DNA from: a virus
DNA: 64,000 nucleotides
Virus record (IMG/VR): IMGVR_UViG_3300046804_001245
Location: 32,001-96,000 of that record
Direction: 5' to 3' (one strand)
Shown: positions 1-64,000 of the stretch, piece by piece
Layout: each line of letters starts with the position of its first letter
How positions within the stretch are numbered: position 1 is the stretch's first letter
The notes under the pieces: model-generated
Told to the model about the DNA's origin: nothing
Seen by the model: only the letters and a program-made list of their open reading frames with translations
The model's database searches: none
Position numbers and translations under genes: made by a program

Positions 1-1
1 C

Positions 2-784
2 TCCCTGCGATTCGGGCTGGCAGAAATTAAATTTATATCAGATAGTATCGCAAATAAAATCATAGAAGGAAGACCATATGCAAACTATAAAGAATTTATT
101 GAAAAGGCCGCAAAAAAAGGAAGCGGCATTAATAGTAGGGCTATTAGCTCTCTTAATGCTATTGGCGGTGCTGCCTTTGAGGATAATGCTAGGAGCGGTC
201 AAGAAAAAGAAAACTACTACGAATACCTAGGCATACCATCTTTTGAATTAAAGAATATTCCCCCTAGAATTAAAGCGCAGGCAATTACAATAGATCAATT
301 TGATCCATTGGGATCGTTTGTTATGTTTGGTATGGTTAAAAGTATAAAGCGTGGCAAAGGCTGGGCAAGAGTCGAATTAGTAGATGAGACTGGAAGTATC
401 GGTCTTTTCCACCACGAACAAACGCAAATTGAATCTGGCAAGATGTATTTTATTCTTGTAGGAGATAATCGTATTGCAAGATATGTGGACGTTGCCGATA
501 TTAATCCAGAGTCTGCAGACGTATTTGTAGATTTCTTATATCGAAAACAGTATAGTCTTGAAGAAGATGAGAAGATTGTGGTAAACTTTAGCCCGTACCA
601 GACAAAAAATGGAAAGACTATGTCTCATATTGTAATGTCTGATAAGGATAAAAATCTTACTAGAGCAATTGCATTTCCATCAATGTATAAAATAACATTA
701 GCAAAAATGCGTGACGGAATGAAATGTAAGCCTGTGTTATCAAAATTAGATGATGGCACATTGATGATTAAGGAAATAAAATGA
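2..784 (+). CDS. dnaE: DNA polymerase III alpha subunit, C-terminal part (5' truncated by window)
   Basis: Frame open from base 2: SLRFGLAEIKFIS (DnaE HhH motif RFGL..IK), then an OB-fold-like region (VKSIKRGKGWARVELVDETG). The ORF-track 308..784 call is only its tail. Confidence 0.85.
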   Translation, partial: SLRFGLAEIKFISDSIANKIIEGRPYANYKEFIEKAAKKGSGINSRAISSLNAIGGAAFEDNARSGQEKENYYEYLGIPSFELKNIPPRIKAQAITIDQFDPLGSFVMFGMVKSIKRGKGWARVELVDETGSIGLFHHEQTQIESGKMYFILVGDNRIARYVDVADINPESADVFVDFLYRKQYSLEEDEKIVVNFSPYQTKNGKTMSHIVMSDKDKNLTRAIAFPSMYKITLAKMRDGMKCKPVLSKLDDGTLMIKEIK

Positions 785-975
785 CAGAAGATATTGTTCA
801 GTCAATGAGCCTGAATAAAATATTGGTTGCCTTGCTGGAACAATATGGTAGTCTCACGGTTCCAACCACAAAATTTGTAGAGGCAGCAAATGAAGATAAA
901 GAATTAGTTGTAGAGTACGATGATACGGACTTTACGTTTAAATTTAGTTTAAGGAGTAAAAATGAACAGCAATGA
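781..975 (+). CDS. hypothetical protein
   Basis: 64 aa ORF, ATGA overlap with dnaE stop. Confidence 0.7.
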   Translation: MTEDIVQSMSLNKILVALLEQYGSLTVPTTKFVEAANEDKELVVEYDDTDFTFKFSLRSKNEQQ

Positions 976-1309
976 AATAGTAACTGAATATGGTCTAGAT
1001 GCTTTGGCCGCAGTACTGCATGAGACGGCAGTAGAAAAAGGATTTTGGGATGGAGAATACACACATGACAAAATTGGAAATAAGTTAGCTCTAGTACATT
1101 CTGAAGTTACAGAAGTATTAGAAGCGGTTCGTAAAAGTCAAGGATCAGAAAAAGTAGTAGAAGAAATAGCAGATATTATTATTCGTATTTTAGATGTATA
1201 TGCCGCTATGAGAAATGAAGAGGCAGTCCTACACAGCCTTGATGAAATATTAAATAATAAAATGAAAAAAAATAAACAACGTCCAAAGCTTCACGGCAAC
1301 CTATTCTAA
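962..1309 (+). CDS. MazG-like NTP pyrophosphohydrolase
   Basis: KLALVHSEVTEVLEAVRK...EEIADIIIRILD, the EXXE...EXXD pattern of MazG-like proteins. Confidence 0.85.
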   Translation: MNSNEIVTEYGLDALAAVLHETAVEKGFWDGEYTHDKIGNKLALVHSEVTEVLEAVRKSQGSEKVVEEIADIIIRILDVYAAMRNEEAVLHSLDEILNNKMKKNKQRPKLHGNLF

Positions 1310-1339
1310 ATGATATAATAGTAGAAAGAAAGAGTATAA

Positions 1340-2344
1340 ATGACAATTGTAATAGAAGATATATTAGCAAAATTAGATCCAAAAACTAGATCAAGAGTAC
1401 AGTCAGCAGTAGATGTTCAAGTAGAAAGACAGCCAACGCCTAGCATTGGTTTGAATCTTGCTCTAAAGGGAGGACTCGGCTTCGGAAGACAGGTCTTAGT
1501 TTGGGGTAATAAGTCTGCTGGCAAGTCATCTTTCTGTCTACAGATGATAGCAGAAGCACAAAAGAATGGTAAGACTTGTGCCTGGATTGACGCAGAAGCA
1601 TCTTATGATAAAGGTTGGGCGGAACGGCTTGGGGTAGACTCATCTAAATTGATCTATTCCCCAGCAAAAACAATTAACGATATGGTTGACGTTGCTACAC
1701 AATTGATGGAGGCAGAAGTCGACCTAATTGTAGTTGATTCTATATCTGCCTTACTTCCAGCAATTTATTTTGAAAAAGATAGTTCAGAATTAAAGAAACT
1801 TGAAGATACCAAACAGATCGGCGCAGAAGCAAAGGATATGACACATGCAGTTAAGATGCTTAATTATGCAAACAAGAACACGCTTCTTGTCCTCATATCA
1901 CAACAACGTAATCAATTTGGGTCTATGCATGCTTCGCATATTCCGACGGGTGGAATGGCGGTTAAATTCTTCTCATCTACTGTTATTAAACTATGGAGCT
2001 CGGAAGCTGAAGCGAATGCGATCAAGGCTGGCGTTAAAGTTGGCGATAAGATTATTGAACAAAGGGTAGGAAGACCAGTAAATTGGATTATTGATTATAA
2101 TAAGCTAGGTCCACCTAATCTTGCAGGACAATATGATTTTTATTACCAAGGAGAAACCATTGGTATTGATAGGACAGGAGAAGTACTTGATGTTGCCGAA
2201 ATGTGCGGAGTCGTGGAAAAAGGTGGCGCTTGGTACACCGTGGAAGGTGAGCGGCTACAAGGAAGAGCAAAAGCCGTGCAATTCCTTCGTGATAATCCAA
2301 AAGTAGTAGACAAACTTGTTAAGGCTATAGATGCCAAGTCTTAA
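1340..2344 (+). CDS. recA: RecA-like recombinase
   Basis: Walker A GNKSAGKS, WIDAE, Walker B LIVVDS, TGGMAVKFFSS, KGGAWY. Confidence 0.95.
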   Translation: MTIVIEDILAKLDPKTRSRVQSAVDVQVERQPTPSIGLNLALKGGLGFGRQVLVWGNKSAGKSSFCLQMIAEAQKNGKTCAWIDAEASYDKGWAERLGVDSSKLIYSPAKTINDMVDVATQLMEAEVDLIVVDSISALLPAIYFEKDSSELKKLEDTKQIGAEAKDMTHAVKMLNYANKNTLLVLISQQRNQFGSMHASHIPTGGMAVKFFSSTVIKLWSSEAEANAIKAGVKVGDKIIEQRVGRPVNWIIDYNKLGPPNLAGQYDFYYQGETIGIDRTGEVLDVAEMCGVVEKGGAWYTVEGERLQGRAKAVQFLRDNPKVVDKLVKAIDAKS

Positions 2345-2513
2345 TGAATTCATACAAAACAAAGAGCCAACCCCAGGCCTAGATAAAATTGAAGAGTCTA
2401 GGCCATGCTCAAAATGTAGCAAGGACTCAGACTTTTATTATTGGAATGCACAAAATTTAGAAATGACTTGGACATGCCCAGACGGTCATAAAAATTCATA
2501 CAGGATAAACTAA
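2331..2513 (+). CDS. small Zn-ribbon protein
   Basis: CSKC...WTCPDGH, 60 aa, coupled to recA. Confidence 0.6.
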   Translation: MPSLNEFIQNKEPTPGLDKIEESRPCSKCSKDSDFYYWNAQNLEMTWTCPDGHKNSYRIN

Positions 2514-2812
2514 TGTCAGAAAGATCAGAAGCAAAGAGAGACGGCGCAAAACAACAAAAGAATAGCGGCAGGGGAGATTACCAAAAGGGTGATGCTATCT
2601 GGAATGGCTTTGTTGTTGACTATAAAGAGTCTGGTAAATCTGTATTAGTGTCAAAAGAAATGTGGGCAAAAGTATGCACAGATACCTTTAAGGTAAGTAG
2701 GGCATATTATCCAGTATTAAAATTAGTTATAGGTGAAGACAATAGTAAGACAAGATTAGCAGTAATTGAGTGGTCATTACTGGAACAGCTAGTAGAAAAG
2801 TGGCACGAGTGA
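2513..2812 (+). CDS. PD-(D/E)XK nuclease, Holliday-junction resolvase-like
   Basis: SERSEAKRDG...NSGRG..KGD...VVDYKE pattern of phage Hjc-type resolvases. Confidence 0.65.
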   Translation: MSERSEAKRDGAKQQKNSGRGDYQKGDAIWNGFVVDYKESGKSVLVSKEMWAKVCTDTFKVSRAYYPVLKLVIGEDNSKTRLAVIEWSLLEQLVEKWHE

Positions 2813-2967
2813 GAGATATATTTATGACAACATTAGTTGGAGCTATTGTAGGTGGAGTATTTAGCGCATTCAAGCTCCCAATTCCAGCGCCCCCAGTATT
2901 TGCTGGATTGATGGGAATCGTTGGACTATGGATTGGATACGCTATAGTAACAAAGGTATTGGCATGA
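2809..2967 (+). CDS. XapX-domain (DUF1427-like) small membrane protein
   Basis: GTG start; GAIVGGVFSAFKLPIPAPPVFAGLMGIVGLWIGY, the XapX P-PAPP signature. Confidence 0.8.
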   Translation: MRDIFMTTLVGAIVGGVFSAFKLPIPAPPVFAGLMGIVGLWIGYAIVTKVLA

Positions 2968-3299
2968 CAGAGAAAAATACATTAGAGTTAATTAATGACA
3001 TAACAGAGTTTAATGACCTGCACGAATATATGAAAGATGAACAACTTGATAGAGCGCTTGCCATAGTAGTAAAACTTTTGCTTAACCCAGATGTACCAGC
3101 AGCAAAAGCCCCACATCTTATTATTGAACTACAAGCAATGTCAACAAAGTTTGCCATGATGGCTTCAGTATATTCAACAATTGCAAAAGATAAAGCTGGT
3201 TCTATAAACAACAATAAAAAGAATATTTATTATTCAGCGAAGGAGTCGATAGACAAGCTTGTGGATGCCCTCAAGTATGTTGTTCGTTATAATGGCTAG
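2964..3299 (+). CDS. hypothetical helical protein
   Basis: Start MTEKNT overlapping upstream stop. Confidence 0.7.
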   Translation: MTEKNTLELINDITEFNDLHEYMKDEQLDRALAIVVKLLLNPDVPAAKAPHLIIELQAMSTKFAMMASVYSTIAKDKAGSINNNKKNIYYSAKESIDKLVDALKYVVRYNG

Positions 3300-4074
3300 A
3301 GACATAGTAAAGAATTTAAAATTTAAAAAGTATGAAGGCAAGTTTGATCCTAAAGAGTTTGCTAAGATGCTTGACGATGCCTATCTTGCTACAAAACGTG
3401 CAGATGGAGAAATGACTAAATATACATTTAGCCCAAGTAGTTTTGGATATGGCAATGGAAACTGTCCACGTTATTGGTATATGGCATTTAGCGGAGCAAC
3501 TTTTGTAGATAACAACGACGCAAAGGCAGTCGCAAATATGGCTCAAGGAACTCAGGCTCATGAAAGATTGCAAGGCCTAATTGAAAAAATGGGAGCTCCA
3601 ATAAAGTCAGTACAGACTGAAATAGAGATTAAAAATGAGTATCCTCCAATTCGTGGGTTCATAGATCTCGTAATTAATTGGGATGATGAAGAAGTTCTTG
3701 GAGAAATTAAAACGGCTAAGCAGGAGGTATGGGATACAAGGCAGGCAGAAATGTCACCATCAGCAAACCACATGCTTCAGTTGCTTACATATATGAAATT
3801 GAGGAATGTAAAAGAAGCCTTCTTTTTGTACGAAAATAAAAATACACAGGAAATTCTTTTGATTCCAATTCAAATGAATGATAAGAATAAAGAAGTTATA
3901 GATAATTTATTTGTTTGGCTATGTGAAGTTTATGATAACTTTAAAGATGGCGGACTTCCAATAAGACCGTTTGTAAAAACAAGTTATGCCTGCAAAGGGT
4001 GTCCAATTAAAAAAGAATGCTGGGCAGGACCAACTGGAGAAGTTCAAATAGAGCCATATGAGGTGCAGAAATAA
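3292..4074 (+). CDS. Cas4-like / RecB-family exonuclease
   Basis: SPSS...CPRYW, GTQAHE, GFIDLV, EIKT, QLLTYM, C-terminal CKGCPIKKEC (Fe-S ligands). Confidence 0.85.
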   Translation: MARDIVKNLKFKKYEGKFDPKEFAKMLDDAYLATKRADGEMTKYTFSPSSFGYGNGNCPRYWYMAFSGATFVDNNDAKAVANMAQGTQAHERLQGLIEKMGAPIKSVQTEIEIKNEYPPIRGFIDLVINWDDEEVLGEIKTAKQEVWDTRQAEMSPSANHMLQLLTYMKLRNVKEAFFLYENKNTQEILLIPIQMNDKNKEVIDNLFVWLCEVYDNFKDGGLPIRPFVKTSYACKGCPIKKECWAGPTGEVQIEPYEVQK

Positions 4075-4352
4075 TGATTTGTGCTAATAAAGAATGTGCG
4101 AAAGACTTTGAGGCAAAAACACATAATCAAAAGTATTGTTCAGATGAGTGTTGCCGTATTGCTACTAATCGTAGAATCATGGAAAAATATTATGAGAAAA
4201 AAGCAATTAGAGGTGGGGCAAAAAGATTATGCAAAAAATGTAACGCTAGGCTAAGCAGATATAACGAATCTAATGTATGTTCTGGCTGTCAGAAAAAAAT
4301 CGATATAAATCAAAAGAACAAATTGTTGAGGATGATCGATGAGATTGGGTGA
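4074..4352 (+). CDS. Cys-rich Zn-finger protein
   Basis: CANKEC..QKYCSDECC..CKKC..CSGC. Confidence 0.7.
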   Translation: MICANKECAKDFEAKTHNQKYCSDECCRIATNRRIMEKYYEKKAIRGGAKRLCKKCNARLSRYNESNVCSGCQKKIDINQKNKLLRMIDEIG

Positions 4353-4905
4353 GTTAATTAAAACTAAAGCTAATAGAGTCCTTGGCATAGATGCTTCAAC
4401 AAACTCTGTTGCCTTTTGCCTTATGGAAAATGATAAACCAATTAAATGGGGCAAAGTAGAATTTTCTGGATCAGACATATATGAGAAAATACATGATGCT
4501 AAAGTTAAAATGCATGCCATGCTAGATGAATTAAAGTCTGATTATATTGTTGTAGAAGGAGCAGTGTTTGTCAAATCCCCAGATGCCGTGATAAAATTAT
4601 CATATGTCTATGGTGTTGTCATTGCTGAGCTTATGTCTAGTGGCGCTAGTGTTATCACTATATCTCCTACATCTTGGCAGGCTTATATTGGAAACAAGAA
4701 CCCAACAAAGCTGGAGAAGGACAAACTTAGGTTTGAAAATCCAGGATATGCTGACTCTTGGTATAAAGCAAAAATGCGGGAGATTAGAAAGCAAAGAACT
4801 GTAGATTACTTTAACAGTAAGTACAATTTAAAACTAGATGATTTTGATGTGGCAGATGCATTCGGCATTGCCCACTATTCAAATACGGTGTTAACTGAAC
4901 GATGA
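4339..4905 (+). CDS. ruvC: RuvC-like Holliday junction resolvase
   Basis: VLGIDAS, IVVEG, PTSWQ, DVADAFGIA catalytic motifs. Confidence 0.85.
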   Translation: MRLGELIKTKANRVLGIDASTNSVAFCLMENDKPIKWGKVEFSGSDIYEKIHDAKVKMHAMLDELKSDYIVVEGAVFVKSPDAVIKLSYVYGVVIAELMSSGASVITISPTSWQAYIGNKNPTKLEKDKLRFENPGYADSWYKAKMREIRKQRTVDYFNSKYNLKLDDFDVADAFGIAHYSNTVLTER

Positions 4906-5042
4906 AGCTTTATAAAAGTAAAGATTGGCTGTATCGACGATATATTGTGCAAAAAAAGACCATGGAAGAAATAGCAAAAGAATGTGGCGTTACTACAATG
5001 ACCATATATAGGGCACTAAAAGATAATGGATTAATTAAATGA
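4902..5042 (+). CDS. small HTH DNA-binding protein (46 aa, not in ORF track)
   Basis: MKLYKSKDWLYRRYIVQKKTMEEIAKECGVTTMTIYRALKDNGLIK; overlaps both neighbours. Confidence 0.75.
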   Translation: MKLYKSKDWLYRRYIVQKKTMEEIAKECGVTTMTIYRALKDNGLIK

Positions 5043-5680
5043 GCATACCAGTACTAGTAGTTCCAGTTTTAAATAGATATGACTTATTAGAAGATATGCT
5101 TAATTCTATTAATTATCCAATAGATAATATATTAATTATAGATAACGGTGGAGAATTTAAAACAGATAGAAATATAAAAGTTTTAAATATGCCAGCTAAT
5201 CTAGGACTATCAGCTTCATGGAATTTAGCAATTAAATGTTTCCCCCATGCCAAGTATTGGCTTTTTGCATCAGCAGATACTAAATGGTCAGAAACAGCCT
5301 TACAAGAAATAGATAACATCAGTGGACCAGATAAATTAATACTAACTAATGATGCGTACGGATGTTTTTCTGTAGGAGAAAACGTAATAGAAAAAGTGGG
5401 ATTATTCGATGAATATTTTTATCCCATATATTTTGAAGACAACGACTTTCATGAAAGAGTAGCAAGGTTTTGTCCTGAAAACACAATAGTATCAACTTCA
5501 ATTCAAACCGCTCCCGAAGTTGGAAGCCAAACAATAAATAGCGACGATAAATTAAAAAATAAAAACCACGAGACATTTGTAAAAAATCAAGAATACTATA
5601 AATACAAACAAACTACAAACTTCGAACAACCAAAACCTTGGTCTTTATCAAGAAGGAGGGATCACGAATGGCTACGATAG
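5039..5680 (+). CDS. glycosyltransferase family 2
   Basis: VVPVLNR, IIDNG, NLGLSASWN, GLFDEYFYPIYFEDNDF. Confidence 0.85.
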   Translation: MSIPVLVVPVLNRYDLLEDMLNSINYPIDNILIIDNGGEFKTDRNIKVLNMPANLGLSASWNLAIKCFPHAKYWLFASADTKWSETALQEIDNISGPDKLILTNDAYGCFSVGENVIEKVGLFDEYFYPIYFEDNDFHERVARFCPENTIVSTSIQTAPEVGSQTINSDDKLKNKNHETFVKNQEYYKYKQTTNFEQPKPWSLSRRRDHEWLR

Positions 5681-6336
5681 GAGTTTTGCCAGCCTCTGGC
5701 AAGGCATCAAGAATTGGCGGAATACCAAAGTTTTGCTTGCCAGTATCCGATGAAAGATCATTACTTCAATGGCACGTAGAGCAAATGCTAGAAGTTTGCG
5801 ATGAAGTTCGTGTAGCAACTAGACCAGAGTGGGTCCCGATTGTTCAAAATATGGATATGAATATTAAGCTAATTGTTCGTGAGCCATCTACTATGTCTGA
5901 TGCAGTTAAGTTCATGGTTGGAGAATATAATGATACTGTAATAATTGGAATGCCAGATACATTTATTTTAAACGCTCCAGTAAATATTTATAAAGAAATG
6001 ATGAAAGATAATAACGCAGATATTGTTCTTGGGGTGTGGGAATGTACAAATGAATTAAAAGGACGAGTTGGACAGGTATTAATATCTGACGATAAAGTTG
6101 TAGGATCAGAAGATAAAATAGATAATTGCGATTATCCAGATATGTGGGGCACTATGCTATTTCGCAAAAATATGATAAGATATCTAGATCCAAAATTGGA
6201 CCATCCAGGTAAACAATTAAAAGATTGGATACAGGATGGTGCAAATATTAGGGCAGTAAGACCAGGCGGACGATATATGGATATTGGAACGCTAAGAGGA
6301 CTTAAACAGTTATACAAGGAGATGGATAATGCCTGA
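5668..6336 (+). CDS. sugar-phosphate nucleotidyltransferase (RmlA-like)
   Basis: GVLPASGKASRIGGIPKFCLP, GMPDT, YMDIGT. Confidence 0.85.
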   Translation: MATIGVLPASGKASRIGGIPKFCLPVSDERSLLQWHVEQMLEVCDEVRVATRPEWVPIVQNMDMNIKLIVREPSTMSDAVKFMVGEYNDTVIIGMPDTFILNAPVNIYKEMMKDNNADIVLGVWECTNELKGRVGQVLISDDKVVGSEDKIDNCDYPDMWGTMLFRKNMIRYLDPKLDHPGKQLKDWIQDGANIRAVRPGGRYMDIGTLRGLKQLYKEMDNA

Positions 6337-6652
6337 ACCGATATTCCCAGACGCTAATAGATTTGACTGTAATGATCTTTACCTATATTCAATAGGTGCT
6401 CCTTCTGGTAGAAAGATTTTAGACTCCTGCCATGAAATTGCAAAGATGTTAATAGATAAGAATATATCTTATGGCGATTCTGCCCTATCCCCAGTTCGTA
6501 TATTTTCAAAGGCGGAACCAAGAGAACAATTATATGTTCGCATAGATGATAAATTAAGTAGACTTATGAAGGGCTCAGACTATCCAGGAGATAATGACAT
6601 TGATGACCTAATTGGCTATTTAATACTGCTCAAAATAGCTAAATCAAGTTGA
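6329..6652 (+). CDS. nucleotide-modification-associated domain protein (DUF1599/Nmad1-like)
   Basis: KNISYGDS...VRIDDKLSR...DLIGYLIL. Confidence 0.7.
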   Translation: MPEPIFPDANRFDCNDLYLYSIGAPSGRKILDSCHEIAKMLIDKNISYGDSALSPVRIFSKAEPREQLYVRIDDKLSRLMKGSDYPGDNDIDDLIGYLILLKIAKSS

Positions 6653-6685
6653 TATTTTAGTCGACTAAGAGTATAATAATTACAT

Positions 6686-7225
6686 ATGGAAATTGAATTA
6701 GCTGATCATTTTGATCGCATGAACAAGGTTGTTGAAGAATTACTCAAAGGTAACAATCCCACTCAGATTGCCTCTATAACGGGTTTTAAACGTGCAGATG
6801 TCCTAGGATATATAGACGAGTGGAAAGAGGTCGTTAAAAGCGATTCTGGAGCCCGTGATAGGGCAAAGGAAGCCATCTCTGGAGCAGACCAACACTATGC
6901 CATGCTTATTAAAGAGGCCTGGAAGACCGTAGAGGATGCAGATCAGGCGGGACAATTAAATATAAAAGCAACAGCATTAAAACTAATTGCAGATATTGAA
7001 GGCAAGCGTATTGGAATGCTACAAGAAGTCGGATTGTTGGACAATCAAGAATTGGCATCACAGGTAGCAGAGACCGAACGAAAGCAAGATGTATTAGTTA
7101 AAATATTAAAAGAAGTAACAGCAACCTGTCCTAAATGTAAAATGGAAGTTGCAAAACGTTTGTCTCAAATAACTGGAGTAGTAGAACCAGTTATTCTTGA
7201 TGCAGAGGAAGCAAGTGGATCTTAA
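6686..7225 (+). CDS. probable terminase small subunit
   Basis: N-terminal HTH-like segment, helical, directly upstream of and overlapping terL; leaderless start after TATAAT. Confidence 0.55.
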   Translation: MEIELADHFDRMNKVVEELLKGNNPTQIASITGFKRADVLGYIDEWKEVVKSDSGARDRAKEAISGADQHYAMLIKEAWKTVEDADQAGQLNIKATALKLIADIEGKRIGMLQEVGLLDNQELASQVAETERKQDVLVKILKEVTATCPKCKMEVAKRLSQITGVVEPVILDAEEASGS

Positions 7226-9005
7226 TTTTAATGATCTCATTGATATTCTTGACGGAGAAGAATTTGATGAAAGACCAGTTGATCTTAAGACATTTGTAAC
7301 AAGCCCAGACTATCTTGGACTACCGCCACTTTCTGAAAATCAATATACATTAATTGAAAAGTCGTCTCAGATTTATAAAGAGTCTACCCTAATAAAATTG
7401 TTTGGCGAAGAAGAAGGTCGTCGTAGATTCAAGCAAACATGTAATGAAGTTATTGCACAACTAGGAAAAGGAAGCGGCAAAGATTACTGCTCTACTATCT
7501 CAGTTTCTTATATAGTTTATTTGCTACTATGCTTAAAAGATCCTGCTACATATTATGGAAAGCCTCCTGGAGATACCATTGATATTCTTAATATTGCTGT
7601 CAACGCACAGCAAGCAAACAATGTTTTCTTTAAGGGATTTAAAACACGCATAGATAGATCACCATGGTTTATTGGAAAGTATGATCCAAAAGCTTCGGAA
7701 GTTAGATTTAACAAGAATGTAAACGTATACTCTGGACACTCTGAGCGTGAAGCATTCGAAGGCTATAACGTAATAGCCGTTATCCTAGATGAAATTTCTG
7801 GATTTGCCACAGAGAATACTACTGGACATGACCAAGCTAAAACTGCAGATGCTATATACGATATGTATCGTGGATCTGTCGTATCTCGTTTTCCAGATTA
7901 CGGCAAAGTAATTCTTTTGTCGTTCCCCCGATTTAAAAATGATCCAATACAAAAATTTTATGATTCTGTAATAGCAGAAAAAGAAACAACAATTAGAACC
8001 AAGAAGTTAAAGATGGATGAAGAGTTGCCAGACGGCACAGAGGGAAATGAATTTGTAGTTGAATGGGAAGAAGATCATATCATCTCTTATACAATTCCAA
8101 AGGTCTATGCTCTCAAAAGACCAACATGGGAAATCAATCCAACTAAAAGCATAGAAAACTTTAAGGTAGAATTTTATAAAAATATGCCAGATGCATTAGG
8201 TCGCTTTGCCTGTATGCCGCCAGAAGCAGTGGATGCTTTCTTTAAGTCTCGTGAGAAAATAGAAAAAGCATTTAATAATATGGCGCTGGCAGTAGACAAC
8301 TTTGGTAGATTTGAAAATTGGTTCGCACCAGACCCTGATAAGGAATACTTCTTGCATGTAGACTTGGCACAAAAGCATGACCATTGTGCCGTATCTATGG
8401 CCCATGTTCAAAAGTGGGTAAATGTAAAAGTAACCGACACATACTCCCAGCCTGCGCCAATCGTAGAAGTAGATGCAGTTAGATATTGGACTCCTACTGC
8501 TGATAAATCTGTAGATTTTACAGAGGTAAAAGATTATATTTTGTCTTTAAGAACTCGTGGATTTAAAATAAGAGTCTGCACATTTGATAGATGGAATTCG
8601 CATGACATGATGCAGCAGCTAAAAGCCTACGGAATAAATACGGAGACTTTGTCAGTTGCCAAAAAGCATTATGATGATATGGCTATGGTAGTGGCGGAAG
8701 AAAGGCTTTCTGGGCCTAATATTAAATTACTTGTAGATGAGCTTTTGCAGCTGAAAATTATGCGTGATAGAGTAGATCATCCAAGAAAAGGATCAAAAGA
8801 CTTGGCGGATGCTGTATGTGGTTCAATATATAACGCCATAAGCAGAAGTAAATTTGAAACTAATCAGGAAATAAATGTGCATACATACGACTCAATTGCA
8901 CGTAGAAATGATAGACAGGAAGAAGACGTTAGACTTAATGTAATTAGACCACCAAAGATGCCTTCAAAATTGGCGGACGTACTAGATGGAATGGAAATAC
9001 TATGA
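7197..9005 (+). CDS. terL: terminase large subunit
   Basis: Walker A GKGSGKD, Walker B VILDE, nuclease HVDLA / TFDRW / KDLADA; true start may be GTG 7215. Confidence 0.9.
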   Translation: MMQRKQVDLNFNDLIDILDGEEFDERPVDLKTFVTSPDYLGLPPLSENQYTLIEKSSQIYKESTLIKLFGEEEGRRRFKQTCNEVIAQLGKGSGKDYCSTISVSYIVYLLLCLKDPATYYGKPPGDTIDILNIAVNAQQANNVFFKGFKTRIDRSPWFIGKYDPKASEVRFNKNVNVYSGHSEREAFEGYNVIAVILDEISGFATENTTGHDQAKTADAIYDMYRGSVVSRFPDYGKVILLSFPRFKNDPIQKFYDSVIAEKETTIRTKKLKMDEELPDGTEGNEFVVEWEEDHIISYTIPKVYALKRPTWEINPTKSIENFKVEFYKNMPDALGRFACMPPEAVDAFFKSREKIEKAFNNMALAVDNFGRFENWFAPDPDKEYFLHVDLAQKHDHCAVSMAHVQKWVNVKVTDTYSQPAPIVEVDAVRYWTPTADKSVDFTEVKDYILSLRTRGFKIRVCTFDRWNSHDMMQQLKAYGINTETLSVAKKHYDDMAMVVAEERLSGPNIKLLVDELLQLKIMRDRVDHPRKGSKDLADAVCGSIYNAISRSKFETNQEINVHTYDSIARRNDRQEEDVRLNVIRPPKMPSKLADVLDGMEIL

Positions 9006-9253
9006 GCATATATCAAGATAAAGCTAAAGAATGTAAATGCTGTGGAAAACATGTACCACTGCCTACTACCCTAAAAGAGTATGCGGGATATATGCTTTGC
9101 CCTACCACATTTGCAAATGTAGTTGAATATAAGAGATTGTGGAAATCTCTTGGATCAAGACCACCTGGAAGCGTCAGAAAACATTTCTCTGATTACGTCC
9201 AGCAGTTAGTGGAGACAACCATTGACAAAAATGAGGATGGCACAATACAATAG
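9002..9253 (+). CDS. hypothetical Cys-containing protein
   Basis: 83 aa, CKCC..LCPT. Confidence 0.65.
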   Translation: MSIYQDKAKECKCCGKHVPLPTTLKEYAGYMLCPTTFANVVEYKRLWKSLGSRPPGSVRKHFSDYVQQLVETTIDKNEDGTIQ

Positions 9254-9259
9254 GGCTAG

Positions 9260-9333
9260 GTGGCGTTAGCTCAGTTGGTCAGAGCCCCAAACTCATAATT
9301 TGGCCGTCGTAGGTTCAAGTCCTACACGCCACA
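9260..9333 (+). tRNA. tRNA with CAT anticodon (elongator Met or Ile2)
   Basis: Acceptor GTGGCGT/ACGCCAC, D-arm AGCTCAGTTGGTCAGAGC, anticodon arm CCAAA-CTCATAA-TTTGG, T-loop GTTCAAGTC; lacks initiator features. Confidence 0.93.
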
Positions 9334-9355
9334 CAAAAGAGAGTATAATAAAGAT

Positions 9356-9670
9356 ATGGATGAAGAGGAGTTCGGAATGGAGCTAGAGCACTATTTAGAA
9401 ATAGGCGCAATAACTCTGGAAGGCATGGATGAAAATGGTGAACTTATATTTGCCATAGATGAAAAAGCTAAAGACATAGCACCAGAATTATGGGAAGCTC
9501 ATACAAGTTATGTCGATGAAACTCTTGTTAAGTTATATGAAAAAGGTTTGATGGAGGTTGAATATGATGAAAATCTTGAAGCAACACTACATCTTAGTCC
9601 AGAAGGACAAAAGCTTGCAAAAGAATTGGGGCTAATCCAAATGGATATGCCAGAGCCCCCAAATGATTAG
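9356..9670 (+). CDS. hypothetical acidic protein
   Basis: 104 aa, TATAAT 6 nt before ATG (leaderless). Confidence 0.7.
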   Translation: MDEEEFGMELEHYLEIGAITLEGMDENGELIFAIDEKAKDIAPELWEAHTSYVDETLVKLYEKGLMEVEYDENLEATLHLSPEGQKLAKELGLIQMDMPEPPND

Positions 9671-9678
9671 GAGATAAT

Positions 9679-9858
9679 ATGCCATACAATATTAAACAGA
9701 ATGTAGCAGGGTGCAGAGGGTTTGCAGTAGTTAATGATAAGGGCGAACTTAAAGGATGTCACCCAAGCAGAGGAAGAGCATTGGCTCATCAAAGAGCCCT
9801 ATATGCCGCAACAGCAAATGAAGAAAAGATGAAAGAGAAGAAAAAACGCATCTTGTAA
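9679..9858 (+). CDS. hypothetical protein (59 aa, not in ORF track)
   Basis: AGGAG RBS; MPYNIKQNVAGCRGFAVVNDKGELKGCHPSRGRALAHQRALYAA... Confidence 0.7.
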   Translation: MPYNIKQNVAGCRGFAVVNDKGELKGCHPSRGRALAHQRALYAATANEEKMKEKKKRIL

Positions 9859-9872
9859 TCTAAAAAGCTTTT

Positions 9873-9943
9873 TGCTATAATATATGTGGGTCGCCGTCAG
9901 GGGCCCACATATTAATTTATTCGCTTGAAGGAGGAATAAAATG
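9873..9943 (+). promoter_or_regulatory. extended -10 promoter and ROSE-like RNA thermometer of hsp20
   Basis: TGcTATAAT 9873-9881; hairpin TTATTC-G-CTT-GAAG-GAG-GAATAA (9917-9939) with UCGCU opposite the SD. Confidence 0.6.
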
Positions 9944-10450
9944 GTTACAAACCTATCATTGGATCTTTTTAAAGATCCATTTTTTATTGGCTGGGATCGC
10001 CATATTAAAGATCTTGAAAAACTTATGGGTGCATCTACTAATTACCCGCCATACAATCTAAAACAAATTGGAGAAGACTCCTATGCTGTTGAAATTGCTT
10101 TGGCAGGATTTAGCAAAGAAGACATCACGGTAAAACAGGAAAAAAATGTTTTAACGATTACTGGTGAAAGCAAATCAGACACCAGTAGCACCTACATTCA
10201 CAGAGGCATTGGAGGTCGCAATTTTACAAGAACATTTTCTCTTGCAGAATATGTTGAAGTACATAGCGCTATAATGCTACAAGGAATGCTAATAGTTAAT
10301 TTAATCAAGAGGGTTCCAGAGGAAGCAAAACCAAAAGTGTTTTCAATTACTGATGGTGATGAATTAGCCGCAATTTCTGGCGCAGAGCAGGATGAAATGC
10401 TTGAGCAGGCAGAAAAAGAAGGCCTCTTGAAACGCAAGAAGAAGAAATAG
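9941..10450 (+). CDS. small heat-shock protein Hsp20 (IbpA-like)
   Basis: NYPPYNL, EIALAGF, YIHRGIGGRNFTRTFSL, GML.V.L..VPEEAKP. Confidence 0.95.
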   Translation: MVTNLSLDLFKDPFFIGWDRHIKDLEKLMGASTNYPPYNLKQIGEDSYAVEIALAGFSKEDITVKQEKNVLTITGESKSDTSSTYIHRGIGGRNFTRTFSLAEYVEVHSAIMLQGMLIVNLIKRVPEEAKPKVFSITDGDELAAISGAEQDEMLEQAEKEGLLKRKKKK

Positions 10451-10459
10451 TATAATGGT

Positions 10460-10548
10460 ATCCTGGGCATCGCAGCCTAGGATCGTCGGGGAAGACAGCG
10501 ACGAAAAATAACTGGTATAGTCCTGAGCATGACTGTAAAAAACTGCTC
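10460..10548 (+). ncRNA. structured leader: two hairpins plus H-type pseudoknot
   Basis: TATAAT just upstream; ATCCTGGG/CCTAGGAT and CGTCG/CGACG stems; P1 TATAGTC/GACTGTA, loop CTGAGCAT pairing with downstream TGCTC. Confidence 0.55.
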
Positions 10549-10566
10549 CTTAAATTTAGGAGATAA

Positions 10567-10749
10567 ATGCCAGCGTATGATTACAAGTGTGTGATATGTT
10601 CATACACAAAAGAAATACCTAAGCCAATAACGCAAGCTGATATGGTTGAGCTTTGTGAAAAATGTGGTGCTGCAATGGTTAAACAATACGGTACATTTGG
10701 CATTCAATTCAAGGGCACAGGCTTTTATAAAACAGACAACGCTAAATAA
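10567..10749 (+). CDS. FmdB-family zinc-ribbon protein
   Basis: MPAYDYKCVIC...CEKCG...FKGTGFYKTD. Confidence 0.9.
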   Translation: MPAYDYKCVICSYTKEIPKPITQADMVELCEKCGAAMVKQYGTFGIQFKGTGFYKTDNAK

Positions 10750-10798
10750 TTTAATGTTATAATTAACTTGTTACAAAAGTTGTAACAAGGAGTTTAAG

Positions 10799-12322
10799 TT
10801 GACTGGAACTAAATTATGGAGACTATCATTAGCCGCAATTTTAATGTTTGGCTGGGTTTTTCTTGTTCCATCAAATGCATACGCAACTTGCGTTAACTAT
10901 TTACAGTCACAAACAATAGCAGCCGCCTACGAGGGCGACCCAGCCCCAACAGTCAATACGATGGATACATGCGGCGGCGACGATACATCTTATCAAATTC
11001 CAATAGCTACAACAATAACATTTGACGGTGTACAGTATTCAAATGTATACGCAACAACTAACTCAGTAATTACATTTGGACAGGCAGATAATACGTATTG
11101 GGATTATCCACAAACCCCGTCAATTTCTTTATATTCTATGGATTGGGTTACTGGTTGGTATGGCGCTCCAAATACTTTAGACATATTATATTCAGAAGGC
11201 GGATTTCAATTAAATATGCAGGCTATTCCATTTGGTCAATGGGGGGCTGAGCCAAGCACTATAAATATATTAGTAGCTATTACTAATACTGGAAGTCTTG
11301 CAGTATCATATAGTTATCAAGGACCAGAATATAATAATATGAGAACTGGCGTTAGGCTACATGATGGATCTATTGTGTCTTTAGAAGCATGGGGAGCAAC
11401 ACAGATACAGCCAGGATCTTCTACTCCAACACTAGAGCCAGAGCCAGTTGTTGTTGGACCAACACAAGAACAGTTAGCAGTACAAGAAGAAATGCGTGTT
11501 ACTGCAAATTTAATTGCTAATGCAATTGCTAATGCACAAAATGTAGAGCCTAATCCTGAACCATCGCCTGAGCAAACTCAACCAATCGATCCCACTCCAA
11601 CTCCAACACCTGAAACAACTTCTGAACCAGAACCAACTCCAAGTCCTGAGCCATCGCCCACTGTTGAGCCTTCACCAGAGCCTTCACCTCAGCCAACGGA
11701 TATAGATCCAACCCCAGAGCCAACACCTGAGCCATCTCCAATCGAACTTTCTCCAGAACCATCTCCAGATAATACCACAGAACCAGAAATTGTGGTAGTA
11801 GAGCCAGAAGTAATTACTCCAGAAGATCCACGTTTTCCAGAAGAAGATATTGTAATATTAGTTGAAGATAAAACAGAAAATACAGAAGTGTCTGAAGATA
11901 TGTCCAGGCTACTTGCCGATCTTACAAGCAGCCAAACTCTTGCAACATTAAGTCCAGAACAGAAAGCTGCAGTCGCTTCCACTCTTGGCATTAGGTCTGA
12001 AGAGGTTACGAAAGTAGTGGAATTAGCAAAAACAAATGAGGCAGTAGCAGAAGCATTACAGGAATTTGGAAATAGGGCAAATAAAAATATTGATGCCCCA
12101 ATGCCATATACATTAGCAGATGCTGTAACAGAGGTTCAAACAGAAAAATTTTTGGCGGATCCAATAGGAACATTAACAGATATAGATTTAGAAAAAGTTT
12201 TAGACCCATCAGAATGGGGTAAAGATATGACAGATGACCAAAGAGAAAAAGCACAGGAAGTTGTTATTCCTGTAATTATTGCAAGTAATATTGTGGCAGC
12301 AGCCATGACAAGGAGGAAATAA
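10799..12322 (+). CDS. secreted/membrane-anchored protein with Pro-Glu-rich stalk
   Basis: Signal peptide, beta-rich N-domain, (PEP/TPE)n linker, C-terminal hydrophobic helix followed by RRK. Confidence 0.75.
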   Translation: MTGTKLWRLSLAAILMFGWVFLVPSNAYATCVNYLQSQTIAAAYEGDPAPTVNTMDTCGGDDTSYQIPIATTITFDGVQYSNVYATTNSVITFGQADNTYWDYPQTPSISLYSMDWVTGWYGAPNTLDILYSEGGFQLNMQAIPFGQWGAEPSTINILVAITNTGSLAVSYSYQGPEYNNMRTGVRLHDGSIVSLEAWGATQIQPGSSTPTLEPEPVVVGPTQEQLAVQEEMRVTANLIANAIANAQNVEPNPEPSPEQTQPIDPTPTPTPETTSEPEPTPSPEPSPTVEPSPEPSPQPTDIDPTPEPTPEPSPIELSPEPSPDNTTEPEIVVVEPEVITPEDPRFPEEDIVILVEDKTENTEVSEDMSRLLADLTSSQTLATLSPEQKAAVASTLGIRSEEVTKVVELAKTNEAVAEALQEFGNRANKNIDAPMPYTLADAVTEVQTEKFLADPIGTLTDIDLEKVLDPSEWGKDMTDDQREKAQEVVIPVIIASNIVAAAMTRRK

Positions 12323-12516
12323 TGAAAATAATTAAGGGAATCCTGAATTATGCTTGGGAGGTAATTAAAGAAAGCATTGCCCAAATATTTACCCTACTTG
12401 GATTTTTTATAGCATGGTTAACCCTTACAGGGACAGCCCAGCAAGTTGTAGGTATAGCAACAGTAATTTCTACTGTTATTTGGCTTGCTACCATCCCTCT
12501 TCGAAAAGAAGAATAG
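12322..12516 (+). CDS. small 2-TM membrane protein
   Basis: Two hydrophobic helices, AGGAGG RBS. Confidence 0.7.
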   Translation: MKIIKGILNYAWEVIKESIAQIFTLLGFFIAWLTLTGTAQQVVGIATVISTVIWLATIPLRKEE

Positions 12517-12534
12517 AAATGCTATAATAGAGGC

Positions 12535-12756
12535 ATGAGAAAATTAGGTGCCTCATTAGCTAGTTTGATGCTAGCCCTCACAGTTACATCGTGTAATTTT
12601 GATGGTTCATTCCGTTATGAATGCCAAGACCAATCAAATTGGGAAAAGGCAGAGTGTAATCCTCCAATTTGTGAGACTACTGGAACCTGTTCAAGAGATT
12701 TAGTAGGACAGGAAATATGGGATGAGTACCAAAAGACAAAGGTAAAAAATGGCTAA
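12535..12756 (+). CDS. putative lipoprotein
   Basis: Signal peptide ending LTVTSC; Cys-rich; leaderless after TGcTATAAT. Confidence 0.65.
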   Translation: MRKLGASLASLMLALTVTSCNFDGSFRYECQDQSNWEKAECNPPICETTGTCSRDLVGQEIWDEYQKTKVKNG

Positions 12757-13192
12757 AGAAAGATTAACTCCGCAAGATCTTGATGCAAGATTAAAATTCA
12801 TTTTAGGAATTACGCTTGGATCAATTCTATTCCTAACATCAATTGGAATTCTTTACGGATTGTTGTTTGTTACACAACCAATAGGAGCACAGTCAGAAAA
12901 TGACAAGATGTTCTTTAATGTATTGGGAAGCGTTGCAACATTTATTACAGGAACATTGGCGGGTCTACTAATTGGACAGTCTGGTGCAAAAGATATTATG
13001 AAGGCACAGTTAGACAATAAAGAAATGGACGCTAAGAATACTCAGGCGGATAAGAAACTTGAGTCAGAATTAGAAATTAATGAATTGAAAGCAGATGTCG
13101 AAGCAGATGCAGTTAGAGCACGTCTTGCTGCAAAACCTGATGGCCAGATGCCAGCAGAACAACCAATAGATCTAGATTGGGATAAGGACTAA
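12749..13192 (+). CDS. 2-TM membrane protein, holin candidate
   Basis: Two TM helices, charged tail, immediately upstream of endolysin. Confidence 0.55.
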   Translation: MAKERLTPQDLDARLKFILGITLGSILFLTSIGILYGLLFVTQPIGAQSENDKMFFNVLGSVATFITGTLAGLLIGQSGAKDIMKAQLDNKEMDAKNTQADKKLESELEINELKADVEADAVRARLAAKPDGQMPAEQPIDLDWDKD

Positions 13193-13194
13193 TC

Positions 13195-13734
13195 ATGTCA
13201 GATAATTTTCCAGTACCAGCAGAAACACCAAAAGCTCCAAAAGGTAGCGCTGCTCGTTTAATTCAGGTTGCTAAATCTCAGGTTGGATATATTGAGGGTC
13301 CAAAAGACAATGAGACAAAGTATGGTGCGTTCACAAAAGCTAATTTCCAGCCTTGGTGCGGATCTTTTGTAATGTGGTGTGCAGATCAAGCAGGAGTTAA
13401 AGTTCCAAACACCGTGTATACTCCAGGTGGCGCAGCAGCATTTAAAAAGAAAAACGCTTGGATTGACGGAGATCTAGCAGATCCAGAACCAGGAGACATT
13501 GCCTATTTTGATTTCCCTGCAGATGGAGTAGATAGAATTTCTCACGTTGGAATTGTTATTGAAGATAATGAAGACGGAACTGTTTGGTGTGTAGAGGGAA
13601 ATACATCAAGCAATAAAAAAGGTAGTCAAAGAAATGGCGGAGAAGCCTGCAGACAACTCCGTGCATTCAAAAAAAATAGTAAAAAGGTGCCAATTACCAT
13701 AGTAGGATTTGGACGCCCTAAATTTAAAGCATAA
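13195..13734 (+). CDS. CHAP-domain amidase/endolysin
   Basis: QVGYIEG..NETKYG, PWCGSFVMWC, PGDIAYF, SHVGIV, VEGNT. Confidence 0.9.
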   Translation: MSDNFPVPAETPKAPKGSAARLIQVAKSQVGYIEGPKDNETKYGAFTKANFQPWCGSFVMWCADQAGVKVPNTVYTPGGAAAFKKKNAWIDGDLADPEPGDIAYFDFPADGVDRISHVGIVIEDNEDGTVWCVEGNTSSNKKGSQRNGGEACRQLRAFKKNSKKVPITIVGFGRPKFKA

Positions 13735-13873
13735 TGAACACATATAAGGTAAAATTAGAGATTGAAGCAGAAATACAGGCATTCGATGAAAATGACGCTG
13801 TAGATTATTTGAACGATATATTCGGAGTTGATGACGAAGTCAGAAATGTCAAAGTTGTCAGCGTAAAGGAGAA

Positions 13874-14935
13874 ATGATGGCTAAAGAAGGATATTCGCCA
13901 ACGGCAGGAATGAAGTCCGCAGCAAAGCGGGCTATTCGTTGGAAAGAACAGGGTAAAGCAACAGGTGCAGGAACTGCAGTTGGCTGGACTCGTGCTGGAC
14001 AATTAGCTAGAGGTGAAACACTAAGCCTCTCTACTGTTAAGCGCATGTACTCCTTCTTTTCCAGACATGAAGTAGACAAAAAAGGTAAAGATTTTTATAA
14101 TACTTCTAACCCCTCAAATGGGCGGATTATGTGGGACGCATGGGGTGGAGATGCTGGTTTCTCTTGGTCTCGCAAAATTGTAGAAAGAGAAAAGAATATG
14201 AAAAAATCATATGTACAAGAAGACCTAATTGAAGAAATTAAAGATATGCTAACAGATGCAGTAGAGCCATTTGATACTGTTGTTGAAATTGATGACGACG
14301 AAGAAATCAAAAAAGCTTTACGTCCAGAAGTAACTAAAGAACAGCTTGGCATGGTAATTGAACATCTTATGGAAGCAATTGAAGGAATGATTGAAGTGCC
14401 AGAAGAAGAGTCCCCAGACTCAGAGTCTGATGCAGAAACGCCAGAAGCAGAAGACAATGGCGTTCCTCCTGTTGGAGACCCTATGAAGAATGAAATTAAT
14501 TATCCTGTTGCGAAAGTTCATGACGAAGAGGATAAAGAAGAAGTATATAAGTCTGATAATGAAGATGAAGATAAATGGGACAATGAAATGCAAAAGTGCT
14601 GGTCTGGGTATACGCAGGTTGGCATGAAAGAAAAGGGTGGACGTATGGTACCAAATTGTGTACCATCATCCAGCGTTAAGAAATCTTTATTTGCAGATAA
14701 ACTAGATCCATTTGATCTTGTAAAGCGTAAATTTACAGCAGAGCAACGCCGTAGCATGGCAGAAGAAGGCAAGGCCATGCCAGATGGGTCATATCCAATT
14801 GCTAACCGCACAGACCTAATGAATGCAATTCGTTCATGGGGACGTGGCGGAGCAGATCCAAAGGTAAAAGCACATATTAAGCGTCGTGCAAAGGCACTTG
14901 GCGCATCAGATATGATTCCAGAAAACTGGAAATAA
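13874..14935 (+). CDS. mosaic phage protein, probably head-associated
   Basis: Basic N-domain (GTAVGWTRAGQLARGETLS...RH), acidic linker, CWSGY..GMK.KGG..VPNCVP motif, C-terminal MPDGSYPI.N..DL.NAI domain. Confidence 0.65.
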   Translation: MMAKEGYSPTAGMKSAAKRAIRWKEQGKATGAGTAVGWTRAGQLARGETLSLSTVKRMYSFFSRHEVDKKGKDFYNTSNPSNGRIMWDAWGGDAGFSWSRKIVEREKNMKKSYVQEDLIEEIKDMLTDAVEPFDTVVEIDDDEEIKKALRPEVTKEQLGMVIEHLMEAIEGMIEVPEEESPDSESDAETPEAEDNGVPPVGDPMKNEINYPVAKVHDEEDKEEVYKSDNEDEDKWDNEMQKCWSGYTQVGMKEKGGRMVPNCVPSSSVKKSLFADKLDPFDLVKRKFTAEQRRSMAEEGKAMPDGSYPIANRTDLMNAIRSWGRGGADPKVKAHIKRRAKALGASDMIPENWK

Positions 14936-14938
14936 GTA

Positions 14939-14968
14939 TTGACATAGCCGCAGTAATTCCTGTATAAT
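14939..14968 (+). promoter_or_regulatory. housekeeping-sigma promoter
   Basis: TTGACA-N18-TATAAT. Confidence 0.75.
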
Positions 14969-15009
14969 ATATATATTGGGATGCTGCGGTTTAGTCTATA
15001 AAAGGGAAA

Positions 15010-15243
15010 ATGTTAAACCTAAATTTACAAGGTGTTGAAATCTTCATAAAAAAAGCGCAGACAGAAAAAATAAATACTTTCTGGGAAAATTATGATCTTT
15101 TAATATGGAATAAAAATATCAACGGATATACAAGCAAAAACGGCATGTTTCGAAAGAATACATGGGGGACGGCAGAAAGAATAGCCGTCAACAATAATGG
15201 TATATGGAAGCTTCCTATAAAGTATGTCAAATATTTTAAATGA
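15010..15243 (+). CDS. hypothetical protein
   Basis: 77 aa downstream of consensus promoter. Confidence 0.7.
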   Translation: MLNLNLQGVEIFIKKAQTEKINTFWENYDLLIWNKNINGYTSKNGMFRKNTWGTAERIAVNNNGIWKLPIKYVKYFK

Positions 15244-15535
15244 TTTAGGTGTAGATACAGACGATTTTGACTGGTGGCATCTAGCAGTATGTCGTGGAAT
15301 GGATACAAATCTATTCTATGATAAGTATGAAGTAGACGCCAACATAGCAAAAAATATAGACGACGCATGCTTGTCATGCCCAGTACTTAAAATGTGCTAT
15401 GAATCAGGCATAGAAAAAGCAGAGTATGGAGTATGGGGTGGCGTCTATATGTCATCAGGAGAAATAGATAAATCTAAGAATCTCCACAAAACTCCAGAAA
15501 TTTGGAAGAAACTAAGGAGTAAAGGTGTCGCTTAG
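15224..15535 (+). CDS. whiB: WhiB-family Fe-S transcription factor
   Basis: AVC...ACLSCPVLKMC...YGVWGG: four Cys plus the GVWGG turn. Confidence 0.92.
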   Translation: MSNILNDLGVDTDDFDWWHLAVCRGMDTNLFYDKYEVDANIAKNIDDACLSCPVLKMCYESGIEKAEYGVWGGVYMSSGEIDKSKNLHKTPEIWKKLRSKGVA

Positions 15536-15854
15536 CAATAGCAGTCATTTTTATGATAAAGGCCATTTCAAACATGGCATTAATCAATGGACGGGCGAAC
15601 CAAATAAACCAGTATTTTATAATGACGAAATGAAAAAAAAGATCAGAGAGATAAGGCAACCTATGTTGCTCATGATGGATATTGCAATGTACCCAGACTT
15701 TCTAGCGATCAGATTATACGAAGATAATTTTTTACAGTTTGACGGAAGCAAAAAAGAAGAAGTAATTTCTTATGTTGATAAGGTTAAAAAAGTAATAGAA
15801 TCATTTGGTGTAAGATGTGAACTAGAGGGGGTACCAAGTGCAAGAGTATTATGA
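15525..15854 (+). CDS. hypothetical protein
   Basis: 109 aa in operon with whiB. Confidence 0.7.
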   Translation: MSLSNSSHFYDKGHFKHGINQWTGEPNKPVFYNDEMKKKIREIRQPMLLMMDIAMYPDFLAIRLYEDNFLQFDGSKKEEVISYVDKVKKVIESFGVRCELEGVPSARVL

Positions 15855-16038
15855 GATAATTAACATTGTATATATATATGAAGAAAGAGTTTACGGAACA
15901 GTGGATAAGCTTGGAGCGTTTGCATCTTTGGTAAAATATAATAAAGACGGAATAGATTGCGAAGTTTTATTAGAAAATGACGAGTTCGCTATAGTAGACG
16001 AAATCGTATTTCATCACGTAGAGGAAGATAATGGATAA
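15838..16038 (+). CDS. hypothetical protein
   Basis: 66 aa, overlapping neighbours. Confidence 0.6.
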   Translation: MQEYYEIINIVYIYEERVYGTVDKLGAFASLVKYNKDGIDCEVLLENDEFAIVDEIVFHHVEEDNG

Positions 16039-16267
16039 GATATTATGCTATAGCTGTAGCAAGAGCAAGCATAAATTAAATGCAAAGAAGTCCTCTTTGC
16101 TTCCGATTAATTTATTGATGTGCGAGACCTGCATCAATTCTAAATTGGAGCCACGCTGGGTAATTATTTTGGCGGGAAGATCAAATGGCGCCGATCATGT
16201 CAGGGAATTTGTTCTTAAAAAGCGCTATATAGGAAATGAAATATCTGCGTCTGAACTATTAGTTTAG
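16031..16267 (+). CDS. Zn-finger hypothetical protein
   Basis: CYSC...CETC. Confidence 0.65.
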   Translation: MDKILCYSCSKSKHKLNAKKSSLLPINLLMCETCINSKLEPRWVIILAGRSNGADHVREFVLKKRYIGNEISASELLV

Positions 16268-16295
16268 ACCTATTTAACGGTATAATTAATCTATT

Positions 16296-16604
16296 ATGGA
16301 TTATACCTCTATTGTTTTGGCTATTTCTGCCGCCGTATTAAGCGGTATGGGTACGGCAATTGTGGCGGGGCTAAAAGAAAATAAAAGGGAAAAAACAAGG
16401 CGGCAAGAGCGGGAACAAGATCATCTTAAATTAGAGGTAAAAGACCTTAAAATTGAATTATATAAGCTTGAAAAAGAGCTGACAGACTGGAAGGATAAAT
16501 ATTATTCCTCTATCCAGGAATTAATCCAGGTTAAATCAGAGCTTGAAAATGCCCTTGTACAATTAAATATAATTGAATTGCAGGATGTAGACTCGGAATA
16601 TTAG
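16296..16604 (+). CDS. TM plus coiled-coil protein
   Basis: N-terminal hydrophobic helix then heptad repeats; leaderless. Confidence 0.7.
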   Translation: MDYTSIVLAISAAVLSGMGTAIVAGLKENKREKTRRQEREQDHLKLEVKDLKIELYKLEKELTDWKDKYYSSIQELIQVKSELENALVQLNIIELQDVDSEY

Positions 16605-16623
16605 AAATAGTACAATAGGGTAT

Positions 16624-17193
16624 ATGACCTGTATCGTAGCCCTATCTTCTGGGAACAAGGTATTTCTTGGAGGAGATTCTGCCGCATCAGATGAAAAGTC
16701 TGGTTTAATACTTCAAACAACAGATCCTAAAGTTTTTAGAGTGGGACAGTTTGGCGTAGGCTTTGTTGATTCTTTTAGAATGGGACAAATTTTACAATAC
16801 AACTGGACTCCGCCAATTTATAAGCCGACGGCAGGATATAAAAATTTAGATAAATTTATGCGTACTAAGTTTGTTGAATCTGTCAAAGAAGCTTATCAAG
16901 AACACGGATATGGAAGATTTGGTACAAGCGCTGGTGAAGATGGCGATGAAGGTGGAATTATAATTATTGCAGTACAAAATACTGGAAGAATATTTATTAT
17001 GGATGTAGACTATCATGTTGCTGAAGTTGATGTTGAATATCTTGCAGAAGGAAGCGGACAGCAAGTAGCGCTAGGATCTTTATTTTCCACGTCTACAATA
17101 AAGACTCCACGAAAGCGTGTAAGGATGGCTTTAGAGGCATCAGCCAAGTTCATAATGAGCGTAAGAGGCCCCTTTACAATTATAGAGGTCTAG
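16624..17193 (+). CDS. Ntn-hydrolase, HslV/proteasome-beta-like peptidase
   Basis: MTCIVA (N-terminal Thr), GGDSA, K, GSG...ALGSL, V..ALE.SA. Confidence 0.75.
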   Translation: MTCIVALSSGNKVFLGGDSAASDEKSGLILQTTDPKVFRVGQFGVGFVDSFRMGQILQYNWTPPIYKPTAGYKNLDKFMRTKFVESVKEAYQEHGYGRFGTSAGEDGDEGGIIIIAVQNTGRIFIMDVDYHVAEVDVEYLAEGSGQQVALGSLFSTSTIKTPRKRVRMALEASAKFIMSVRGPFTIIEV

Positions 17194-17208
17194 GAGTATA
17201 ATAGACAT

Positions 17209-17562
17209 ATGAAGTGGCTGAATCGTTTAGCCGCCCTACTGTTTGGATTAATTACAGTAGGATTAATAAGAGACTTCCTAGATAAGCATACTGTTATTGT
17301 ATTTGACAATCAGGAAGAAGATGAAGAGGATGAAGAAGTGGACGACATATTAAATCTTAAACCAGATAACTATGATAATGCCATGGATCTTCGTGGAACG
17401 CCGACTCATGTCTGTGCCTGCGGATGTAACATCTTCAACTTAAAAGTAATTTTTAATGAGAATGAAATCGCAACTTACTTCCTTGACATGGAATGTGCAA
17501 ATTGCGGCAGTCTCGCTACTGCTCCAACGCCAGTAGACTACATAGAAGGATTAGATAATTGA
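17209..17562 (+). CDS. TM plus Zn-ribbon protein
   Basis: N-terminal helix, acidic run, HVCACG...ECANCG. Confidence 0.7.
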   Translation: MKWLNRLAALLFGLITVGLIRDFLDKHTVIVFDNQEEDEEDEEVDDILNLKPDNYDNAMDLRGTPTHVCACGCNIFNLKVIFNENEIATYFLDMECANCGSLATAPTPVDYIEGLDN

Positions 17563-17741
17563 GAAAATCAGAAAGACTTAGAATTGCAGAATTAGAAATA
17601 ATTAGACTTACCTACGAAATAGAATATGTAAAAGCCATGTTGTCAGCAATCATTGAGGTTGGCGGAATGAAAGCCCCAGAGATGGATGCTGGAAAATGGT
17701 ACGCAAAGAAACCAAATAGACCAGATATTCCTAACAACTAG
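17559..17741 (+). CDS. hypothetical protein
   Basis: 60 aa, TTG start overlapping upstream stop. Confidence 0.55.
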   Translation: MRKSERLRIAELEIIRLTYEIEYVKAMLSAIIEVGGMKAPEMDAGKWYAKKPNRPDIPNN

Positions 17742-17779
17742 TATTGACGATCTAGTTGTCATTTAGTAGAATAGGCAAC

Positions 17780-18697
17780 ATGAATAAAAAACTAATGGCG
17801 GCTGTTGTAGCCTTAATTACAACTATCACATCAATCAATATGGTTCAGGCTAATCAGCCTGCTCCTGCAACGGTGGCAATTCTTGATACAGCTTTGAACG
17901 CAAATTTACCAGTGTTTAAAGATAGAATTGTTTATGAAGTATGTATTTTAGAATGGAATTCATGCCCAAATGGATCTAATTTTATGGAGGGTCCAGGAGC
18001 AGCATATATGCCATTATCACAAATGGTGGCAAATGGCTTTGATCATGGAACTAAAATGGCACATGCATCAGTATCAACTAATCCAAATATTGGAATTGTA
18101 TTCGTAAGGATTGTTGGAGCCACTTCAACTGGCGTAAGACAGATATACAATGAGGAAACTTTTGTTAAGGCTTTAAATTGGGTAAACGCAAACAAGTCTA
18201 AATTTAATATTCAGGCTGTGGCAATCTCTCAAGGACATCATAATTTAGCGCCTTTGGCTAATTATTGCCCAACAACACCAAATACTGTAAGTGCTATATC
18301 AACACTTGATTCGTCAGGAGTACCTGTTTTTATTGCTGCTGGTAATATGCGTGATCAAAAGCGTGTATCTTGGCCAGGTTGTATTAGTCAAGCAGTAACT
18401 GTATCTGCAACTTCAGTTACAGACGGAATTGCAGTTTATTCTAATTACGATTCTAATATCACAGATATGTTTGCTCTTGGTAGATTAAGACTTATTAATC
18501 CTAGTGGATATTTTTTCAACGAAGACGGCACGTCTGTTTCGGTACAAGTTGCAGCAGCAGTTTATGTTGGACTTAAATCAAAATATCCTTCATACACAAA
18601 ACAACAATTATTAGATTTGATTAAATCAAAATCCTACCCAGTAAAAAGTAAAACTATTTCAGGGTATGTTGTAAGCAAGGATATTTTAAATGGCTAA
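17780..18697 (+). CDS. secreted subtilisin-like serine protease (S8)
   Basis: Signal peptide; triad ILDTA / HGTKMA / GTS; oxyanion AAGN. Confidence 0.88.
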   Translation: MNKKLMAAVVALITTITSINMVQANQPAPATVAILDTALNANLPVFKDRIVYEVCILEWNSCPNGSNFMEGPGAAYMPLSQMVANGFDHGTKMAHASVSTNPNIGIVFVRIVGATSTGVRQIYNEETFVKALNWVNANKSKFNIQAVAISQGHHNLAPLANYCPTTPNTVSAISTLDSSGVPVFIAAGNMRDQKRVSWPGCISQAVTVSATSVTDGIAVYSNYDSNITDMFALGRLRLINPSGYFFNEDGTSVSVQVAAAVYVGLKSKYPSYTKQQLLDLIKSKSYPVKSKTISGYVVSKDILNG

Positions 18698-18902
18698 TCA
18701 AGTCACCGTATTAGAAGGAATAATCGGAGACGTTGCAATTGCGTTATATCAGAAATGGTATAACGCAATGCCATTAGAAGAAAGAAATGAAATGGCAGAA
18801 GCAGCGTTGAAGAAAAATGCACAAGAAAGCACATTATTTGTTATCCAAATGTTTATGGATAAATTCAACCAAGCAGCAGAAGAATTAAAAAATCAAGACT
18901 AG
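18690..18902 (+). CDS. hypothetical protein
   Basis: 70 aa helical. Confidence 0.65.
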   Translation: MANQVTVLEGIIGDVAIALYQKWYNAMPLEERNEMAEAALKKNAQESTLFVIQMFMDKFNQAAEELKNQD

Positions 18903-18939
18903 TATTGACTAGCCTTATACTATTTAGTAAGATAGGACT

Positions 18940-19425
18940 ATGCAAACATTTTTACCAGAGGCGGACTTTGCAAAGACTGCTAAACATTTAGATCGTAAGC
19001 GTCTTATTAAGCAAAGCGTAGAAAATCTTCAGGTCCTCAAGTCTCTTGCAGGATATTATAATGAATCAGGCGCATGGGTGAATCATCCAGCCGTCAAAAT
19101 GTGGGAGGGCCATGAAGATTGGCTGTTCCTATACAATGAAGCCATCGTAAAAGAAATCATTATGCGTGGCTATAAGAATAGTACACGAGATACATTCGAC
19201 CAGATCTATCAGGAAAATTTCCTTATGCTGGAATCAGATGAGCCTTGGTGGCTAGGAGATGAGCGTGTACATTATTCTCATAAGGGAAGGTTATACGAAA
19301 AGGACCCAGAAAAGTACTATTTCTATTCGGAGTTTGCGGACTATCGTGAACTAGGGTATACTTGCTGTGAATCTTGCAGTTACTACTGGCCAACTCATGC
19401 GGAGGATACAGATGAATCTAACTAG
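18940..19425 (+). CDS. pyrimidine-dimer DNA glycosylase / endonuclease V-like
   Basis: MQTFLP..F..TA..LD.KRL.KQ.VE..Q, W.NHPAVKMWEG, PWWLGDE.VH.SH. Confidence 0.85.
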   Translation: MQTFLPEADFAKTAKHLDRKRLIKQSVENLQVLKSLAGYYNESGAWVNHPAVKMWEGHEDWLFLYNEAIVKEIIMRGYKNSTRDTFDQIYQENFLMLESDEPWWLGDERVHYSHKGRLYEKDPEKYYFYSEFADYRELGYTCCESCSYYWPTHAEDTDESN

Positions 19426-19714
19426 TGAAACCTTTAGTAAAGCTTTAAATGACAACAAGATACTGATTGTAGATTTTTGGGCGGATTGGTGTGGGCCTTG
19501 TTTAAAGGTTGCTCCAATATTAGATGAGATAGCAAGTGAGTACAATGTATCAATTGCTAAAGTTCATGTAGATGAACAACAAGATTTGGCTACAAAGTAC
19601 GACATATCTACAATACCAACATTAATGGTATTTGAAAATGGAGTACCAGTCAAAAAAGTGGTTGGCGCACAGCCTAAACACAAACTCGTGAAAGAGTTTG
19701 AAGGATGGATATAA
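19412..19714 (+). CDS. trxA: thioredoxin
   Basis: VDFWADWCGPC, IPTL. Confidence 0.95.
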   Translation: MNLTSETFSKALNDNKILIVDFWADWCGPCLKVAPILDEIASEYNVSIAKVHVDEQQDLATKYDISTIPTLMVFENGVPVKKVVGAQPKHKLVKEFEGWI

Positions 19715-19938
19715 CATTTAGTGAATGGATGACATACGGGATTGAAAAAGGTTGGTGCGGACCCCCAGTATGTTATACCCATGACGGACTACCAATGTCT
19801 GAGCAAGAGTTTGCAGAGTTTGATGAAGGTCAAGATCCTTGCATGCATATTGTTCGAATGTACGAAGACATTGAGATGAAACAAAGTATAGAGGATAACC
19901 ATTCCCCATCAAATTGGCGGAATTCGTACATAAAATAG
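19705..19938 (+). CDS. hypothetical protein
   Basis: GWCGPPVCYTHDGLP..DPCMH.VR, 77 aa. Confidence 0.7.
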   Translation: MDITFSEWMTYGIEKGWCGPPVCYTHDGLPMSEQEFAEFDEGQDPCMHIVRMYEDIEMKQSIEDNHSPSNWRNSYIK

Positions 19939-19984
19939 ATTTCTGGTCTACAATGGGTCAGAATAAAAAAGGAGAAAAAATTAA

Positions 19985-21136
19985 ATGAAATCATTTAAGA
20001 AAATAGCTCTCGCCATGGTTGCAGCCATGACACTGGGCACCCTTGGAGTGGCACCTGCAAATGCCGCCCCTATGACAGTTGCTTTGACTGTTAATGGTAG
20101 CGCCCCTGCAACAGCGGGAACAGCCACAACAACTGCTGTGGAGCTTCCAGTTCCATCAGATAATTCTGTTGATGCTGCTGATGCTCTAAAGTTTGTAGTT
20201 ACAGTAGATACAGGTACAGCCGTTGCGGTTTCTGCAACAAATGCCTCTATCGTACTCGCAACAGCAACTGCTGCTGCTCCAGTAACTGCTGCTAGTGGAT
20301 CTGCTTCAACAACAATTGCAACTGGAACAGGAACAACTGCTACATTCTTTGTTTTTACAAAGACCACCGCAGTAGGAACTGTTTCCATTACAAACCAAGG
20401 TGAAACTAAGGTTTATTATGTACAAGGTGCAGTCGGAAAGATCAATGATATTTCAGTATCTGGTCTTGACGTCGGTGCTTCTGGTACACAGGTGACGCTA
20501 ACAGTTACCGCTAAGGATGTATTCGGTAATAAGGTTTCTGGAAAGTCAATTACAGCAGTAGTTGCTAACGGAACTCTTGATACGACAACTGCCACAACTG
20601 GCACTGGTCTAGCAGACTTTGGTGCCCGTGATTTTAAGGTTACACTTCCAACCAATGGTTCGGCTGCTGTAATTTTTTCAGTCACAAACTCTGCTGATTT
20701 GGCAACTGCTGTAACTGGTTTTAATACCGTTACTTCATCTGTTGCAAAGAATATTGCAGTTCGTGACCTTGCTGCAGAACTTACTGCTGCGCTTGCTGCC
20801 AAGGCTACTGCTGAGGCTGCTTTAGCAACAGAGAAGTCTGCTCGTGCTGCCGACGCTGCTGCTGCTGCAACTGCTGCTGCAACTGCCAAGGCTACTGCTG
20901 ATGCAGAAATTGCAACACTTAAGGCAGAGGTTGCAACACTTAAGGCTAATGCAGTAACCGCTAAGCTTGCTGCTGATAAAGCCCTATCCGATGCCGTTGC
21001 TGCTAAAGATGCTGAAATTGCAAAATTAAAAGCAGATAACTCTGCTGCTCTTGATGCAATTAAAAAGGCATTCAATGCACTTGCTGCAAAATGGAATAAG
21101 GCTAATCCAAAAGCCAAGGTTGCTCTCGTAAAGTAA
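19985..21136 (+). CDS. secreted Ala/Thr-rich surface (S-layer-like) protein with Ig-like domains and coiled-coil tail
   Basis: Signal peptide MKSFKKIALAMVAAM...ANA, beta-rich core, Ala-rich helical C-terminus; strong RBS, biased codons, own terminator. Confidence 0.75.
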   Translation: MKSFKKIALAMVAAMTLGTLGVAPANAAPMTVALTVNGSAPATAGTATTTAVELPVPSDNSVDAADALKFVVTVDTGTAVAVSATNASIVLATATAAAPVTAASGSASTTIATGTGTTATFFVFTKTTAVGTVSITNQGETKVYYVQGAVGKINDISVSGLDVGASGTQVTLTVTAKDVFGNKVSGKSITAVVANGTLDTTTATTGTGLADFGARDFKVTLPTNGSAAVIFSVTNSADLATAVTGFNTVTSSVAKNIAVRDLAAELTAALAAKATAEAALATEKSARAADAAAAATAAATAKATADAEIATLKAEVATLKANAVTAKLAADKALSDAVAAKDAEIAKLKADNSAALDAIKKAFNALAAKWNKANPKAKVALVK

Positions 21137-21150
21137 TCTAATTAAATACT

Positions 21151-21183
21151 GGGGCAGGACTGAGGTCTTGCCCCTTTATTTTA
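21151..21183 (+). terminator. intrinsic terminator
   Basis: GGGGCAGGAC-TGAG-GTCTTGCCCC then TTTATTTT. Confidence 0.85.
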
Positions 21184-21330
21184 TAAATGATAGAATAATA
21201 TGGTGGAAGAATACTTACAAGAAAAAGTCCGACGGGACATAATAAAAGAAATAAGTAATCTTGAACTTCCAAATGAATGGAAGCCACAACAAGTGATTGA
21301 TTATATAATCAGAAAGATAAATAAAAAATA

Positions 21331-21531
21331 ATGTGGAATAAAATAAAGAATTGGCTACTTCCAAAAGAGGAAGAGTTTAAATATAATGTATTAGTTCAGG
21401 CTGAACCTGAAAGAAAGGTGGTAGTCGTGAAGAAAGCAGCAGCAAAGAAGCCAGCAGCAAAGAAGAAGGCTCCTGCAAAGAAGTCTCCTGCAAAGAAGAC
21501 TGTAAAGAAGTCAACCCCAAAGAAGAAGTAA
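21331..21531 (+). CDS. small protein with histone H1/HupB-like Lys-Ala-Pro tail
   Basis: KKAAAKKPAAKKKAPAKKSPAKKTVKKSTPKKK. Confidence 0.75.
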   Translation: MWNKIKNWLLPKEEEFKYNVLVQAEPERKVVVVKKAAAKKPAAKKKAPAKKSPAKKTVKKSTPKKK

Positions 21532-23134
21532 ATGGGAAAGCACCACGATAAAATAGCGGCATCTCTAGAAATACGCCGTAGGAATCATAAGGGTCCAGGC
21601 GGTAAAGTCCCAGGCTCTATGAATAAAAAGAAGACTGGATATAACCGTGTAAAGGCTAAGAGATCATAGCAATGGAATATGTAGAGATCTGTGAATTGAA
21701 GGGTTGTGAAAACGAGGCAACTCGCATCAGCAGCACAGAAACTAAATATATTTTGATTTGTGACGACTGTTGGCATGAATTGTATAAGAAATGATAGATA
21801 AAATATCGAATATGATCTGGAGGGCTGTAGAAAAACTCTATAGCCTCCCAGACGACCTCTTCGACTTTGAAGATGACGAAAATGATATAATAGATGAATG
21901 AGCGGATTTCTAGACCCGCTTAAATACAACCTATAGGAGATATAAAAATGTCAGACGGAATGAATATGACTGGTTTTAACCAGACAGGAGAGCAATCAGG
22001 ATCGAATAATATCGATGCCAAGTACGCTCCAAACCCAGCTTCAGCTTTTCCAGCTAAAGATGTATCAAACCAAGCAACAGCACAAGGCCCAAAGTAATAT
22101 GTGCGTTGAATGTGGATGCGAAAACGTCGGTAGCCAAACAGGAATGGCAAAGATTCCTGGCGGTATGCTAGATGTTACAAGGGATGGAGAAGCAGGTCTT
22201 ACCCTAAATATGACTGCAACCCCAGAACAAAGAGAAAGATTTATTAATGAATAATGGTACAGGAATGGAGACTCCTCCAAACAGCCAACCATCAGGTGCT
22301 GTAACTTCTCAAGAAGCAACGAGGAAAAATCCAAGTCAAGGTAGATTTAAGTCTGGAATCCAGGATAAGAGAACTATGAAAATAGATCGCAATCGTCATG
22401 GTATCCGCAGAGAAACTACCGTAGGTCCGAAGAAAAGCAGACCTAAGAAAGTATAAAGGATTCCCCCGCTAATGGCCTTTGGTTGTGGTGGGGGAACTTA
22501 TTATGTGTAAAGAATGTGGTAATTGTAGCAAAGAGCACGATAAAACAATCGATGACTCTATAGATGTAACGGAAGCGTTAGGTTTATAATGGATTTGCAG
22601 GCGGCAGAAACAGCTCACAAAAGAGATGATAAGGCGGAAGTAAAAAAGGATTGGGCATGTCCTTGTAATGGATGTGCAAAGGCGGTAAAGCAAGAGCGGA
22701 AAAGAATATTAGATGAACTTGATAAAATAGATACAGTTAAACTTAATGGATTAGGAATGAAGATCCTAGTTCAAGAAATGCTTACCGCAGGGAATAAAAA
22801 GAAATGAAAAAATATCTATTTAGATGTAAGACATGCAATACTATTATGTCCATTGAAACAGAGCTTGAAGATAGCAAAATTCATTTAGTTCCACCATGTC
22901 CATGCGGAAAGTCAAGAATGGACTGGCTGGGCTCGGATGCATACAAATACGGCGTGTAGACACGTCTACGAAATTATAGGAGAGCCTATCTGCCCAGATT
23001 GCGGTAGAGATACTCACGAGACAGATGGGGCCCTCCACGCCCGTTTATTCAAGGAGTACTACGACTCAGACGCACCTAAAGCCTACAAATGCCCAATAGA
23101 AGGCGGCACAATACGTGGCTGGTGGTCTATTTAA
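21532..23134 (+). other. run of about 10 very small ORFs, many with Cys pairs
   Basis: e.g. 21532..21669, 21948..22097, 22099..22254, 22247..22456, 22589..22807, 22937..23134. Confidence 0.6.
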
Positions 23135-23214
23135 CTATTGACCTATCCTAATATATATTATATACTACTCAATACGCTCAAAAGTGAAGCGGCAAGTGCG
23201 GCGAAAGAGAGAAC

Positions 23215-23694
23215 ATGTTCGATTATAAATCGGCAATGGAATCGGGCCATGCCTTCAATAAGATCGTCGCTATGCGACTAGAATCAGAAGGAATATCGGC
23301 GGAAGTTCCAGAGTTCTCATTTGCTCAATCAAAGGAAGAAATAAAGGACTATACTCTCAACGATAAGGATGTAATTGTCGGAGATAATGTCATTGAGGTC
23401 AAGAGTCGTAATCTTTCATTTAGCGATAACCCAGATTCATTTCCATATGATGATTTGATCATAGATACAGTTTCAGGATATGAGGCAAAAGATCCAAAGC
23501 CAATTGCCTATGTTATGGTTAGTCAGGTAACAGGTGGCATGTTTATATTTCCTACAGCCTTTGCCAAATCTTGGCGGGTGGAGAGAAAATATGACAGATA
23601 TCGCAAGCATGAGGATAATTTCTATTTAGCTCCAAAAGAATTGGCTAGGCCTTTTAGTCAACTAGTAAATAAATTAAGGGATACAAATGTCTAA
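23215..23694 (+). CDS. PD-(D/E)XK family nuclease-like protein
   Basis: DKDVIVGDNVIEVKSR motif. Confidence 0.6.
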   Translation: MFDYKSAMESGHAFNKIVAMRLESEGISAEVPEFSFAQSKEEIKDYTLNDKDVIVGDNVIEVKSRNLSFSDNPDSFPYDDLIIDTVSGYEAKDPKPIAYVMVSQVTGGMFIFPTAFAKSWRVERKYDRYRKHEDNFYLAPKELARPFSQLVNKLRDTNV

Positions 23695-23817
23695 GTGGAT
23701 GTGGTATGACTTTTTCGGACGAGAATGGCAGGGATTTTGCGCTTCCTGTCGTAAAGAGCTTTTTGCGCCCACTAGGGCAGATTTTATAACCAATCGGTTA
23801 TATCATACGAGAAATGA

Positions 23818-24225
23818 ATGTGGAGGCGGATATTGAGAAACTTTCTTGATGATTCGATTGTAGAGCATAAATCAAGACCACCTTTGCGATGGATCGCAAA
23901 TTGGGCGGGATCAATAGCGTCCAAGAATATGCTAGAGCTATCCTATATGGAAGATGAAGGCTTAGATAAAGGATTTAGATATAAGTATTATGGATGGCTA
24001 TGGGATACATTCTGGCCAATCTACAGCAAATACGGAACCTTCTATAGGTTAAATATGGACATGTCTGGTCCTGGCTGGGATGACTATGATGAGAATGGAG
24101 TTCCATACTGGGAAAAGACTGGGACGGTAGACCCAGATTATGACTATGATGAATTTCACTGGGACTATATCGATGAAGAGACAGGCGATGCATTTAAGGT
24201 AATAAATTTTGGCGGGAAAGAATGA
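23818..24225 (+). CDS. hypothetical Trp/acidic-rich protein
   Basis: 135 aa ORF; start uncertain. Confidence 0.6.
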   Translation: MWRRILRNFLDDSIVEHKSRPPLRWIANWAGSIASKNMLELSYMEDEGLDKGFRYKYYGWLWDTFWPIYSKYGTFYRLNMDMSGPGWDDYDENGVPYWEKTGTVDPDYDYDEFHWDYIDEETGDAFKVINFGGKE

Positions 24226-24277
24226 AATACGCCCTATTAATCCTCCTAGCTATATTCATTATCCTTAATTACTTTGC

Positions 24278-24568
24278 ATGGCTACAACAATGAGTTATCC
24301 ATTACCCAAAGATCCCCAAATTGCTGCTTACTTACAGCATCTGAAAGAGAGAGATATTAAGCAGGCTTCAGTATGTGAATATTGTAAATCTCAGTCAACT
24401 GGAATAAATTCGGACGGGTACAGAATAATCTTCGTCTGTAATAATCACTATATACCAGATAACCCTAATGTAGTACATAGAGTATATCCACAGGGTTTGC
24501 CAGTAAATCCAGATATGATGGATCCAAATATAGGTGGTAGCTTTGTCCCAAAAAATTCACCAGAATAA
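24278..24568 (+). CDS. hypothetical protein
   Basis: CEYC...CNNH; last plus-strand gene before the convergence region. Confidence 0.6.
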   Translation: MATTMSYPLPKDPQIAAYLQHLKERDIKQASVCEYCKSQSTGINSDGYRIIFVCNNHYIPDNPNVVHRVYPQGLPVNPDMMDPNIGGSFVPKNSPE

Positions 24569-24633
24569 GACCTAACATCTCCTATTCCCCCCACCTTTTC
24601 AGAGCCTATAAAGGCTATTCTAGCCCTTTTATA

Positions 24634-24669
24634 GTGGTGTATAGTGGAGCATTGTGGAGCAAAGTGGTT
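24634..24669 (+). repeat. 4 x GTGGWG-type direct repeat, 10 bp period (MraZ-box-like)
   Basis: GTGGTG-tata-GTGGAG-catt-GTGGAG-caaa-GTGGTT. Confidence 0.65.
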
Positions 24670-25030
24670 ATCATATAATAACGAAATGTTATTGTATTAT
24701 ATTTAAATTGATATATGAGTAATTGAACCCCATTTATCATATGGTCGTAATGTTGTCAATAGCGCATATGTTCCAGGATTTGTCAATAGCTCTCGTAAAT
24801 AGGCGATTTCGCCCACAAATACGAGATAAATTTTGACAGATTTTGGATTAAATTGGATCTATTTTGATCTATTATTATAACATTTTGTTATATTCTTTGA
24901 GATATTGATCAAACTTTGAGGGATTTTCTACATGTTCTCGTAAAAGCGCATTCTTGCCCGCTTTTATTTAACACAAAAGGGGCAAATCGGACATATAGTC
25001 CAATTCACCCCAATGGTGTATTATGTTTAT

Positions 25031-25249
25031 TTAGTTGCGATATTGCGCTGTATGAGTTTCACGATGTAATTCATTTTCTTTATCGTGATATTTCTTGATA
25101 TAACTAATTAGTTCAATTAGTCTTGCTTGTGTATATGGTGGATATGTTGTTGTTATGATATTAGCAAATAATGCTGGATGAAAATGGTGGTCATTTAGGA
25201 TTTCTTCTAATTGGTCGATTACTTTGTCTACTTTTGTCCGCCGTCTCAT
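25031..25249 (-). CDS. hypothetical protein
   Basis: 72 aa; GAAAGG RBS; AGTCAG-N10-TATACT promoter at 25274-25295. Confidence 0.7.
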   Translation of the reverse strand: MRRRTKVDKVIDQLEEILNDHHFHPALFANIITTTYPPYTQARLIELISYIKKYHDKENELHRETHTAQYRN

Positions 25250-25323
25250 TGTTCCGCCTTTCTATTTTGTGAGAGTATATCATAAAGGGCTGACTTGCGC
25301 CAGCCCTTGTCTGATCTATTTAT

Positions 25324-25470
25324 TTAGTTCTTTGCTTGCTTGGTCTCAGCAGAAAACTTTACGCCATTCTTTTCCGCCTCTGACAGGGCCTGCTTAGCTG
25401 CAGCTGAGAAACGGCCACGGCGGCCAACAGTAATTCCCTTGCTTGCTAGATATTCACGCTTTGTTGTCAT
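25324..25470 (-). CDS. Lsr2-like DNA-binding domain, stand-alone (48 aa, not in ORF track)
   Basis: MTTKREYLASKGITVGRRGRFSAAAKQA..., resembles the Lsr2 C-terminal REWA..G..V..RGR AT-hook; GAAAGGA RBS. Confidence 0.7.
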   Translation of the reverse strand: MTTKREYLASKGITVGRRGRFSAAAKQALSEAEKNGVKFSAETKQAKN

Positions 25471-25567
25471 TTTGTCTATCCTTTCATGATAGGTATATAT
25501 TTTATCAGGTATCCACGAATTTGTAAATACCCCCGTAAAAGGGCCTTTGGCCCCGCATTCTCGCAGC

Positions 25568-25825
25568 CTAGTCGGATATGTCCGATTTGTCCACTACGAT
25601 AATATCATTAGACATGGATGGATATCCATCTTCTAACAAATCTGTTGTATCTCCTTCAAGCTCGTTATCTACATAATGAACCTGAATTGTAGAATCAGTT
25701 TCTATTTGGATCCAAGAATGTGTTGCGGCATTGGAGGCAATATCCCATGCCTCCTCCGCATTTGCCGCTTCCACATCAATATAGTATTCAATTAGTTTAT
25801 CTCCGAAGACTCTATGCTTGCTCAT
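25568..25825 (-). CDS. hypothetical protein
   Basis: 85 aa, YYIDVEAANAEEAW. Confidence 0.7.
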   Translation of the reverse strand: MSKHRVFGDKLIEYYIDVEAANAEEAWDIASNAATHSWIQIETDSTIQVHYVDNELEGDTTDLLEDGYPSMSNDIIVVDKSDISD

Positions 25826-26213
25826 TTAGCCACCCGTCCTCATCCAGGGATACAAGGAAGTCGTTATCCCTCATCCAATCTCTGATTACCTCTTCCAGGA
25901 TTTCGCCGCCGTGGTCCATATTAATACCAAGACCGTCGACATCATCCCAGAACTTATCCCAGATTTGTTTAAGAGTTACGCCAGTTGGCACAGCCTCGTC
26001 AACATAGTCATTAACAGCAAGGTCTTCATACTTACAATTGTCGTAGATGTCCTTGATTATATCAAATGTCCATGCCCACAACAATGAGGGAAATGCGGCA
26101 ACATCAGACAATAATCTGTTAATCTCCAGCATTTGATTGTATACGTCGTCCCTACGTGTTTGGTCCTGTAGATCTAATTGTGCTTTATGCACATCTAATG
26201 ATTCAATTTGCAT
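25812..26213 (-). CDS. hypothetical protein
   Basis: Start MQIES after AACGAAAGGA. Confidence 0.7.
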   Translation of the reverse strand: MQIESLDVHKAQLDLQDQTRRDDVYNQMLEINRLLSDVAAFPSLLWAWTFDIIKDIYDNCKYEDLAVNDYVDEAVPTGVTLKQIWDKFWDDVDGLGINMDHGGEILEEVIRDWMRDNDFLVSLDEDGWLNEQA

Positions 26214-26481
26214 TCTTGGTCCTTTCGTTAATTGCAAATGCTAATGCATATGTCATTTGGTAAATATGTGTGAGAGCGTCCATTTGGCCCTCCCAGTATT
26301 TCCGCTCCATAGATTCCATGGCGTCGGAATAATCATTCTCTTCCTCAATACGCTGTGCTTCCTCCAGTTCACGCTCTGCGTCTAGCATGAGGACCTTTAG
26401 GTGCCCGTGCAAGATATCGGTGCCAGAAGACCCAGCGTCGACCTGCTTCTGCAGATATGGGTCCAGTTCTAATGTGTTCAT
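26203..26481 (-). CDS. hypothetical protein
   Basis: 92 aa, YWEGQMDAL. Confidence 0.7.
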   Translation of the reverse strand: MNTLELDPYLQKQVDAGSSGTDILHGHLKVLMLDAERELEEAQRIEEENDYSDAMESMERKYWEGQMDALTHIYQMTYALAFAINERTKNAN

Positions 26482-26696
26482 AGTATTTCCTCCACGTATT
26501 CAAGGATGTGAATTGTAGCAGAAACTTGGCCGCTTGTATAGTTATACTCAAAGTCTAATTCAGCATAATCTTTTGAGGCGGGGTCCAAGGAATCCATACG
26601 AGTAGACAACTGAGACAAATCCTCATTCAAAGATTGTATATGTAATTGAAGATAAGTAACTAATTGGGTCTTCCTATTTATATATTCAGTTTCCAT
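26478..26696 (-). CDS. hypothetical protein
   Basis: 72 aa, AGGAG RBS. Confidence 0.65.
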   Translation of the reverse strand: METEYINRKTQLVTYLQLHIQSLNEDLSQLSTRMDSLDPASKDYAELDFEYNYTSGQVSATIHILEYVEEIL

Positions 26697-26773
26697 TTCT
26701 CTCCTCTATACATTTAAAACAAATCTCTTTGTTGTTTACCGATACGGTAATTACTTTATAGTCATAACAGATA

Positions 26774-26998
26774 TTACACATTGAAGTAGAATTCATCTCC
26801 CTCATTTAAATTATAAAACTCATTGAATTTATTCTTCAGCAAAGGGTCATCATACAATTGGATTAATTTCCAATCTGCATACATGGTTCCCTCATCTAAA
26901 TTGGACTGATTAAATTGGTCAAACAGTTCCATTGCTACAGCATGAATAATTTCACCTGTATCTGCTTCAGTCATATCGTCAAATACCGAGTGTTGCAT
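26774..26998 (-). CDS. hypothetical protein
   Basis: 74 aa; TGTCAG-N10-TATACT promoter at 27042-27063 inside the upstream gene. Confidence 0.65.
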   Translation of the reverse strand: MQHSVFDDMTEADTGEIIHAVAMELFDQFNQSNLDEGTMYADWKLIQLYDDPLLKNKFNEFYNLNEGDEFYFNV

Positions 26999-27771
26999 TA
27001 TGCTTTCTCCATTCTATATTCAGGTACGTGGTCGGAATCCAAGTATACTTTATGGGTCTGACATTCTTTGACATTATCTAGGTCTGCCTCCCCAAGCCAA
27101 TTACAAGCAGAGCAGATTTCTCCACAATCATTATCGCAATATTCCATTGTATTATCTGAATCACAATCACGACATTTGTTCTCATACTCTGAGATAGATA
27201 TAACTTCTCCACGAAGTAATTCCATTTCTCCGCCCCAACCTGTTTCTTCCTCATAAGATAGAGTTAGCAATAAACTAGGATATTGTGCAGATAATTTTTG
27301 GAGGGCAGGAACAGGAGGAGACCAAGCAGTATTAAAGTTATAATAAACTACTAAGTTCTCTCCATTTTCAGTAGGCCCTTCCATATATGTATCTGAATAT
27401 TCTTTATTATCAGATATAGCCACATCCCATTTTGTTCCCCAATTAGTTATATTCCATGAATACCAAGACTTATCTTCTAATCTAAGTTTTTCAGTATCAT
27501 TCCACCAATTAGGGTCAGATACATCTAATTCAGAACGAGTTGGTTGTGCAACATATTCTAAATCAGTTATACCTGCTTGGCGGTGGTTATAGATATTATA
27601 AAAAGCAAAGACAGGATTAGGATATGTAGTCTGAGATACTTCCATATTTCCAGTAGTTTTATTCCATGAATCATGTAACATGACGAATGGTTTATTCATT
27701 TGTTTTACAAGGTCATTTACCAATTCAGGAGAACCTTCAATTGTAAGACCGTTATAGCACCAATTTGGCAT
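26998..27771 (-). CDS. YubB/Api92-like ferredoxin-fold protein
   Basis: MPNWCYNGL, W...NWGTKWD, FNTAWSPP, YEEE; start corrected to the ATG after GAACGAAAGGAA. Confidence 0.75.
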   Translation of the reverse strand: MPNWCYNGLTIEGSPELVNDLVKQMNKPFVMLHDSWNKTTGNMEVSQTTYPNPVFAFYNIYNHRQAGITDLEYVAQPTRSELDVSDPNWWNDTEKLRLEDKSWYSWNITNWGTKWDVAISDNKEYSDTYMEGPTENGENLVVYYNFNTAWSPPVPALQKLSAQYPSLLLTLSYEEETGWGGEMELLRGEVISISEYENKCRDCDSDNTMEYCDNDCGEICSACNWLGEADLDNVKECQTHKVYLDSDHVPEYRMEKA

Positions 27772-27902
27772 TATATATTCCTTTCGTTCGGTTGAATGGT
27801 CCAATTATACAATGCCCCACCGACATTTGACAATATCCCCCAAGTTTCGGGAAATTACATTAGATCTCGTAACAGAGCTATATGGTCCTCAGGCATGCGG
27901 GC

Positions 27903-28047
27903 AAAAGCAAATCCCCCAGGAACCAACTGGGGGATATTGACACGTAGGGCTGCTAGTCAAACGAAAGGAATTAAGTAAACACTGCTTTACTTAGCGACTT
28001 GGGGAATCCCTATAGCCGCACCCTACATTTAAATGGGCCTAAGCCGT
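27903..28047 (-). ncRNA. candidate sRNA with anti-leader seed UUCCUUUCGUUUG
   Basis: TGgTATAAT at 28054-28062, closing stem GTAGGGTGC/GCAGCCCTAC, internal hairpins, terminator ATCCCCCAG/CTGGGGGAT plus TTGCTTTT. Confidence 0.65.
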
Positions 28048-28054
28048 AGATTAA

Positions 28055-28459
28055 TTATACCAGAAGAGGGACGTCGGTATATTTCTCTACGAATGTGCGT
28101 AGGTCCATTACGAAGAGGGGCTCATTGCTCATACCACGAACCTTGTTGTCCAAGTTATAGAATGAATCCTCTGTATGAAGACTAAAAGTCATTTGTGTAA
28201 AGTCGACGATAGCAATCTTGTGCTCGTTATCGCCAATCTCATTTACATGCAGGCCCCATCCAGTCTCCATAGACCAACCGTCGCCAATCATATGACTGAT
28301 TGCGATACGTGTTGCATATGAAGGGTCCGACCAACGAGGCTGTGCTTTTGCAACCGCCTCTGCTAAATTGGCAAGCATGTTGTGGCCCGCCCAGTGTCCA
28401 TACAGTACAATTGTGTTACCGTTCGGCTGTACAAATCCGAAGTTTGCTCTGTCACCCAT
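28055..28459 (-). CDS. hypothetical phage protein
   Basis: MGDRANF..LYGHWAG..RWSDPSYATRIAI, 134 aa. Confidence 0.75.
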   Translation of the reverse strand: MGDRANFGFVQPNGNTIVLYGHWAGHNMLANLAEAVAKAQPRWSDPSYATRIAISHMIGDGWSMETGWGLHVNEIGDNEHKIAIVDFTQMTFSLHTEDSFYNLDNKVRGMSNEPLFVMDLRTFVEKYTDVPLLV

Positions 28460-28652
28460 TTATTTCTTCCTTTTCTATTATTGGTGTTTCTTCTTTACGG
28501 TCTAATTCTATAATTTCATAGGCCCACTTGTCAAGGGTCTCTGAATATTTATTTCGGTGGTGGCCACAGAAATACAATTCGCCATTAGTTCCTCTAGATA
28601 GGAATAAGGCTTGAGCTGAGCATGAATCGCATTTAATCCACTCAGAGGTCAT
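28452..28652 (-). CDS. small actinobacterial-type Zn-finger protein
   Basis: CDSCSAQA...GELYFCGHH. Confidence 0.7.
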   Translation of the reverse strand: MTSEWIKCDSCSAQALFLSRGTNGELYFCGHHRNKYSETLDKWAYEIIELDRKEETPIIEKEEING

Positions 28653-28807
28653 TGTTTAATGTACCAAATTCGATTTTGTCTGCTATATCGTCCATGATTT
28701 GGCCTTCCTCGCCTAAAATAGCATCGGCTGCCCATTGACGAATATTGTTAATAATTACTTCACGAGTAAATTTAACACCATCTTCAAAACCATCTTTGTA
28801 GTCCATG

Positions 28808-29017
28808 TTACCTCCTGTAGCCTGTTGGCTGGTAATCTGTCTCCACTAGTATATCCAATTTATACTTAGATATCAAGGCTGAAACTTTTTCAATATTTCC
28901 CGTCCCAATATCAAATACAGTTGAATCTATCCAATATGGATCTAATCCAGCGAATTCAGCGTCCCAATATGCCGCTTTGAGGGCGGCAGTATTAGGAGCA
29001 CGTAGTTGATAATACAT
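28808..29017 (-). CDS. hypothetical protein
   Basis: 69 aa, coupled to upstream stop. Confidence 0.65.
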   Translation of the reverse strand: MYYQLRAPNTAALKAAYWDAEFAGLDPYWIDSTVFDIGTGNIEKVSALISKYKLDILVETDYQPTGYRR

Positions 29018-29571
29018 TAGTTCCAGTCCTGACTATCAACTAAATCAATATCCCATGAATCTACTTCGGTAGTAAAATCATTTGAGTCGACTGAAAGATT
29101 GTCAGAGAGATGATAACGAATATCAAAGTCATTAACTTCGGTAATATCTACCTCAGTACTTCCTGATACTGTAAGAGTTACAGTCCAGTTCATTGTTTGT
29201 TTTGGCTCATGGTCAAGGATTACACAAAGGTCACGAAGAACCTCTTCCTTGTCGACTGTATCTGAGAACCAACTATCAATAGTTAAATTATCGATAATCT
29301 GACCGATTTGTTTTTCTTGTGATTCAAGACGGGCATCACGATATTGTGCTTTTCTAAACATCTCGCTGATGTCTGCACGATTTAGAGTCCATTCTCTAAG
29401 TTCGCCATTTGGCAAGTGTTCATATGCTTTGATTGTTGGATTAGCGAAGAGCAAATCCTCCAATTCAGTTGCTTTATATAGTTTATAGATACTGTCATTT
29501 GATTCTGGCTGAATTTCACGAACAGTAGTTAATGCATGAGGATTATATGAATCCTGCGATACTATTTCCAT
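29017..29571 (-). CDS. hypothetical protein
   Basis: Start MEIVSQ after AACGAAAGGAAAC; the ORF-track extension to 29790 runs through a promoter and tRNA. Confidence 0.75.
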   Translation of the reverse strand: MEIVSQDSYNPHALTTVREIQPESNDSIYKLYKATELEDLLFANPTIKAYEHLPNGELREWTLNRADISEMFRKAQYRDARLESQEKQIGQIIDNLTIDSWFSDTVDKEEVLRDLCVILDHEPKQTMNWTVTLTVSGSTEVDITEVNDFDIRYHLSDNLSVDSNDFTTEVDSWDIDLVDSQDWN

Positions 29572-29686
29572 TTGTTTCCTTTCGTTGTTATTGACCGTAT
29601 TATAGCGGACCTGACTGACAAAATCCAGGGGTCCCGCCCCTTTGTCGTAACAATCTTTTTTGGATTTCACGTATGCGGGCGAGCTG

Positions 29687-29761
29687 CGACCCATACCAGA
29701 TTTGAACTGGTGATCTCCACCGTGACAAGGTGGCGCTTTAACCATGCTAAGCCAATGGGCC
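29687..29761 (-). tRNA. tRNA-Asp (GTC)
   Basis: GGCCCAT/ATGGGTC acceptor, CCACC-TTGTCAC-GGTGG anticodon arm, GTTCAAATC T-loop, G discriminator. Confidence 0.93.
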
Positions 29762-29793
29762 AATAGGGGGCCCCTTGCGGGGCCCGTCATTCT

Positions 29794-30804
29794 TTAGAAT
29801 GATTTTACAACCTGAAGAATTTTATTCTTCTCGGCGGTAATAATTGGGTCAAAACCAGAAGCAGAAGCCCACTTTGATTCTGAATTACTCTTGCGAGTAG
29901 GACGGAAATAATCAAGGCGTTCAGTAAGCGCATTGAAAGCGCCCCATTTTGTTCCCTTGATATTAGCATTGGTCGGAGAGTTATGGTAAAGGTCATTTAG
30001 CAAAACAACCTTGTTATCCCATTTTGTCTTAGCCAATTTAGAATCAGATTCGGCAGGCTTAGGATAAATTGTTTTTACAATATCCTGAAATTGCTTATCT
30101 GTAATTTCAGCAGCGAATAGAGATTGAGCCTCTTTTTCAAAAGCGTCGAAATAGCCAAGAGTAAGACCAAGAGTCTCACGAGCAATTTGAATCTTACCTT
30201 CCGCCGTTTGAGTGTGGCGAATCTTGAAAGATTGCTTTGATTGCTTCATCGCTAGGTTTAGCGTATTTTGGCATACGACACGAACAGGTGTAATCGCTGC
30301 CTGAACAGCAACAGAGCCGTCGTGTGATGTCCATACGATAAGATAAAGTTTAGTTTTATCGTTAGCACCTTTAGGGTCTAGCACCATTTCACGGGGAACA
30401 GTAAGAGAACCGAATACAACTTTGCCATTCTTTAGAGAACCAGCAGATTCCCAAGCGCAGCGAGAATCGCCGTCTAGGATATTGTCAGCGAATGAAAATA
30501 GTTCTTCATTCTGAACAACTTTATATCTAGCACCGACAGTTGAGAGAACATCTGTTCCGCCATTGAATGGGTTAGTTCTAGTCACGAGTTGTGAATTAGA
30601 AGAATCATTCCAAGATTCTGGAATGAAATCAGATACAGGTGAAAGCGAAACATTCCAATTAGAAAGTTTAGCCTCATCTAACATCATTTGAGTTGAAACA
30701 GATTCATCTTGTGCGAAGATTCTGTTTGCGAGATTGTGCCAAGCGGGAGTTCCACGCAAGGCGAAAGCGACTTCGTCGCCATTTATTTCTAGGTTATGAG
30801 CCAT
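29794..30804 (-). CDS. DUF932 family phage/plasmid protein
   Basis: MAHNL..PAWH.L, YKVVQN, ESAGSL.NG..VF, SHDGS, TPVRVVCQNTL, IRHT, GT.WGAFNA.TE..D. Confidence 0.88.
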   Translation of the reverse strand: MAHNLEINGDEVAFALRGTPAWHNLANRIFAQDESVSTQMMLDEAKLSNWNVSLSPVSDFIPESWNDSSNSQLVTRTNPFNGGTDVLSTVGARYKVVQNEELFSFADNILDGDSRCAWESAGSLKNGKVVFGSLTVPREMVLDPKGANDKTKLYLIVWTSHDGSVAVQAAITPVRVVCQNTLNLAMKQSKQSFKIRHTQTAEGKIQIARETLGLTLGYFDAFEKEAQSLFAAEITDKQFQDIVKTIYPKPAESDSKLAKTKWDNKVVLLNDLYHNSPTNANIKGTKWGAFNALTERLDYFRPTRKSNSESKWASASGFDPIITAEKNKILQVVKSF

Positions 30805-31098
30805 AGATTTATCCTTTCGATAGTTGATTAGTTCCTGAATTATACACTACGCTGCCGACATTGTAAATAGTTAGTTCCAATATAGGGCAAATCGGACACC
30901 CTGTGAGAAAGCTCACAGGATCCAGGGGTATTTTAGACTTGACGTAACGGGGCTTCGCCCCCCACAGTTGTGCGGGCCTTCAGCTCATGTACTCGTTGAT
31001 CACATCCAGCGCATTACACAATTGGCAGAAACATTCGCCATGGTCCATAACATCTTCCCAAATTAATTGCTGCAATTCGTGCACCGCATATGGACCGC

Positions 31099-31818
31099 TC
31101 ATTTTTTACTCGCAGAAAATCTTATGTCTGCTTTATTAAATACGCAGAGCCCACACGATACACAGGCTGAACCGTTAGTAGATATTAGCGGAATTCGTTT
31201 AGCATTTTCAGGACACTTTGCGCCTACTTTGCCAGTTAATTCTTTCATGACAGTTTCTGCCACCGCAAAATTCTTAGCGAGATACGCAAGGCGTGTGCCG
31301 TGATTAGTACGCAATTCTTTAGCAGTATCTTTATTTTCATCATCCGTCGAATAGTAAAGAGATAGATTAGCAATTCCCTTTAGAATTACGGCGGCGGAAG
31401 CGACACGGGTATAGACCCAAAATTGAACATCAGGGTGTTTCTCAATAACATTCTTCCACGCATAGGCATATGTCTCATTAAAGAAATCTCCGTCCCAGTG
31501 GATACGGAATAATTTATCGGCATTTTTCTTATCACAGTCCGCCTTGAATTCTACAATCATTTCATCTAGAAGAGAGACCATTGTTTCGATATTGGCATTG
31601 CGTATCAATTCCCAATTATGGAGCAGTACGGCTTTAACGCCTTTATACACCTTTTCTAATTTACCAGCATAGCAGACACTTTCGCAGATACTAGTTGCGC
31701 CAGGACATGAATAGGCCTTACCAGCAGGCAGGCCAAAAGTATTAGCAATCGTAGGTGTCTTCCCGTTAGGGCTAACGGCGTTAGCCACTTTTCGGTCATT
31801 AGAGCGTTTCAATTTCAT
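31099..31818 (-). CDS. GP88-like phage protein
   Basis: FGLPAG..SCPGA..C..VCYA, FRIHWDGDFF, FWVYTR, CP..CVSCGLC; leaderless start MKLKRS 7 nt after TAGAAT. Confidence 0.75.
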   Translation of the reverse strand: MKLKRSNDRKVANAVSPNGKTPTIANTFGLPAGKAYSCPGATSICESVCYAGKLEKVYKGVKAVLLHNWELIRNANIETMVSLLDEMIVEFKADCDKKNADKLFRIHWDGDFFNETYAYAWKNVIEKHPDVQFWVYTRVASAAVILKGIANLSLYYSTDDENKDTAKELRTNHGTRLAYLAKNFAVAETVMKELTGKVGAKCPENAKRIPLISTNGSACVSCGLCVFNKADIRFSASKK

Positions 31819-32697
31819 ATGGGTAATTCTATCACCACATACCGACAGCGAATTCGGCAACAGTATCTAGACATTCGGCGCATGCCCAATCATCGCCATA
31901 GACTTCGTATTCTGCCTCATCGACAAAATAGGTGGCAGTACCACAGATTTCATAGTATAAACAATTTACTTTTATCATTTAGTTTCCCTTTCGTTATGCG
32001 GATATTATAACAGATTAGACTGACAATTTATCTTCGACACGCCACCTTGCGACATATTTTTCTAGGTCTGCTAGGTTATCATCTGTGAGATAGGTGGAGA
32101 TTACGCCAAAAGAATATGCGTATTCGTTATAGCCTTTTTCTTTTGCGTAGGCTAGGAGGTCATTTAGAATATCGTTTCTGTCTTTCATTTATTTTCCTTT
32201 CGATATGCCGACATTATAAACTAAACCGCCGACATTTTCCATTCCAGCTTGGGCGTGTCGCAAATTATTTTTGTGGGGAATCTCACAAAATCCAGGGGTA
32301 TTTTTAAGTTGACGTAACAAGCTCGGCGCCCCCACTCTTTTGCGGGCCATTTTGGGAAGATGGGGCGGGGATCTAGATGATTACACAGTTCAAACCCGCC
32401 CCAAGCTTTATGCTAAACCAATTTCTACTTTAGTTAGTTTAGTTGGCTTATATTTAGTTACTGTTTCCATTGGTAGAAACAGAGCCACAGTTTTTCTTTT
32501 CTTTAGTTTATCATAAACAAAAGCACGAACATTTCCAGAAAATTGGTTTAGATTAGAAAAAACTAATTCTGTTAGGTGTTCTTTATCTACTCCGTCATCT
32601 GAGAAAAGAGTCAAATCATTTTGTTTTACGTCATCATATATTTCGATACGATACCGATTACGCATTTTATTTCTTTCTGTTAGTAGGGATTTTAGTT

Positions 32698-32729
32698 GAG
32701 CAGTTTAGCCTTGACTTGCTCAGGTCAGG
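32698..32729 (-). ncRNA. second copy of the CUGAGCA...AAACUGCUC pseudoknot motif
   Basis: CCTGAC-CTGAGCAA-GTCAAGG-CTAAAC-TGCTC in the leader of ORF 32408..32665. Confidence 0.55.
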
Positions 32730-32790
32730 TATCTTTTCCGTTAGGAGAAGTTTAGCATGGGGGACTAGATTTTGTCTAGCCCCCAATTTG

Positions 32791-33213
32791 CTATAAGTAT
32801 TTAGCGATAGAGTTGTAAGTAGATGTGGAAACTGTTTCCTCATCTGTCATCTTGAGAATACGGATAGCGTTCTCAATTTCCTCTACCATTTCCTTATATT
32901 GCCAATCATGGAAAGACTCAAAGTCTTTCTGCGGTTCAGTAGGAAGCGTGATAGTTCCTGCTGGTAATTCAAAAGAAACATAGATTTTGCCATTGTATCT
33001 GACATTGGCAGACAGTTCATCTGCCTTAGCAATTTTTTCAAGTGCTAACTTAGCAACTTCCTTGTTGTATTTCTCTTGTGCCTTTGAGAACTTTTCCTCA
33101 TTGACTTTTTGATTAGCCTTATCCTTTTGGAGTTGAGCCAATTTATTTTCAAGTGCCTTGATTACTTTGGTTGTAGCAATCTTGACATTTATGGATTTAC
33201 CATTTCTAGCCAT
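32791..33213 (-). CDS. hypothetical basic coiled-coil protein
   Basis: 140 aa, own promoter at 33244-33265 and AACGAAAGGAA leader. Confidence 0.8.
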   Translation of the reverse strand: MARNGKSINVKIATTKVIKALENKLAQLQKDKANQKVNEEKFSKAQEKYNKEVAKLALEKIAKADELSANVRYNGKIYVSFELPAGTITLPTEPQKDFESFHDWQYKEMVEEIENAIRILKMTDEETVSTSTYNSIAKYL

Positions 33214-36200
33214 TTTATTTCCTTTCGTTAGTTATGAGCAAGAATTATAGCAGGGGATACTGACATTGTATCCCCCACCTATTTAGTTATTTAGCAGGTG
33301 CGCTAGTCCAGCGTTCCTTGCCATTGACATCAAGCAGAATACGATTTACACCTGAAGGGTGATTATCTACTGCTTTGATAACGCCTGTCACGCCACTATT
33401 AGTGGTTGTGTAGGTCTGTCCGATTTCCAGAGTTGCCATTTATTTTCCTTTCGTTGTTGTGGAAGGCTATCCTAGCATAGCCCACCGACATTTTAGAGCC
33501 ACGCCTCTAGGTGGTGTTGTTCTACGATAGCCCAAGCGGGTGCGGTATTGAAACCTTTATAAGTTATGCCTTCGGGCATTGGTATCTCACGATCAGTTTC
33601 GCCTTCGTTGTAAGCCTCAATAGCCTCAATACACGGCAATACCATAGATTTAGGAACGGGCGGGTAATGATTAGAAGTTAGGTGAATACCAATAGCGGTA
33701 GATAAGTCTAATTCGCCATTGGCTAATTCTGTTGCGAAGGTGCTACCCATTTAGCACCTCGTTTCTCATTGTTTCAATTTCGTCAATAGTAGCGATTAGG
33801 TCTTTTACTTGGCTTTCAGTTAGTAATACTTTAGTAGCCTTATCTACTGCGGTGCTTGCTAGCATAGAAGCATAGACGAACAAGGCTTTGGCTATTTGTT
33901 CATCATCTAATTCTTTGTAAGAGTGTGTAATAAATTGAGCGAAGCCCATAGCCTCGTCATCAAAAATAGTTTCTTCAGTTGCCTGAATAAGAGCGGTTGC
34001 GGTTGCTATCATTTATTTATTTCCTTTTCGTTTAGTGGTGGGTAGATTATACACCTACCCACCGACAATTTAGGCAAGGGCTAAAATAGCCTGCGTTGCA
34101 CCTAGATTTACGGCATCTAATTCTGCCTGTAATTCCTCGGTTGTCATTTTAGTAGGGTCGCCTACTAATTCGGAGATAGCGTCACGATTAATCATCTCTA
34201 CCATTTCGGTAGGCATGCGTGAGATTTGTGGATAGAAAGAGCCATTAGTATCTAGTTTAGATACAAAATTAACTCCATTAACGGAGAACGGGAACGAAGC
34301 CCAGTTATCTGTGTTTAGCATTTTTTCCTTTCGTTTGTTTGATTAGCGCAATTATAGCGTAGGCTACTGACAAATTAGTTTTATTCTGCCCGCCAGCTTT
34401 GTGATAAACATCACAAAAATCCAGGGGTTTTAAACTTGACTCGTAACAGGAGTTTGCCCCACTCTCCTTTGCGGGCGATTTGTTGAAAGTTCAACCAATT
34501 TAGTTGATTATTCAACAAAACGTTTTTTATGTTTTGATTTTCTTTTGTAAATTTTTTTAGACGGAATTGGTTGCGCCGCATTACTACGGCGCAATTCCAA
34601 AACTTTTTTAATTCGTGGTAAATTTTGGAACACGATAATTGCTCGCTTCGTAGAATTTATTCGCATCAAATCTAGGATTATCTTTTGCGAACATCAACGC
34701 AAAATCAACAACCATTTTAGAAAAAATAGCGGGGTGAGTTTTATCTGAAACATACCGCAGAATTTCTGCGGTAGCGACATAGTCTTTACGAGTCATCACG
34801 ATTTTACTCCGTCACACTCAACAACATCAAAAACATCAAATTTTGCCAAGTCTGAGTCTGGCAATTGAAATAGAATTTTGTTTAGCGCAAAAACCGCTTG
34901 TAAATCGGTTTCTGCTTCGGTAACAAAACTAATCAAGACATTTTTTTTCATTAGTCATTCTCCTTATCAAATAGAGAGCCGTCATAGTGAGATGTTGGAT
35001 TACAGTCACAAGGCTCAATGTTGTAATCCTCAGCACCGCCATAGAAAAGCCAACCTTTTCCGTAGCAGGTATCGCAGTCAAAAGCGAGAGTATGAATTGT
35101 TTTCATTTTTAGTTTTCCTTTCGTGTTGTTTCGGTAATTGTAGCATTAGCCACCGACAAAATTGCCGATAGATTAGAATTGCGTTTTTCTTTTACTTCCG
35201 CTAAACGCTGGGCGATAATGAATTCTCTAAATTCTTTTAGATCCATTTTAGTTTTCCTTTCGTTTTGTTATTGGTTGAATTATAGCGTGGGGGTCTGACA
35301 TTTTCCCTAGTTAGGGAGAATGTCTGGACCATAATAAGCAACGGCGGAAACGATGTTCATCATTCCCTTATATTCATTACAGGATACGCATACGCTATTC
35401 CAGCGGTCATAAGTTTTTGAGCAGAATACGCAGATGTTATCCTGAAGGCTAAAGCCTAGATTTTCAATTTCTCTAAGTGTAGTCATTTAGTTTTCCTTTC
35501 GTAGTAAATCAGATTATAGCGGAAGCCACCGACATTTAGTCGGCAACTTTCACGGCGACAGTCGCCCATTTATTTCCGTTGAAACGGATAGCGTAGGCTT
35601 CATAGCCGTCAAGCCAAATATCCTCACGCTTTTCTGCGAAAGTAATTTCGCCGAATTGGTATTTTCTCGCAATAGAGCGAGGGTAATAAGTCTGACCTAC
35701 AAGAAGGTCGGGAATTGAATAAGTTTTCATTTAGTTTTCCTTTCATTTTGTTACTCCGTGAGTTTATCAAATTGGACTGACATTTTCAAATCGAAAATCG
35801 GTATAAATCGGACATTGTGATAATCATCACAAAAATAAATTAAAATAAATTTGACTGGTCAAACTTTTTTCGGGCGTGTCGCAGGATTTCGGGAAATCGG
35901 ACATAATGGACTTAAAGGATAAATCGCCCGCACAACTGTGCGGGTTGCCGCAGCTTTTGTCAAGCCGACACGCCGTTAGGTTAGTGTGAGATACGCCACA
36001 AGAAACCCTAGCCCTATACAGAGCGACAACAGGGCGGCGGCATGGAGTAGGTGTATCATTTAGCACACCTCTCACATGGTTCTATTGTATATTCATGACG
36101 ATCACCTACATAGATGACCTTTCTACCATAGCACATAGAGCATTTCATTTTAGACCGCCTCTTCCAATTCTGCCAAAGCCTCATCTTCTAATTCTAGCAT

Positions 36201-37242
36201 TTCATCTAGAGAGATTTCAATAGGGTTTATTTCTTCTTCATCATAGTATTCAACCTCATAGCCGTGTTGAATACTTTCATATTTGTATGAGTTATCTGTT
36301 CTATCAAACGAATACATTTATTTATTCTCCTTTACTTTCTGTTCTTCCAAATCTTATACGCTACCACTGACACGATAGCAATTCCAATTCCTAGCCATGA
36401 TGCGTAGAAATCAAATTGAGCGGTTTCGAAGGCAATTCCCTCAGAGCCTAGTTCTATTAGTAAGTATCTATCCATTTTGTTTATCTTCTTTCTCTATCTT
36501 GTATGCTGTAAGCATATCCTATGCTGCTGACAATTTCAGGGGTCAGACCCTATATTTTGTGTGAGTTACCTCACACTCTCTATAACCTCATAACCTAATT
36601 GGTTTAGGTCATAGACCCAATACTCTGTATCACAGCATAGGGCGGTGATAGTGGTATCCTCAATATCGCTAGTGATATTGGACAATTCATCGGAGAATTC
36701 TCCACACTCATCACAGGTGAAATTCTTTACTGTATATTCATATTTTAGTGACATATTCTTATGTCCTTTCTTTCTAATACTGATAATCTACCAGGTGCCG
36801 CCGACAATTACAAGGGGTCGGACCCTGTGTTGCTTGTGAATTATCTCACAAGATTTAGATTTTCATCGAAGGTGAGAACCTGTCTAACCTTGTATGTCTT
36901 ATCTATTGGACAAATCATGTTCCAACCTTCAGGGTCTACATGTCCGCAAGTTGGGCAAATTGGGTGAAATTTTTCGTATGTCATTTTCTGACCTACCTTT
37001 CTTTTTTTCTAATACTAAAATAATAACAGGGGGGTCTGACATTTTCAAGGGGACAAATGTCTCAATTCGGACATTTGTGATGTCAATCACACGATTATCC
37101 TGTGATATAGACCACATATGGGCGCAGTATTAGGACAAATCGGACATTGTAAAACTGTGCATCATACAAAATAAAAATATATTAACATTTTTAGAAATCT
37201 AAAATTATAGTCAACTAGAATAATAAATGCTATACTGGCTAC

Positions 37243-37419
37243 ATGGATAAAGTAGAAGATACAAGCTGCTACAGCTATAAGGTCGAAATGATCGTACAAG
37301 TTTTTGCGGAAAATGAAGAAACCGCCAGAATGCAATTAGATGATAAAGGCGGATATGTCACAACCCGCAAAGTAAAATTGATGGACTCAGTACCTTTATA
37401 CAATGGAGTAAAAAAGTAG
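37243..37419 (+). CDS. hypothetical protein (58 aa, not in ORF track)
   Basis: Leaderless after TGcTATACT; MDKVEDTSCYSYKVEMIVQVFAENEETA... Confidence 0.65.
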   Translation: MDKVEDTSCYSYKVEMIVQVFAENEETARMQLDDKGGYVTTRKVKLMDSVPLYNGVKK

Positions 37420-37427
37420 TCAACTAG

Positions 37428-37443
37428 TGTTTCATGTGAAACG
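37428..37443. promoter_or_regulatory. parS-like palindrome
   Basis: TGTTTCATGTGAAACG versus consensus TGTTTCACGTGAAACA; intergenic. Confidence 0.6.
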
Positions 37444-37478
37444 TAGTTAATAAACATTACATGATAAAATAATGGCAT

Positions 37479-37760
37479 ATGAAGAGTGAGAAACTCTCAG
37501 TTGCTAAAAGGAAAGCAGAACTTTATAAGTATCTGCGAAACCTTAAGGAGAACTCTCCTTGTGCTGATTGTGGATCATATTTTCCATATTATGTTATGGA
37601 CTTCGACCACGTTCGTGGGCGGAAGCATAAAAATGTTATGGAACTTGTTCCAACACTGTCCAGAAAAAAGATTGATGAAGAAATCGCAAAATGCGAGATC
37701 GTGTGTTCAAATTGTCATAGAGAACGAACTCACTTTAGAAAACAAAAGAAAGTATCTTAG
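37479..37760 (+). CDS. small HNH endonuclease-like protein
   Basis: CADCG..MDFDH...EIAKCEIVCSNCH. Confidence 0.8.
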   Translation: MKSEKLSVAKRKAELYKYLRNLKENSPCADCGSYFPYYVMDFDHVRGRKHKNVMELVPTLSRKKIDEEIAKCEIVCSNCHRERTHFRKQKKVS

Positions 37761-37764
37761 TCAA

Positions 37765-38259
37765 CTATAATATATCAGTAAAGTAAGTACCACCTACATA
37801 AATTTTTGAGGCGGTAGTAAGAGTAATCGGATATCCCTGATAAAACAAATGTTCAATAACTGGTTTAGGATTAGGAGTATCTCCACCTAACCAATGTAAA
37901 TCTAAAGTTTGACTTCCAGGCATATGATCTGCTTGTATCTGGACATGTCCATTCAATGCATCTGGTGCTTGTGTTGGATCTGCCCAAGCCCAACCTGAAA
38001 AGTGATTTGATGAATTATTATGGGGCGGGAGCGGAAGATCTACCTTAAACTGTCCAGTTCCAAAATTAGTCACAGTAGATAGATTAATATCTATCCAGAA
38101 CGATACTAGATATCCATTCTTGACGTAATAGGAATTATAGGTGGGGTAGGTAGAATTAGCTCCAGTAAATACTAATCCAGTTGCCTGAAATACAGGACTA
38201 TATCTAATAGGTGGTATATGTAAAGTTGGAGATGTAAAGCCTACTGAATTAGATAGCAC
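37765..38259 (-). CDS. beta-rich virion/fibre-tip-like protein
   Basis: YYVKNGYLVSFWIDI..TNFGTGQF.VDLP. Confidence 0.55.
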   Translation of the reverse strand: MLSNSVGFTSPTLHIPPIRYSPVFQATGLVFTGANSTYPTYNSYYVKNGYLVSFWIDINLSTVTNFGTGQFKVDLPLPPHNNSSNHFSGWAWADPTQAPDALNGHVQIQADHMPGSQTLDLHWLGGDTPNPKPVIEHLFYQGYPITLTTASKIYVGGTYFTDIL

Positions 38260-38527
38260 GTTCTATTACCATTACCGCCGCCGTCATTGTATTGGCAGAG
38301 CATACTGCATATAAATGACTATATGCGGAGAGTTCAATTGTAAATGCTTGTCCTGGAAATAATTTAAAGCCATAGCTGCTAGATGACACAGAATCTGTGC
38401 CCAAATAAATATAGCCAGAATCATTGTTATTCTGCACAACTAAAGTATTGGCAGACTGTGTCGAATCTACAATTGTTAGCTCTGTTGGCGTAGATGTGGA
38501 CAATGTAAGATTACGAGTTCTGATCAT
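38249..38527 (-). CDS. small beta-sandwich hypothetical protein
   Basis: LVVQNN..GYIYLG..V....GFKL.PG. Confidence 0.65.
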   Translation of the reverse strand: MIRTRNLTLSTSTPTELTIVDSTQSANTLVVQNNNDSGYIYLGTDSVSSSSYGFKLFPGQAFTIELSAYSHLYAVCSANTMTAAVMVIERAI

Positions 38528-38607
38528 ATTGATATTATACCGCTATCTCTCTTCCGCCGAGTCACTGCATTTTGCACTTATTTTTCGCAATGCGTTGCAA
38601 TTGCACT

Positions 38608-38706
38608 ATAAAAGGACAAATCCCAACCAGAGGCGGATCCGATTGGGACTTGCTACGCCGAAGCGTAAGCACGGGGAGCAAACGGTGGGATGCTACGACC
38701 CGTACA
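38608..38706 (-). ncRNA. candidate sRNA, three hairpins with C-rich loops
   Basis: GTACGGG/CCCGTGC, TACGC-TTCG-GCGTA, TCCCAATCGGA/TCTGGTTGGGA then GTCCTTTT; upstream TTGACT-N17-GATACT. Confidence 0.6.
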
Positions 38707-38748
38707 GATCTAAGTATCACATATATTATTTTTTAAGTCAACTACTTT

Positions 38749-39081
38749 TTAATCCCAAGAACTACCTCTAGTAGTTTTTGGTAAATATTTTTCATCCCCT
38801 GTTAAATCGGCTAGAAGGCCCATTAGACGGTTGCAGTCCTCATGCTTCCAGTAGAAGTAGCAGGTTCCATTTTCGACGCCGTGGCAATTTCCTAGCTCTT
38901 TTTCTAGCCTATTTACCATCCAGCGTAAGGCGCCAGTTGCCATAGCTTGATCATCATAGTAATTCTGAAATTCTATTTTTGCAGTATTCATATATCGTGT
39001 AATTTGATCGATATATAATCTATTCATTTTCTTCCTGTGGAGTATATGATGGGGCGGGGCCCAAAAGATATCCTTGATCAT
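38749..39081 (-). CDS. hypothetical protein
   Basis: ORF; true start probably MNRLYI or MNTAK. Confidence 0.55.
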   Translation of the reverse strand: MIKDIFWAPPHHILHRKKMNRLYIDQITRYMNTAKIEFQNYYDDQAMATGALRWMVNRLEKELGNCHGVENGTCYFYWKHEDCNRLMGLLADLTGDEKYLPKTTRGSSWD

Positions 39082-39223
39082 GATATTTAATCATTTTATC
39101 TACTTCTTCTGCCCCCACCAATTTGCTGGCAATAATTGTCATAACATCATAGATACGGTGTAGCATAATATAATTAACCATATCTAGGTTCTGTGCTAGA
39201 TCTTCTTTATTTTCTTCTGTCAT
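39020..39223 (-). CDS. hypothetical protein
   Basis: 67 aa. Confidence 0.65.
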   Translation of the reverse strand: MTEENKEDLAQNLDMVNYIMLHRIYDVMTIIASKLVGAEEVDKMIKYHDQGYLLGPAPSYTPQEENE

Positions 39224-39289
39224 GGTCTACCTATATCTTCCCAGAATTTTTCTCTACCCATGGCGTCAGTTTCTTTTATCTGTCCGCCG

Positions 39290-39493
39290 TCAGTTTCTAA
39301 CTGCTTTATCCATTCGGTCATAAAAGTCCAATCCTATTTCTTTTTTGTATTCACAAGAAAGACAGTATAGGTAAATTTTATCATCAATTGTTTGATTAGG
39401 CATTAGAAGGCCTTGGTCTAGTGGACATTCCACTTTTGACACAAGGCCCTCTTCTGCTAAAGCCAAATATTTAGATACAACCTGTATCTTCAA
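39290..39493 (-). CDS. Zn-ribbon hypothetical protein
   Basis: CPLD...YCLSC. Confidence 0.65.
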   Translation of the reverse strand: MKIQVVSKYLALAEEGLVSKVECPLDQGLLMPNQTIDDKIYLYCLSCEYKKEIGLDFYDRMDKAVRN

Positions 39494-39508
39494 TGACTTT
39501 CTCCATCT

Positions 39509-40069
39509 CTATTGATTAGGAAACTTTGCTAGCCATTTGCTAACAGATCCACTCTTAATGGATGACCATGAACTCCAGTCATTTCCGCCCTGGGTCATGT
39601 GATACGTTATCTCTGCGTTAATTACTGGATCAAACAATAGTACGTTCGATCTCAGGTCGAATTTCTCTTTGCGATCATCGCCAAGGTTTCCCAGCATGTT
39701 GATCTGAAAAATTCCGTAGGAACTGTCTCCAGTTTTCCTGTTGCCGTTATACGCCATTGGTCGTCCATTGGACTCCGATTTTGCTACGGCCCAAGCCAGT
39801 TTAAGGGCTTTGCCTTCAAAACCTACAGACTTGAGTAGTTGCAGCAACTCTTTATCTGTAAGCGTTTCTGAAGGTTTGTACACAGTGTTGCTGAATTTTT
39901 CCAGCGTTTGTTTCTTCAGTTGTGCTTCTGTTTTTGTCTCTGGTTTTACAACCAAAGCTTTGGCTGGCGTCATTACTTCAGGCTGGACTCCGAATAAGAA
40001 CAATGTTATCATTCCTATTACGGTCCAACTATGAGCAACATCGCTCAACCGTTGTTTGATATTCTCCAT
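39509..40069 (-). CDS. membrane-anchored lytic transglycosylase / lysozyme-like protein
   Basis: N-terminal TM; AVAKSESNG (catalytic E), SYGIFQIN, DP..NA, WSSW; start at MENIK by SD spacing. Confidence 0.85.
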   Translation of the reverse strand: MENIKQRLSDVAHSWTVIGMITLFLFGVQPEVMTPAKALVVKPETKTEAQLKKQTLEKFSNTVYKPSETLTDKELLQLLKSVGFEGKALKLAWAVAKSESNGRPMAYNGNRKTGDSSYGIFQINMLGNLGDDRKEKFDLRSNVLLFDPVINAEITYHMTQGGNDWSSWSSIKSGSVSKWLAKFPNQ

Positions 40070-40153
40070 TGGCATTTCCTCCTTTAGAGATAACGAACTA
40101 TAATAGTAACATTGTTTGGCAATGCCTGTCAAGCCAGTTGACCAGAAAATAAA

Positions 40154-41143
40154 ATGCAAATTTCATTCTCAACACCGATAATCAATATGAAAACCAATAA
40201 TGGTTACGGTCATGCTGGCACAAAAATAGTAGATTCTTTAAAAAATTTAGGTCATGAAGTTCCTTTTCAATATTCAAAAGCACCAGTACAATTAAACTTT
40301 TCTCAACCAGATTATTTTAAACTTCATCGTAATCAATATCAGATTAGTTATACTCCATGGGAATCAACTGTAATTCCTGAAAGATGGGCTAGTCCTTTAT
40401 CTTTAGTTCATGAGATCTGGACAACTTCTGATTGGTGTGCTAATGTGTTTGCAGATAACGGATACAAAGATGTTCGTGTTTTCCCACATGGAATAGATCC
40501 TGTTTGGGCGCCCCGCCGCCGCCGTGATGATGACGTTATAAAGTTTTTGCATGTCGGCGAGCCAGCGCCAAGAAAGGCGGGCCAAATGGTGGTCGACGCT
40601 TTTACAAATCTTTTTGGTAATGACCGACGTTATTCTTTAACACTTAAAGTATATAAACATAATACTACTAGAATATATAATAACTATATAGATAAAAATA
40701 TATTAGGTTTACCAAATGTTCTATATAATAATATATATATAATAGATAAAGATATGACAACTGAAGAATTAGTTAAATTGTATCATGATCATGATGTTTT
40801 AATTTATCCATCATATGGTGAAGGATTTGGATTTATTCCATTACAAGCATTAGCTACTGGTATGCCTACAATTTGTACAGGTGATTGGGCAGATTATGAA
40901 AGATATCTAGGACCATTAAAGTTAAAATCAGAACTTATAGATTCACCTTGGCCTTTTCCACATGAAGGAAAAGTATTTGAACCAAACTATCAACATCTAC
41001 TTGAACTTATGAGAGATGTATCAATAAACTTTAATGCTTATTCTGGATACTATTACGCTCAGTCAACTAAAATACATGAAGACTATAACTGGAATCAGTT
41101 GACCAATAATGCATTCAGTCACATATTTAAAAAGTTTTCTTAA
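40154..41143 (+). CDS. glycosyltransferase family 4 (GT-B)
   Basis: GYG, TPWES, PHGID, RKAG, YPSYGEGFGFIPLQALATGMP. Confidence 0.88.
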   Translation: MQISFSTPIINMKTNNGYGHAGTKIVDSLKNLGHEVPFQYSKAPVQLNFSQPDYFKLHRNQYQISYTPWESTVIPERWASPLSLVHEIWTTSDWCANVFADNGYKDVRVFPHGIDPVWAPRRRRDDDVIKFLHVGEPAPRKAGQMVVDAFTNLFGNDRRYSLTLKVYKHNTTRIYNNYIDKNILGLPNVLYNNIYIIDKDMTTEELVKLYHDHDVLIYPSYGEGFGFIPLQALATGMPTICTGDWADYERYLGPLKLKSELIDSPWPFPHEGKVFEPNYQHLLELMRDVSINFNAYSGYYYAQSTKIHEDYNWNQLTNNAFSHIFKKFS

Positions 41144-41230
41144 ACCCCTTCCCTCTATAAATAAAGTTTGCTAGAATTAGAGTCTTACTAATTTTTAAAT
41201 TTAAACCGCAAGGCGGAGAAAAGGTGTTAT

Positions 41231-43165
41231 ATGTCAAGAGTTATTGAAAACCCATACGAAAATTTCATTGCATTATCAAGGTATGCAAGATGGATGCCAG
41301 AAGAGAATCGCAGAGAAACATGGGGAGAAACTGTAGATCGATACTTTGACTTCATGTTAAATCACCTTGGAAAGAATCACGGATATACACCAGATGAAAA
41401 GTTAGTTGCAGAACTTAAAGATGCTGTTTATAACCGAAATGTAATGCCGTCAATGCGATCAGTAATGACTGCAGGTGCTGCTCTTGATAGAGACCATGTT
41501 GCAGGATACAACTGCTCATTTGTTCCAGTAGATAATCCACGTTCATTTGATGAAACGATGTATATCTTGATGTGTGGAACTGGTGTTGGATTCTCTGTTG
41601 AATATAAGTATGTCAACAAACTTCCTGCCGTCCCAGAATCATTTGAAAAGTCTACCACCGTTATTGTTGTTGAAGATTCAAAGACTGGATGGGCAAAAGC
41701 TTACCGTGAACTTCTTGCAATGCTTTGGGCAGGACAGATTCCAGCAATCGATGTATCAAAACTTCGTCCAGCAGGTGCTCGTCTTAAGACAATGGGAGGC
41801 CGCTCTTCAGGACCACAGCCATTGATTAATCTTTTTGACTTTACAATCGCAAAGTTTAAAACAGCGGCAGGTCGTCAATTGAAACCTATCGAAGCACACG
41901 ATATAATGTGTAAGATTGGTGAAATCGTTGTTGTTGGAGGAGTTCGTCGTTCTGCGATGATCTCGCTTTCAAACATTAATGACATTGAGATGGCGGCAGC
42001 AAAATCAGGTAACTGGTGGGAGAACAATTCGCAGCGAGCCCTTTCAAATAATTCAGTAGCATATTCTCGTAAACCAGAGATGGAACAGTTTATTGCAGAA
42101 TGGAAGAATCTTTATGACTCAAAATCAGGAGAACGTGGTATTTACAATGTGGCGGCTGCTCAAAAGCAGGCAGCACGATGGGGACGCAGAGACCCTGAAA
42201 TCCATTACGGAACAAACCCATGTTCAGAAATTATCCTCAGACCTTATCAATTTTGTAACCTCTCTGAAGTTGTAATCAGAGAGAAGGATACTCGTAAAAC
42301 AGTAGCAGAAAAGGTAAGACTTGCCACAATTCTAGGAACATGGCAATCTACACTAACAGACTTTAAATACCTTCGTAAAATTTGGAAAGATAACACCGAA
42401 GAAGAAAGACTGCTTGGAGTTTCTCTAACAGGTCAATTTGGCAACAAGTTCTTTTCTGGTAAAGAGAATCTAGATGAACTAGGAAAGACGCTAGAAAGTC
42501 TTCGTGAATATGCTAGAGAGACAAATAAAGTAGAAGCAGAAAAGATTGGCATTAACGAGTCTGCCGCAATCACATGCGTCAAGCCATCTGGAACTGTATC
42601 ACAGCTTGTAGGTGTATCTTCTGGAATGCATGCATGGCATTCAGATTATTATATCCGCACAGTTCGTGGTGACAAGAAAGATCCACTATCAACATTTTTG
42701 AAAGAAGTCGGAATTCCAGTAGAAGATGATTTCATGAAGCCAAACGATACTTATGTCTTCTCATTCCCAGTAAAAGCACCAGAAGGCGCTATTACGAGAA
42801 ATGATCTTACTGCTATTGATCACTTAAATACATGGCTCGTATATCAGCGAGCATGGTGCGAACATAAACCATCTATTACTGTATCTGTAAAGGAAGATGA
42901 ATGGATGGAAGTTGGTGCTTGGGTATATAAGCATTTTGATGAAGTATCTGGAATTTCATTCCTTCCACACTCAGATCATAGCTATAAGCAAGCACCATAT
43001 CAAGAAGTTACTGAAACAGAATATTTAGAACTTCTTTCTAAGATGCCATCAGAAATTCGTTGGGAAGATTTGTCTTTCTACGAAACTGAAGACGGAACAA
43101 GTGGAACACAGACTCTTGCTTGTACATCAGATGGTAACTGCGAGATTGTGGATATTTCTGCTTAG
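41231..43165 (+). CDS. nrdJ: class II (B12-dependent) ribonucleotide reductase
   Basis: RRETWGETVDR, YNCSF, GGVRRSA, TNPCSE, CNL, VKPSGT, C-terminal C-x4-C. Confidence 0.93.
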   Translation: MSRVIENPYENFIALSRYARWMPEENRRETWGETVDRYFDFMLNHLGKNHGYTPDEKLVAELKDAVYNRNVMPSMRSVMTAGAALDRDHVAGYNCSFVPVDNPRSFDETMYILMCGTGVGFSVEYKYVNKLPAVPESFEKSTTVIVVEDSKTGWAKAYRELLAMLWAGQIPAIDVSKLRPAGARLKTMGGRSSGPQPLINLFDFTIAKFKTAAGRQLKPIEAHDIMCKIGEIVVVGGVRRSAMISLSNINDIEMAAAKSGNWWENNSQRALSNNSVAYSRKPEMEQFIAEWKNLYDSKSGERGIYNVAAAQKQAARWGRRDPEIHYGTNPCSEIILRPYQFCNLSEVVIREKDTRKTVAEKVRLATILGTWQSTLTDFKYLRKIWKDNTEEERLLGVSLTGQFGNKFFSGKENLDELGKTLESLREYARETNKVEAEKIGINESAAITCVKPSGTVSQLVGVSSGMHAWHSDYYIRTVRGDKKDPLSTFLKEVGIPVEDDFMKPNDTYVFSFPVKAPEGAITRNDLTAIDHLNTWLVYQRAWCEHKPSITVSVKEDEWMEVGAWVYKHFDEVSGISFLPHSDHSYKQAPYQEVTETEYLELLSKMPSEIRWEDLSFYETEDGTSGTQTLACTSDGNCEIVDISA

Positions 43166-43231
43166 TAGTATAATAGAATTGGGTTAACACCCAAATTCCT
43201 GGGCATAGGGCCCAGAAATAAGGAGGTCTTT

Positions 43232-43459
43232 ATGAAAGAAGATCTTAATCAGGATGGAAAGGTAACAATGCAAGAGAAAATTCTAGCAGCGTTAGCAAGC
43301 TATGGCCGTCATTTCCTTGGCGCCGCCATCGCTCTATATATGACTGGTAATACAGACCCAGGAGATTTAATCAAAGGTGGAATTGCGGCATGCTTGCCAG
43401 TAATCCTCAAGGCATTAAATCCAAATGAGCCATCTTTTGGCTTTACCAAGAAGGCATAA
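43232..43459 (+). CDS. small membrane protein, holin-like
   Basis: DLNQDGKVT EF-hand-like start, two hydrophobic segments, ALNP..FG. Confidence 0.6.
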   Translation: MKEDLNQDGKVTMQEKILAALASYGRHFLGAAIALYMTGNTDPGDLIKGGIAACLPVILKALNPNEPSFGFTKKA

Positions 43460-43534
43460 TTTAATAATAGATTAGGATTACTCCTGTGCTAAAATAAGCA
43501 TAGGAGTTTTCCTATTTAGGAGATATTTCAGCAA

Positions 43535-43879
43535 ATGGCAGGACAAAAAAATTGGGAAGTAGATCAAGATACTACTTTCACATTCGTAGTAGAATATAAA
43601 GATCCGAATGATGCAGTCATCGATCTTACTGGCGCTACCGCAAAAATGCAGGTAAGAGATGCTACAGCCCAAAAACTTGCCTTTACTTTAACATCACCTT
43701 CTGGTGGAATAACAATCGACGGAGCCCTTGGCAAAGTTACAGTTAAAATGACTCCAACTCAAACTAAGAAGTTATTCTATCCAAAATCTATTTATGACCT
43801 AATAATCGTAGACAGTAATTCAAATAGAATTAAACTTCTTGGGGGTTACATAACTCTTAAGAGGACTGTCACTGTATGA
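43535..43879 (+). CDS. virion Ig-like adaptor protein
   Basis: IDLTGATAKMQVR...YDL...KLLGG. Confidence 0.7.
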   Translation: MAGQKNWEVDQDTTFTFVVEYKDPNDAVIDLTGATAKMQVRDATAQKLAFTLTSPSGGITIDGALGKVTVKMTPTQTKKLFYPKSIYDLIIVDSNSNRIKLLGGYITLKRTVTV

Positions 43880-44331
43880 CCGAAAATATAGTAGTAGTAA
43901 ATCAAACAGAAAACTCAGTTTTAGTTTCAACTCCTGGTCCACAAGGGCCAAGGGGTAGAACAATTTTAAATGGAGTAGGAGCCCCATCAGCAAATCTTGG
44001 GCTTACTGGAGATTTTTATTATAATACAGCCACAACAGATTTTTATGGACCAAAACTTTCTGATATAACCTGGACTGGCGCAACAGTAATTAAATTTATT
44101 CAAGAGGGATCAGATTATGCATCTTCTCATTCTTGGGAAATAGGACAAGTATCTGGACCAGTATCAGGAATATATTCAGTTTCAATAACACATAATTTAG
44201 GCTTTTATCCTAATGTAACCGTCAAAACAAGTGGCGGAGACATATTGGAAACAGGAATAGATTATAATAGTATTAATCAAATAACACTGACAATGGCTCA
44301 ACCATTTGCAGGGACAGCGTACCTGTCGTAA
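43876..44331 (+). CDS. fibre-associated protein
   Basis: GPQGPRG, G.GAP...G..GDFY, ITHNLGFYP. Confidence 0.7.
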   Translation: MTENIVVVNQTENSVLVSTPGPQGPRGRTILNGVGAPSANLGLTGDFYYNTATTDFYGPKLSDITWTGATVIKFIQEGSDYASSHSWEIGQVSGPVSGIYSVSITHNLGFYPNVTVKTSGGDILETGIDYNSINQITLTMAQPFAGTAYLS

Positions 44332-44342
44332 GGAGATAAAAA

Positions 44343-46166
44343 ATGGCAAGATTATTCGTAACTGGCATTAATCTGAATAAAAATGAACTTCAGAATGCCA
44401 GAATCCAAAACCTCAGCTCTGCGCCGTCTAGCCCAGTAGCAGGTCAAATTTATTTTAACACAACATCAAATGTATTATTCTTTTACAACGGAACTGAGTG
44501 GGTGCCAGCCTCTGGTTCAACGGAAGTAATTCAAGATGTTATCGGCTCTTCCGTAATTGGTGGAACTGGTTTAACTGCAGCATATAATGATACATCAGGC
44601 GAAACAACAATTGATTTAGACAACACTGCAGTCACACATGGTTCTTATGGAGGATCTGCAGGAAAAACTGTATCCTTTACAGTAGATCAGCAAGGTCGTT
44701 TAACTGCAGCTTCTGACACAAATATTTCAATTACAGCTTCTCAAGTATCAGATTTCACGGAAGCCACACAAGACGCAATATCAACAGCGCTAACAGAAGG
44801 CGAAGGAATTGATATCGTTTATAATGATGGATCAAACACTATCACAATTTCTGGCGAAGATGCCTCAGATACAAATAAAGGTGTTGCGTCATTCAGCGCA
44901 ACAGACTTTGTAGTAACAAGCGGAAACGTAACAATAAATTCAGAAAGTATTTCAGATATCGTTGGCGGAATGGTAACTGGAAATACAGAAACTGGAATTA
45001 CGGTTACTTATCAAGATGGAGATAATACTCTTGACTTCGCAGTAGCAGATCAATTCCCATCACATACTACATCAGATCTTGCTGAGGGTACAAATTTGTA
45101 CTATACAGAAGAGCGTGTACAAGATGAAATTGCTGATACTATAGTTGGCGGTACAGGAATCGATGCAACATATAATGATTCAGCTGGAACACTTACAATT
45201 GATATTGATTCAACTGTAGCTACAAAAGATGGATCACAAACATTAACAAATAAAGTTCTTGGTACAAGCACATCCCTTGGTGCAAATCTAGATGCTGGAA
45301 CCTACAAGATTACAAATCTTGGAACTCCAACAAATTCAACAGATGCAGCAACAAAAGCATATGTAGATGCAGTTTCTGAAGGCCTACATGTTCATGAGGC
45401 AGCAAAAGTTTATGTTGGAACAAATATTACTATCGCAACTGCTCTAGAAGCAGGAGACGTAGTAGATGGAGTAACTCTTGCTGCAGGAATGCGAGTATTG
45501 GTAAATGGCCAAACAACGCAGTCTGAAAATGGCATTTACGTAGTTCAAGCCTCTGGTGGACCAATACGTGCACTAGATTTTGATACTCCAACTGAAGTTG
45601 CTAGCGGAGACTTTATATTTGTTTCTTCTGGAACAAGTTATGGAAACACTGGATGGGTTCAAACAAATTCCCCAGCAACAATTGGAACAGATGCAATTAG
45701 CTTTACGCAGTTCTCTGGTGCTGGTACATATACAGCAGGAGCAGGATTAACCCTAACTGGAACAGTATTTAGCGCAGATGTAACTCCAACTTCTGGAAAT
45801 GCATCTCTTATCAATACTGGTGGAGCAATTGAAGTAAAGACTGATACATCTCGTGGTCTTTCTGTAGATGCTAATGGCTTGGGAGTAAATACAGGAACAG
45901 GACTCACATTTAGTTCTGGAGCTCTAACATTTTCTGCAGGATATGGAGTTCGTAAATTTGTAGACGATATCGGAGACGGTGCAGCTACAACTTATACAAT
46001 TTCACATAATCTTGGAACTAGAGATATATCAGTTCAAATATTTGAAAATGGATCACCATATGCTCAAGTTGAGGCAGATGTAGAACATGCTACTGTAAAT
46101 ACAGTAACAATTAAATTTGCAACTGCTCCAACATCAGCACAATATAGAGCGGTAATTGTTGGCTAA
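44343..46166 (+). CDS. tail fibre protein
   Basis: GQIYFNT, ITNLGTP...DAATKAYVD, RVLV..Q....NGIY, HNLGT. Confidence 0.8.
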   Translation: MARLFVTGINLNKNELQNARIQNLSSAPSSPVAGQIYFNTTSNVLFFYNGTEWVPASGSTEVIQDVIGSSVIGGTGLTAAYNDTSGETTIDLDNTAVTHGSYGGSAGKTVSFTVDQQGRLTAASDTNISITASQVSDFTEATQDAISTALTEGEGIDIVYNDGSNTITISGEDASDTNKGVASFSATDFVVTSGNVTINSESISDIVGGMVTGNTETGITVTYQDGDNTLDFAVADQFPSHTTSDLAEGTNLYYTEERVQDEIADTIVGGTGIDATYNDSAGTLTIDIDSTVATKDGSQTLTNKVLGTSTSLGANLDAGTYKITNLGTPTNSTDAATKAYVDAVSEGLHVHEAAKVYVGTNITIATALEAGDVVDGVTLAAGMRVLVNGQTTQSENGIYVVQASGGPIRALDFDTPTEVASGDFIFVSSGTSYGNTGWVQTNSPATIGTDAISFTQFSGAGTYTAGAGLTLTGTVFSADVTPTSGNASLINTGGAIEVKTDTSRGLSVDANGLGVNTGTGLTFSSGALTFSAGYGVRKFVDDIGDGAATTYTISHNLGTRDISVQIFENGSPYAQVEADVEHATVNTVTIKFATAPTSAQYRAVIVG

Positions 46167-46624
46167 TGGCTAAAAAGTTTTTAACTCCCGTCGTTCCGCC
46201 AGCCCTGGCTTCAGATCCAGCAAGCGGAACGATAGGAGCTATTTACTACAATACTGCTACTAATGTTTTAAAATTTTATAATGGTACTGCATGGACGGCA
46301 GTAGGAACTGGAGCTGGTTCATCTTCAGCATCAGCAATACAAGCTTTAGCAACAGCTCCGAATAGCCCAACTCAAGGTGCAGTTTATTTTGATACAACTG
46401 AACAAACAATTAAAGCTTATAATGGAACAATTTGGTACGATGTTGCTGGCCCTAAAGAATTATTGGATCACCAACACTATGCTGGAGAAGGTTTAGTACG
46501 CCATGTAGACTATGGACAATATGTAGATGAATTAAATTATATTGTTTCTATGGACGGCGGAACCGCAAGTTCATCCTATGCATCAGCACCAAACAATGAT
46601 ATAATTGACGGAGGAGTGGCATAG
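46166..46624 (+). CDS. fibre-associated protein
   Basis: Two GAIYYNT..K.YNGT.W repeats, IDGG end. Confidence 0.7.
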   Translation: MAKKFLTPVVPPALASDPASGTIGAIYYNTATNVLKFYNGTAWTAVGTGAGSSSASAIQALATAPNSPTQGAVYFDTTEQTIKAYNGTIWYDVAGPKELLDHQHYAGEGLVRHVDYGQYVDELNYIVSMDGGTASSSYASAPNNDIIDGGVA

Positions 46625-46627
46625 AAA

Positions 46628-49429
46628 ATGGCAGTTAGAATTCAGCTTCGTAGAGATACCGCCGCAAATTGGGTTTCTTCAAATCCAACACTGCGGGCGG
46701 GAGAAATTGGTATTGAAACAGATACCCTTAAATTTAAAGTAGGTACAGGTTCCACACCATGGAATTCAATTACTGCATATGCAAACGTAGTACCAGCAGA
46801 CCTAAATACAACCCTAAATGGATATTTAGAAGTTGGCGATTTGAGCAATACTGTGGCGGAAATTGTAGATGGAGCAGTCTATGTTCCAGGTACAGATATA
46901 GTATTTGAAGGAACTGCAAATGCTCATGAATTAACTCTTACTGCCCCAGATGTAACATCAGATAAAACAATTACATTGCCAGACGCTACAACCACTCTTG
47001 TAGGAACTGATGTTGCTCAAACTTTAACTAATAAGACTCTTACATCCCCCGTCGTTTCTGGTCTAAGCCTGTCTGATTCAAGCATCGTATTTGAAGGTGC
47101 AGTAGCAGACTCATATGAGACCACATTGACGGTCGGGGAACCAACAGCAGATCGCACAATTACTCTTCCAGATGTTACTGGTACAGTAGTTACAACAGGC
47201 GACACAGGTTCTGTAACAAATGCAATGTTAGCAGGATCAATTGCTAATGATAAATTAGCTGGATCTATCTCTAATGATAAACTAGCTGGATCAATATCAA
47301 ATGATAAACTTTCAAATTCATCAATTACAATTAACGGAACTGCAACATCTCTTGGTGGAACAAGAACTCTTGGTTCAGATGATATTTCAGAAGGTTCTAC
47401 AAATAAATATTTTACAGATGAACGTGCACAAGACGCTGTAGCGGCAGCAATAGCAGCAGGAACTCATACAAACGTAACAATTACTTATGATGATAATGCT
47501 AATACTCTAAGCTTTACAGGTGCAGTAACGTATACAGATGAAAATGCTCAGGATGCCGTCGGAAATGCCGTTGGAAACGGTCTAGACTATGACGATAATA
47601 CTGGAGCAATTTCTGTAGATCCATCAGAATTTGCCCTAAGCGCAGTTGGTGCGCCTACTGGCAATATTGATCTCGGTACATATAAAATTACAAATTTAGG
47701 AACTCCAACATCATCGGCAGATGCTGCAACTAAGGCTTATGTAGATAATACTACTGCTGGACTTAACTTTCATGCCGCCGTTCATGCAGCAACAACTGCA
47801 AATCTAGATGCAACATATGCAAATGGTACAGGCGGAGTAGGTGCAACTCTTACTGCAAATGCTAATGGAGCCTTATCATTAGATGGGCACACACTTTCAG
47901 CAGATGAGCGAGTTCTTGTTAAGAATCAAACGACTGGATCTCAAAACGGTATTTATGTAGTAACAGCCACAGGAGATGGATCAAATCCATATATCCTAAC
48001 TCGTGCTACAGATGCTGATAATTCACCAGCAGGTGAAGTAGCATACGGAGATTTCTGCTTTGTACAAAATGGCGGGCAGGCAGGATATGGATTTATTGTA
48101 AATACAACTGGTTCAATTACAATTGGAACAACCGCAATTTCATATGTTCAGTTTAATGCTGGTCAGGTTGTAGTTGCTGGAAATGGTCTAACCGAAACAA
48201 CCCCAGGAACCCTGGCAATTAATACAGCAGTTACTGTTGACCTAAATACAGCACAAACTCTGACCAATAAAACAATTACAGGATCATTCACAGGTAATTT
48301 AACTGGAAATGCAGATACTGCAACAAATGGAGTAGTTACAACTGGATCTTATTCAAATCCTTCGTGGATAACTAGCCTTGGATGGTCTAAAATATCATCT
48401 ACTCCAACTACAATTTCAGGATATGGAATTACAAATGCAGTTGTAACAGATGCAGCAAATACTATTACTGCCGCTTCTGCTTCAACAAAACCATTAATTA
48501 TTAAAGCAGCAGCATCTCAATCTGCCAATCTTCAAGAGTGGCAGAATAGTAGTGGAACTGTAATGGCAACAATAGATTCCAATGGAAATCTAAAAACAGA
48601 ATATCTTTTAGATAAAGCAAATGGTGGAAGTTATATTCAACTTCAATCAAATAATGCAGTATTGTTGTCTACACGCTCATCAACAAATAAGGGTTTACTT
48701 GTTCAAGGTGTTGCTTCACAATCAGCTAGCCTTCAAGAATGGCAAAATTCAAGCGGAACAGTATTAGCTAAAGTTGATCCTTCAGGTAATTTAACAGCAG
48801 CATCTATAGTTAAATCTGGAGGAACTTCAAGTCAATATTTAATGGCAGATGGTTCTACAAATTCAACTGTAGCAACAACATCTGGTGGAACTGGATTAAC
48901 CTCATATGCAACTGGAGATATCCTTTACGCCTCCGCCACAAATACATTAAGCAAACTTTCGGCAGGAACAGACGGATATCTACTAACACTATCATCTGGT
49001 GCTCCTACATGGGCAGCAGCACCAATTAGCTTGCCAGCTCAAAGCGGGTCTACCGTAGGCAAGTATTTACAGTCAGATGGGACAAGCGCTTCTTGGCAAA
49101 CTCTAGTAGTTCCAATTGAAACAGGTACTGCTACTCTAACTGCAAATACTGCAACAACTATTAGCACTACCGCCCTTTCAGCATTCACCTCAATTGAATA
49201 TATGGTATCGCTAAAGCAGGGATCAAAGGTCAGAACATCTAAGGTAGTAATGCAGACTGACGGAACTTCTGTTGATATGACAGAATTTGCAATTACAGAA
49301 ACTGGCGGAACAATGTCAGGAGTAGTAGTTTCAGCAACAACAGCATCAACAAATGGAGTTTTACAGGTAACTGTAACAGATGCATCAAGCACAAACGTAG
49401 ATGTAAAATTCAGCAAAGTAAAGTTGTAG
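46628..49429 (+). CDS. long tail fibre with Mtd-type N-terminal domain
   Basis: IQLRRDTAANW...NPTL..GEIGIETDT.KFK.G; 3 x GSIxNDKL; SQSANLQEWQNSSG repeats. Confidence 0.85.
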   Translation: MAVRIQLRRDTAANWVSSNPTLRAGEIGIETDTLKFKVGTGSTPWNSITAYANVVPADLNTTLNGYLEVGDLSNTVAEIVDGAVYVPGTDIVFEGTANAHELTLTAPDVTSDKTITLPDATTTLVGTDVAQTLTNKTLTSPVVSGLSLSDSSIVFEGAVADSYETTLTVGEPTADRTITLPDVTGTVVTTGDTGSVTNAMLAGSIANDKLAGSISNDKLAGSISNDKLSNSSITINGTATSLGGTRTLGSDDISEGSTNKYFTDERAQDAVAAAIAAGTHTNVTITYDDNANTLSFTGAVTYTDENAQDAVGNAVGNGLDYDDNTGAISVDPSEFALSAVGAPTGNIDLGTYKITNLGTPTSSADAATKAYVDNTTAGLNFHAAVHAATTANLDATYANGTGGVGATLTANANGALSLDGHTLSADERVLVKNQTTGSQNGIYVVTATGDGSNPYILTRATDADNSPAGEVAYGDFCFVQNGGQAGYGFIVNTTGSITIGTTAISYVQFNAGQVVVAGNGLTETTPGTLAINTAVTVDLNTAQTLTNKTITGSFTGNLTGNADTATNGVVTTGSYSNPSWITSLGWSKISSTPTTISGYGITNAVVTDAANTITAASASTKPLIIKAAASQSANLQEWQNSSGTVMATIDSNGNLKTEYLLDKANGGSYIQLQSNNAVLLSTRSSTNKGLLVQGVASQSASLQEWQNSSGTVLAKVDPSGNLTAASIVKSGGTSSQYLMADGSTNSTVATTSGGTGLTSYATGDILYASATNTLSKLSAGTDGYLLTLSSGAPTWAAAPISLPAQSGSTVGKYLQSDGTSASWQTLVVPIETGTATLTANTATTISTTALSAFTSIEYMVSLKQGSKVRTSKVVMQTDGTSVDMTEFAITETGGTMSGVVVSATTASTNGVLQVTVTDASSTNVDVKFSKVKL

Positions 49430-49440
49430 GAGGGAAGTAA

Positions 49441-50592
49441 GTGTCAGATAAAAACTTTAAAGTAAAATCTGGACTAAATATCCCGATTACTTCCGCCGCC
49501 ATTCTAACTACTGATGCAAGCGGAAATATTTCATCCACTGCAGTTCTTCCAATTACGGCTGGCGGAACAGGACAAACATCAGCAACTAATGCTATAAATG
49601 CCTTACTTCCAGTACAAAACGGATCTACAGTAAATTATGCTCTACAATCGGACGGCAGCAATGTAAATTGGGGCAAATTATATAATCAAACAATTAAGAA
49701 TAACGGAACAACAGTTACCCCAAGAGGAATAGTAAATGTAGTAGGTGCTACATTTTCAGATGATTCTGGAACAGATACTACAACAATTACATTTACAGAT
49801 ACTACTGGAGTTTCAACATCTGGCGGATCTACAATTACTGCCGCTTCGGCATCTACAAAGGGTTTAATTATAAAAGGCGCAGCCTCTCAAACCGCTAATC
49901 TTACTGAATGGCAAACAAATGCAGGAGCTATGGTTGCATATGTAGATTCAAATGGATCAGCATTTTTCAATAGTAATCTTCAAGTCAATGGAGTTGCTGC
50001 AGTAGGCGGAGGCCCACAAGCATATTCTCAACTTATTATTCAAACAAATTCAGCAACTAGAAATGGCTTAGTAATAAAAGCAGCATCTAGTCAAACCGCC
50101 AACCTTCAAGAATGGCAGAATAATAGCGGTACAGTATTAGCTTCCATTGATCCTAATGGACAAATAAGAACACCACAGATTTTAAATACAGCCTCTTTTA
50201 ATAATTCTCGTTTACAAATGACAAGTACTGGTTCCTTATTTGATGTAGGCGTGGCTTCTAATGTGGCTTTACGTGTTCGTGGCGCCGCCTCCCAAACCGC
50301 CAATCTTCAAGAGTGGCAAAATTCGGGGGGAACTGTATTGGCTAAAGTAGATTCATCTGGCTCTATGTTTACCACAACTGCGACGGCAGGAACAAATACA
50401 ACTCAAGTAGCAACAACAGAATTTGTTAAAACTGCGATAGATAATTTAATAGCATCTGCGCCAGGAACCCTAGATACTCTTGATGAAATTGCACAAGCTC
50501 TAAATGATGATCCTAATTTCTATACAACTATAACTACTTTGACAAATGCATTAGCAGAGCAAGATTCATATACACTAATGGGGGTCTTTTAA
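49441..50592 (+). CDS. tail fibre protein
   Basis: DKNFKVK start, three SQTANLxEWQ repeats, ATTEFV...APGTLDTL.EIA.AL.DDPNF. Confidence 0.8.
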   Translation: MSDKNFKVKSGLNIPITSAAILTTDASGNISSTAVLPITAGGTGQTSATNAINALLPVQNGSTVNYALQSDGSNVNWGKLYNQTIKNNGTTVTPRGIVNVVGATFSDDSGTDTTTITFTDTTGVSTSGGSTITAASASTKGLIIKGAASQTANLTEWQTNAGAMVAYVDSNGSAFFNSNLQVNGVAAVGGGPQAYSQLIIQTNSATRNGLVIKAASSQTANLQEWQNNSGTVLASIDPNGQIRTPQILNTASFNNSRLQMTSTGSLFDVGVASNVALRVRGAASQTANLQEWQNSGGTVLAKVDSSGSMFTTTATAGTNTTQVATTEFVKTAIDNLIASAPGTLDTLDEIAQALNDDPNFYTTITTLTNALAEQDSYTLMGVF

Positions 50593-50901
50593 ATGGCAGC
50601 AACACCAGCATTGTTTTATAGAGGGGCGGCAGCAACAAGTTCTGCAACTCTTTACACCTCCCCAAATACTGCAGGAGCAAAGGCGGTATTAACAGACATA
50701 GTAATATCAAATACGTCTTCAAGTCAACAATATGTTACAATGACAGTAGATGGTATTAATATTCTGCCTACCGTCCCAGTTTCTGCAAATACAGTAATTA
50801 ATTTACAGCCAAAAACAGTTATGGGACAAAATAAAATATTAGCAGGATATGCTAGTAGTACAGATGTTAAATTTCATATATCAGGAGTTGAGATTGCATG
50901 A
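50593..50901 (+). CDS. small virion protein
   Basis: TLYTSP...I.ISN...FHISGVEI. Confidence 0.7.
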   Translation: MAATPALFYRGAAATSSATLYTSPNTAGAKAVLTDIVISNTSSSQQYVTMTVDGINILPTVPVSANTVINLQPKTVMGQNKILAGYASSTDVKFHISGVEIA

Positions 50902-52055
50902 TAGATCAGTATCCATCGGCTAATGGCGTATTAACAAGTCTTATTTGGCGGAAGACAATGAGCGGCGGAGAAACAAGTCTTTCAGGATATGATAATGCAT
51001 CACAAGCTCTTTCATATACTCCAGGGCAGGAACAAGTATATCTCAATGGTATTCTTCTAGTTCGTGGAGATGACTATACAGCTACAAATGGTACATCAAT
51101 TACAGGCTTAACCGCATTGTCCGCCTCGGACTTTGTTCAAGTAAATTGCTATAATAATTTTAGCGTAGCTACGCTACCTACATCTGGACTAACTGGCACA
51201 ATTTCAAATGCACAATTACAGAATTCAAGTATTACTATAAATGGATCTGCGGTATCTCTAGGTGGATCAGTTTCCCTTCCTGGAGATATTGAGAGCGTTA
51301 CAGCCTCATCTCCTTTAACAGGCGGCGGATCAAGTGGAGCGGTAACAATAGGAATTCAATCTGCTTCTACAACTCAATCAGGAGCAGTTCAATTAACAGA
51401 TTCAACATCTTCAACTTCCACATCAACTGCAGCTACTCCAAATTCAGTTAAATCGGCATATGATTTAGCAAATGGAGCAATTCAAAAAACTTTAACTACT
51501 ACTACTGGAGATATTATATATGCATCATCTGCAAATACTCCAGCTAGACTTGGAATTGGATCAAGCGGACAAGTATTGTCTGTGTCAGCAGGTATTCCAA
51601 GTTGGCAAACAATTTCAACATCTCCCACATTCAAAGGGTGCGCTGTAAGGGCTTCAAATTCAATAAGTGCTTCTAATGACACTTGGACATTTCCAGTCAT
51701 GGATTTGGAAGATTTTGATACAGATAATTTTCATAGCACAACTGTTAATCCAACAAGAATCACAATTCCTTCAGGACTGGGTGGAAAGTATTTAGTTGTT
51801 GGACAACTTTTTTGGGACCAAAGTTCCAGTGGGGCAAGAAATACACAAATATACAAAAATGGTTCAGGTGTTGGTTGGGTTAATTATGCACCAACCCCCA
51901 CTTGGGGTGGTGGTGGTTCTTGGCCAAGCACACCAACCGTAAGAATTCTAAGTCTTGTTGCTGGTGATTATTTGGAACTTGCAGGTATGCAACAAAGTGG
52001 CGGAACACTAAACTTAAGCACATGGACATTTGCTGTCCAATATTTAGGAGCATAG
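50898..52055 (+). CDS. tail fibre protein with C1q-like tip
   Basis: VYLNGILL, GAVQLTDS..AATPNSVKSAYD, RITIP..GKYLV, L.AGDYLEL. Confidence 0.75.
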   Translation: MIDQYPSANGVLTSLIWRKTMSGGETSLSGYDNASQALSYTPGQEQVYLNGILLVRGDDYTATNGTSITGLTALSASDFVQVNCYNNFSVATLPTSGLTGTISNAQLQNSSITINGSAVSLGGSVSLPGDIESVTASSPLTGGGSSGAVTIGIQSASTTQSGAVQLTDSTSSTSTSTAATPNSVKSAYDLANGAIQKTLTTTTGDIIYASSANTPARLGIGSSGQVLSVSAGIPSWQTISTSPTFKGCAVRASNSISASNDTWTFPVMDLEDFDTDNFHSTTVNPTRITIPSGLGGKYLVVGQLFWDQSSSGARNTQIYKNGSGVGWVNYAPTPTWGGGGSWPSTPTVRILSLVAGDYLELAGMQQSGGTLNLSTWTFAVQYLGA

Positions 52056-52059
52056 AAAA

Positions 52060-52332
52060 ATGATTAGATTTAACAAACCAGCAAACTTAAATGGCGCAGA
52101 ACTAAAACAAGAATTAAAAGCGGCAGGGATAGTGTTCATTGACGAGGTGGATGGATTACATCTAAAAGGTGATGATTTATTCATCAATATTTCTGAAAAT
52201 GATACTGAATTAGCACTACCGATTGTCAATTCTCATAATGGAACAGTAATTGCACCAGAACCAACAGTTGCTGATAAACTAGCGGCAGCAGGATTAACAA
52301 TAGAAGAATTAAAGGAAGCTTTAGGAATATAA
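52060..52332 (+). CDS. fibre chaperone-like protein
   Basis: C-terminal PTVADKLAAAGLTIEELKEALG. Confidence 0.6.
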   Translation: MIRFNKPANLNGAELKQELKAAGIVFIDEVDGLHLKGDDLFINISENDTELALPIVNSHNGTVIAPEPTVADKLAAAGLTIEELKEALGI

Positions 52333-52341
52333 GGAGGTATT

Positions 52342-53667
52342 ATGAGCAAGGCTAGAGATCTTTCTAACCTTTTCTCCGCCTCCACAGATGTGGCGACGGA
52401 TGCAGAAGTAAACTCTGCTATTGCTAATCATGCCTCTAGTACAACTAATAGACATTATAAGGCAGGCAACACTGCTTCCCGCCCCGCTTCTCCGAATATA
52501 GGAGATATATATTCAAATACAGAAACAGCATTTACAGAAGTATATTCTGGTTCGACATATGGGTGGGAACAAATTGGTGGAGTTGCCTCTACAGTAACTG
52601 GTGTCACTGCAACAAATCAAGGATCTAGTAGGGAATTTAATAATGGCCAAGCATCAGTATCTTTTACACCAGGTACAGTATTAGGTAGAACGTATACAGC
52701 TACTTCATCACCAGGATCATATACGAATACAGGTTCTTCGTCTCCAATTGTAGTCACAGGTCTACAATCATCTACTCAATATACTTATACTGTTACAGCT
52801 ACAAATAATTATGGGACATCTTCTTCATCTTCTGCCTCTTCAGGTGTTACTGCAACAACTGTGCCACAGGCACCTACAATTGGTACGGCTACAGGAGCAG
52901 ATCAATCCGCAACATTAACTTTTACGGCGGGAGCAACTGGCGGATCTTCAATAACTAACTATAAATATTCAACAGATAACATAACATACACAGCATTTAG
53001 TCCTGCTCAAACATCTTCTCCATTAACTATATCTGGATTAACAAATGGACAAAACTATTCATTCTATTTAAAAGCAGTAAATGCAAACGGAGATTCTGCA
53101 GCATCTGCAGCAAGTAATTCTATAACAGCAGCGCCACCTACTGCTTTTGAATCTATTGCTACAGTAACTATAGGTAATGATAATCCGACAACTATTACCT
53201 TTAGTTCTATACCTAGCACGTTTACTCATCTACAAATTCGTGGCATCTCTCGTTGCGGAAGAACTGACGGAGAAGATAACTACATACTACGGTTCAATAG
53301 TGATTCTGGTAATAACTATGCACATCATAAAGTATATGCAACTGGAAGTGCTGTTGCTTCAGCTGCTACTATATCAACATCTGGAATCAATTTAGATTCT
53401 TCTATTTCAAGTCCTTATATTGGTACAAATAATTTTGCCCCACTCATACTTGATATTTTAAATTATTCTAATACAAGCAAATATAAAACAGTCAGATATA
53501 TGTCTGGTGTCGACTCTAACGGCGGAAATAGAGATAGAATCTTTTTTGCTTCTGGATTATGGCAAAGTACCAGTGCTATTACTTCTATTACATTGTTAGC
53601 AGACGCAAGCCAGACATTATCACAATACACGACTTTAGCTCTTTATGGAATAAGGGCGGCCGCATAA
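52342..53667 (+). CDS. Fn3-containing fibre/adhesin protein
   Basis: Two fibronectin-III repeats (VTGL..YTYTVTA.N..G), C-terminal ITFSSIP..HLQIR...ALYGI domain. Confidence 0.8.
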   Translation: MSKARDLSNLFSASTDVATDAEVNSAIANHASSTTNRHYKAGNTASRPASPNIGDIYSNTETAFTEVYSGSTYGWEQIGGVASTVTGVTATNQGSSREFNNGQASVSFTPGTVLGRTYTATSSPGSYTNTGSSSPIVVTGLQSSTQYTYTVTATNNYGTSSSSSASSGVTATTVPQAPTIGTATGADQSATLTFTAGATGGSSITNYKYSTDNITYTAFSPAQTSSPLTISGLTNGQNYSFYLKAVNANGDSAASAASNSITAAPPTAFESIATVTIGNDNPTTITFSSIPSTFTHLQIRGISRCGRTDGEDNYILRFNSDSGNNYAHHKVYATGSAVASAATISTSGINLDSSISSPYIGTNNFAPLILDILNYSNTSKYKTVRYMSGVDSNGGNRDRIFFASGLWQSTSAITSITLLADASQTLSQYTTLALYGIRAAA

Positions 53668-53698
53668 TGACAACTAACTTTACAAAGGCAGGTGCATA

Positions 53699-54211
53699 AT
53701 GGCAGCAGGAGCAACATACGAACCGATTGCAACGACAACGCTAACAAGCACATCTTCAAGCGTAGTATTCTCATCCATTCCTCAGACATATACAGATTTA
53801 GTCGTAGTATTTGTTGGAAAAAATACAACTGCGAACGTTGCTATGACTGGTGAATTTGATTTGAATGGTGATGGTGGTAACAATTACTCATCTACTCAAT
53901 TCAATTTAGATAATACATCAGGTAGAGGTACTAATAATAATGGTGGCTATTACGGACAGTTATACAGAAATAGCGTATCTACAGCTATAATTAATTTTAT
54001 GAATTATAGTAGCTCAAATACCTATAAAACTTGGTTGAGTAGATGGTCAACCTTGGGTGGTAGCGATGGCGCTAACTTAGGTGGAGCGATTCTTGGAATG
54101 TGGCGCAACACTAACGCAATTACAGAAATAAATTTTAATAGACCAGCAGGAGAATCGGGAAGTTTCGAAGCTGGTTGTACTTGGACTTTGTACGGAATAA
54201 AGGCGGCATAA
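53699..54211 (+). CDS. virion protein of the FSSIPQTYTDL paralog family
   Basis: TYEPIAT..VVFSSIPQTYTDL...W.NT.AIT...TLYGIK. Confidence 0.75.
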   Translation: MAAGATYEPIATTTLTSTSSSVVFSSIPQTYTDLVVVFVGKNTTANVAMTGEFDLNGDGGNNYSSTQFNLDNTSGRGTNNNGGYYGQLYRNSVSTAIINFMNYSSSNTYKTWLSRWSTLGGSDGANLGGAILGMWRNTNAITEINFNRPAGESGSFEAGCTWTLYGIKAA

Positions 54212-54738
54212 TGGCAAATACATATCAAGCAATAGCAACTGTTAGTGTGGGTAGTGGTGGAACTAGTAGTATTTCGTTTTCGTCAATTCCTCAAACATTT
54301 ACCGATTTATGTATTCTTTTGTCATTGAAAAATCCATCAACAACGACAGCCGAAAATGGTGAAGATATGTCTTTTAGACTTAATGGTGATACGGGAAATA
54401 ACTATTATTCTAAAATTTTTTACAGAACTCCTAGTCAAGGTTCAGCATCTACTACTGGAACATCTATGACGTGGGTTGGTCAAAGCAATAATAATGCAAA
54501 TACTATGACAAACACATTTTCAAATATATGCGTATACATTCCAAACTATACTTCTAGTAATGCAAAATCACTATTAAGTGATAGCGTTGCAGAGGCTAAC
54601 GCTAATACTTATGGATTTCTTATGACTGCTGGACTTTGGAACAATGCTGCTGCTATAACAAGCATGAGTTGGACTCCAAATAGCGGGACATTTTTGCAGC
54701 ATACAACTGCAACACTTTACGGAATCAAAAAATCATAA
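54211..54738 (+). CDS. virion protein of the FSSIPQTYTDL paralog family
   Basis: Start MANTYQ; ISFSSIPQTFTDL...YIPNY...TATLYGIK. Confidence 0.75.
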   Translation: MANTYQAIATVSVGSGGTSSISFSSIPQTFTDLCILLSLKNPSTTTAENGEDMSFRLNGDTGNNYYSKIFYRTPSQGSASTTGTSMTWVGQSNNNANTMTNTFSNICVYIPNYTSSNAKSLLSDSVAEANANTYGFLMTAGLWNNAAAITSMSWTPNSGTFLQHTTATLYGIKKS

Positions 54739-54792
54739 TGTGGTATAAATAATAGATAAATGCTATAATGTATAAACAAAAAGGAGGCAAAA

Positions 54793-55029
54793 ATGACTGA
54801 AACACTAACAAAAATAGTAGTAGATTGTGCTACAGGAGAACAATCTATTGTTCCTTTGACCGCCGAAGAAATTGCTCAGCGTGAAGCAGATGCAGCAGCA
54901 TATGCCGAAGCGGAAGCAGCTCGTGTGGCGGCAGAAGAAGCAAAAGCAGATCTTAAAGCATCAGCAAAAGCTAAGCTTATTGCTGGTCAACCATTGACAG
55001 AAGAAGAAGCAGCTGTACTAGTAATCTAA
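54793..55029 (+). CDS. fibre chaperone-like small protein
   Basis: VDCATGE...PLTAEEIAQ...AKAKL..LTEEEA; AAGGAGG RBS. Confidence 0.7.
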   Translation: MTETLTKIVVDCATGEQSIVPLTAEEIAQREADAAAYAEAEAARVAAEEAKADLKASAKAKLIAGQPLTEEEAAVLVI

Positions 55030-55578
55030 ATGCCTTTGCAGAGGTGCCAAACATGTAAGGTTGAAAAGAGCCTTACAGAATTTTCTAAAAATAAAAATAA
55101 TGAAAATGGGCACTGCAAGGCATGTAAAACATGCGAAAATTTGAGATCTAAAAAAAGATATCAAAAGGTCGGATGGAAGATGAGACAGCAGATGGCGGAT
55201 CAAAGAATAAGAGAATATGACAAAAGAATAGAGATAGAGAGACGTTCTAGGGCTAAAAATATTAATAAAATTAGAGCTTCTAAAATATTAAGTCAGGCTA
55301 AAAGAAAGCAAAGGCTATCTCAATCTAAAGTATATGCCATTTCAAATAAAGATTTAAATAGGCTATATACTGATCAATGCTATAATTGTGGAAGTAAGGA
55401 AAACCAGAGCATAGATCACAGAATTCCTATCTCCAGGAACGGTGATCATGGAATTGGAAACATGATGACGCTATGCAAATCATGTAATGCGAGTAAGAAA
55501 GACAGGACCATTATGGAGTGGAAACTGTCAAAAGTTAAACAAGGAGGAAACAAAATTGGCACATTATTCATTTCTTGA
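55030..55578 (+). mobile_element. free-standing HNH homing endonuclease gene
   Basis: CQTC..CKAC N-terminal finger; CYNCG..DHRIPISRNG.H...N...LCKSCNASK; interrupts the fibre cluster and overlaps the next gene. Confidence 0.85.
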
Positions 55579-55960
55579 TGAAAATAACGTAGTAACTCAA
55601 GTAATCGTTGGTCGTAACGAAGATGAAATTGTTGATGGCATTTCTGACTGGGAAGCTCATTATGCAGAAGTATATGGACAAGTATGCAAGCGTACATCAT
55701 ATAATTCAATGGGCGGAAAAAAGAGAAACCCAGAAACAAATGAAATGACAGATCAACCAGGCTTTAGAAAGAATTATGCTGGCATTGGCTATACATATGA
55801 TGCATCTCGTGACGCATTTATTCCACCTAAGCCTTTTAATTCTTGGGTATTAAATGAAGATACATGCCTATGGGATGCACCTACATCATATCCAACAGAT
55901 GGACAATTCTATCGTTGGAGTGAAGATGATCTCAATTGGCAGTTAGTATCAATGGAGTAA
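55556..55960 (+). CDS. conserved fibre-region protein
   Basis: TTG start after AAGGAGG; AHYSFLDENNVV...RTSYN...FRKNYAGIGYTYD..RDAFIPP. Confidence 0.75.
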   Translation: MAHYSFLDENNVVTQVIVGRNEDEIVDGISDWEAHYAEVYGQVCKRTSYNSMGGKKRNPETNEMTDQPGFRKNYAGIGYTYDASRDAFIPPKPFNSWVLNEDTCLWDAPTSYPTDGQFYRWSEDDLNWQLVSME

Positions 55961-55966
55961 TATAAA

Positions 55967-57298
55967 TTGACTAGAGCAAGAGATGTTGCTAACGTTCTTT
56001 CTACCGCCACCGCTTTGGCGACGGATACAGAAACAGCGGCAGCCATCTCTTCCCACGCAACAGCAGCAAATGGTCATGTAGGCCGTGGTAACACGGCATC
56101 AAGACCAGCATCTCCTGCAACTGGCGATCTGTATTATGATACAACAATAAATAATCTTATTAAATATAATGGAACTGCTTGGGTAGAGATATCACCAGTT
56201 CCAAATGCACCAACATCTGTTTCTGCTACTGGTGGAACTTTACAAGCAGTAGTATCATTTACTGCACCTACAAACACTGCCGTAAACTCCTACACAGTAA
56301 CCTCATCTCCAGGTAATATAACAGGATCTGGTGCATCGTCACCAGTAACCGTAACAGGCTTAACAGCTGGAACTTCATATACATTTACAGTAGTCGCTTT
56401 AAATTCAAATGGAACATCATCTGCATCATCGGCAAGTAATAGTGTTACTCCAACAAATGCAACATTTTCTGTTGATTATCTTGTAGTTGCTGGTGGTGGC
56501 GGCGGCGCTGGATATCCTTATGGTGGTGGCGGTGGGGCAGGAGGTACACGCTCTACAGTAACTGCTACAGGCGGTGGCGGTGCCCTTGAAACTGTTTTAA
56601 GTTTATCTACTAGTACTCTTTATTCTACTACTGTTGGAGCAGCTGGAACAGCTGGTCCTTCAGGATCAAGTGGCGGAAGTGGAGGTAATTCTATATTTGG
56701 TACAATTACATCTACGGGCGGAGGAGGCGGAGCAATTAATAGTTCTAATGGTTTGCCAGGTGGTTCTGGTAGTGGTAGTGGTGGAAAAACTTCTCCTGTT
56801 GGCGGAGCAAGAACTGCAAGCCCAGTTCAAGGTAATAATGGTGGAACAGGATTAACCGATAGTGCTACTTACGCTAATGGTGGCGGTGGTGGAGGTGCTG
56901 GCGCTGTAGGTGGTAATGCTACATCAGGCGCTGGAGGCAATGGTGGTAATGGTGTAGCCATATCAATTACTGGTTCATCTGTAACTTATGCTGGTGGTGG
57001 TGGTGGCACTGGAACTGGTAGCGGTGGAACTGGTGGAACTGGCGGTGGTGGTAATGGAGTTCAAGGTGGTAACGGCGTTGCTGGAACAATAAATAGCGGT
57101 AGCGGAGGCGGTGCTGGTCAAAACGGTCCAGGAACTGCTTCAGGTGGAGCTGGTGGTTCAGGAATAATAATTTTACGTTATCCAGATACCAGAACAATTT
57201 CATTTGGTGCAGGATTAACTGGAACAGAAGGTGCAGCATCTGGTGGATATAAAGTTGCAACAATAACTGCTGGTACTGGAAATGTGAGCTGGACATAA
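55967..57298 (+). CDS. Fn3 plus glycine-rich fibre/adhesin
   Basis: Fn3, YLVVAGGGGG, GSGIIILRYP. Confidence 0.8.
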   Translation: MTRARDVANVLSTATALATDTETAAAISSHATAANGHVGRGNTASRPASPATGDLYYDTTINNLIKYNGTAWVEISPVPNAPTSVSATGGTLQAVVSFTAPTNTAVNSYTVTSSPGNITGSGASSPVTVTGLTAGTSYTFTVVALNSNGTSSASSASNSVTPTNATFSVDYLVVAGGGGGAGYPYGGGGGAGGTRSTVTATGGGGALETVLSLSTSTLYSTTVGAAGTAGPSGSSGGSGGNSIFGTITSTGGGGGAINSSNGLPGGSGSGSGGKTSPVGGARTASPVQGNNGGTGLTDSATYANGGGGGGAGAVGGNATSGAGGNGGNGVAISITGSSVTYAGGGGGTGTGSGGTGGTGGGGNGVQGGNGVAGTINSGSGGGAGQNGPGTASGGAGGSGIIILRYPDTRTISFGAGLTGTEGAASGGYKVATITAGTGNVSWT

Positions 57299-58719
57299 TG
57301 GCAAACAAAGACTTTAAAGTAAAAAATGGTTTGGATATCCAAACTCCACTTCCTGTATCTATGGGTGGAACTGGACAAACTTCTACTACTAATACTTTAA
57401 ATTCTTTGTTGCCACCTCAATCTGGTAACACAAATAAAGTTTTACAAACTGATGGAACAAATACTCAATGGTATACAGTTCCTGCAGCATATACAAGGGG
57501 CGGAACAGCAAGTAGACCAGCATCTCCAACAGCAGGAGATCTATTCTTCAATACAGATAAAAAAGCATTTGAAGTATGGACTGGTAGCGCTTGGGTATCA
57601 TTAATTGCAAATGGAGCAGTTCCTCTACCTCCAACAATTGGAACAGCAACGGTAAGTGGACTTACCGCATCAGTTCCATTTACAGGTCCTACAGATTTTG
57701 GCGATGCAGCAATTTCTTCATATACAGCAACTTCAAATCCAGGCGGGATTACAGGAAGCGCAGCATCTTCTCCTATATCAGTATCAGGACTTACTGCAAA
57801 TACCTCATATACCTTTACCGTAACTGCCACAAATAGTTATGGAACATCAAATGCATCATCTGCATCAAATTCAATTACAACAGCTACAACTCCAGGTGCT
57901 CCAACATCTGTCACAGCAGTAGGTACTGGAATTAATGGGGAGGCTCTTGTTTCCTGGACTGCGCCTGCATCAAATGGCGGTAGCGCAATAACAGATTATG
58001 CTGTGCAATATTCATCAAATTCAGGATCATCATGGACCACATTTAGCGACGGAACATCAACATCAACATCTGCTACAGTTACAGGATTAACAATAGATAC
58101 AGCATATATATTTAGAGTGGCGGCAGTAAATATAATTGGAACAGGATCATATTCAACAGCAAGCTCCTCATATACTCCAGTTGCAAATGAAATTGAATCA
58201 ATGGATCCTTTACAAGTCGTAACAGTTGGTTCTACTGGAACATCTTCTATAACATTTAGTAATATTCCTAATACTTATAAACATCTACAAATAAGAATGC
58301 TTACTAAATCTGATGCGGGTGGCACAACAGGAAATGATAATATCTATATTAGATACAATAGTGATGCTGGCAGTAATTATTCTTGGCATTATTTAGCAGG
58401 AAGTGGTTCAGCTGCCTCCAATGGTGGAAGTCCTAATAGTAGTTGGCTACTTAGTGGTAAATTAGGAAATTCTAATGTTGCTAATATATTTGGAGTTTCA
58501 ATTGTAGACATATTAGATTATTCAAATACTAATAAATATAAAACTCAAAAAGCACTTTCTGGAATAGAACTTAATGGAGTACAAAATTCTAATATGTATT
58601 TCTCATCTGGATCTTGGAGAAATAATAATGCCATTACAAGTATTACAATTATTAATGGCGATGTTACAAATTGGGTTCAAAATAGTCAATTTGCACTATA
58701 TGGGATAAAATCATTATGA
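57298..58719 (+). CDS. Fn3-containing fibre/adhesin
   Basis: KDFKVKNGL start, two Fn3, ITFSNIP..HLQIR C-domain. Confidence 0.8.
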   Translation: MANKDFKVKNGLDIQTPLPVSMGGTGQTSTTNTLNSLLPPQSGNTNKVLQTDGTNTQWYTVPAAYTRGGTASRPASPTAGDLFFNTDKKAFEVWTGSAWVSLIANGAVPLPPTIGTATVSGLTASVPFTGPTDFGDAAISSYTATSNPGGITGSAASSPISVSGLTANTSYTFTVTATNSYGTSNASSASNSITTATTPGAPTSVTAVGTGINGEALVSWTAPASNGGSAITDYAVQYSSNSGSSWTTFSDGTSTSTSATVTGLTIDTAYIFRVAAVNIIGTGSYSTASSSYTPVANEIESMDPLQVVTVGSTGTSSITFSNIPNTYKHLQIRMLTKSDAGGTTGNDNIYIRYNSDAGSNYSWHYLAGSGSAASNGGSPNSSWLLSGKLGNSNVANIFGVSIVDILDYSNTNKYKTQKALSGIELNGVQNSNMYFSSGSWRNNNAITSITIINGDVTNWVQNSQFALYGIKSL

Positions 58720-59915
58720 GCACATATACTCCTATTGCTTCACAAACCTTATCTAGTTCACAGTCGTCTGTTATATTTTACGGAATACCACAAATATATA
58801 CAGATTTAGTTTTAGTCCTTGATTGTAAAGTATCTTCTAATGATGATTTATATTTAAGATATAATGGTGATTTTGGAAGCAATTATTCTAATATAACTTT
58901 AAGAGGAAATGGCTCTACTGCTTCATCTACAAGGGGTAACAGCACAAGCGGATCTCGTATATCAGATATGGGTTCTCCCACAACAACAAATTCATGCACA
59001 TCTTTTATTAATATACAAAATTATAGCAATAATGAAACATTCAAAACACTAATCAGTAGAAGTAATAACGCATCTACTGGTTTAGATTTTATGGTTTCTT
59101 TATGGAGAAATACAAGTGCTATAGCATCAGTTCAAGTTTATTGTGGAGGAGGAGCTAGTCTTTCTGCAGGATCAACATTCAAGCTTTATGGAATTAATTC
59201 AAGTCTTTCTGCACAAGCTAAAGCAACTGGCGGAGATAGCATTTATAGAGATTCTTCTTATTGGTATCATATATTTAATAAATCTGGCACTTTAACCCCA
59301 TACACTTCAATATCTAATGTTGATTATTTGGTAGTAGCAGGTGGTGGAAGTGGAGGAACAAGATTTGGCGGTGGCGGCGGTGCAGGAGGTATGATTACTG
59401 GTAGCGGCATGTCACTTACAGCACAAGCTTATACAGTAACCGTTGGTGCTGGTGCAGCAAGACAAACTGCAAACTCAAATTTTGGTTTTGCTGGAAGCAA
59501 TTCTATTTTTAATGGACAAACTGCTTATGGAGGAGGTCTTGGTGGAGGTAACGGTGGCGGCGGTAATGGAGGTTCAGGAGGCGGCGGCGGACAAAGTTCA
59601 GGCGGAGGTACAGGTACTTCAGGACAAGGAAATAACGGCGCTAACGGAAGTTGGAGCGGCCAGTATTCAGGCGGCGGTGGTGGCGGTAAAGGTTCTGCTG
59701 GATCTTCAGGCACTGGTGGAAGTGGACAGGCAAGTTCTATAAGTGGAACATCTGTAACGTATGCCGCTGGTGGAAATGGTTCTGACTACTATGCTAATAC
59801 TCAAGGAGCTACAGGTGCTGCAAATACAGGTAACGGCGGCGGTGGTTCAGGCGGAGATTCTAATCCTTCTGGCGCTGGTGGTTCGGGAATAGTGATAGTG
59901 AGGTATCCAGTATAA
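58716..59915 (+). CDS. IPQ.YTDL domain plus glycine-rich domain protein
   Basis: Paralog N-domain, AKATGG..YWYH.F..SGT, YLVVAGGG, GSGIVIVRY. Confidence 0.8.
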   Translation: MSTYTPIASQTLSSSQSSVIFYGIPQIYTDLVLVLDCKVSSNDDLYLRYNGDFGSNYSNITLRGNGSTASSTRGNSTSGSRISDMGSPTTTNSCTSFINIQNYSNNETFKTLISRSNNASTGLDFMVSLWRNTSAIASVQVYCGGGASLSAGSTFKLYGINSSLSAQAKATGGDSIYRDSSYWYHIFNKSGTLTPYTSISNVDYLVVAGGGSGGTRFGGGGGAGGMITGSGMSLTAQAYTVTVGAGAARQTANSNFGFAGSNSIFNGQTAYGGGLGGGNGGGGNGGSGGGGGQSSGGGTGTSGQGNNGANGSWSGQYSGGGGGGKGSAGSSGTGGSGQASSISGTSVTYAAGGNGSDYYANTQGATGAANTGNGGGGSGGDSNPSGAGGSGIVIVRYPV

Positions 59916-61243
59916 TGGCTAACGAAAATATAAAAGCAATAAAAACTGTTACAGTTGGTGCAGGAGGAGCAACATATATTGATTTTGATAATATCCCACA
60001 AATATATACTGATTTAATGATAAAAATTTCTGCTCGTTCTAGCAGAAATGACTATTCTACAAATTTTACAAATATAAGATTTAATAGTTCAACAAGCGGT
60101 TATTCTTATAAAAATTTAGTAGCTCAAGCAGCAAACTCACCAATATCTCAAAGTAGCAATACTTTAACATATGCTTATCTTGGCTACACAAATCAAACAA
60201 ATAACAATTCAGGAATATTTTCAAATCTTGAAATTTATATTCCTAACTATAAATCAAGTAATAATAAATCATTTAGCTCTGATTCTGTAATGGAAGCAAA
60301 TGATACTACTAATAATAATATGGGATTTTTTACAAGCTTATGGTCAAACTCAGCAGCCATTACATCTATAAGGCTTGCTGCAGGTGAAGGTGGTGCTAAT
60401 TTTAGCGATTATAATTTTTTAGAGCATACAACTGCTACTCTATATGGAATAACTGTTTATACTGATGAAGTAAGCCCTAAAGCATCTGGTGGTAGAGTTA
60501 CAAGCGATGCTAGTTACTGGTATCATACATTTACAAATAGTGGAACTCTTACACCATCTCAATCAGTAACAGCAGATGTTCTTGTTATTGCTGGTGGCGG
60601 AGGAGCGGGATATAACTGGGGCGGTGGCGGTGGCGCAGGAGGATTATTGTATAATGCATCACAGTCATTAGTAAATGGCACTAATTATGTTACAACAATT
60701 GGTGGTGGAGGAGCTGGAAGTAATCCTAATTATGGACGTGGAACCAATGGAACAAATTCATCTTTTATTGGAGGAGCTATTTCTTTAACTGCTACAGGCG
60801 GCGGCGCAGGTGGCGGTGGTAATTCTGGAGGTAGTGGAAACAACGGAGCTAGCGGTGGCTCAGGTGGCGGAGGCTGTGGGCAAAATAGCTCATTTGGCGC
60901 AGGCTCAGGCGGCGGAGGTACACCAGGACAGGGAAATAACGGAGCTGGAAATCAAAGTGGTTATGGCGGCGGTGGTGGTGGTGCAGGTGCTGCAGCTACT
61001 AGTACTAGTGGAGGCAATGGATCATCTTCATATTCTTCGTGGGGCTTAGCAACCAGCACAGGACAAAATATTTCTGGAACATACTGGTATGCAGGAGGAG
61101 GTTGTGGTTCTTCAGGCGTTGGAGGTAACGGCGGCGGAGGTTCATATGGAACCCCTGGAATGGTCAGCACAGGCGGCGGTGCAGGAGGAGACTTCAATGG
61201 AACTGGCGGCTCAGGAATAATAATCATTAGATACGCTAAATAA
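59915..61243 (+). CDS. IPQ.YTDL domain plus glycine-rich domain protein
   Basis: Same architecture as upstream gene. Confidence 0.8.
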   Translation: MANENIKAIKTVTVGAGGATYIDFDNIPQIYTDLMIKISARSSRNDYSTNFTNIRFNSSTSGYSYKNLVAQAANSPISQSSNTLTYAYLGYTNQTNNNSGIFSNLEIYIPNYKSSNNKSFSSDSVMEANDTTNNNMGFFTSLWSNSAAITSIRLAAGEGGANFSDYNFLEHTTATLYGITVYTDEVSPKASGGRVTSDASYWYHTFTNSGTLTPSQSVTADVLVIAGGGGAGYNWGGGGGAGGLLYNASQSLVNGTNYVTTIGGGGAGSNPNYGRGTNGTNSSFIGGAISLTATGGGAGGGGNSGGSGNNGASGGSGGGGCGQNSSFGAGSGGGGTPGQGNNGAGNQSGYGGGGGGAGAAATSTSGGNGSSSYSSWGLATSTGQNISGTYWYAGGGCGSSGVGGNGGGGSYGTPGMVSTGGGAGGDFNGTGGSGIIIIRYAK

Positions 61244-61288
61244 TCTAATGCTATAATTAAATATCCAATAAAGGGAGAGTGAACTGAA

Positions 61289-63388
61289 TTGGCAGATAAA
61301 GACTTTAAAGTTAAAAATAAGCTATTTGTTAATGGCTTATCTAATGCATCTGGCGTCATTCTCGCTACAAATAATAATTTAGATTCATCTACTACGCTTC
61401 CGACCCAATATGGCGGAACTGGAACAACAACATCGCCAAATGCTGGTCAAATTCCGTACTCTTCTTCAGGAACAAATTATGCTCCTACTGATCTTTCTTC
61501 ATTAACTATATCAAGTAGTGGTGGGTCTACTATTACTGCCGCTTCGGCATCTACAAAGGGTTTAACTATACAGGGCGCAGCATCCCAAACCGCCAATCTT
61601 ACAGAATGGCAGAATAGTAGTGGAACTGTTATTTCAAAAATACGTAGCGATGGTCAATTTTATGCATATGGATCACAATATGGCGGATCACAATATGGTT
61701 CTATAGGAGCTTTAGGTCTAGCAGTTGGTGGACAGTCTGGAGAAACATCAATTCACTATGCTGGTGGAAGTTTAACAGTTAGGTCATCAACTACTGGAGA
61801 GTCGTCATCTGGCTCTGCTTGGACAAATAATACATCAGCATTAATTGGAACAGGATATGCTGGAGGAATTGGTTTAATTATAAAATCTGTTGCCTCCCAA
61901 ACCGCAGACCTACAACAGTGGCAGAATAATGCTGGTACAGTAAATGCCCGAATTGATGCTTATGGAACATTCCAAAACGGAACTGCTAGTGGTTATGGTG
62001 CTTGGATAAATGTTCAACCTGCGCTGGCTTCTGATAAAGGTATAATTATCCGTGGCGCTGCCTCCCAAACTGCCGACCTTCAACAATGGCAAAATAGTTC
62101 TGGTACAATACTGGCTTCAGTTTCAAGTATAGGAACAATAAGGTCAAACATATTTGCAAATACAACAGGTGGACTCACTTATATTGCAACAAACTTTGAC
62201 ACTTCTGGCATAGGTATTGTTACATCAAGTGCAGCGCAAAAAGGTTTAATTGTACGTGGCTCAGCCTCTCAAACCGCCAATCTTCAAGAATGGCAGAATT
62301 CAAGTGGCACAGCATTATCTTATATAACTAAAGACGGAACTTTAGATTTAAGAAATACTTCTGCAACAGCATTTGCATTTTCAAATTCTGGAACTGTTGG
62401 TCCAAAAATTGATTTATGGGGCGGACAATATGGAATTGGTATAGTTGCAGGAAGAATGAGTTTTTTTACTCCAGCATCAGGCGGTATAGCATTAAAACAA
62501 GATTCTTATTCAGGAACTAGCGTATTTGATGTAGCATATAATGGTGCTGCATCAATATTTCTTCAATCAGCATCTGCAGTTGGTCTAATAGTCAAAGGAG
62601 CCGCCTCCCAAACCGCCAACCTTCAAGAGTGGCAGAATAGTAGCGGTACAGTATTAGCTTCAGTAGATTCTTATGGAAATATGGTCTCACAAGCACTATC
62701 AACTGGAATAACAAGAGTATCTTTTGCTGGATCATACGGTGCTTCATTAAATGTTATTCCTTATGGAACAGCGCAACAAGGCATAATTGTTAGAGCCGTC
62801 GCCTCCCAAACCGCCAATCTTCAAGAATGGCAGAATAGCAGTGGTACTGTACTTGCTTCAATTTCAGCAGCAGGAAATTTAACAGTTCAAGATCTTACAG
62901 TAAATGGAACCACCACAACAATTAATTCAACTACTTTAACTGTAGATGATAAAAATATAGAATTAGCTTCTGTTGCTTCTCCTACTGATACCACCGCCGA
63001 TGGCGCTGGTATTACAATTAAAGGTGCAACTGATAAAACATTTAATTGGGTACAGTCTACAGGAGCATTTACTTCATCTGAGCCTATTTCTACCCCCGCC
63101 CTTTCTGTATCTGGGAACTCGGTTTCCTCAAATATTACTTTGGCGGCGGGAAAGAGATATTTTGTAGATACCACTTCTGCTAGAACATTAACATTGCCAG
63201 CATCTCCTTCTCTTGGAGACGAAATTAAAATATTTGATGCATCTGGGACGGCGGCAACAAATAATATAACAATAGCCAGAAACGGAAACAAGATTAATGG
63301 AATAACAGATGATGCTATAATAGATGTAAATCAAGCAAGCTCAGCATTTGTATATACAGGAGCGACGGTAGGATGGAGGTTTGAATAA
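61289..63388 (+). CDS. tail fibre protein with six SQTAxLxxWQN repeats
   Basis: DKDFKVKN start; LTVNGTTTTINSTTLTVDDKNIEL; C-terminal VDT...TLPASP..GDEI. Confidence 0.8.
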   Translation: MADKDFKVKNKLFVNGLSNASGVILATNNNLDSSTTLPTQYGGTGTTTSPNAGQIPYSSSGTNYAPTDLSSLTISSSGGSTITAASASTKGLTIQGAASQTANLTEWQNSSGTVISKIRSDGQFYAYGSQYGGSQYGSIGALGLAVGGQSGETSIHYAGGSLTVRSSTTGESSSGSAWTNNTSALIGTGYAGGIGLIIKSVASQTADLQQWQNNAGTVNARIDAYGTFQNGTASGYGAWINVQPALASDKGIIIRGAASQTADLQQWQNSSGTILASVSSIGTIRSNIFANTTGGLTYIATNFDTSGIGIVTSSAAQKGLIVRGSASQTANLQEWQNSSGTALSYITKDGTLDLRNTSATAFAFSNSGTVGPKIDLWGGQYGIGIVAGRMSFFTPASGGIALKQDSYSGTSVFDVAYNGAASIFLQSASAVGLIVKGAASQTANLQEWQNSSGTVLASVDSYGNMVSQALSTGITRVSFAGSYGASLNVIPYGTAQQGIIVRAVASQTANLQEWQNSSGTVLASISAAGNLTVQDLTVNGTTTTINSTTLTVDDKNIELASVASPTDTTADGAGITIKGATDKTFNWVQSTGAFTSSEPISTPALSVSGNSVSSNITLAAGKRYFVDTTSARTLTLPASPSLGDEIKIFDASGTAATNNITIARNGNKINGITDDAIIDVNQASSAFVYTGATVGWRFE

Positions 63389-64000
63389 TGCCAATTAAAA
63401 AATCTTCTAGCGGAAATACTCCAAAGGGAACTACTTCTGATAGACCATCAAGCCCTGTATCTGGCGACATATTTTCAAACACTCAATTAGGATATCCAGA
63501 ATTTTATAATGGGACAACATGGATTCCTATTGGCGCAGTGCCAACTGCTCCAACTTCTGTCGTTGCCACAAATACTGGATCTAGTAGAGCATTTAATGAT
63601 GGTAGAGCATCTGTTGCTTTCTCACCAGGTACAGTTCCTGGATCTACATACACAGTTACATCTTCACCTGGCGGATTTAATAATACAGGAGGATCTTCTC
63701 CAATTGCTGTAACAGGTCTACAATCAAATACATCTTATACGTTTACAGTTACTTCATCTAGCGTATACGGCACATCAGCAGCATCTTCTGCATCAGCAGC
63801 AATTACTGCAACTACCGTACCAGCAACTATGTCTGCTCCAACTGCAACAAATGTTACTGGAATAGCATATGGATCTTCTCCACAAGCTTCAGTTGCATTT
63901 ACAGCTCCTGCAACAGGCGGATCAACAATAACTTCATACACAGTAACCTCATCTGGAGGGCATACAAATACAGGCTCATCTTCTCCAATAGTTGTTACTG
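63388..64000 (+). CDS. Fn3-containing fibre protein (3' truncated by window)
   Basis: MPIKKSS..GTTSDRPSSP..GD, Fn3 close to that of 52342..53667; no stop before window end. Confidence 0.75.
   Translation, partial: MPIKKSSSGNTPKGTTSDRPSSPVSGDIFSNTQLGYPEFYNGTTWIPIGAVPTAPTSVVATNTGSSRAFNDGRASVAFSPGTVPGSTYTVTSSPGGFNNTGGSSPIAVTGLQSNTSYTFTVTSSSVYGTSAASSASAAITATTVPATMSAPTATNVTGIAYGSSPQASVAFTAPATGGSTITSYTVTSSGGHTNTGSSSPIVVT

Follow-up and report, generated by a model that had tools for sequence, protein, structure and literature searches.

Phage promoters resembling PafBC boxes in an uncultured lake phage of actinobacteria

An uncultured 107-kb phage of actinobacteria starts about twenty small genes from promoters that, judged from sequence alone, are built like those switched on by the single-stranded-DNA alarm protein PafBC of its hosts, and the phage therefore probably borrows this host switch. 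The pattern TGTCRG-N10-TANNNT occurs 19 times on the minus strand between positions 27042 and 37041 of the window, the 64,000-nucleotide stretch that was analysed (positions 32,001 to 96,000 of IMG/VR record IMGVR_UViG_3300046804_001245), where about 1 site is expected, and only once elsewhere in the complete 106,882-bp genome. A first-pass annotation, made from the letters of the window alone, had recorded this array, and its observation is confirmed. Its interpretation, that much of a host-takeover region has been placed under the DNA-damage sensor of the host, is only partly supported. No paper describing such an arrangement in a phage was found, in agreement with the annotation.

The promoter array and its conservation

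All 19 coordinates of the first-pass annotation match TGTCRG-N10-TANNNT on the minus strand, and the single further match in the genome lies on the plus strand at 49442. Dinucleotide shuffles gave a mean of 1.03 sites (sd 0.92, maximum 4) and none of 100 shuffles reached 20 sites, whilst the chance expectation of 1 per 131 kb per strand calculated in the annotation is arithmetically right. The spacing is strict, with 19 exact sites at 10 nt, 1 at 9 nt and 0 at 11 nt, and variants with one mismatch occur at background level on both strands. The AGTCAG variant that had also been listed exists and carries a TATACT -10. Every site precedes a minus-strand ORF and several (27042, 31826, 32004 and 35137) lie, as had been stated, inside the 3' end of the preceding ORF. 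Each site is located 24-43 nt before a start codon that has a Shine-Dalgarno sequence and a shared CGAAAGGA leader, with the exception of one site 7 nt before its start codon, which implies a leaderless mRNA and places the ATG exactly where a start 7 nt after the -10 would fall. The features of the island and its surroundings are collected in the table.

Features of the island and of the rest of the window; promoters and transcription units are inferred from sequence
Position	Strand	Feature	Following gene or remark
27042..37041	-	Island of 19 PafBC-type promoters	Each heads a short transcription unit of one to a few small genes
37020..37041	-	Promoter TGTCAG-N10-TATTAT	ORF 36841-36984 (47 aa), start codon 35 nt after the -10
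36785..36806	-	Promoter	ORF 36566-36754 (62 aa)
36511..36532	-	Promoter	ORF 36332-36475 (47 aa)
36351..36372	-	Promoter	ORF 36150-36317 (55 aa)
35761..35782	-	Promoter	ORF 35536-35730 (64 aa)
35513..35534	-	Promoter TGTCGGTGG..TATAAT	ORF 35307-35486 (59 aa)
35279..35300	-	Promoter	ORF 35109-35246 (45 aa)
35137..35158	-	Promoter	ORFs 34951-35106, 34796-34951, 34608-34796 and 34411-34581
34351..34372	-	Promoter	ORF 34070-34321 (83 aa)
34046..34067	-	Promoter	ORFs 33743-34012 and 33493-33750
33469..33490	-	Promoter	ORF 33287-33439 (50 aa)
33244..33265	-	Promoter	ORF 32791-33213 (140 aa) and downstream ORFs
32213..32234	-	Promoter	ORF 32015-32188 (57 aa)
32004..32025	-	Promoter	ORF 31832-31978 (48 aa)
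31826..31847	-	Promoter, -10 ending 7 nt before the ATG	GP88-family gene 31099-31818; leaderless mRNA predicted
30839..30860	-	Promoter	DUF932 gene 29794-30804; orthologous promoter aligned in 47 variants
29599..29620	-	Promoter	ORF 29017-29571 (184 aa) and downstream ORFs to 28055
27804..27825	-	Promoter	ORF 26998-27771 (257 aa, DUF1281_C domain)
27042..27063	-	Promoter	ORF 26774-26998 (74 aa)
25274..25295	-	Variant AGTCAG-N10-TATACT	ORF 25031-25249; possible weak member of the class
29686..29761	-	tRNA-Asp	Inside the island, downstream of the DUF932 gene
25324..25470	-	48-aa ORF with an Lsr2 C-terminal-like RGR DNA-binding motif	Probably the phrog_6269 Lsr2-like hit
40103..40132	-	Canonical TTGACA-18-TACTAT promoter with TG	Head of the minus-strand block, before the SLT_3 lysozyme-like gene 39509-40075
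15224..15535	+	Phage WhiB	Marker of an actinobacterial host
1340..2344	+	Divergent phage RecA	Possible source or handler of single-stranded DNA during infection

The array is also a property of related phages, as 80 related IMG/VR phage loci carry 1,195 co-oriented sites and 2 antisense sites. When promoters were anchored on the leader and the -10 alone, without use of the motif, the consensus wwawTGTCRGtgg...tGnTATAAT was still recovered, with TGTCRG at exactly -16 in 308 of 398 unique promoters (T.83, G.82, T.88, C.92, R, G.80) and GTC as the most informative triplet. There is no -35 signal in this set, the information content at that position being 0.04-0.6 bit and reflecting only A/T-richness, and sigma-70-type matches are not clearly enriched (70 found against 57 ± 6 expected). 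The element is non-palindromic, since inverted partners are only slightly above a shuffled control (113 against 73 of 824). Promoter windows do fold better than shuffles, but mainly because of terminator-like hairpins upstream, and an operator palindrome or hairpin-promoter was therefore rejected. An Rfam search returned only the tRNA. Across 47 variants of the orthologous DUF932 promoter, AATGTCRG and TATAMT stay fixed while the spacer drifts. Five complete relatives (designated G001-G004 and G008) carry 12-20 sites each, nearly all on one strand, and the motif extends to distant lineages, one of which (G012) has 25 sites, nearly all TGTCRGTGG, whilst another (G011), which has 44% GC and shares only 7 weakly similar ORFs with this phage, has 8 sites on one strand. 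This spread favours a reader supplied by the host.

This architecture equals the published PafBC motif, tGTCgg(N10)tA(N3)T, a -26 element without a -35 in which GTC is read by PafB and in which the two G bases are reported to be almost invariant across actinobacteria (PMC8635444). The sites are real promoter-like units that have the sequence, the exact spacing, the non-palindromic form and the lack of a -35 that define PafBC-type (RecA-NDp) promoters.

The phage, its relatives and its host

The host of the phage is an actinobacterium. The phage encodes WhiB (43.5 bits) and has an Lsr2-like PHROG hit with an RGR motif, and the best hits of its DnaE, GP88, DUF932 and WhiB proteins are phages of Streptomyces, Mycobacterium, Microbacterium and Arthrobacter. 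However, although the first-pass annotation had likened the motif to a mycobacterial promoter, the host is not Mycobacterium-like, as the phage has 39% GC, belongs to an uncultured IMG/VR clade and has Streptomyces phages as its cultured relatives, at 50-57% protein identity. No near-identical cultured phage was found. The nearest cultured relatives are Stanwilliamsviridae (BillNye, Samisti12 and kin; DnaE 56%, WhiB 49%, DUF932 50% and GP88 up to 57% identity), which are also large siphoviruses with many small genes but differ in GC content and host. Although the hosts of BillNye and Samisti12 belong to a genus in which RecA-NDp promoters are documented, these phages have 0 and 3 sites, at the level of a reversed-pattern control, and phiC31 likewise has no array.

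Searches for the host species itself with the phage WhiB recovered only three phage contigs mis-binned into cyanobacterial, Bacteroidetes and Arenimonas MAGs when assembled genomes were scanned, and only phage relatives or short metagenome contigs in word-index and full-library searches, so that the identification of the host rests at the level of the phylum. In metagenomic actinobacteria of 48-68% GC, a scan that itself required the motif, and that does not link these bacteria to the host of this phage, found the same promoter before recA; in those of 48-54% GC it lies 31-37 nt before the start codon, and some have a second copy before the neighbouring HTH gene.

No WYL domain, sigma factor or integrase was found in the complete phage genome, and no WYL domain in five complete relatives. 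The possibility raised in the first-pass annotation, that a phage-encoded WYL or PafBC mimic is located outside the window, is therefore without detectable support, and if the reader is PafBC-like it is the host's. The absence of both tyrosine and serine integrases also led to rejection of a prophage-induction reading.

Possible readers of the array

The favoured reading, to which a probability of about 0.55 may be given, is that host PafBC and the housekeeping sigma-A read these promoters. In this view the island is a regulon of at least 19 hybrid promoters in a lytic, WhiB-encoding siphovirus of Actinomycetota, each with a -26 element (wwawTGTCRGtgg), a spacer of exactly 10 nt, a near-consensus -10 (TATAAT, often with TGn) and no -35. 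Host RNA polymerase with sigma-A would utilize them efficiently only when PafBC, an HTH-WYL-WCX heterodimer, sits between sigma region 4 and the -26 element, a mode of action termed sigma adaptation (PMC8635444, PMC11804915). As PafBC is switched on by single-stranded DNA (PMC11804915), the small genes of the island (DUF932, GP88, a DUF1281_C protein and many orphans) would fire when such DNA appears in the infected cell, either from processing of the entering genome or from phage replication and recombination. The sequence architecture, its conservation and the actinobacterial nature of the host are established by the analysis, whereas PafBC as the reader, its binding to these sites and the dependence of the promoters on it, the presence of pafBC in the host, the positions of the transcription starts, single-stranded DNA as the trigger and the timing are all inferred. 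The terms 'early' and 'host takeover' used in the annotation likewise rest only on gene size and position. Several observations weigh against this reading. The -10 is near consensus and about half of the promoters have an extended TGn, which in actinobacteria may be enough for transcription without any activator; the cultured Streptomyces relatives lack the array; about 40 ORFs of the island have no known function and one of them could encode a reader; and a dependence on single-stranded DNA seems awkward for genes needed at the very start of infection.

A less likely alternative is that a phage-encoded factor reads the -26 element and recruits host sigma-A polymerase, in the manner of MotA/AsiA of T4, in which case the likeness to PafBC sites would be a result of convergence or mimicry. 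Such a factor could be carried in the virion or made from the canonical promoter at the head of the minus-strand block, as the first ~3 kb of this block (37.1-40.1 kb) contains seven ORFs of unknown function and no TGTCRG sites, and the lack of the array in the Streptomyces phages, whose hosts belong to a genus with documented RecA-NDp promoters, is also consistent with it. However, no HTH, WYL or sigma domain is detectable in the genome above threshold, although there is one sub-threshold HTH_11 hit in a 47-aa frame and many orphan ORFs remain, the match to the host motif extends to the flanking tgg and to the exact spacing, and the distant lineage G011 shares the promoter type but almost no genes. 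Proteins shared with G011 were checked as candidate readers and those looked at are acidic or enzymatic, not DNA-binding.

It is more doubtful that these are constitutive -10-only or extended -10 sigma-A promoters in which TGTCRG is an operator for something else, such as a shut-off repressor or a nucleoid protein. Many actinobacterial promoters lack a -35, and in the motif-independent set the -10 is a near-consensus TATAAT with T at -3 in 51% and G at -2 in 61% of promoters. Nevertheless, the element is non-palindromic with no clearly enriched inverted partner, keeps a fixed 10-nt distance from the -10 that is typical of a contact with polymerase, and is identical to a known activator site. 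A role chiefly as a decoy, also proposed in the first-pass annotation, in which about 20 high-quality sites per genome copy, multiplied by replication, would soak up PafBC and blunt the host's DNA-damage and defence response with transcription of the island as a by-product, is unlikely, as every site is placed precisely before a gene with a ribosome-binding site and on the strand of those genes, whereas a decoy would need neither orientation nor a -10. Recent duplication of one promoter-leader cassette, suggested by the shared leader CGAAAGGAAA, or chance, is already disfavoured because spacers and flanks differ between sites while the two boxes stay fixed over 74-99% divergent relatives, and because of the shuffling result.

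Related systems and implications for actinobacterial phages

The closest known counterparts are the PafBC-dependent (RecA-NDp, recA P1-type) promoters of Mycobacterium and other actinobacteria (PMC8635444, PMC11804915), which share the 22-nt architecture, the GTC core, the frequent GTG extension and the host phylum. Here, however, the promoters are found on a lytic phage, at about 20 in 10 kb, before small orphan genes rather than DNA-repair genes, and have a -10 closer to consensus (TATAAT). Middle promoters of phage T4, with a MotA box at -30 and a -10 read through AsiA/MotA sigma appropriation, similarly drive a class of phage genes from hybrid promoters in which an activator box next to a normal -10 replaces the -35, but T4 encodes its own activator and remodels sigma region 4, whereas here no phage activator was found and the box equals the site of a host activator. 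Other WYL regulators that sense single-stranded DNA, including DriD of Caulobacter, SiwR of fast-growing mycobacteria and CapW/BrxR of defence islands, are also alarm regulators gated by single-stranded DNA, and SiwR also acts at -26. These regulators recognize different sites, SiwR using a palindrome with a GGA triplet, and control host or defence genes rather than phage genes.

PafBC-type sigma adaptation is so far known only as a host DNA-repair switch. It is about as likely as not that a widespread clade of lytic lake actinophages has handed the control of about twenty small genes to this activator, such that the cell's own sensor of damage or invasion would trigger the phage programme. 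This would be the first natural phage regulon run by a WYL activator through sigma adaptation, and a phage counterpart of the entry genes of conjugative plasmids that are triggered by single-stranded DNA. If a large and abundant phage clade does utilize this switch for its own genes, arrays of TGTCRG-N10-TATAAT become a sequence signature by which phages of uncultured actinobacteria can be spotted and their transcription units marked, and WYL alarm regulators, which are often seen as part of anti-phage defence control, can be turned into a phage timing device.

A strand-specific array of promoter-like sites

The pattern TGTCRG-N10-TANNNT matches 20 times in the window, and 19 of these matches lie on the minus strand of a single island, whereas dinucleotide-preserving shuffles of the sequence give only 1.03 ± 0.92 matches, with a maximum of 4. 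The first-pass annotation had reported at least 19 such sites on this strand and its observation holds, as the matches fall at exactly the coordinates that it listed. The window is bases 32001-96000 of a complete genome of 106,882 bp, an IMG/VR virus record with terminal repeats, which contains no further site outside the window, and a reversed-pattern control gives 0 and 3. The spacing is strict, with 19 sites at 10 nt, one at 9 nt and none at 11 nt. Variants with one mismatch occur at background level on both strands, apart from one AGTCAG form that precedes a gene. The ‘direct terminal repeat’ of the record is only 85 bp of exact overlap and may be an assembly overlap of a circular or permuted genome rather than a physical repeat.

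The genome is organized as plus-strand gene blocks on both sides of one minus-strand block, which is composed of about 45 small ORFs and harbours the island. Every one of the 19 sites is followed by an ORF start, 24-43 nt after the -10 and through a shared leader, aCGAAAGGAAAa, that carries the ribosome-binding site. However, at the site preceding the GP88-family gene the ATG lies 7 nt after the -10, the position at which a transcription start 7 nt after the -10 would fall, so this mRNA would be leaderless; leaderless mRNAs are common in actinobacteria. Four sites lie within the 3' end of the preceding ORF. The recognizable island products are DUF932, GP88, a DUF1281_C protein and a 48-aa Lsr2 C-terminal-like peptide, together with a tRNA-Asp located between the DUF932 gene and the next promoter, whilst the remaining products, roughly 40 proteins, are orphans. 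The promoter windows fold more stably than shuffled sequence (mean -11.7 against -9.2 kcal/mol, RNA parameters), although this comes mainly from GC-rich hairpins just upstream, which are probably terminators of the preceding unit; a few inverted repeats bracket the -10. A small RNA antisense to the shared leader has been proposed within the island, but an Rfam search finds nothing there. The coordinates of these features are collected below.

Coordinates of the array and of other features (window positions unless stated otherwise)
Feature	Position	Strand	Remark
Minus-strand block	~24.6-40.1 kb	-	about 45 small ORFs
Island of 19 TGTCRG-N10-TANNNT sites	27042-37041	-
Twentieth match to the pattern	49442	+
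Variant AGTCAG-N10-TATACT	25274		precedes a gene
Head of the minus-strand block	37.1-40.1 kb	-	no TGTCRG-N10-TANNNT site; begins with a canonical TTGACA-18-TACTAT promoter before an SLT_3 lysozyme-like gene
Site before the GP88-family gene	31826-31847	-	7 nt from -10 to ATG; site and gene start together span 31818-31847
Promoter windows folded; two spacer forms	27000-37100	-
Sites with inverted repeats bracketing the -10 (examples)	34046-34067; 33469-33490	-
Proposed small RNA antisense to the leader	27903-28062	-	no Rfam match
tRNA-Asp	29686-29761	-	inside the island
tRNA-Met	9260-9334	+
933-aa protein	46628-49429	+	N-terminal Mtd_N (major tropism determinant) domain
Terminal overlap	genome positions 1-85 and 106798-106882		85 bp, exact
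PafBC-type promoters of metagenomic recA contig L233	L233:9167-9188 and 9916-9937		also in L226, L231, L236 and L246

Conservation of the element and its match to the PafBC motif

Eighty related IMG/VR loci, identified through the DUF932 protein at 74-99% identity, carry 7-20 sites each, which in total amount to 1,195 sites co-oriented with the genes and 2 antisense. To avoid circularity, promoters were also anchored on the leader plus the best -10 only and, of 398 unique promoters, 308 have TGTCRG exactly 16 nt before the -10 hexamer. The resulting logo reads wwaw-TGTC-R-G-t-g-g ... t-G-n-TATAAT, in which GTC is the most informative triplet and there is no information at the -35 position. In 47 variants of the orthologous DUF932 promoter, AATGTCRG and TATAMT are fixed while the spacer changes, alternating mainly between TGGGG-type and ACCCC-type starts. 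In this phage and in the related loci (L013-L092), the spacer directly after the box similarly comes in two alternative forms, TGTCGGTGG(G) and TGTCAGACCCC, even at the same orthologous promoter.

Five complete relatives (G001-G004 and G008) carry 12-20 sites each, nearly all on one strand and clustered together. The array is also found in more distant genomes: G008, with 53% portal identity; G012, with 54% DUF932 identity and 25 sites in 15 kb, nearly all TGTCRGTGG; and G011, which has only seven weakly similar ORFs in common with this phage. The last of these is a phage fragment of 62 kb (L220-L222), with 44% GC and an estimated completeness of 36%, that carries 8 sites on one strand, spaced 2-4 kb apart, and an open frame of 3,461 aa.

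The published PafBC consensus is the 22-nt tGTCgg(N10)tA(N3)T, composed of a PafBC-specific -26 element and a canonical -10, with no -35. The GTC triplet is read by PafB, and the two G bases are reported as almost invariant across actinobacteria (PMC8635444). PafBC itself is activated by single-stranded DNA (PMC11804915). A second mycobacterial WYL activator, SiwR, also acts at -26 but on a palindrome with a GGA triplet, whereas the phage element is non-palindromic and of the GTC type.

The host and candidate readers of the element

The phage encodes WhiB and an Lsr2-like peptide, and its DnaE, WhiB, DUF932 and GP88 proteins find only or mainly phages of Streptomyces, Mycobacterium, Microbacterium, Arthrobacter and Gordonia, of which the nearest are Stanwilliamsviridae at 49-57% identity. 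The host is therefore an actinobacterium. However, with 39% GC and no near relative found among cultured phages, the phage does not resemble mycobacteriophages. Contigs of this clade (L096, L097 and L098, from genomes G005-G007), including one of 109,918 bp, are binned into public MAGs labelled cyanobacterium, Bacteroidetes and Arenimonas; these look like binning errors, because the Arenimonas family sample has no WhiB. The description of one of these MAGs points to a lake time series, from which a freshwater habitat of the clade is inferred. No integrase was found in the phage, which therefore looks strictly lytic.

Six-frame Pfam searches found no WYL domain in the genome, even at E ≤ 10, and none in the five complete relatives. 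The same type of search of the phage found no sigma-70 region 2, and only a sub-threshold HTH_11 hit in a 47-aa frame. Family scans of 42 island ORFs and 52 other ORFs revealed replication, repair and lysis functions, including RecA, DnaB, primase, thioredoxin, a pyrimidine-dimer glycosylase and a class II ribonucleotide reductase, but no regulator other than WhiB. A host factor is thus the simplest reader of the box, and the spread of this promoter type to a lineage with almost no shared genes (G011) points the same way.

As a substitute for a host genome, the metagenome collection was scanned for the motif followed, at a set distance, by a start codon and the RecA FGKGS[IV]M signature written in low-GC codons. 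Of 26 hits, 16 encode RecA with the actinobacterial N-terminus (DREKAL..AQIE.QFGKGSVMRLG), on contigs of 48-68% GC. The RecA of one of these contigs, L233, matches PDB entries 1ubc and 1g18, the M. smegmatis and M. tuberculosis RecA, at about 600 bits, against about 480 bits for 2rec and 1u94, which are E. coli RecA. Its gene order, ftsK-pgsA-cinA-HTH-recA-recX-miaB-miaA, is the actinobacterial arrangement. The promoter there lies 31-37 nt before recA and, in one group of contigs of about 50% GC, a second copy lies before the HTH_3 (ClgR-like) gene just upstream of recA. The recA leader, aatcGAAAGAGGA, resembles the phage leader, aaCGAAAGGAaa. As the search demanded the motif, these hits indicate only that uncultured low- and mid-GC actinobacteria carry the same promoter at recA, without linking them to this phage as its hosts.

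Despite this, the Streptomyces phages BillNye and Samisti12 have 0 and 3 sites, at the level of the reversed-pattern control, and phiC31 has none. The array is therefore not a general trait of phages whose hosts use PafBC-type promoters.

A possible regulon under host PafBC

The first-pass annotation proposed that the phage has placed much of an early, host-takeover region under the DNA-damage sensor of its host, and this interpretation is only partly supported. The array, its conservation and the actinobacterial nature of the host rest on the analysis itself, whereas the reading of these sites by PafBC and their response to single-stranded DNA are inferred from the match to the published motif, and ‘early’ is inferred only from gene size and position. 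The most likely mechanism, with a probability of about 0.55, is that host PafBC adapts sigma-A to these promoters. Full-text searches for PafBC or RecA-NDp together with phage terms found no description of phage promoters of this type; the promoter and activator class is a known one, and what differs here is its occurrence as an array on a phage.

Among the alternatives, a phage-encoded reader is unlikely but survives best, as the many orphan ORFs could hide one. A less likely scenario is that the promoters are independent of any activator and the box serves another purpose, since the consensus -10, with a frequent TGn, could work unaided. That the array is primarily a decoy for PafBC is the least probable of these readings. 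If the favoured mechanism is correct, sigma-A would be adapted to the phage promoters by a protein of the host, so that the island would fire when single-stranded DNA appears.

Follow-up and report, generated by a model that had tools for sequence, protein, structure and literature searches.

Does the 280-nt gap between two minus-strand genes of this phage encode a regulator, and if so, which genes would it address? The DNA analyzed here (the window, 64,000 nt, whose coordinates are used throughout) comprises bases 32001-96000 of a 106,882-bp viral record, the ends of which are direct terminal repeats. This is a freshwater actinobacterial phage, and the small RNA described below is also encoded by dozens of its relatives. 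The phage carries a WhiB gene (15272-15445), and many of its genes are leaderless (TATAAT, 6-7 nt, ATG) or have AGGAG/GGAGG sites; together these features of gene content and gene starts point to an actinobacterial host. Leaderless mRNAs are common in Actinobacteria, and apparently leaderless gene starts standing 6-7 nt after a TATAAT box, with no room for a Shine-Dalgarno (SD) element, were seen at 6686, 9356, 12535, 16296, 16624, 17209 and 38527 (the last starting the minus-strand ORF 38249-38527), among others. The gap and its borders contain the following features:

28055-28459, minus strand: upstream gene, 134 aa, phrog_31860
28054-28062, minus strand: extended -10 promoter TGgTATAAT, read directly, overlapping the last codon and the stop codon of the 134-aa gene
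27903-27935, minus strand: intrinsic terminator with a 9-bp GC-rich stem, a 7-nt loop and a U-tract (terminator scan; stem and T-run at 27935-27911)
26998-27771, minus strand: downstream gene, 257 aa, DUF1281_C

The initial annotation had proposed a non-coding minus-strand unit of ~145 nt with its own extended -10, and the sequence between 28062 and 27903 reads as claimed; the TGTCRG hexamer of the neighboring promoters is indeed absent 10 nt upstream of TGgTATAAT (28062-28054), and the terminator scan placed the 9-bp stem plus T-run exactly where a GC-rich terminator had been annotated (27911-27935). Across 44 aligned relatives the TATAAT is invariant and the preceding TG nearly so, and an extended -10 also precedes the scaffold at other genome positions in relatives L007, L027 and L068. 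A hairpin and T-run are kept at the terminator position, with stem sequences that differ between relatives. No conserved open reading frame was found in the unit, as its sole minus-strand ATG runs straight into a stop codon and relatives differ by indels. Hence, as expected of a trans-encoded sRNA, an own promoter and a Rho-independent terminator enclose a short non-coding unit, and its sequence features support a transcription unit for a small RNA that is discrete, structured and conserved. Many genes outside the 25-36 kb gene island discussed below have promoters of this plain extended -10 class, which shows control separate from that of the island but gives no evidence for the later expression or the timing of an off-switch proposed in the initial annotation.

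By blastn against loci fetched via the two flanking proteins, the unit was found at 70-94% identity in dozens of contigs, the related contigs being drawn from IMG/VR metagenomes. Adding a covariance model built from the core (R1, scoring 100.1 bits on the copy in this window) gave a family of 96 loci and 65 distinct variants in related viral contigs. The unit usually lies directly after the 134-aa gene, and in L007 and L027 it occupies another genome position, accompanied by the same promoter and terminator. The family does not correspond to a described one in the sources searched: Rfam at gathering thresholds gave no match in the region (just two tRNA genes in the whole window), and at E <= 10 the sole match was that of the terminator to ctRNA_pGA1, a chance match of 15.6 bits. 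Covariance models of curated families (C4 RNA, 6C, RsaE, riboswitches, Y RNA and tRNA-like) gave no match near the gathering score, ARAGORN detected no tRNA or tmRNA at the unit, blastn of the region against 50,697 cultured-phage records returned no match, and no description of the RNA was found in the literature.

The fold of the RNA was more stable than that of shuffled sequences (-51.7 kcal/mol, z = -3.35), and modeling on the alignments supports a core folding as a three-way junction of the helices P1, P2 and P3, with these elements:

27944-28026, minus strand: conserved core, predicted three-way junction (RNAalifold and explicit pair counts)
28026-28020 with 27950-27944, minus strand: P1, closing stem of 7 bp, 96.7% paired, four of seven pairs compensated
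28019-28014 with 27999-27994, minus strand: P2, 6 bp, 100% paired, two pairs compensated
28010-28001, minus strand: P2 cap, GGG-AUUC-CCC
27993-27986, minus strand: junction strand J2/3, UAAGUAAA
27985-27981 with 27957-27952, minus strand: P3, 99-100% paired, three of five pairs compensated
27958-27972, minus strand: seed AAUUCCUUUCGUUUG in the P3 apical loop, with the invariant core CUUUCGUU at 27967-27960
28036-28045, minus strand: P0, small 5' hairpin GGC/GCC in the minimum free energy fold, longer in most relatives and absent in some

Compensatory changes were found in all three helices, and the covariation score was 0.256, as compared to 0.133 in shuffles (0 of 500 reaching it) and 0.05-0.10 when the pairing partners were slid. 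P0 appears in alignment A1 as a variable hairpin-forming sequence at which the MAFFT columns are poorly registered. Two stems had been annotated initially. The closing stem exists, although the version supported by covariation is the 7-bp P1 given above. The internal hairpin UAAGUAAA/UUUACUUA is able to form in this phage, but it was dropped in favor of P3, because at 87% pairing none of its pairs has changed in a compensatory way and several subgroups of the family have lost its 3' half by deletion; a conserved strand of the junction is the better reading of UAAGUAAA.

The same rearrangement moves the putative antisense sequence. The annotated string AUUCCUUUCGUUUG is present at 27971-27958, but it does not lie in an unpaired junction as had been thought; since P2 and P3 are formed by the bases next to the closing stem, it is placed in the apical loop of P3. 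There it is accessible, with an opening energy of 0.94 kcal/mol in this phage and a median over 63 variants of 1.35 kcal/mol for the six-base core CUUUCG, against 3.06 in control windows; in a subgroup reading UAUUUCUUUCGUUGG the seed is partly sequestered (3.5-3.9 kcal/mol). The core CUUUCGUU is invariant in the 44-sequence core alignment A3, and in the model-fitted alignment A4 the seed stands in P3 in 61 of 65 distinct variants, two of these 61 being shifted in the alignment so that CUUUCGUUGG appears at the motif columns. P3 itself varies freely in sequence and length (5 to 8 bp with quite different sequences across the wider family set), and yet it presents CUUUCGUU. The unit thus has the conserved and accessible seed expected of a trans-encoded sRNA. 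Among the four remaining variants, L027 and L068 are seedless and the other two, of the L007/L019 subgroup, carry UUCCUUUCG in the loop of P2 while P3 is a short plain hairpin; ten leaders are still present in this subgroup. Since the motif has shifted to another loop, the comparison argues for selection acting on an exposed copy of the motif rather than on its position.

Which sequences, then, could the loop address? Its complement is the leader ACGAAAGGAA, of which eight exact copies stand on the minus strand of the window (27778, 29576, 33219, 33445, 34325, 35115, 35254 and 35493), whereas the single plus-strand copy, at 27961-27970, lies inside the RNA. Genome-wide, CGAAAGGA occurs 12 times, 11 times on the gene strand and once, again inside the RNA, on the opposite strand. 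The uniqueness of the antisense copy, as well as the lack of a start codon behind it on the plus strand, had been annotated initially and both were borne out on reading the sequence. We considered whether the plus-strand motif is a ribosome binding site without a gene and rejected this, as no start codon follows and the promoter and terminator are on the minus strand. At up to one mismatch, ACGAAAGGAA gives 16 matches as compared to 3.8 expected, a number reached by 0 of 100 shuffles. The leaders of this type are:

27778-27788, minus strand: leader AACGAAAGGAA of the 257-aa gene (26998-27771), the strongest predicted target (14-bp duplex, -20.1 kcal/mol)
34325-34337, minus strand: leader CAAACGAAAGGAA of an 83-aa gene (34070-34321), 13-bp match, -18.7 kcal/mol
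26219, 29576, 31985, 32194, 33219, 33445, 35115, 35254, 35493 and 35737, minus strand: further leaders of the same type

In the own genome of the phage, a predicted duplex of -12 kcal/mol or lower was obtained at 8 of 32 ORF starts in the island and at 1 of 140 other starts, so that the seed is complementary to SD and start regions above chance. The gene-strand copies lie 10-19 nt after promoters of the form TGTCRG-N10-TAnnnT and 5-10 nt before the ATG; it is therefore the SD-like spacing to the ATG that is kept, whereas the distance from the -10 varies. With about 25 nt the leaders are short, and inhibitory structure is not obvious in them; genes outside the island have AGGAG/GGAGG sites or are leaderless. 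Most predicted targets are small ORFans, in addition to one DUF932 and one DUF1281_C protein.

There are 19 TGTCRG-N10-TAnnnT promoters on one strand in this genome (24500-37500, minus). This motif resembles the mycobacterial PafBC/RecA-NDp DNA-damage promoter. The RecA-NDp motif is the one used by PafBC in mycobacteria (PMC6789036). Relatives G001-G025 have 11-20 such promoters where the RNA is present and 1-11 where it is absent, and seedless genomes retain the promoter class (11 in G008 and 10 in G025).

If seed and leader are partners, they should be kept or lost together, and this is what was observed across relatives. The 15 records with the seed RNA have 6-11 copies of ACGAAAGG on the gene strand, as compared to at most two, the level of a reversed-pattern control, in eight records without it (large or complete relatives), leaving aside the seed-positive G016 (three leaders) and G022 (two leaders), where the RNA is at a contig end. 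Similarly, five near-complete genomes that do not have the RNA contain 0-3 copies of AACGAAAG on either strand. Seed and leader are thus jointly present or jointly absent, and the comparative evidence supports the earlier proposal that an accessible, conserved loop complements the leaders of the island. When placed on a tree of the 257-aa gene, the state of the seed RNA changes at least six to eight times, and six contrasts between lineages with and without the RNA all point in the same direction; based on our own reading of the tree and on per-locus leader counts, a sign test on these six would give p of about 0.03. An independent-pairs test in Treekit, run with a coarse coding of leader type, did not reach significance. 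Furthermore, a single 10-kb module contains both the RNA gene and the targets proposed for it; the co-occurrence may therefore in part reflect module swapping, and recombination of modules in mosaic phages could inflate the association.

The paired cores of seed and leader are invariant on both sides, and for this reason no compensatory change is seen within them. For the flanks, clean compensatory covariation between seed and leader was not found and the signals were mixed: where the seed of a phage reads A-CUUUCGUU, the leader position opposite holds G (70%) or A (25%) instead of U, and in relatives AGCG or CACG often replaces AACG in the leader belonging to the downstream gene, with no consistent pattern of compensation between seed flanks and the leader of the adjacent gene.

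A further distinction comes from the base at which the two leader types differ. In relatives without the seed RNA the leaders read AGAAAGGA (AGAAAGG type), with an A rather than a C at the matching position, so that the island leaders are one base, C for A, apart from the 16S-optimal sequence. We take the standard 16S tail to be UCCUUUCU, of which AGAAAGGA is the full complement and which also fits the ordinary AGGAG sites of the phage; the anti-SD of the host was in turn deduced from the AGGAG/GGAGG sites of the phage and the AGAAAGGA leaders of relatives. As AGAAAGGA already fully complements this tail, the C of the island leaders is unexplained by 16S pairing. This C faces a G of the seed and vanishes where the seed is absent, a pattern that fits the proposed specificity of the seed beyond the anti-SD.

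The anatomy of the unit, its conservation, fold and loop accessibility, the complementarity and the co-occurrence with the leaders are what the sequence analysis shows. On balance, we regard it as probable that they reflect a trans-acting RNA which pairs with the island leaders and blocks their translation. Host RNA polymerase would start near 28047 at the extended -10 and stop near 27903 at the terminator, producing an RNA of about 145 nt in which the three-way junction would serve as a scaffold holding out the long apical loop. The loop part CUUUCGUU (here AAUUCCUUUCGUUUG) would then pair with (A)ACGAAAGGAA 5-10 nt before the start codon in about a dozen small island genes (25-36 kb), which are driven by the TGTCRG-N10-TAnnnT promoters. 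Since such pairing would cover the SD element, 30S subunits should be kept off the island mRNAs, which might also be exposed to decay. As the loop is exposed and exactly complements the leader that about a dozen genes carry, one RNA probably controls the block as a whole and would turn it down together. The pair of leader C and seed G would form an address private to the island mRNAs, so that genes with ordinary AGGAG sites or leaderless starts are spared. Transcription, pairing in vivo, repression as the direction of the effect, and any timing are the parts of this model that we infer.

Alternatively, the function may reside in the conserved scaffold, as a binding site for a protein of host or phage or for a ligand, with the loop mimicking the 3' tail of 16S rRNA or serving as a protein recognition site and the leader complementarity being a by-product. 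The complementarity would then be incidental because loop and leaders both relate to the anti-SD/SD pair, and the seed does share UCCUUUC with the standard 16S tail. Moreover, the junction nucleotides GGUGC, CUAAGUAAAGC and GCAGCC are conserved to the same degree as the seed, and the scaffold is retained in L027, which has no seed, and in L068, where P3 carries another loop, so that it may have a function of its own. However, the invariant C-G-U-U of the loop exceeds the 16S tail and matches the A-A-C-G of the leader, which 16S pairing cannot explain, and it is exactly this leader C that is lost in phages without the seed; a pure 16S mimic does not predict all-or-none co-occurrence with a non-optimal SD. 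We consider this explanation unlikely.

The same complementarity and co-occurrence would be expected if the pairing were real but positive, the RNA stabilizing the island leaders or shielding them from a host nuclease or defense factor. The constitutive type of promoter would agree with this, since the RNA would then be present as soon as infection begins, a stage at which the island genes are presumably required. On the other hand, the duplex covers the GAAAGGA needed for 16S pairing at initiation, and leaders of about 25 nt without obvious inhibitory structure offer nothing to open. SD occlusion is the usual outcome of sRNA pairing at such sites, and a protective role therefore appears quite improbable to us.

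Still less probable is a riboswitch or attenuator governing read-through into the 257-aa gene. A three-way junction followed by a terminator does resemble an aptamer with its expression platform, the same gene generally follows the element, and the scaffold of L068 lacks the terminator and has an ATG 17 nt later. In contrast to what is expected of such an element, which stands in a 5' UTR with no intervening promoter, a separate promoter (27833-27804) and a short leader serve the downstream gene beyond the terminator, a different gene follows in L125, L134 and L140, and the unit of L007 and L027 lies elsewhere with its promoter and terminator unchanged; nor was there any Rfam riboswitch match, even at E <= 10. 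Finally, it is hardly credible that the common 10-mer is a DNA operator bound by a regulator directly behind the island promoters, and its copy in the RNA gene a further, inverted operator: the motif is repeated beside promoters and a DNA-binding protein would be indifferent to strand, but its spacing is fixed to the ATG and not to the -10, the inverted copy is always in an RNA hairpin loop with a covarying stem, has moved from the P3 to the P2 loop in one subgroup, and is antisense in every locus.

Returning to repression by pairing with the leaders, one of the closest precedents is the c4 antisense RNA of phages P1 and P7, in which loop sequences pair around the ribosome binding site and block translation of a phage gene (PMC12197685). 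Like c4, and like phage immunity RNAs such as sar of P22, the present RNA is a small structured phage RNA with loop-exposed pairing at a ribosome binding site. In contrast, c4 acts on one operon (icd/ant) in immunity and is processed from the same transcript, whereas the present RNA has its own promoter and terminator and matches about a dozen separately promoted mRNAs via a shared leader; it also differs in fold, in having no Rfam match and, on the evidence here, in its actinobacterial host. Among Gram-positive bacteria, the UCCC loops of S. aureus RsaE and RNAIII, B. subtilis RoxS and the actinobacterial 6C RNA are loop seeds of sRNAs pairing with SD regions. These are likewise stand-alone RNAs with an intrinsic terminator and a pyrimidine-rich apical loop directed against the purine-rich SD of several mRNAs, but they are encoded by the host, have other folds, form distinct Rfam families and target unrelated host genes, whereas the present RNA has a seemingly co-evolving leader shared by one block of phage genes. 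With regard to its role, the parallel lies with phage T4, in which RegB cuts GGAG in early SD sequences and RegA vies with the ribosome for a large number of early mRNAs (PMC3014915). Both cases involve global post-transcriptional shut-down via a short motif in translation initiation regions, although RegA and RegB are proteins, while here the proposed effector is an RNA, the motif a private SD variant and the shut-down itself deduced. By analogy, we propose that the present RNA works most like c4 and the SD-targeting Gram-positive loop sRNAs, with a role paralleling that of RegA and RegB; it belongs to none of these families.

A more speculative version, which we hold only tentatively, is that the mRNA block is 'barcoded' by one SD base (AGAAAGGA to ACGAAAGGA) that is read by the phage RNA only, with a modular scaffold whose seed may stand in either loop or be exchanged, forming an RNA counterpart of T4 RegA/RegB for genes with DNA-damage-type (PafBC-like) promoters; a host factor may dock on the conserved scaffold as well. 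To our knowledge, phage small RNAs regulating the phage itself are limited to few cases, almost all in enterobacterial temperate phages and with one target each. If repression by this RNA is true, its 65 distinct variants represent a widespread RNA family in uncultured freshwater actinobacterial phages, in which one RNA addresses a dozen separately promoted genes via a leader that has seemingly co-evolved with it. This would be a sequence-defined example of block-wide post-transcriptional control in a phage group without a cultured model, and a natural pair of orthogonal SD and antisense RNA could be useful as a regulatory part.

Several elements seen alongside the unit deserve mention. In L068 (4820-4940), the scaffold homologue scores 41.7 bits, carries the other P3 loop CCUGGGGGUGUUG and lacks a terminator; a -10-like TATATT precedes the ATG that stands 17 nt downstream, and the leaders of this phage are of the AGAAAGG type. 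This element may be a seed-swapped or cis-acting relative of the RNA. In relative G004 (L019:5320-5375), a second hairpin follows a gene end, with the stem GGGGGAGGUUGG/CCAACUUCCCCC and a loop in which CCCUUUCGUU, a further anti-leader motif, is exposed; the hairpin lacks a U-tract, and a promoter comes next. At L155:1731, L151:1761, L046:1073, L131:1749 and others, the sequence behind a TGTCAG promoter is a conserved stretch that looks non-coding, UCUCnnCAUGACCAACGAAC...UAUACAUUUGUCUG, without an SD or start codon, which may be another small RNA or a long leader; this candidate second small RNA of the relatives (promoter, then CATGACCAACGAAC...) has no counterpart in the window. The island itself contains five copies of a bipartite box, as compared to 0.02 expected:

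27868-27902, 29646-29680, 30943-30977, 32313-32347 and 34442-34476, minus strand: GCCCGCA-N22-GTTACG

Each box lies some 25-45 nt upstream of the next TGTCRG promoter; one copy begins on the base right after the U-tract of the small RNA and another 5 nt past the 3' end of tRNA-Asp. In all probability the box is a boundary or upstream promoter element that does not belong to the RNA. In relatives, the first half of the box is conserved after the RNA (GCCCGCA...TGAGGGTA) and is partly palindromic.
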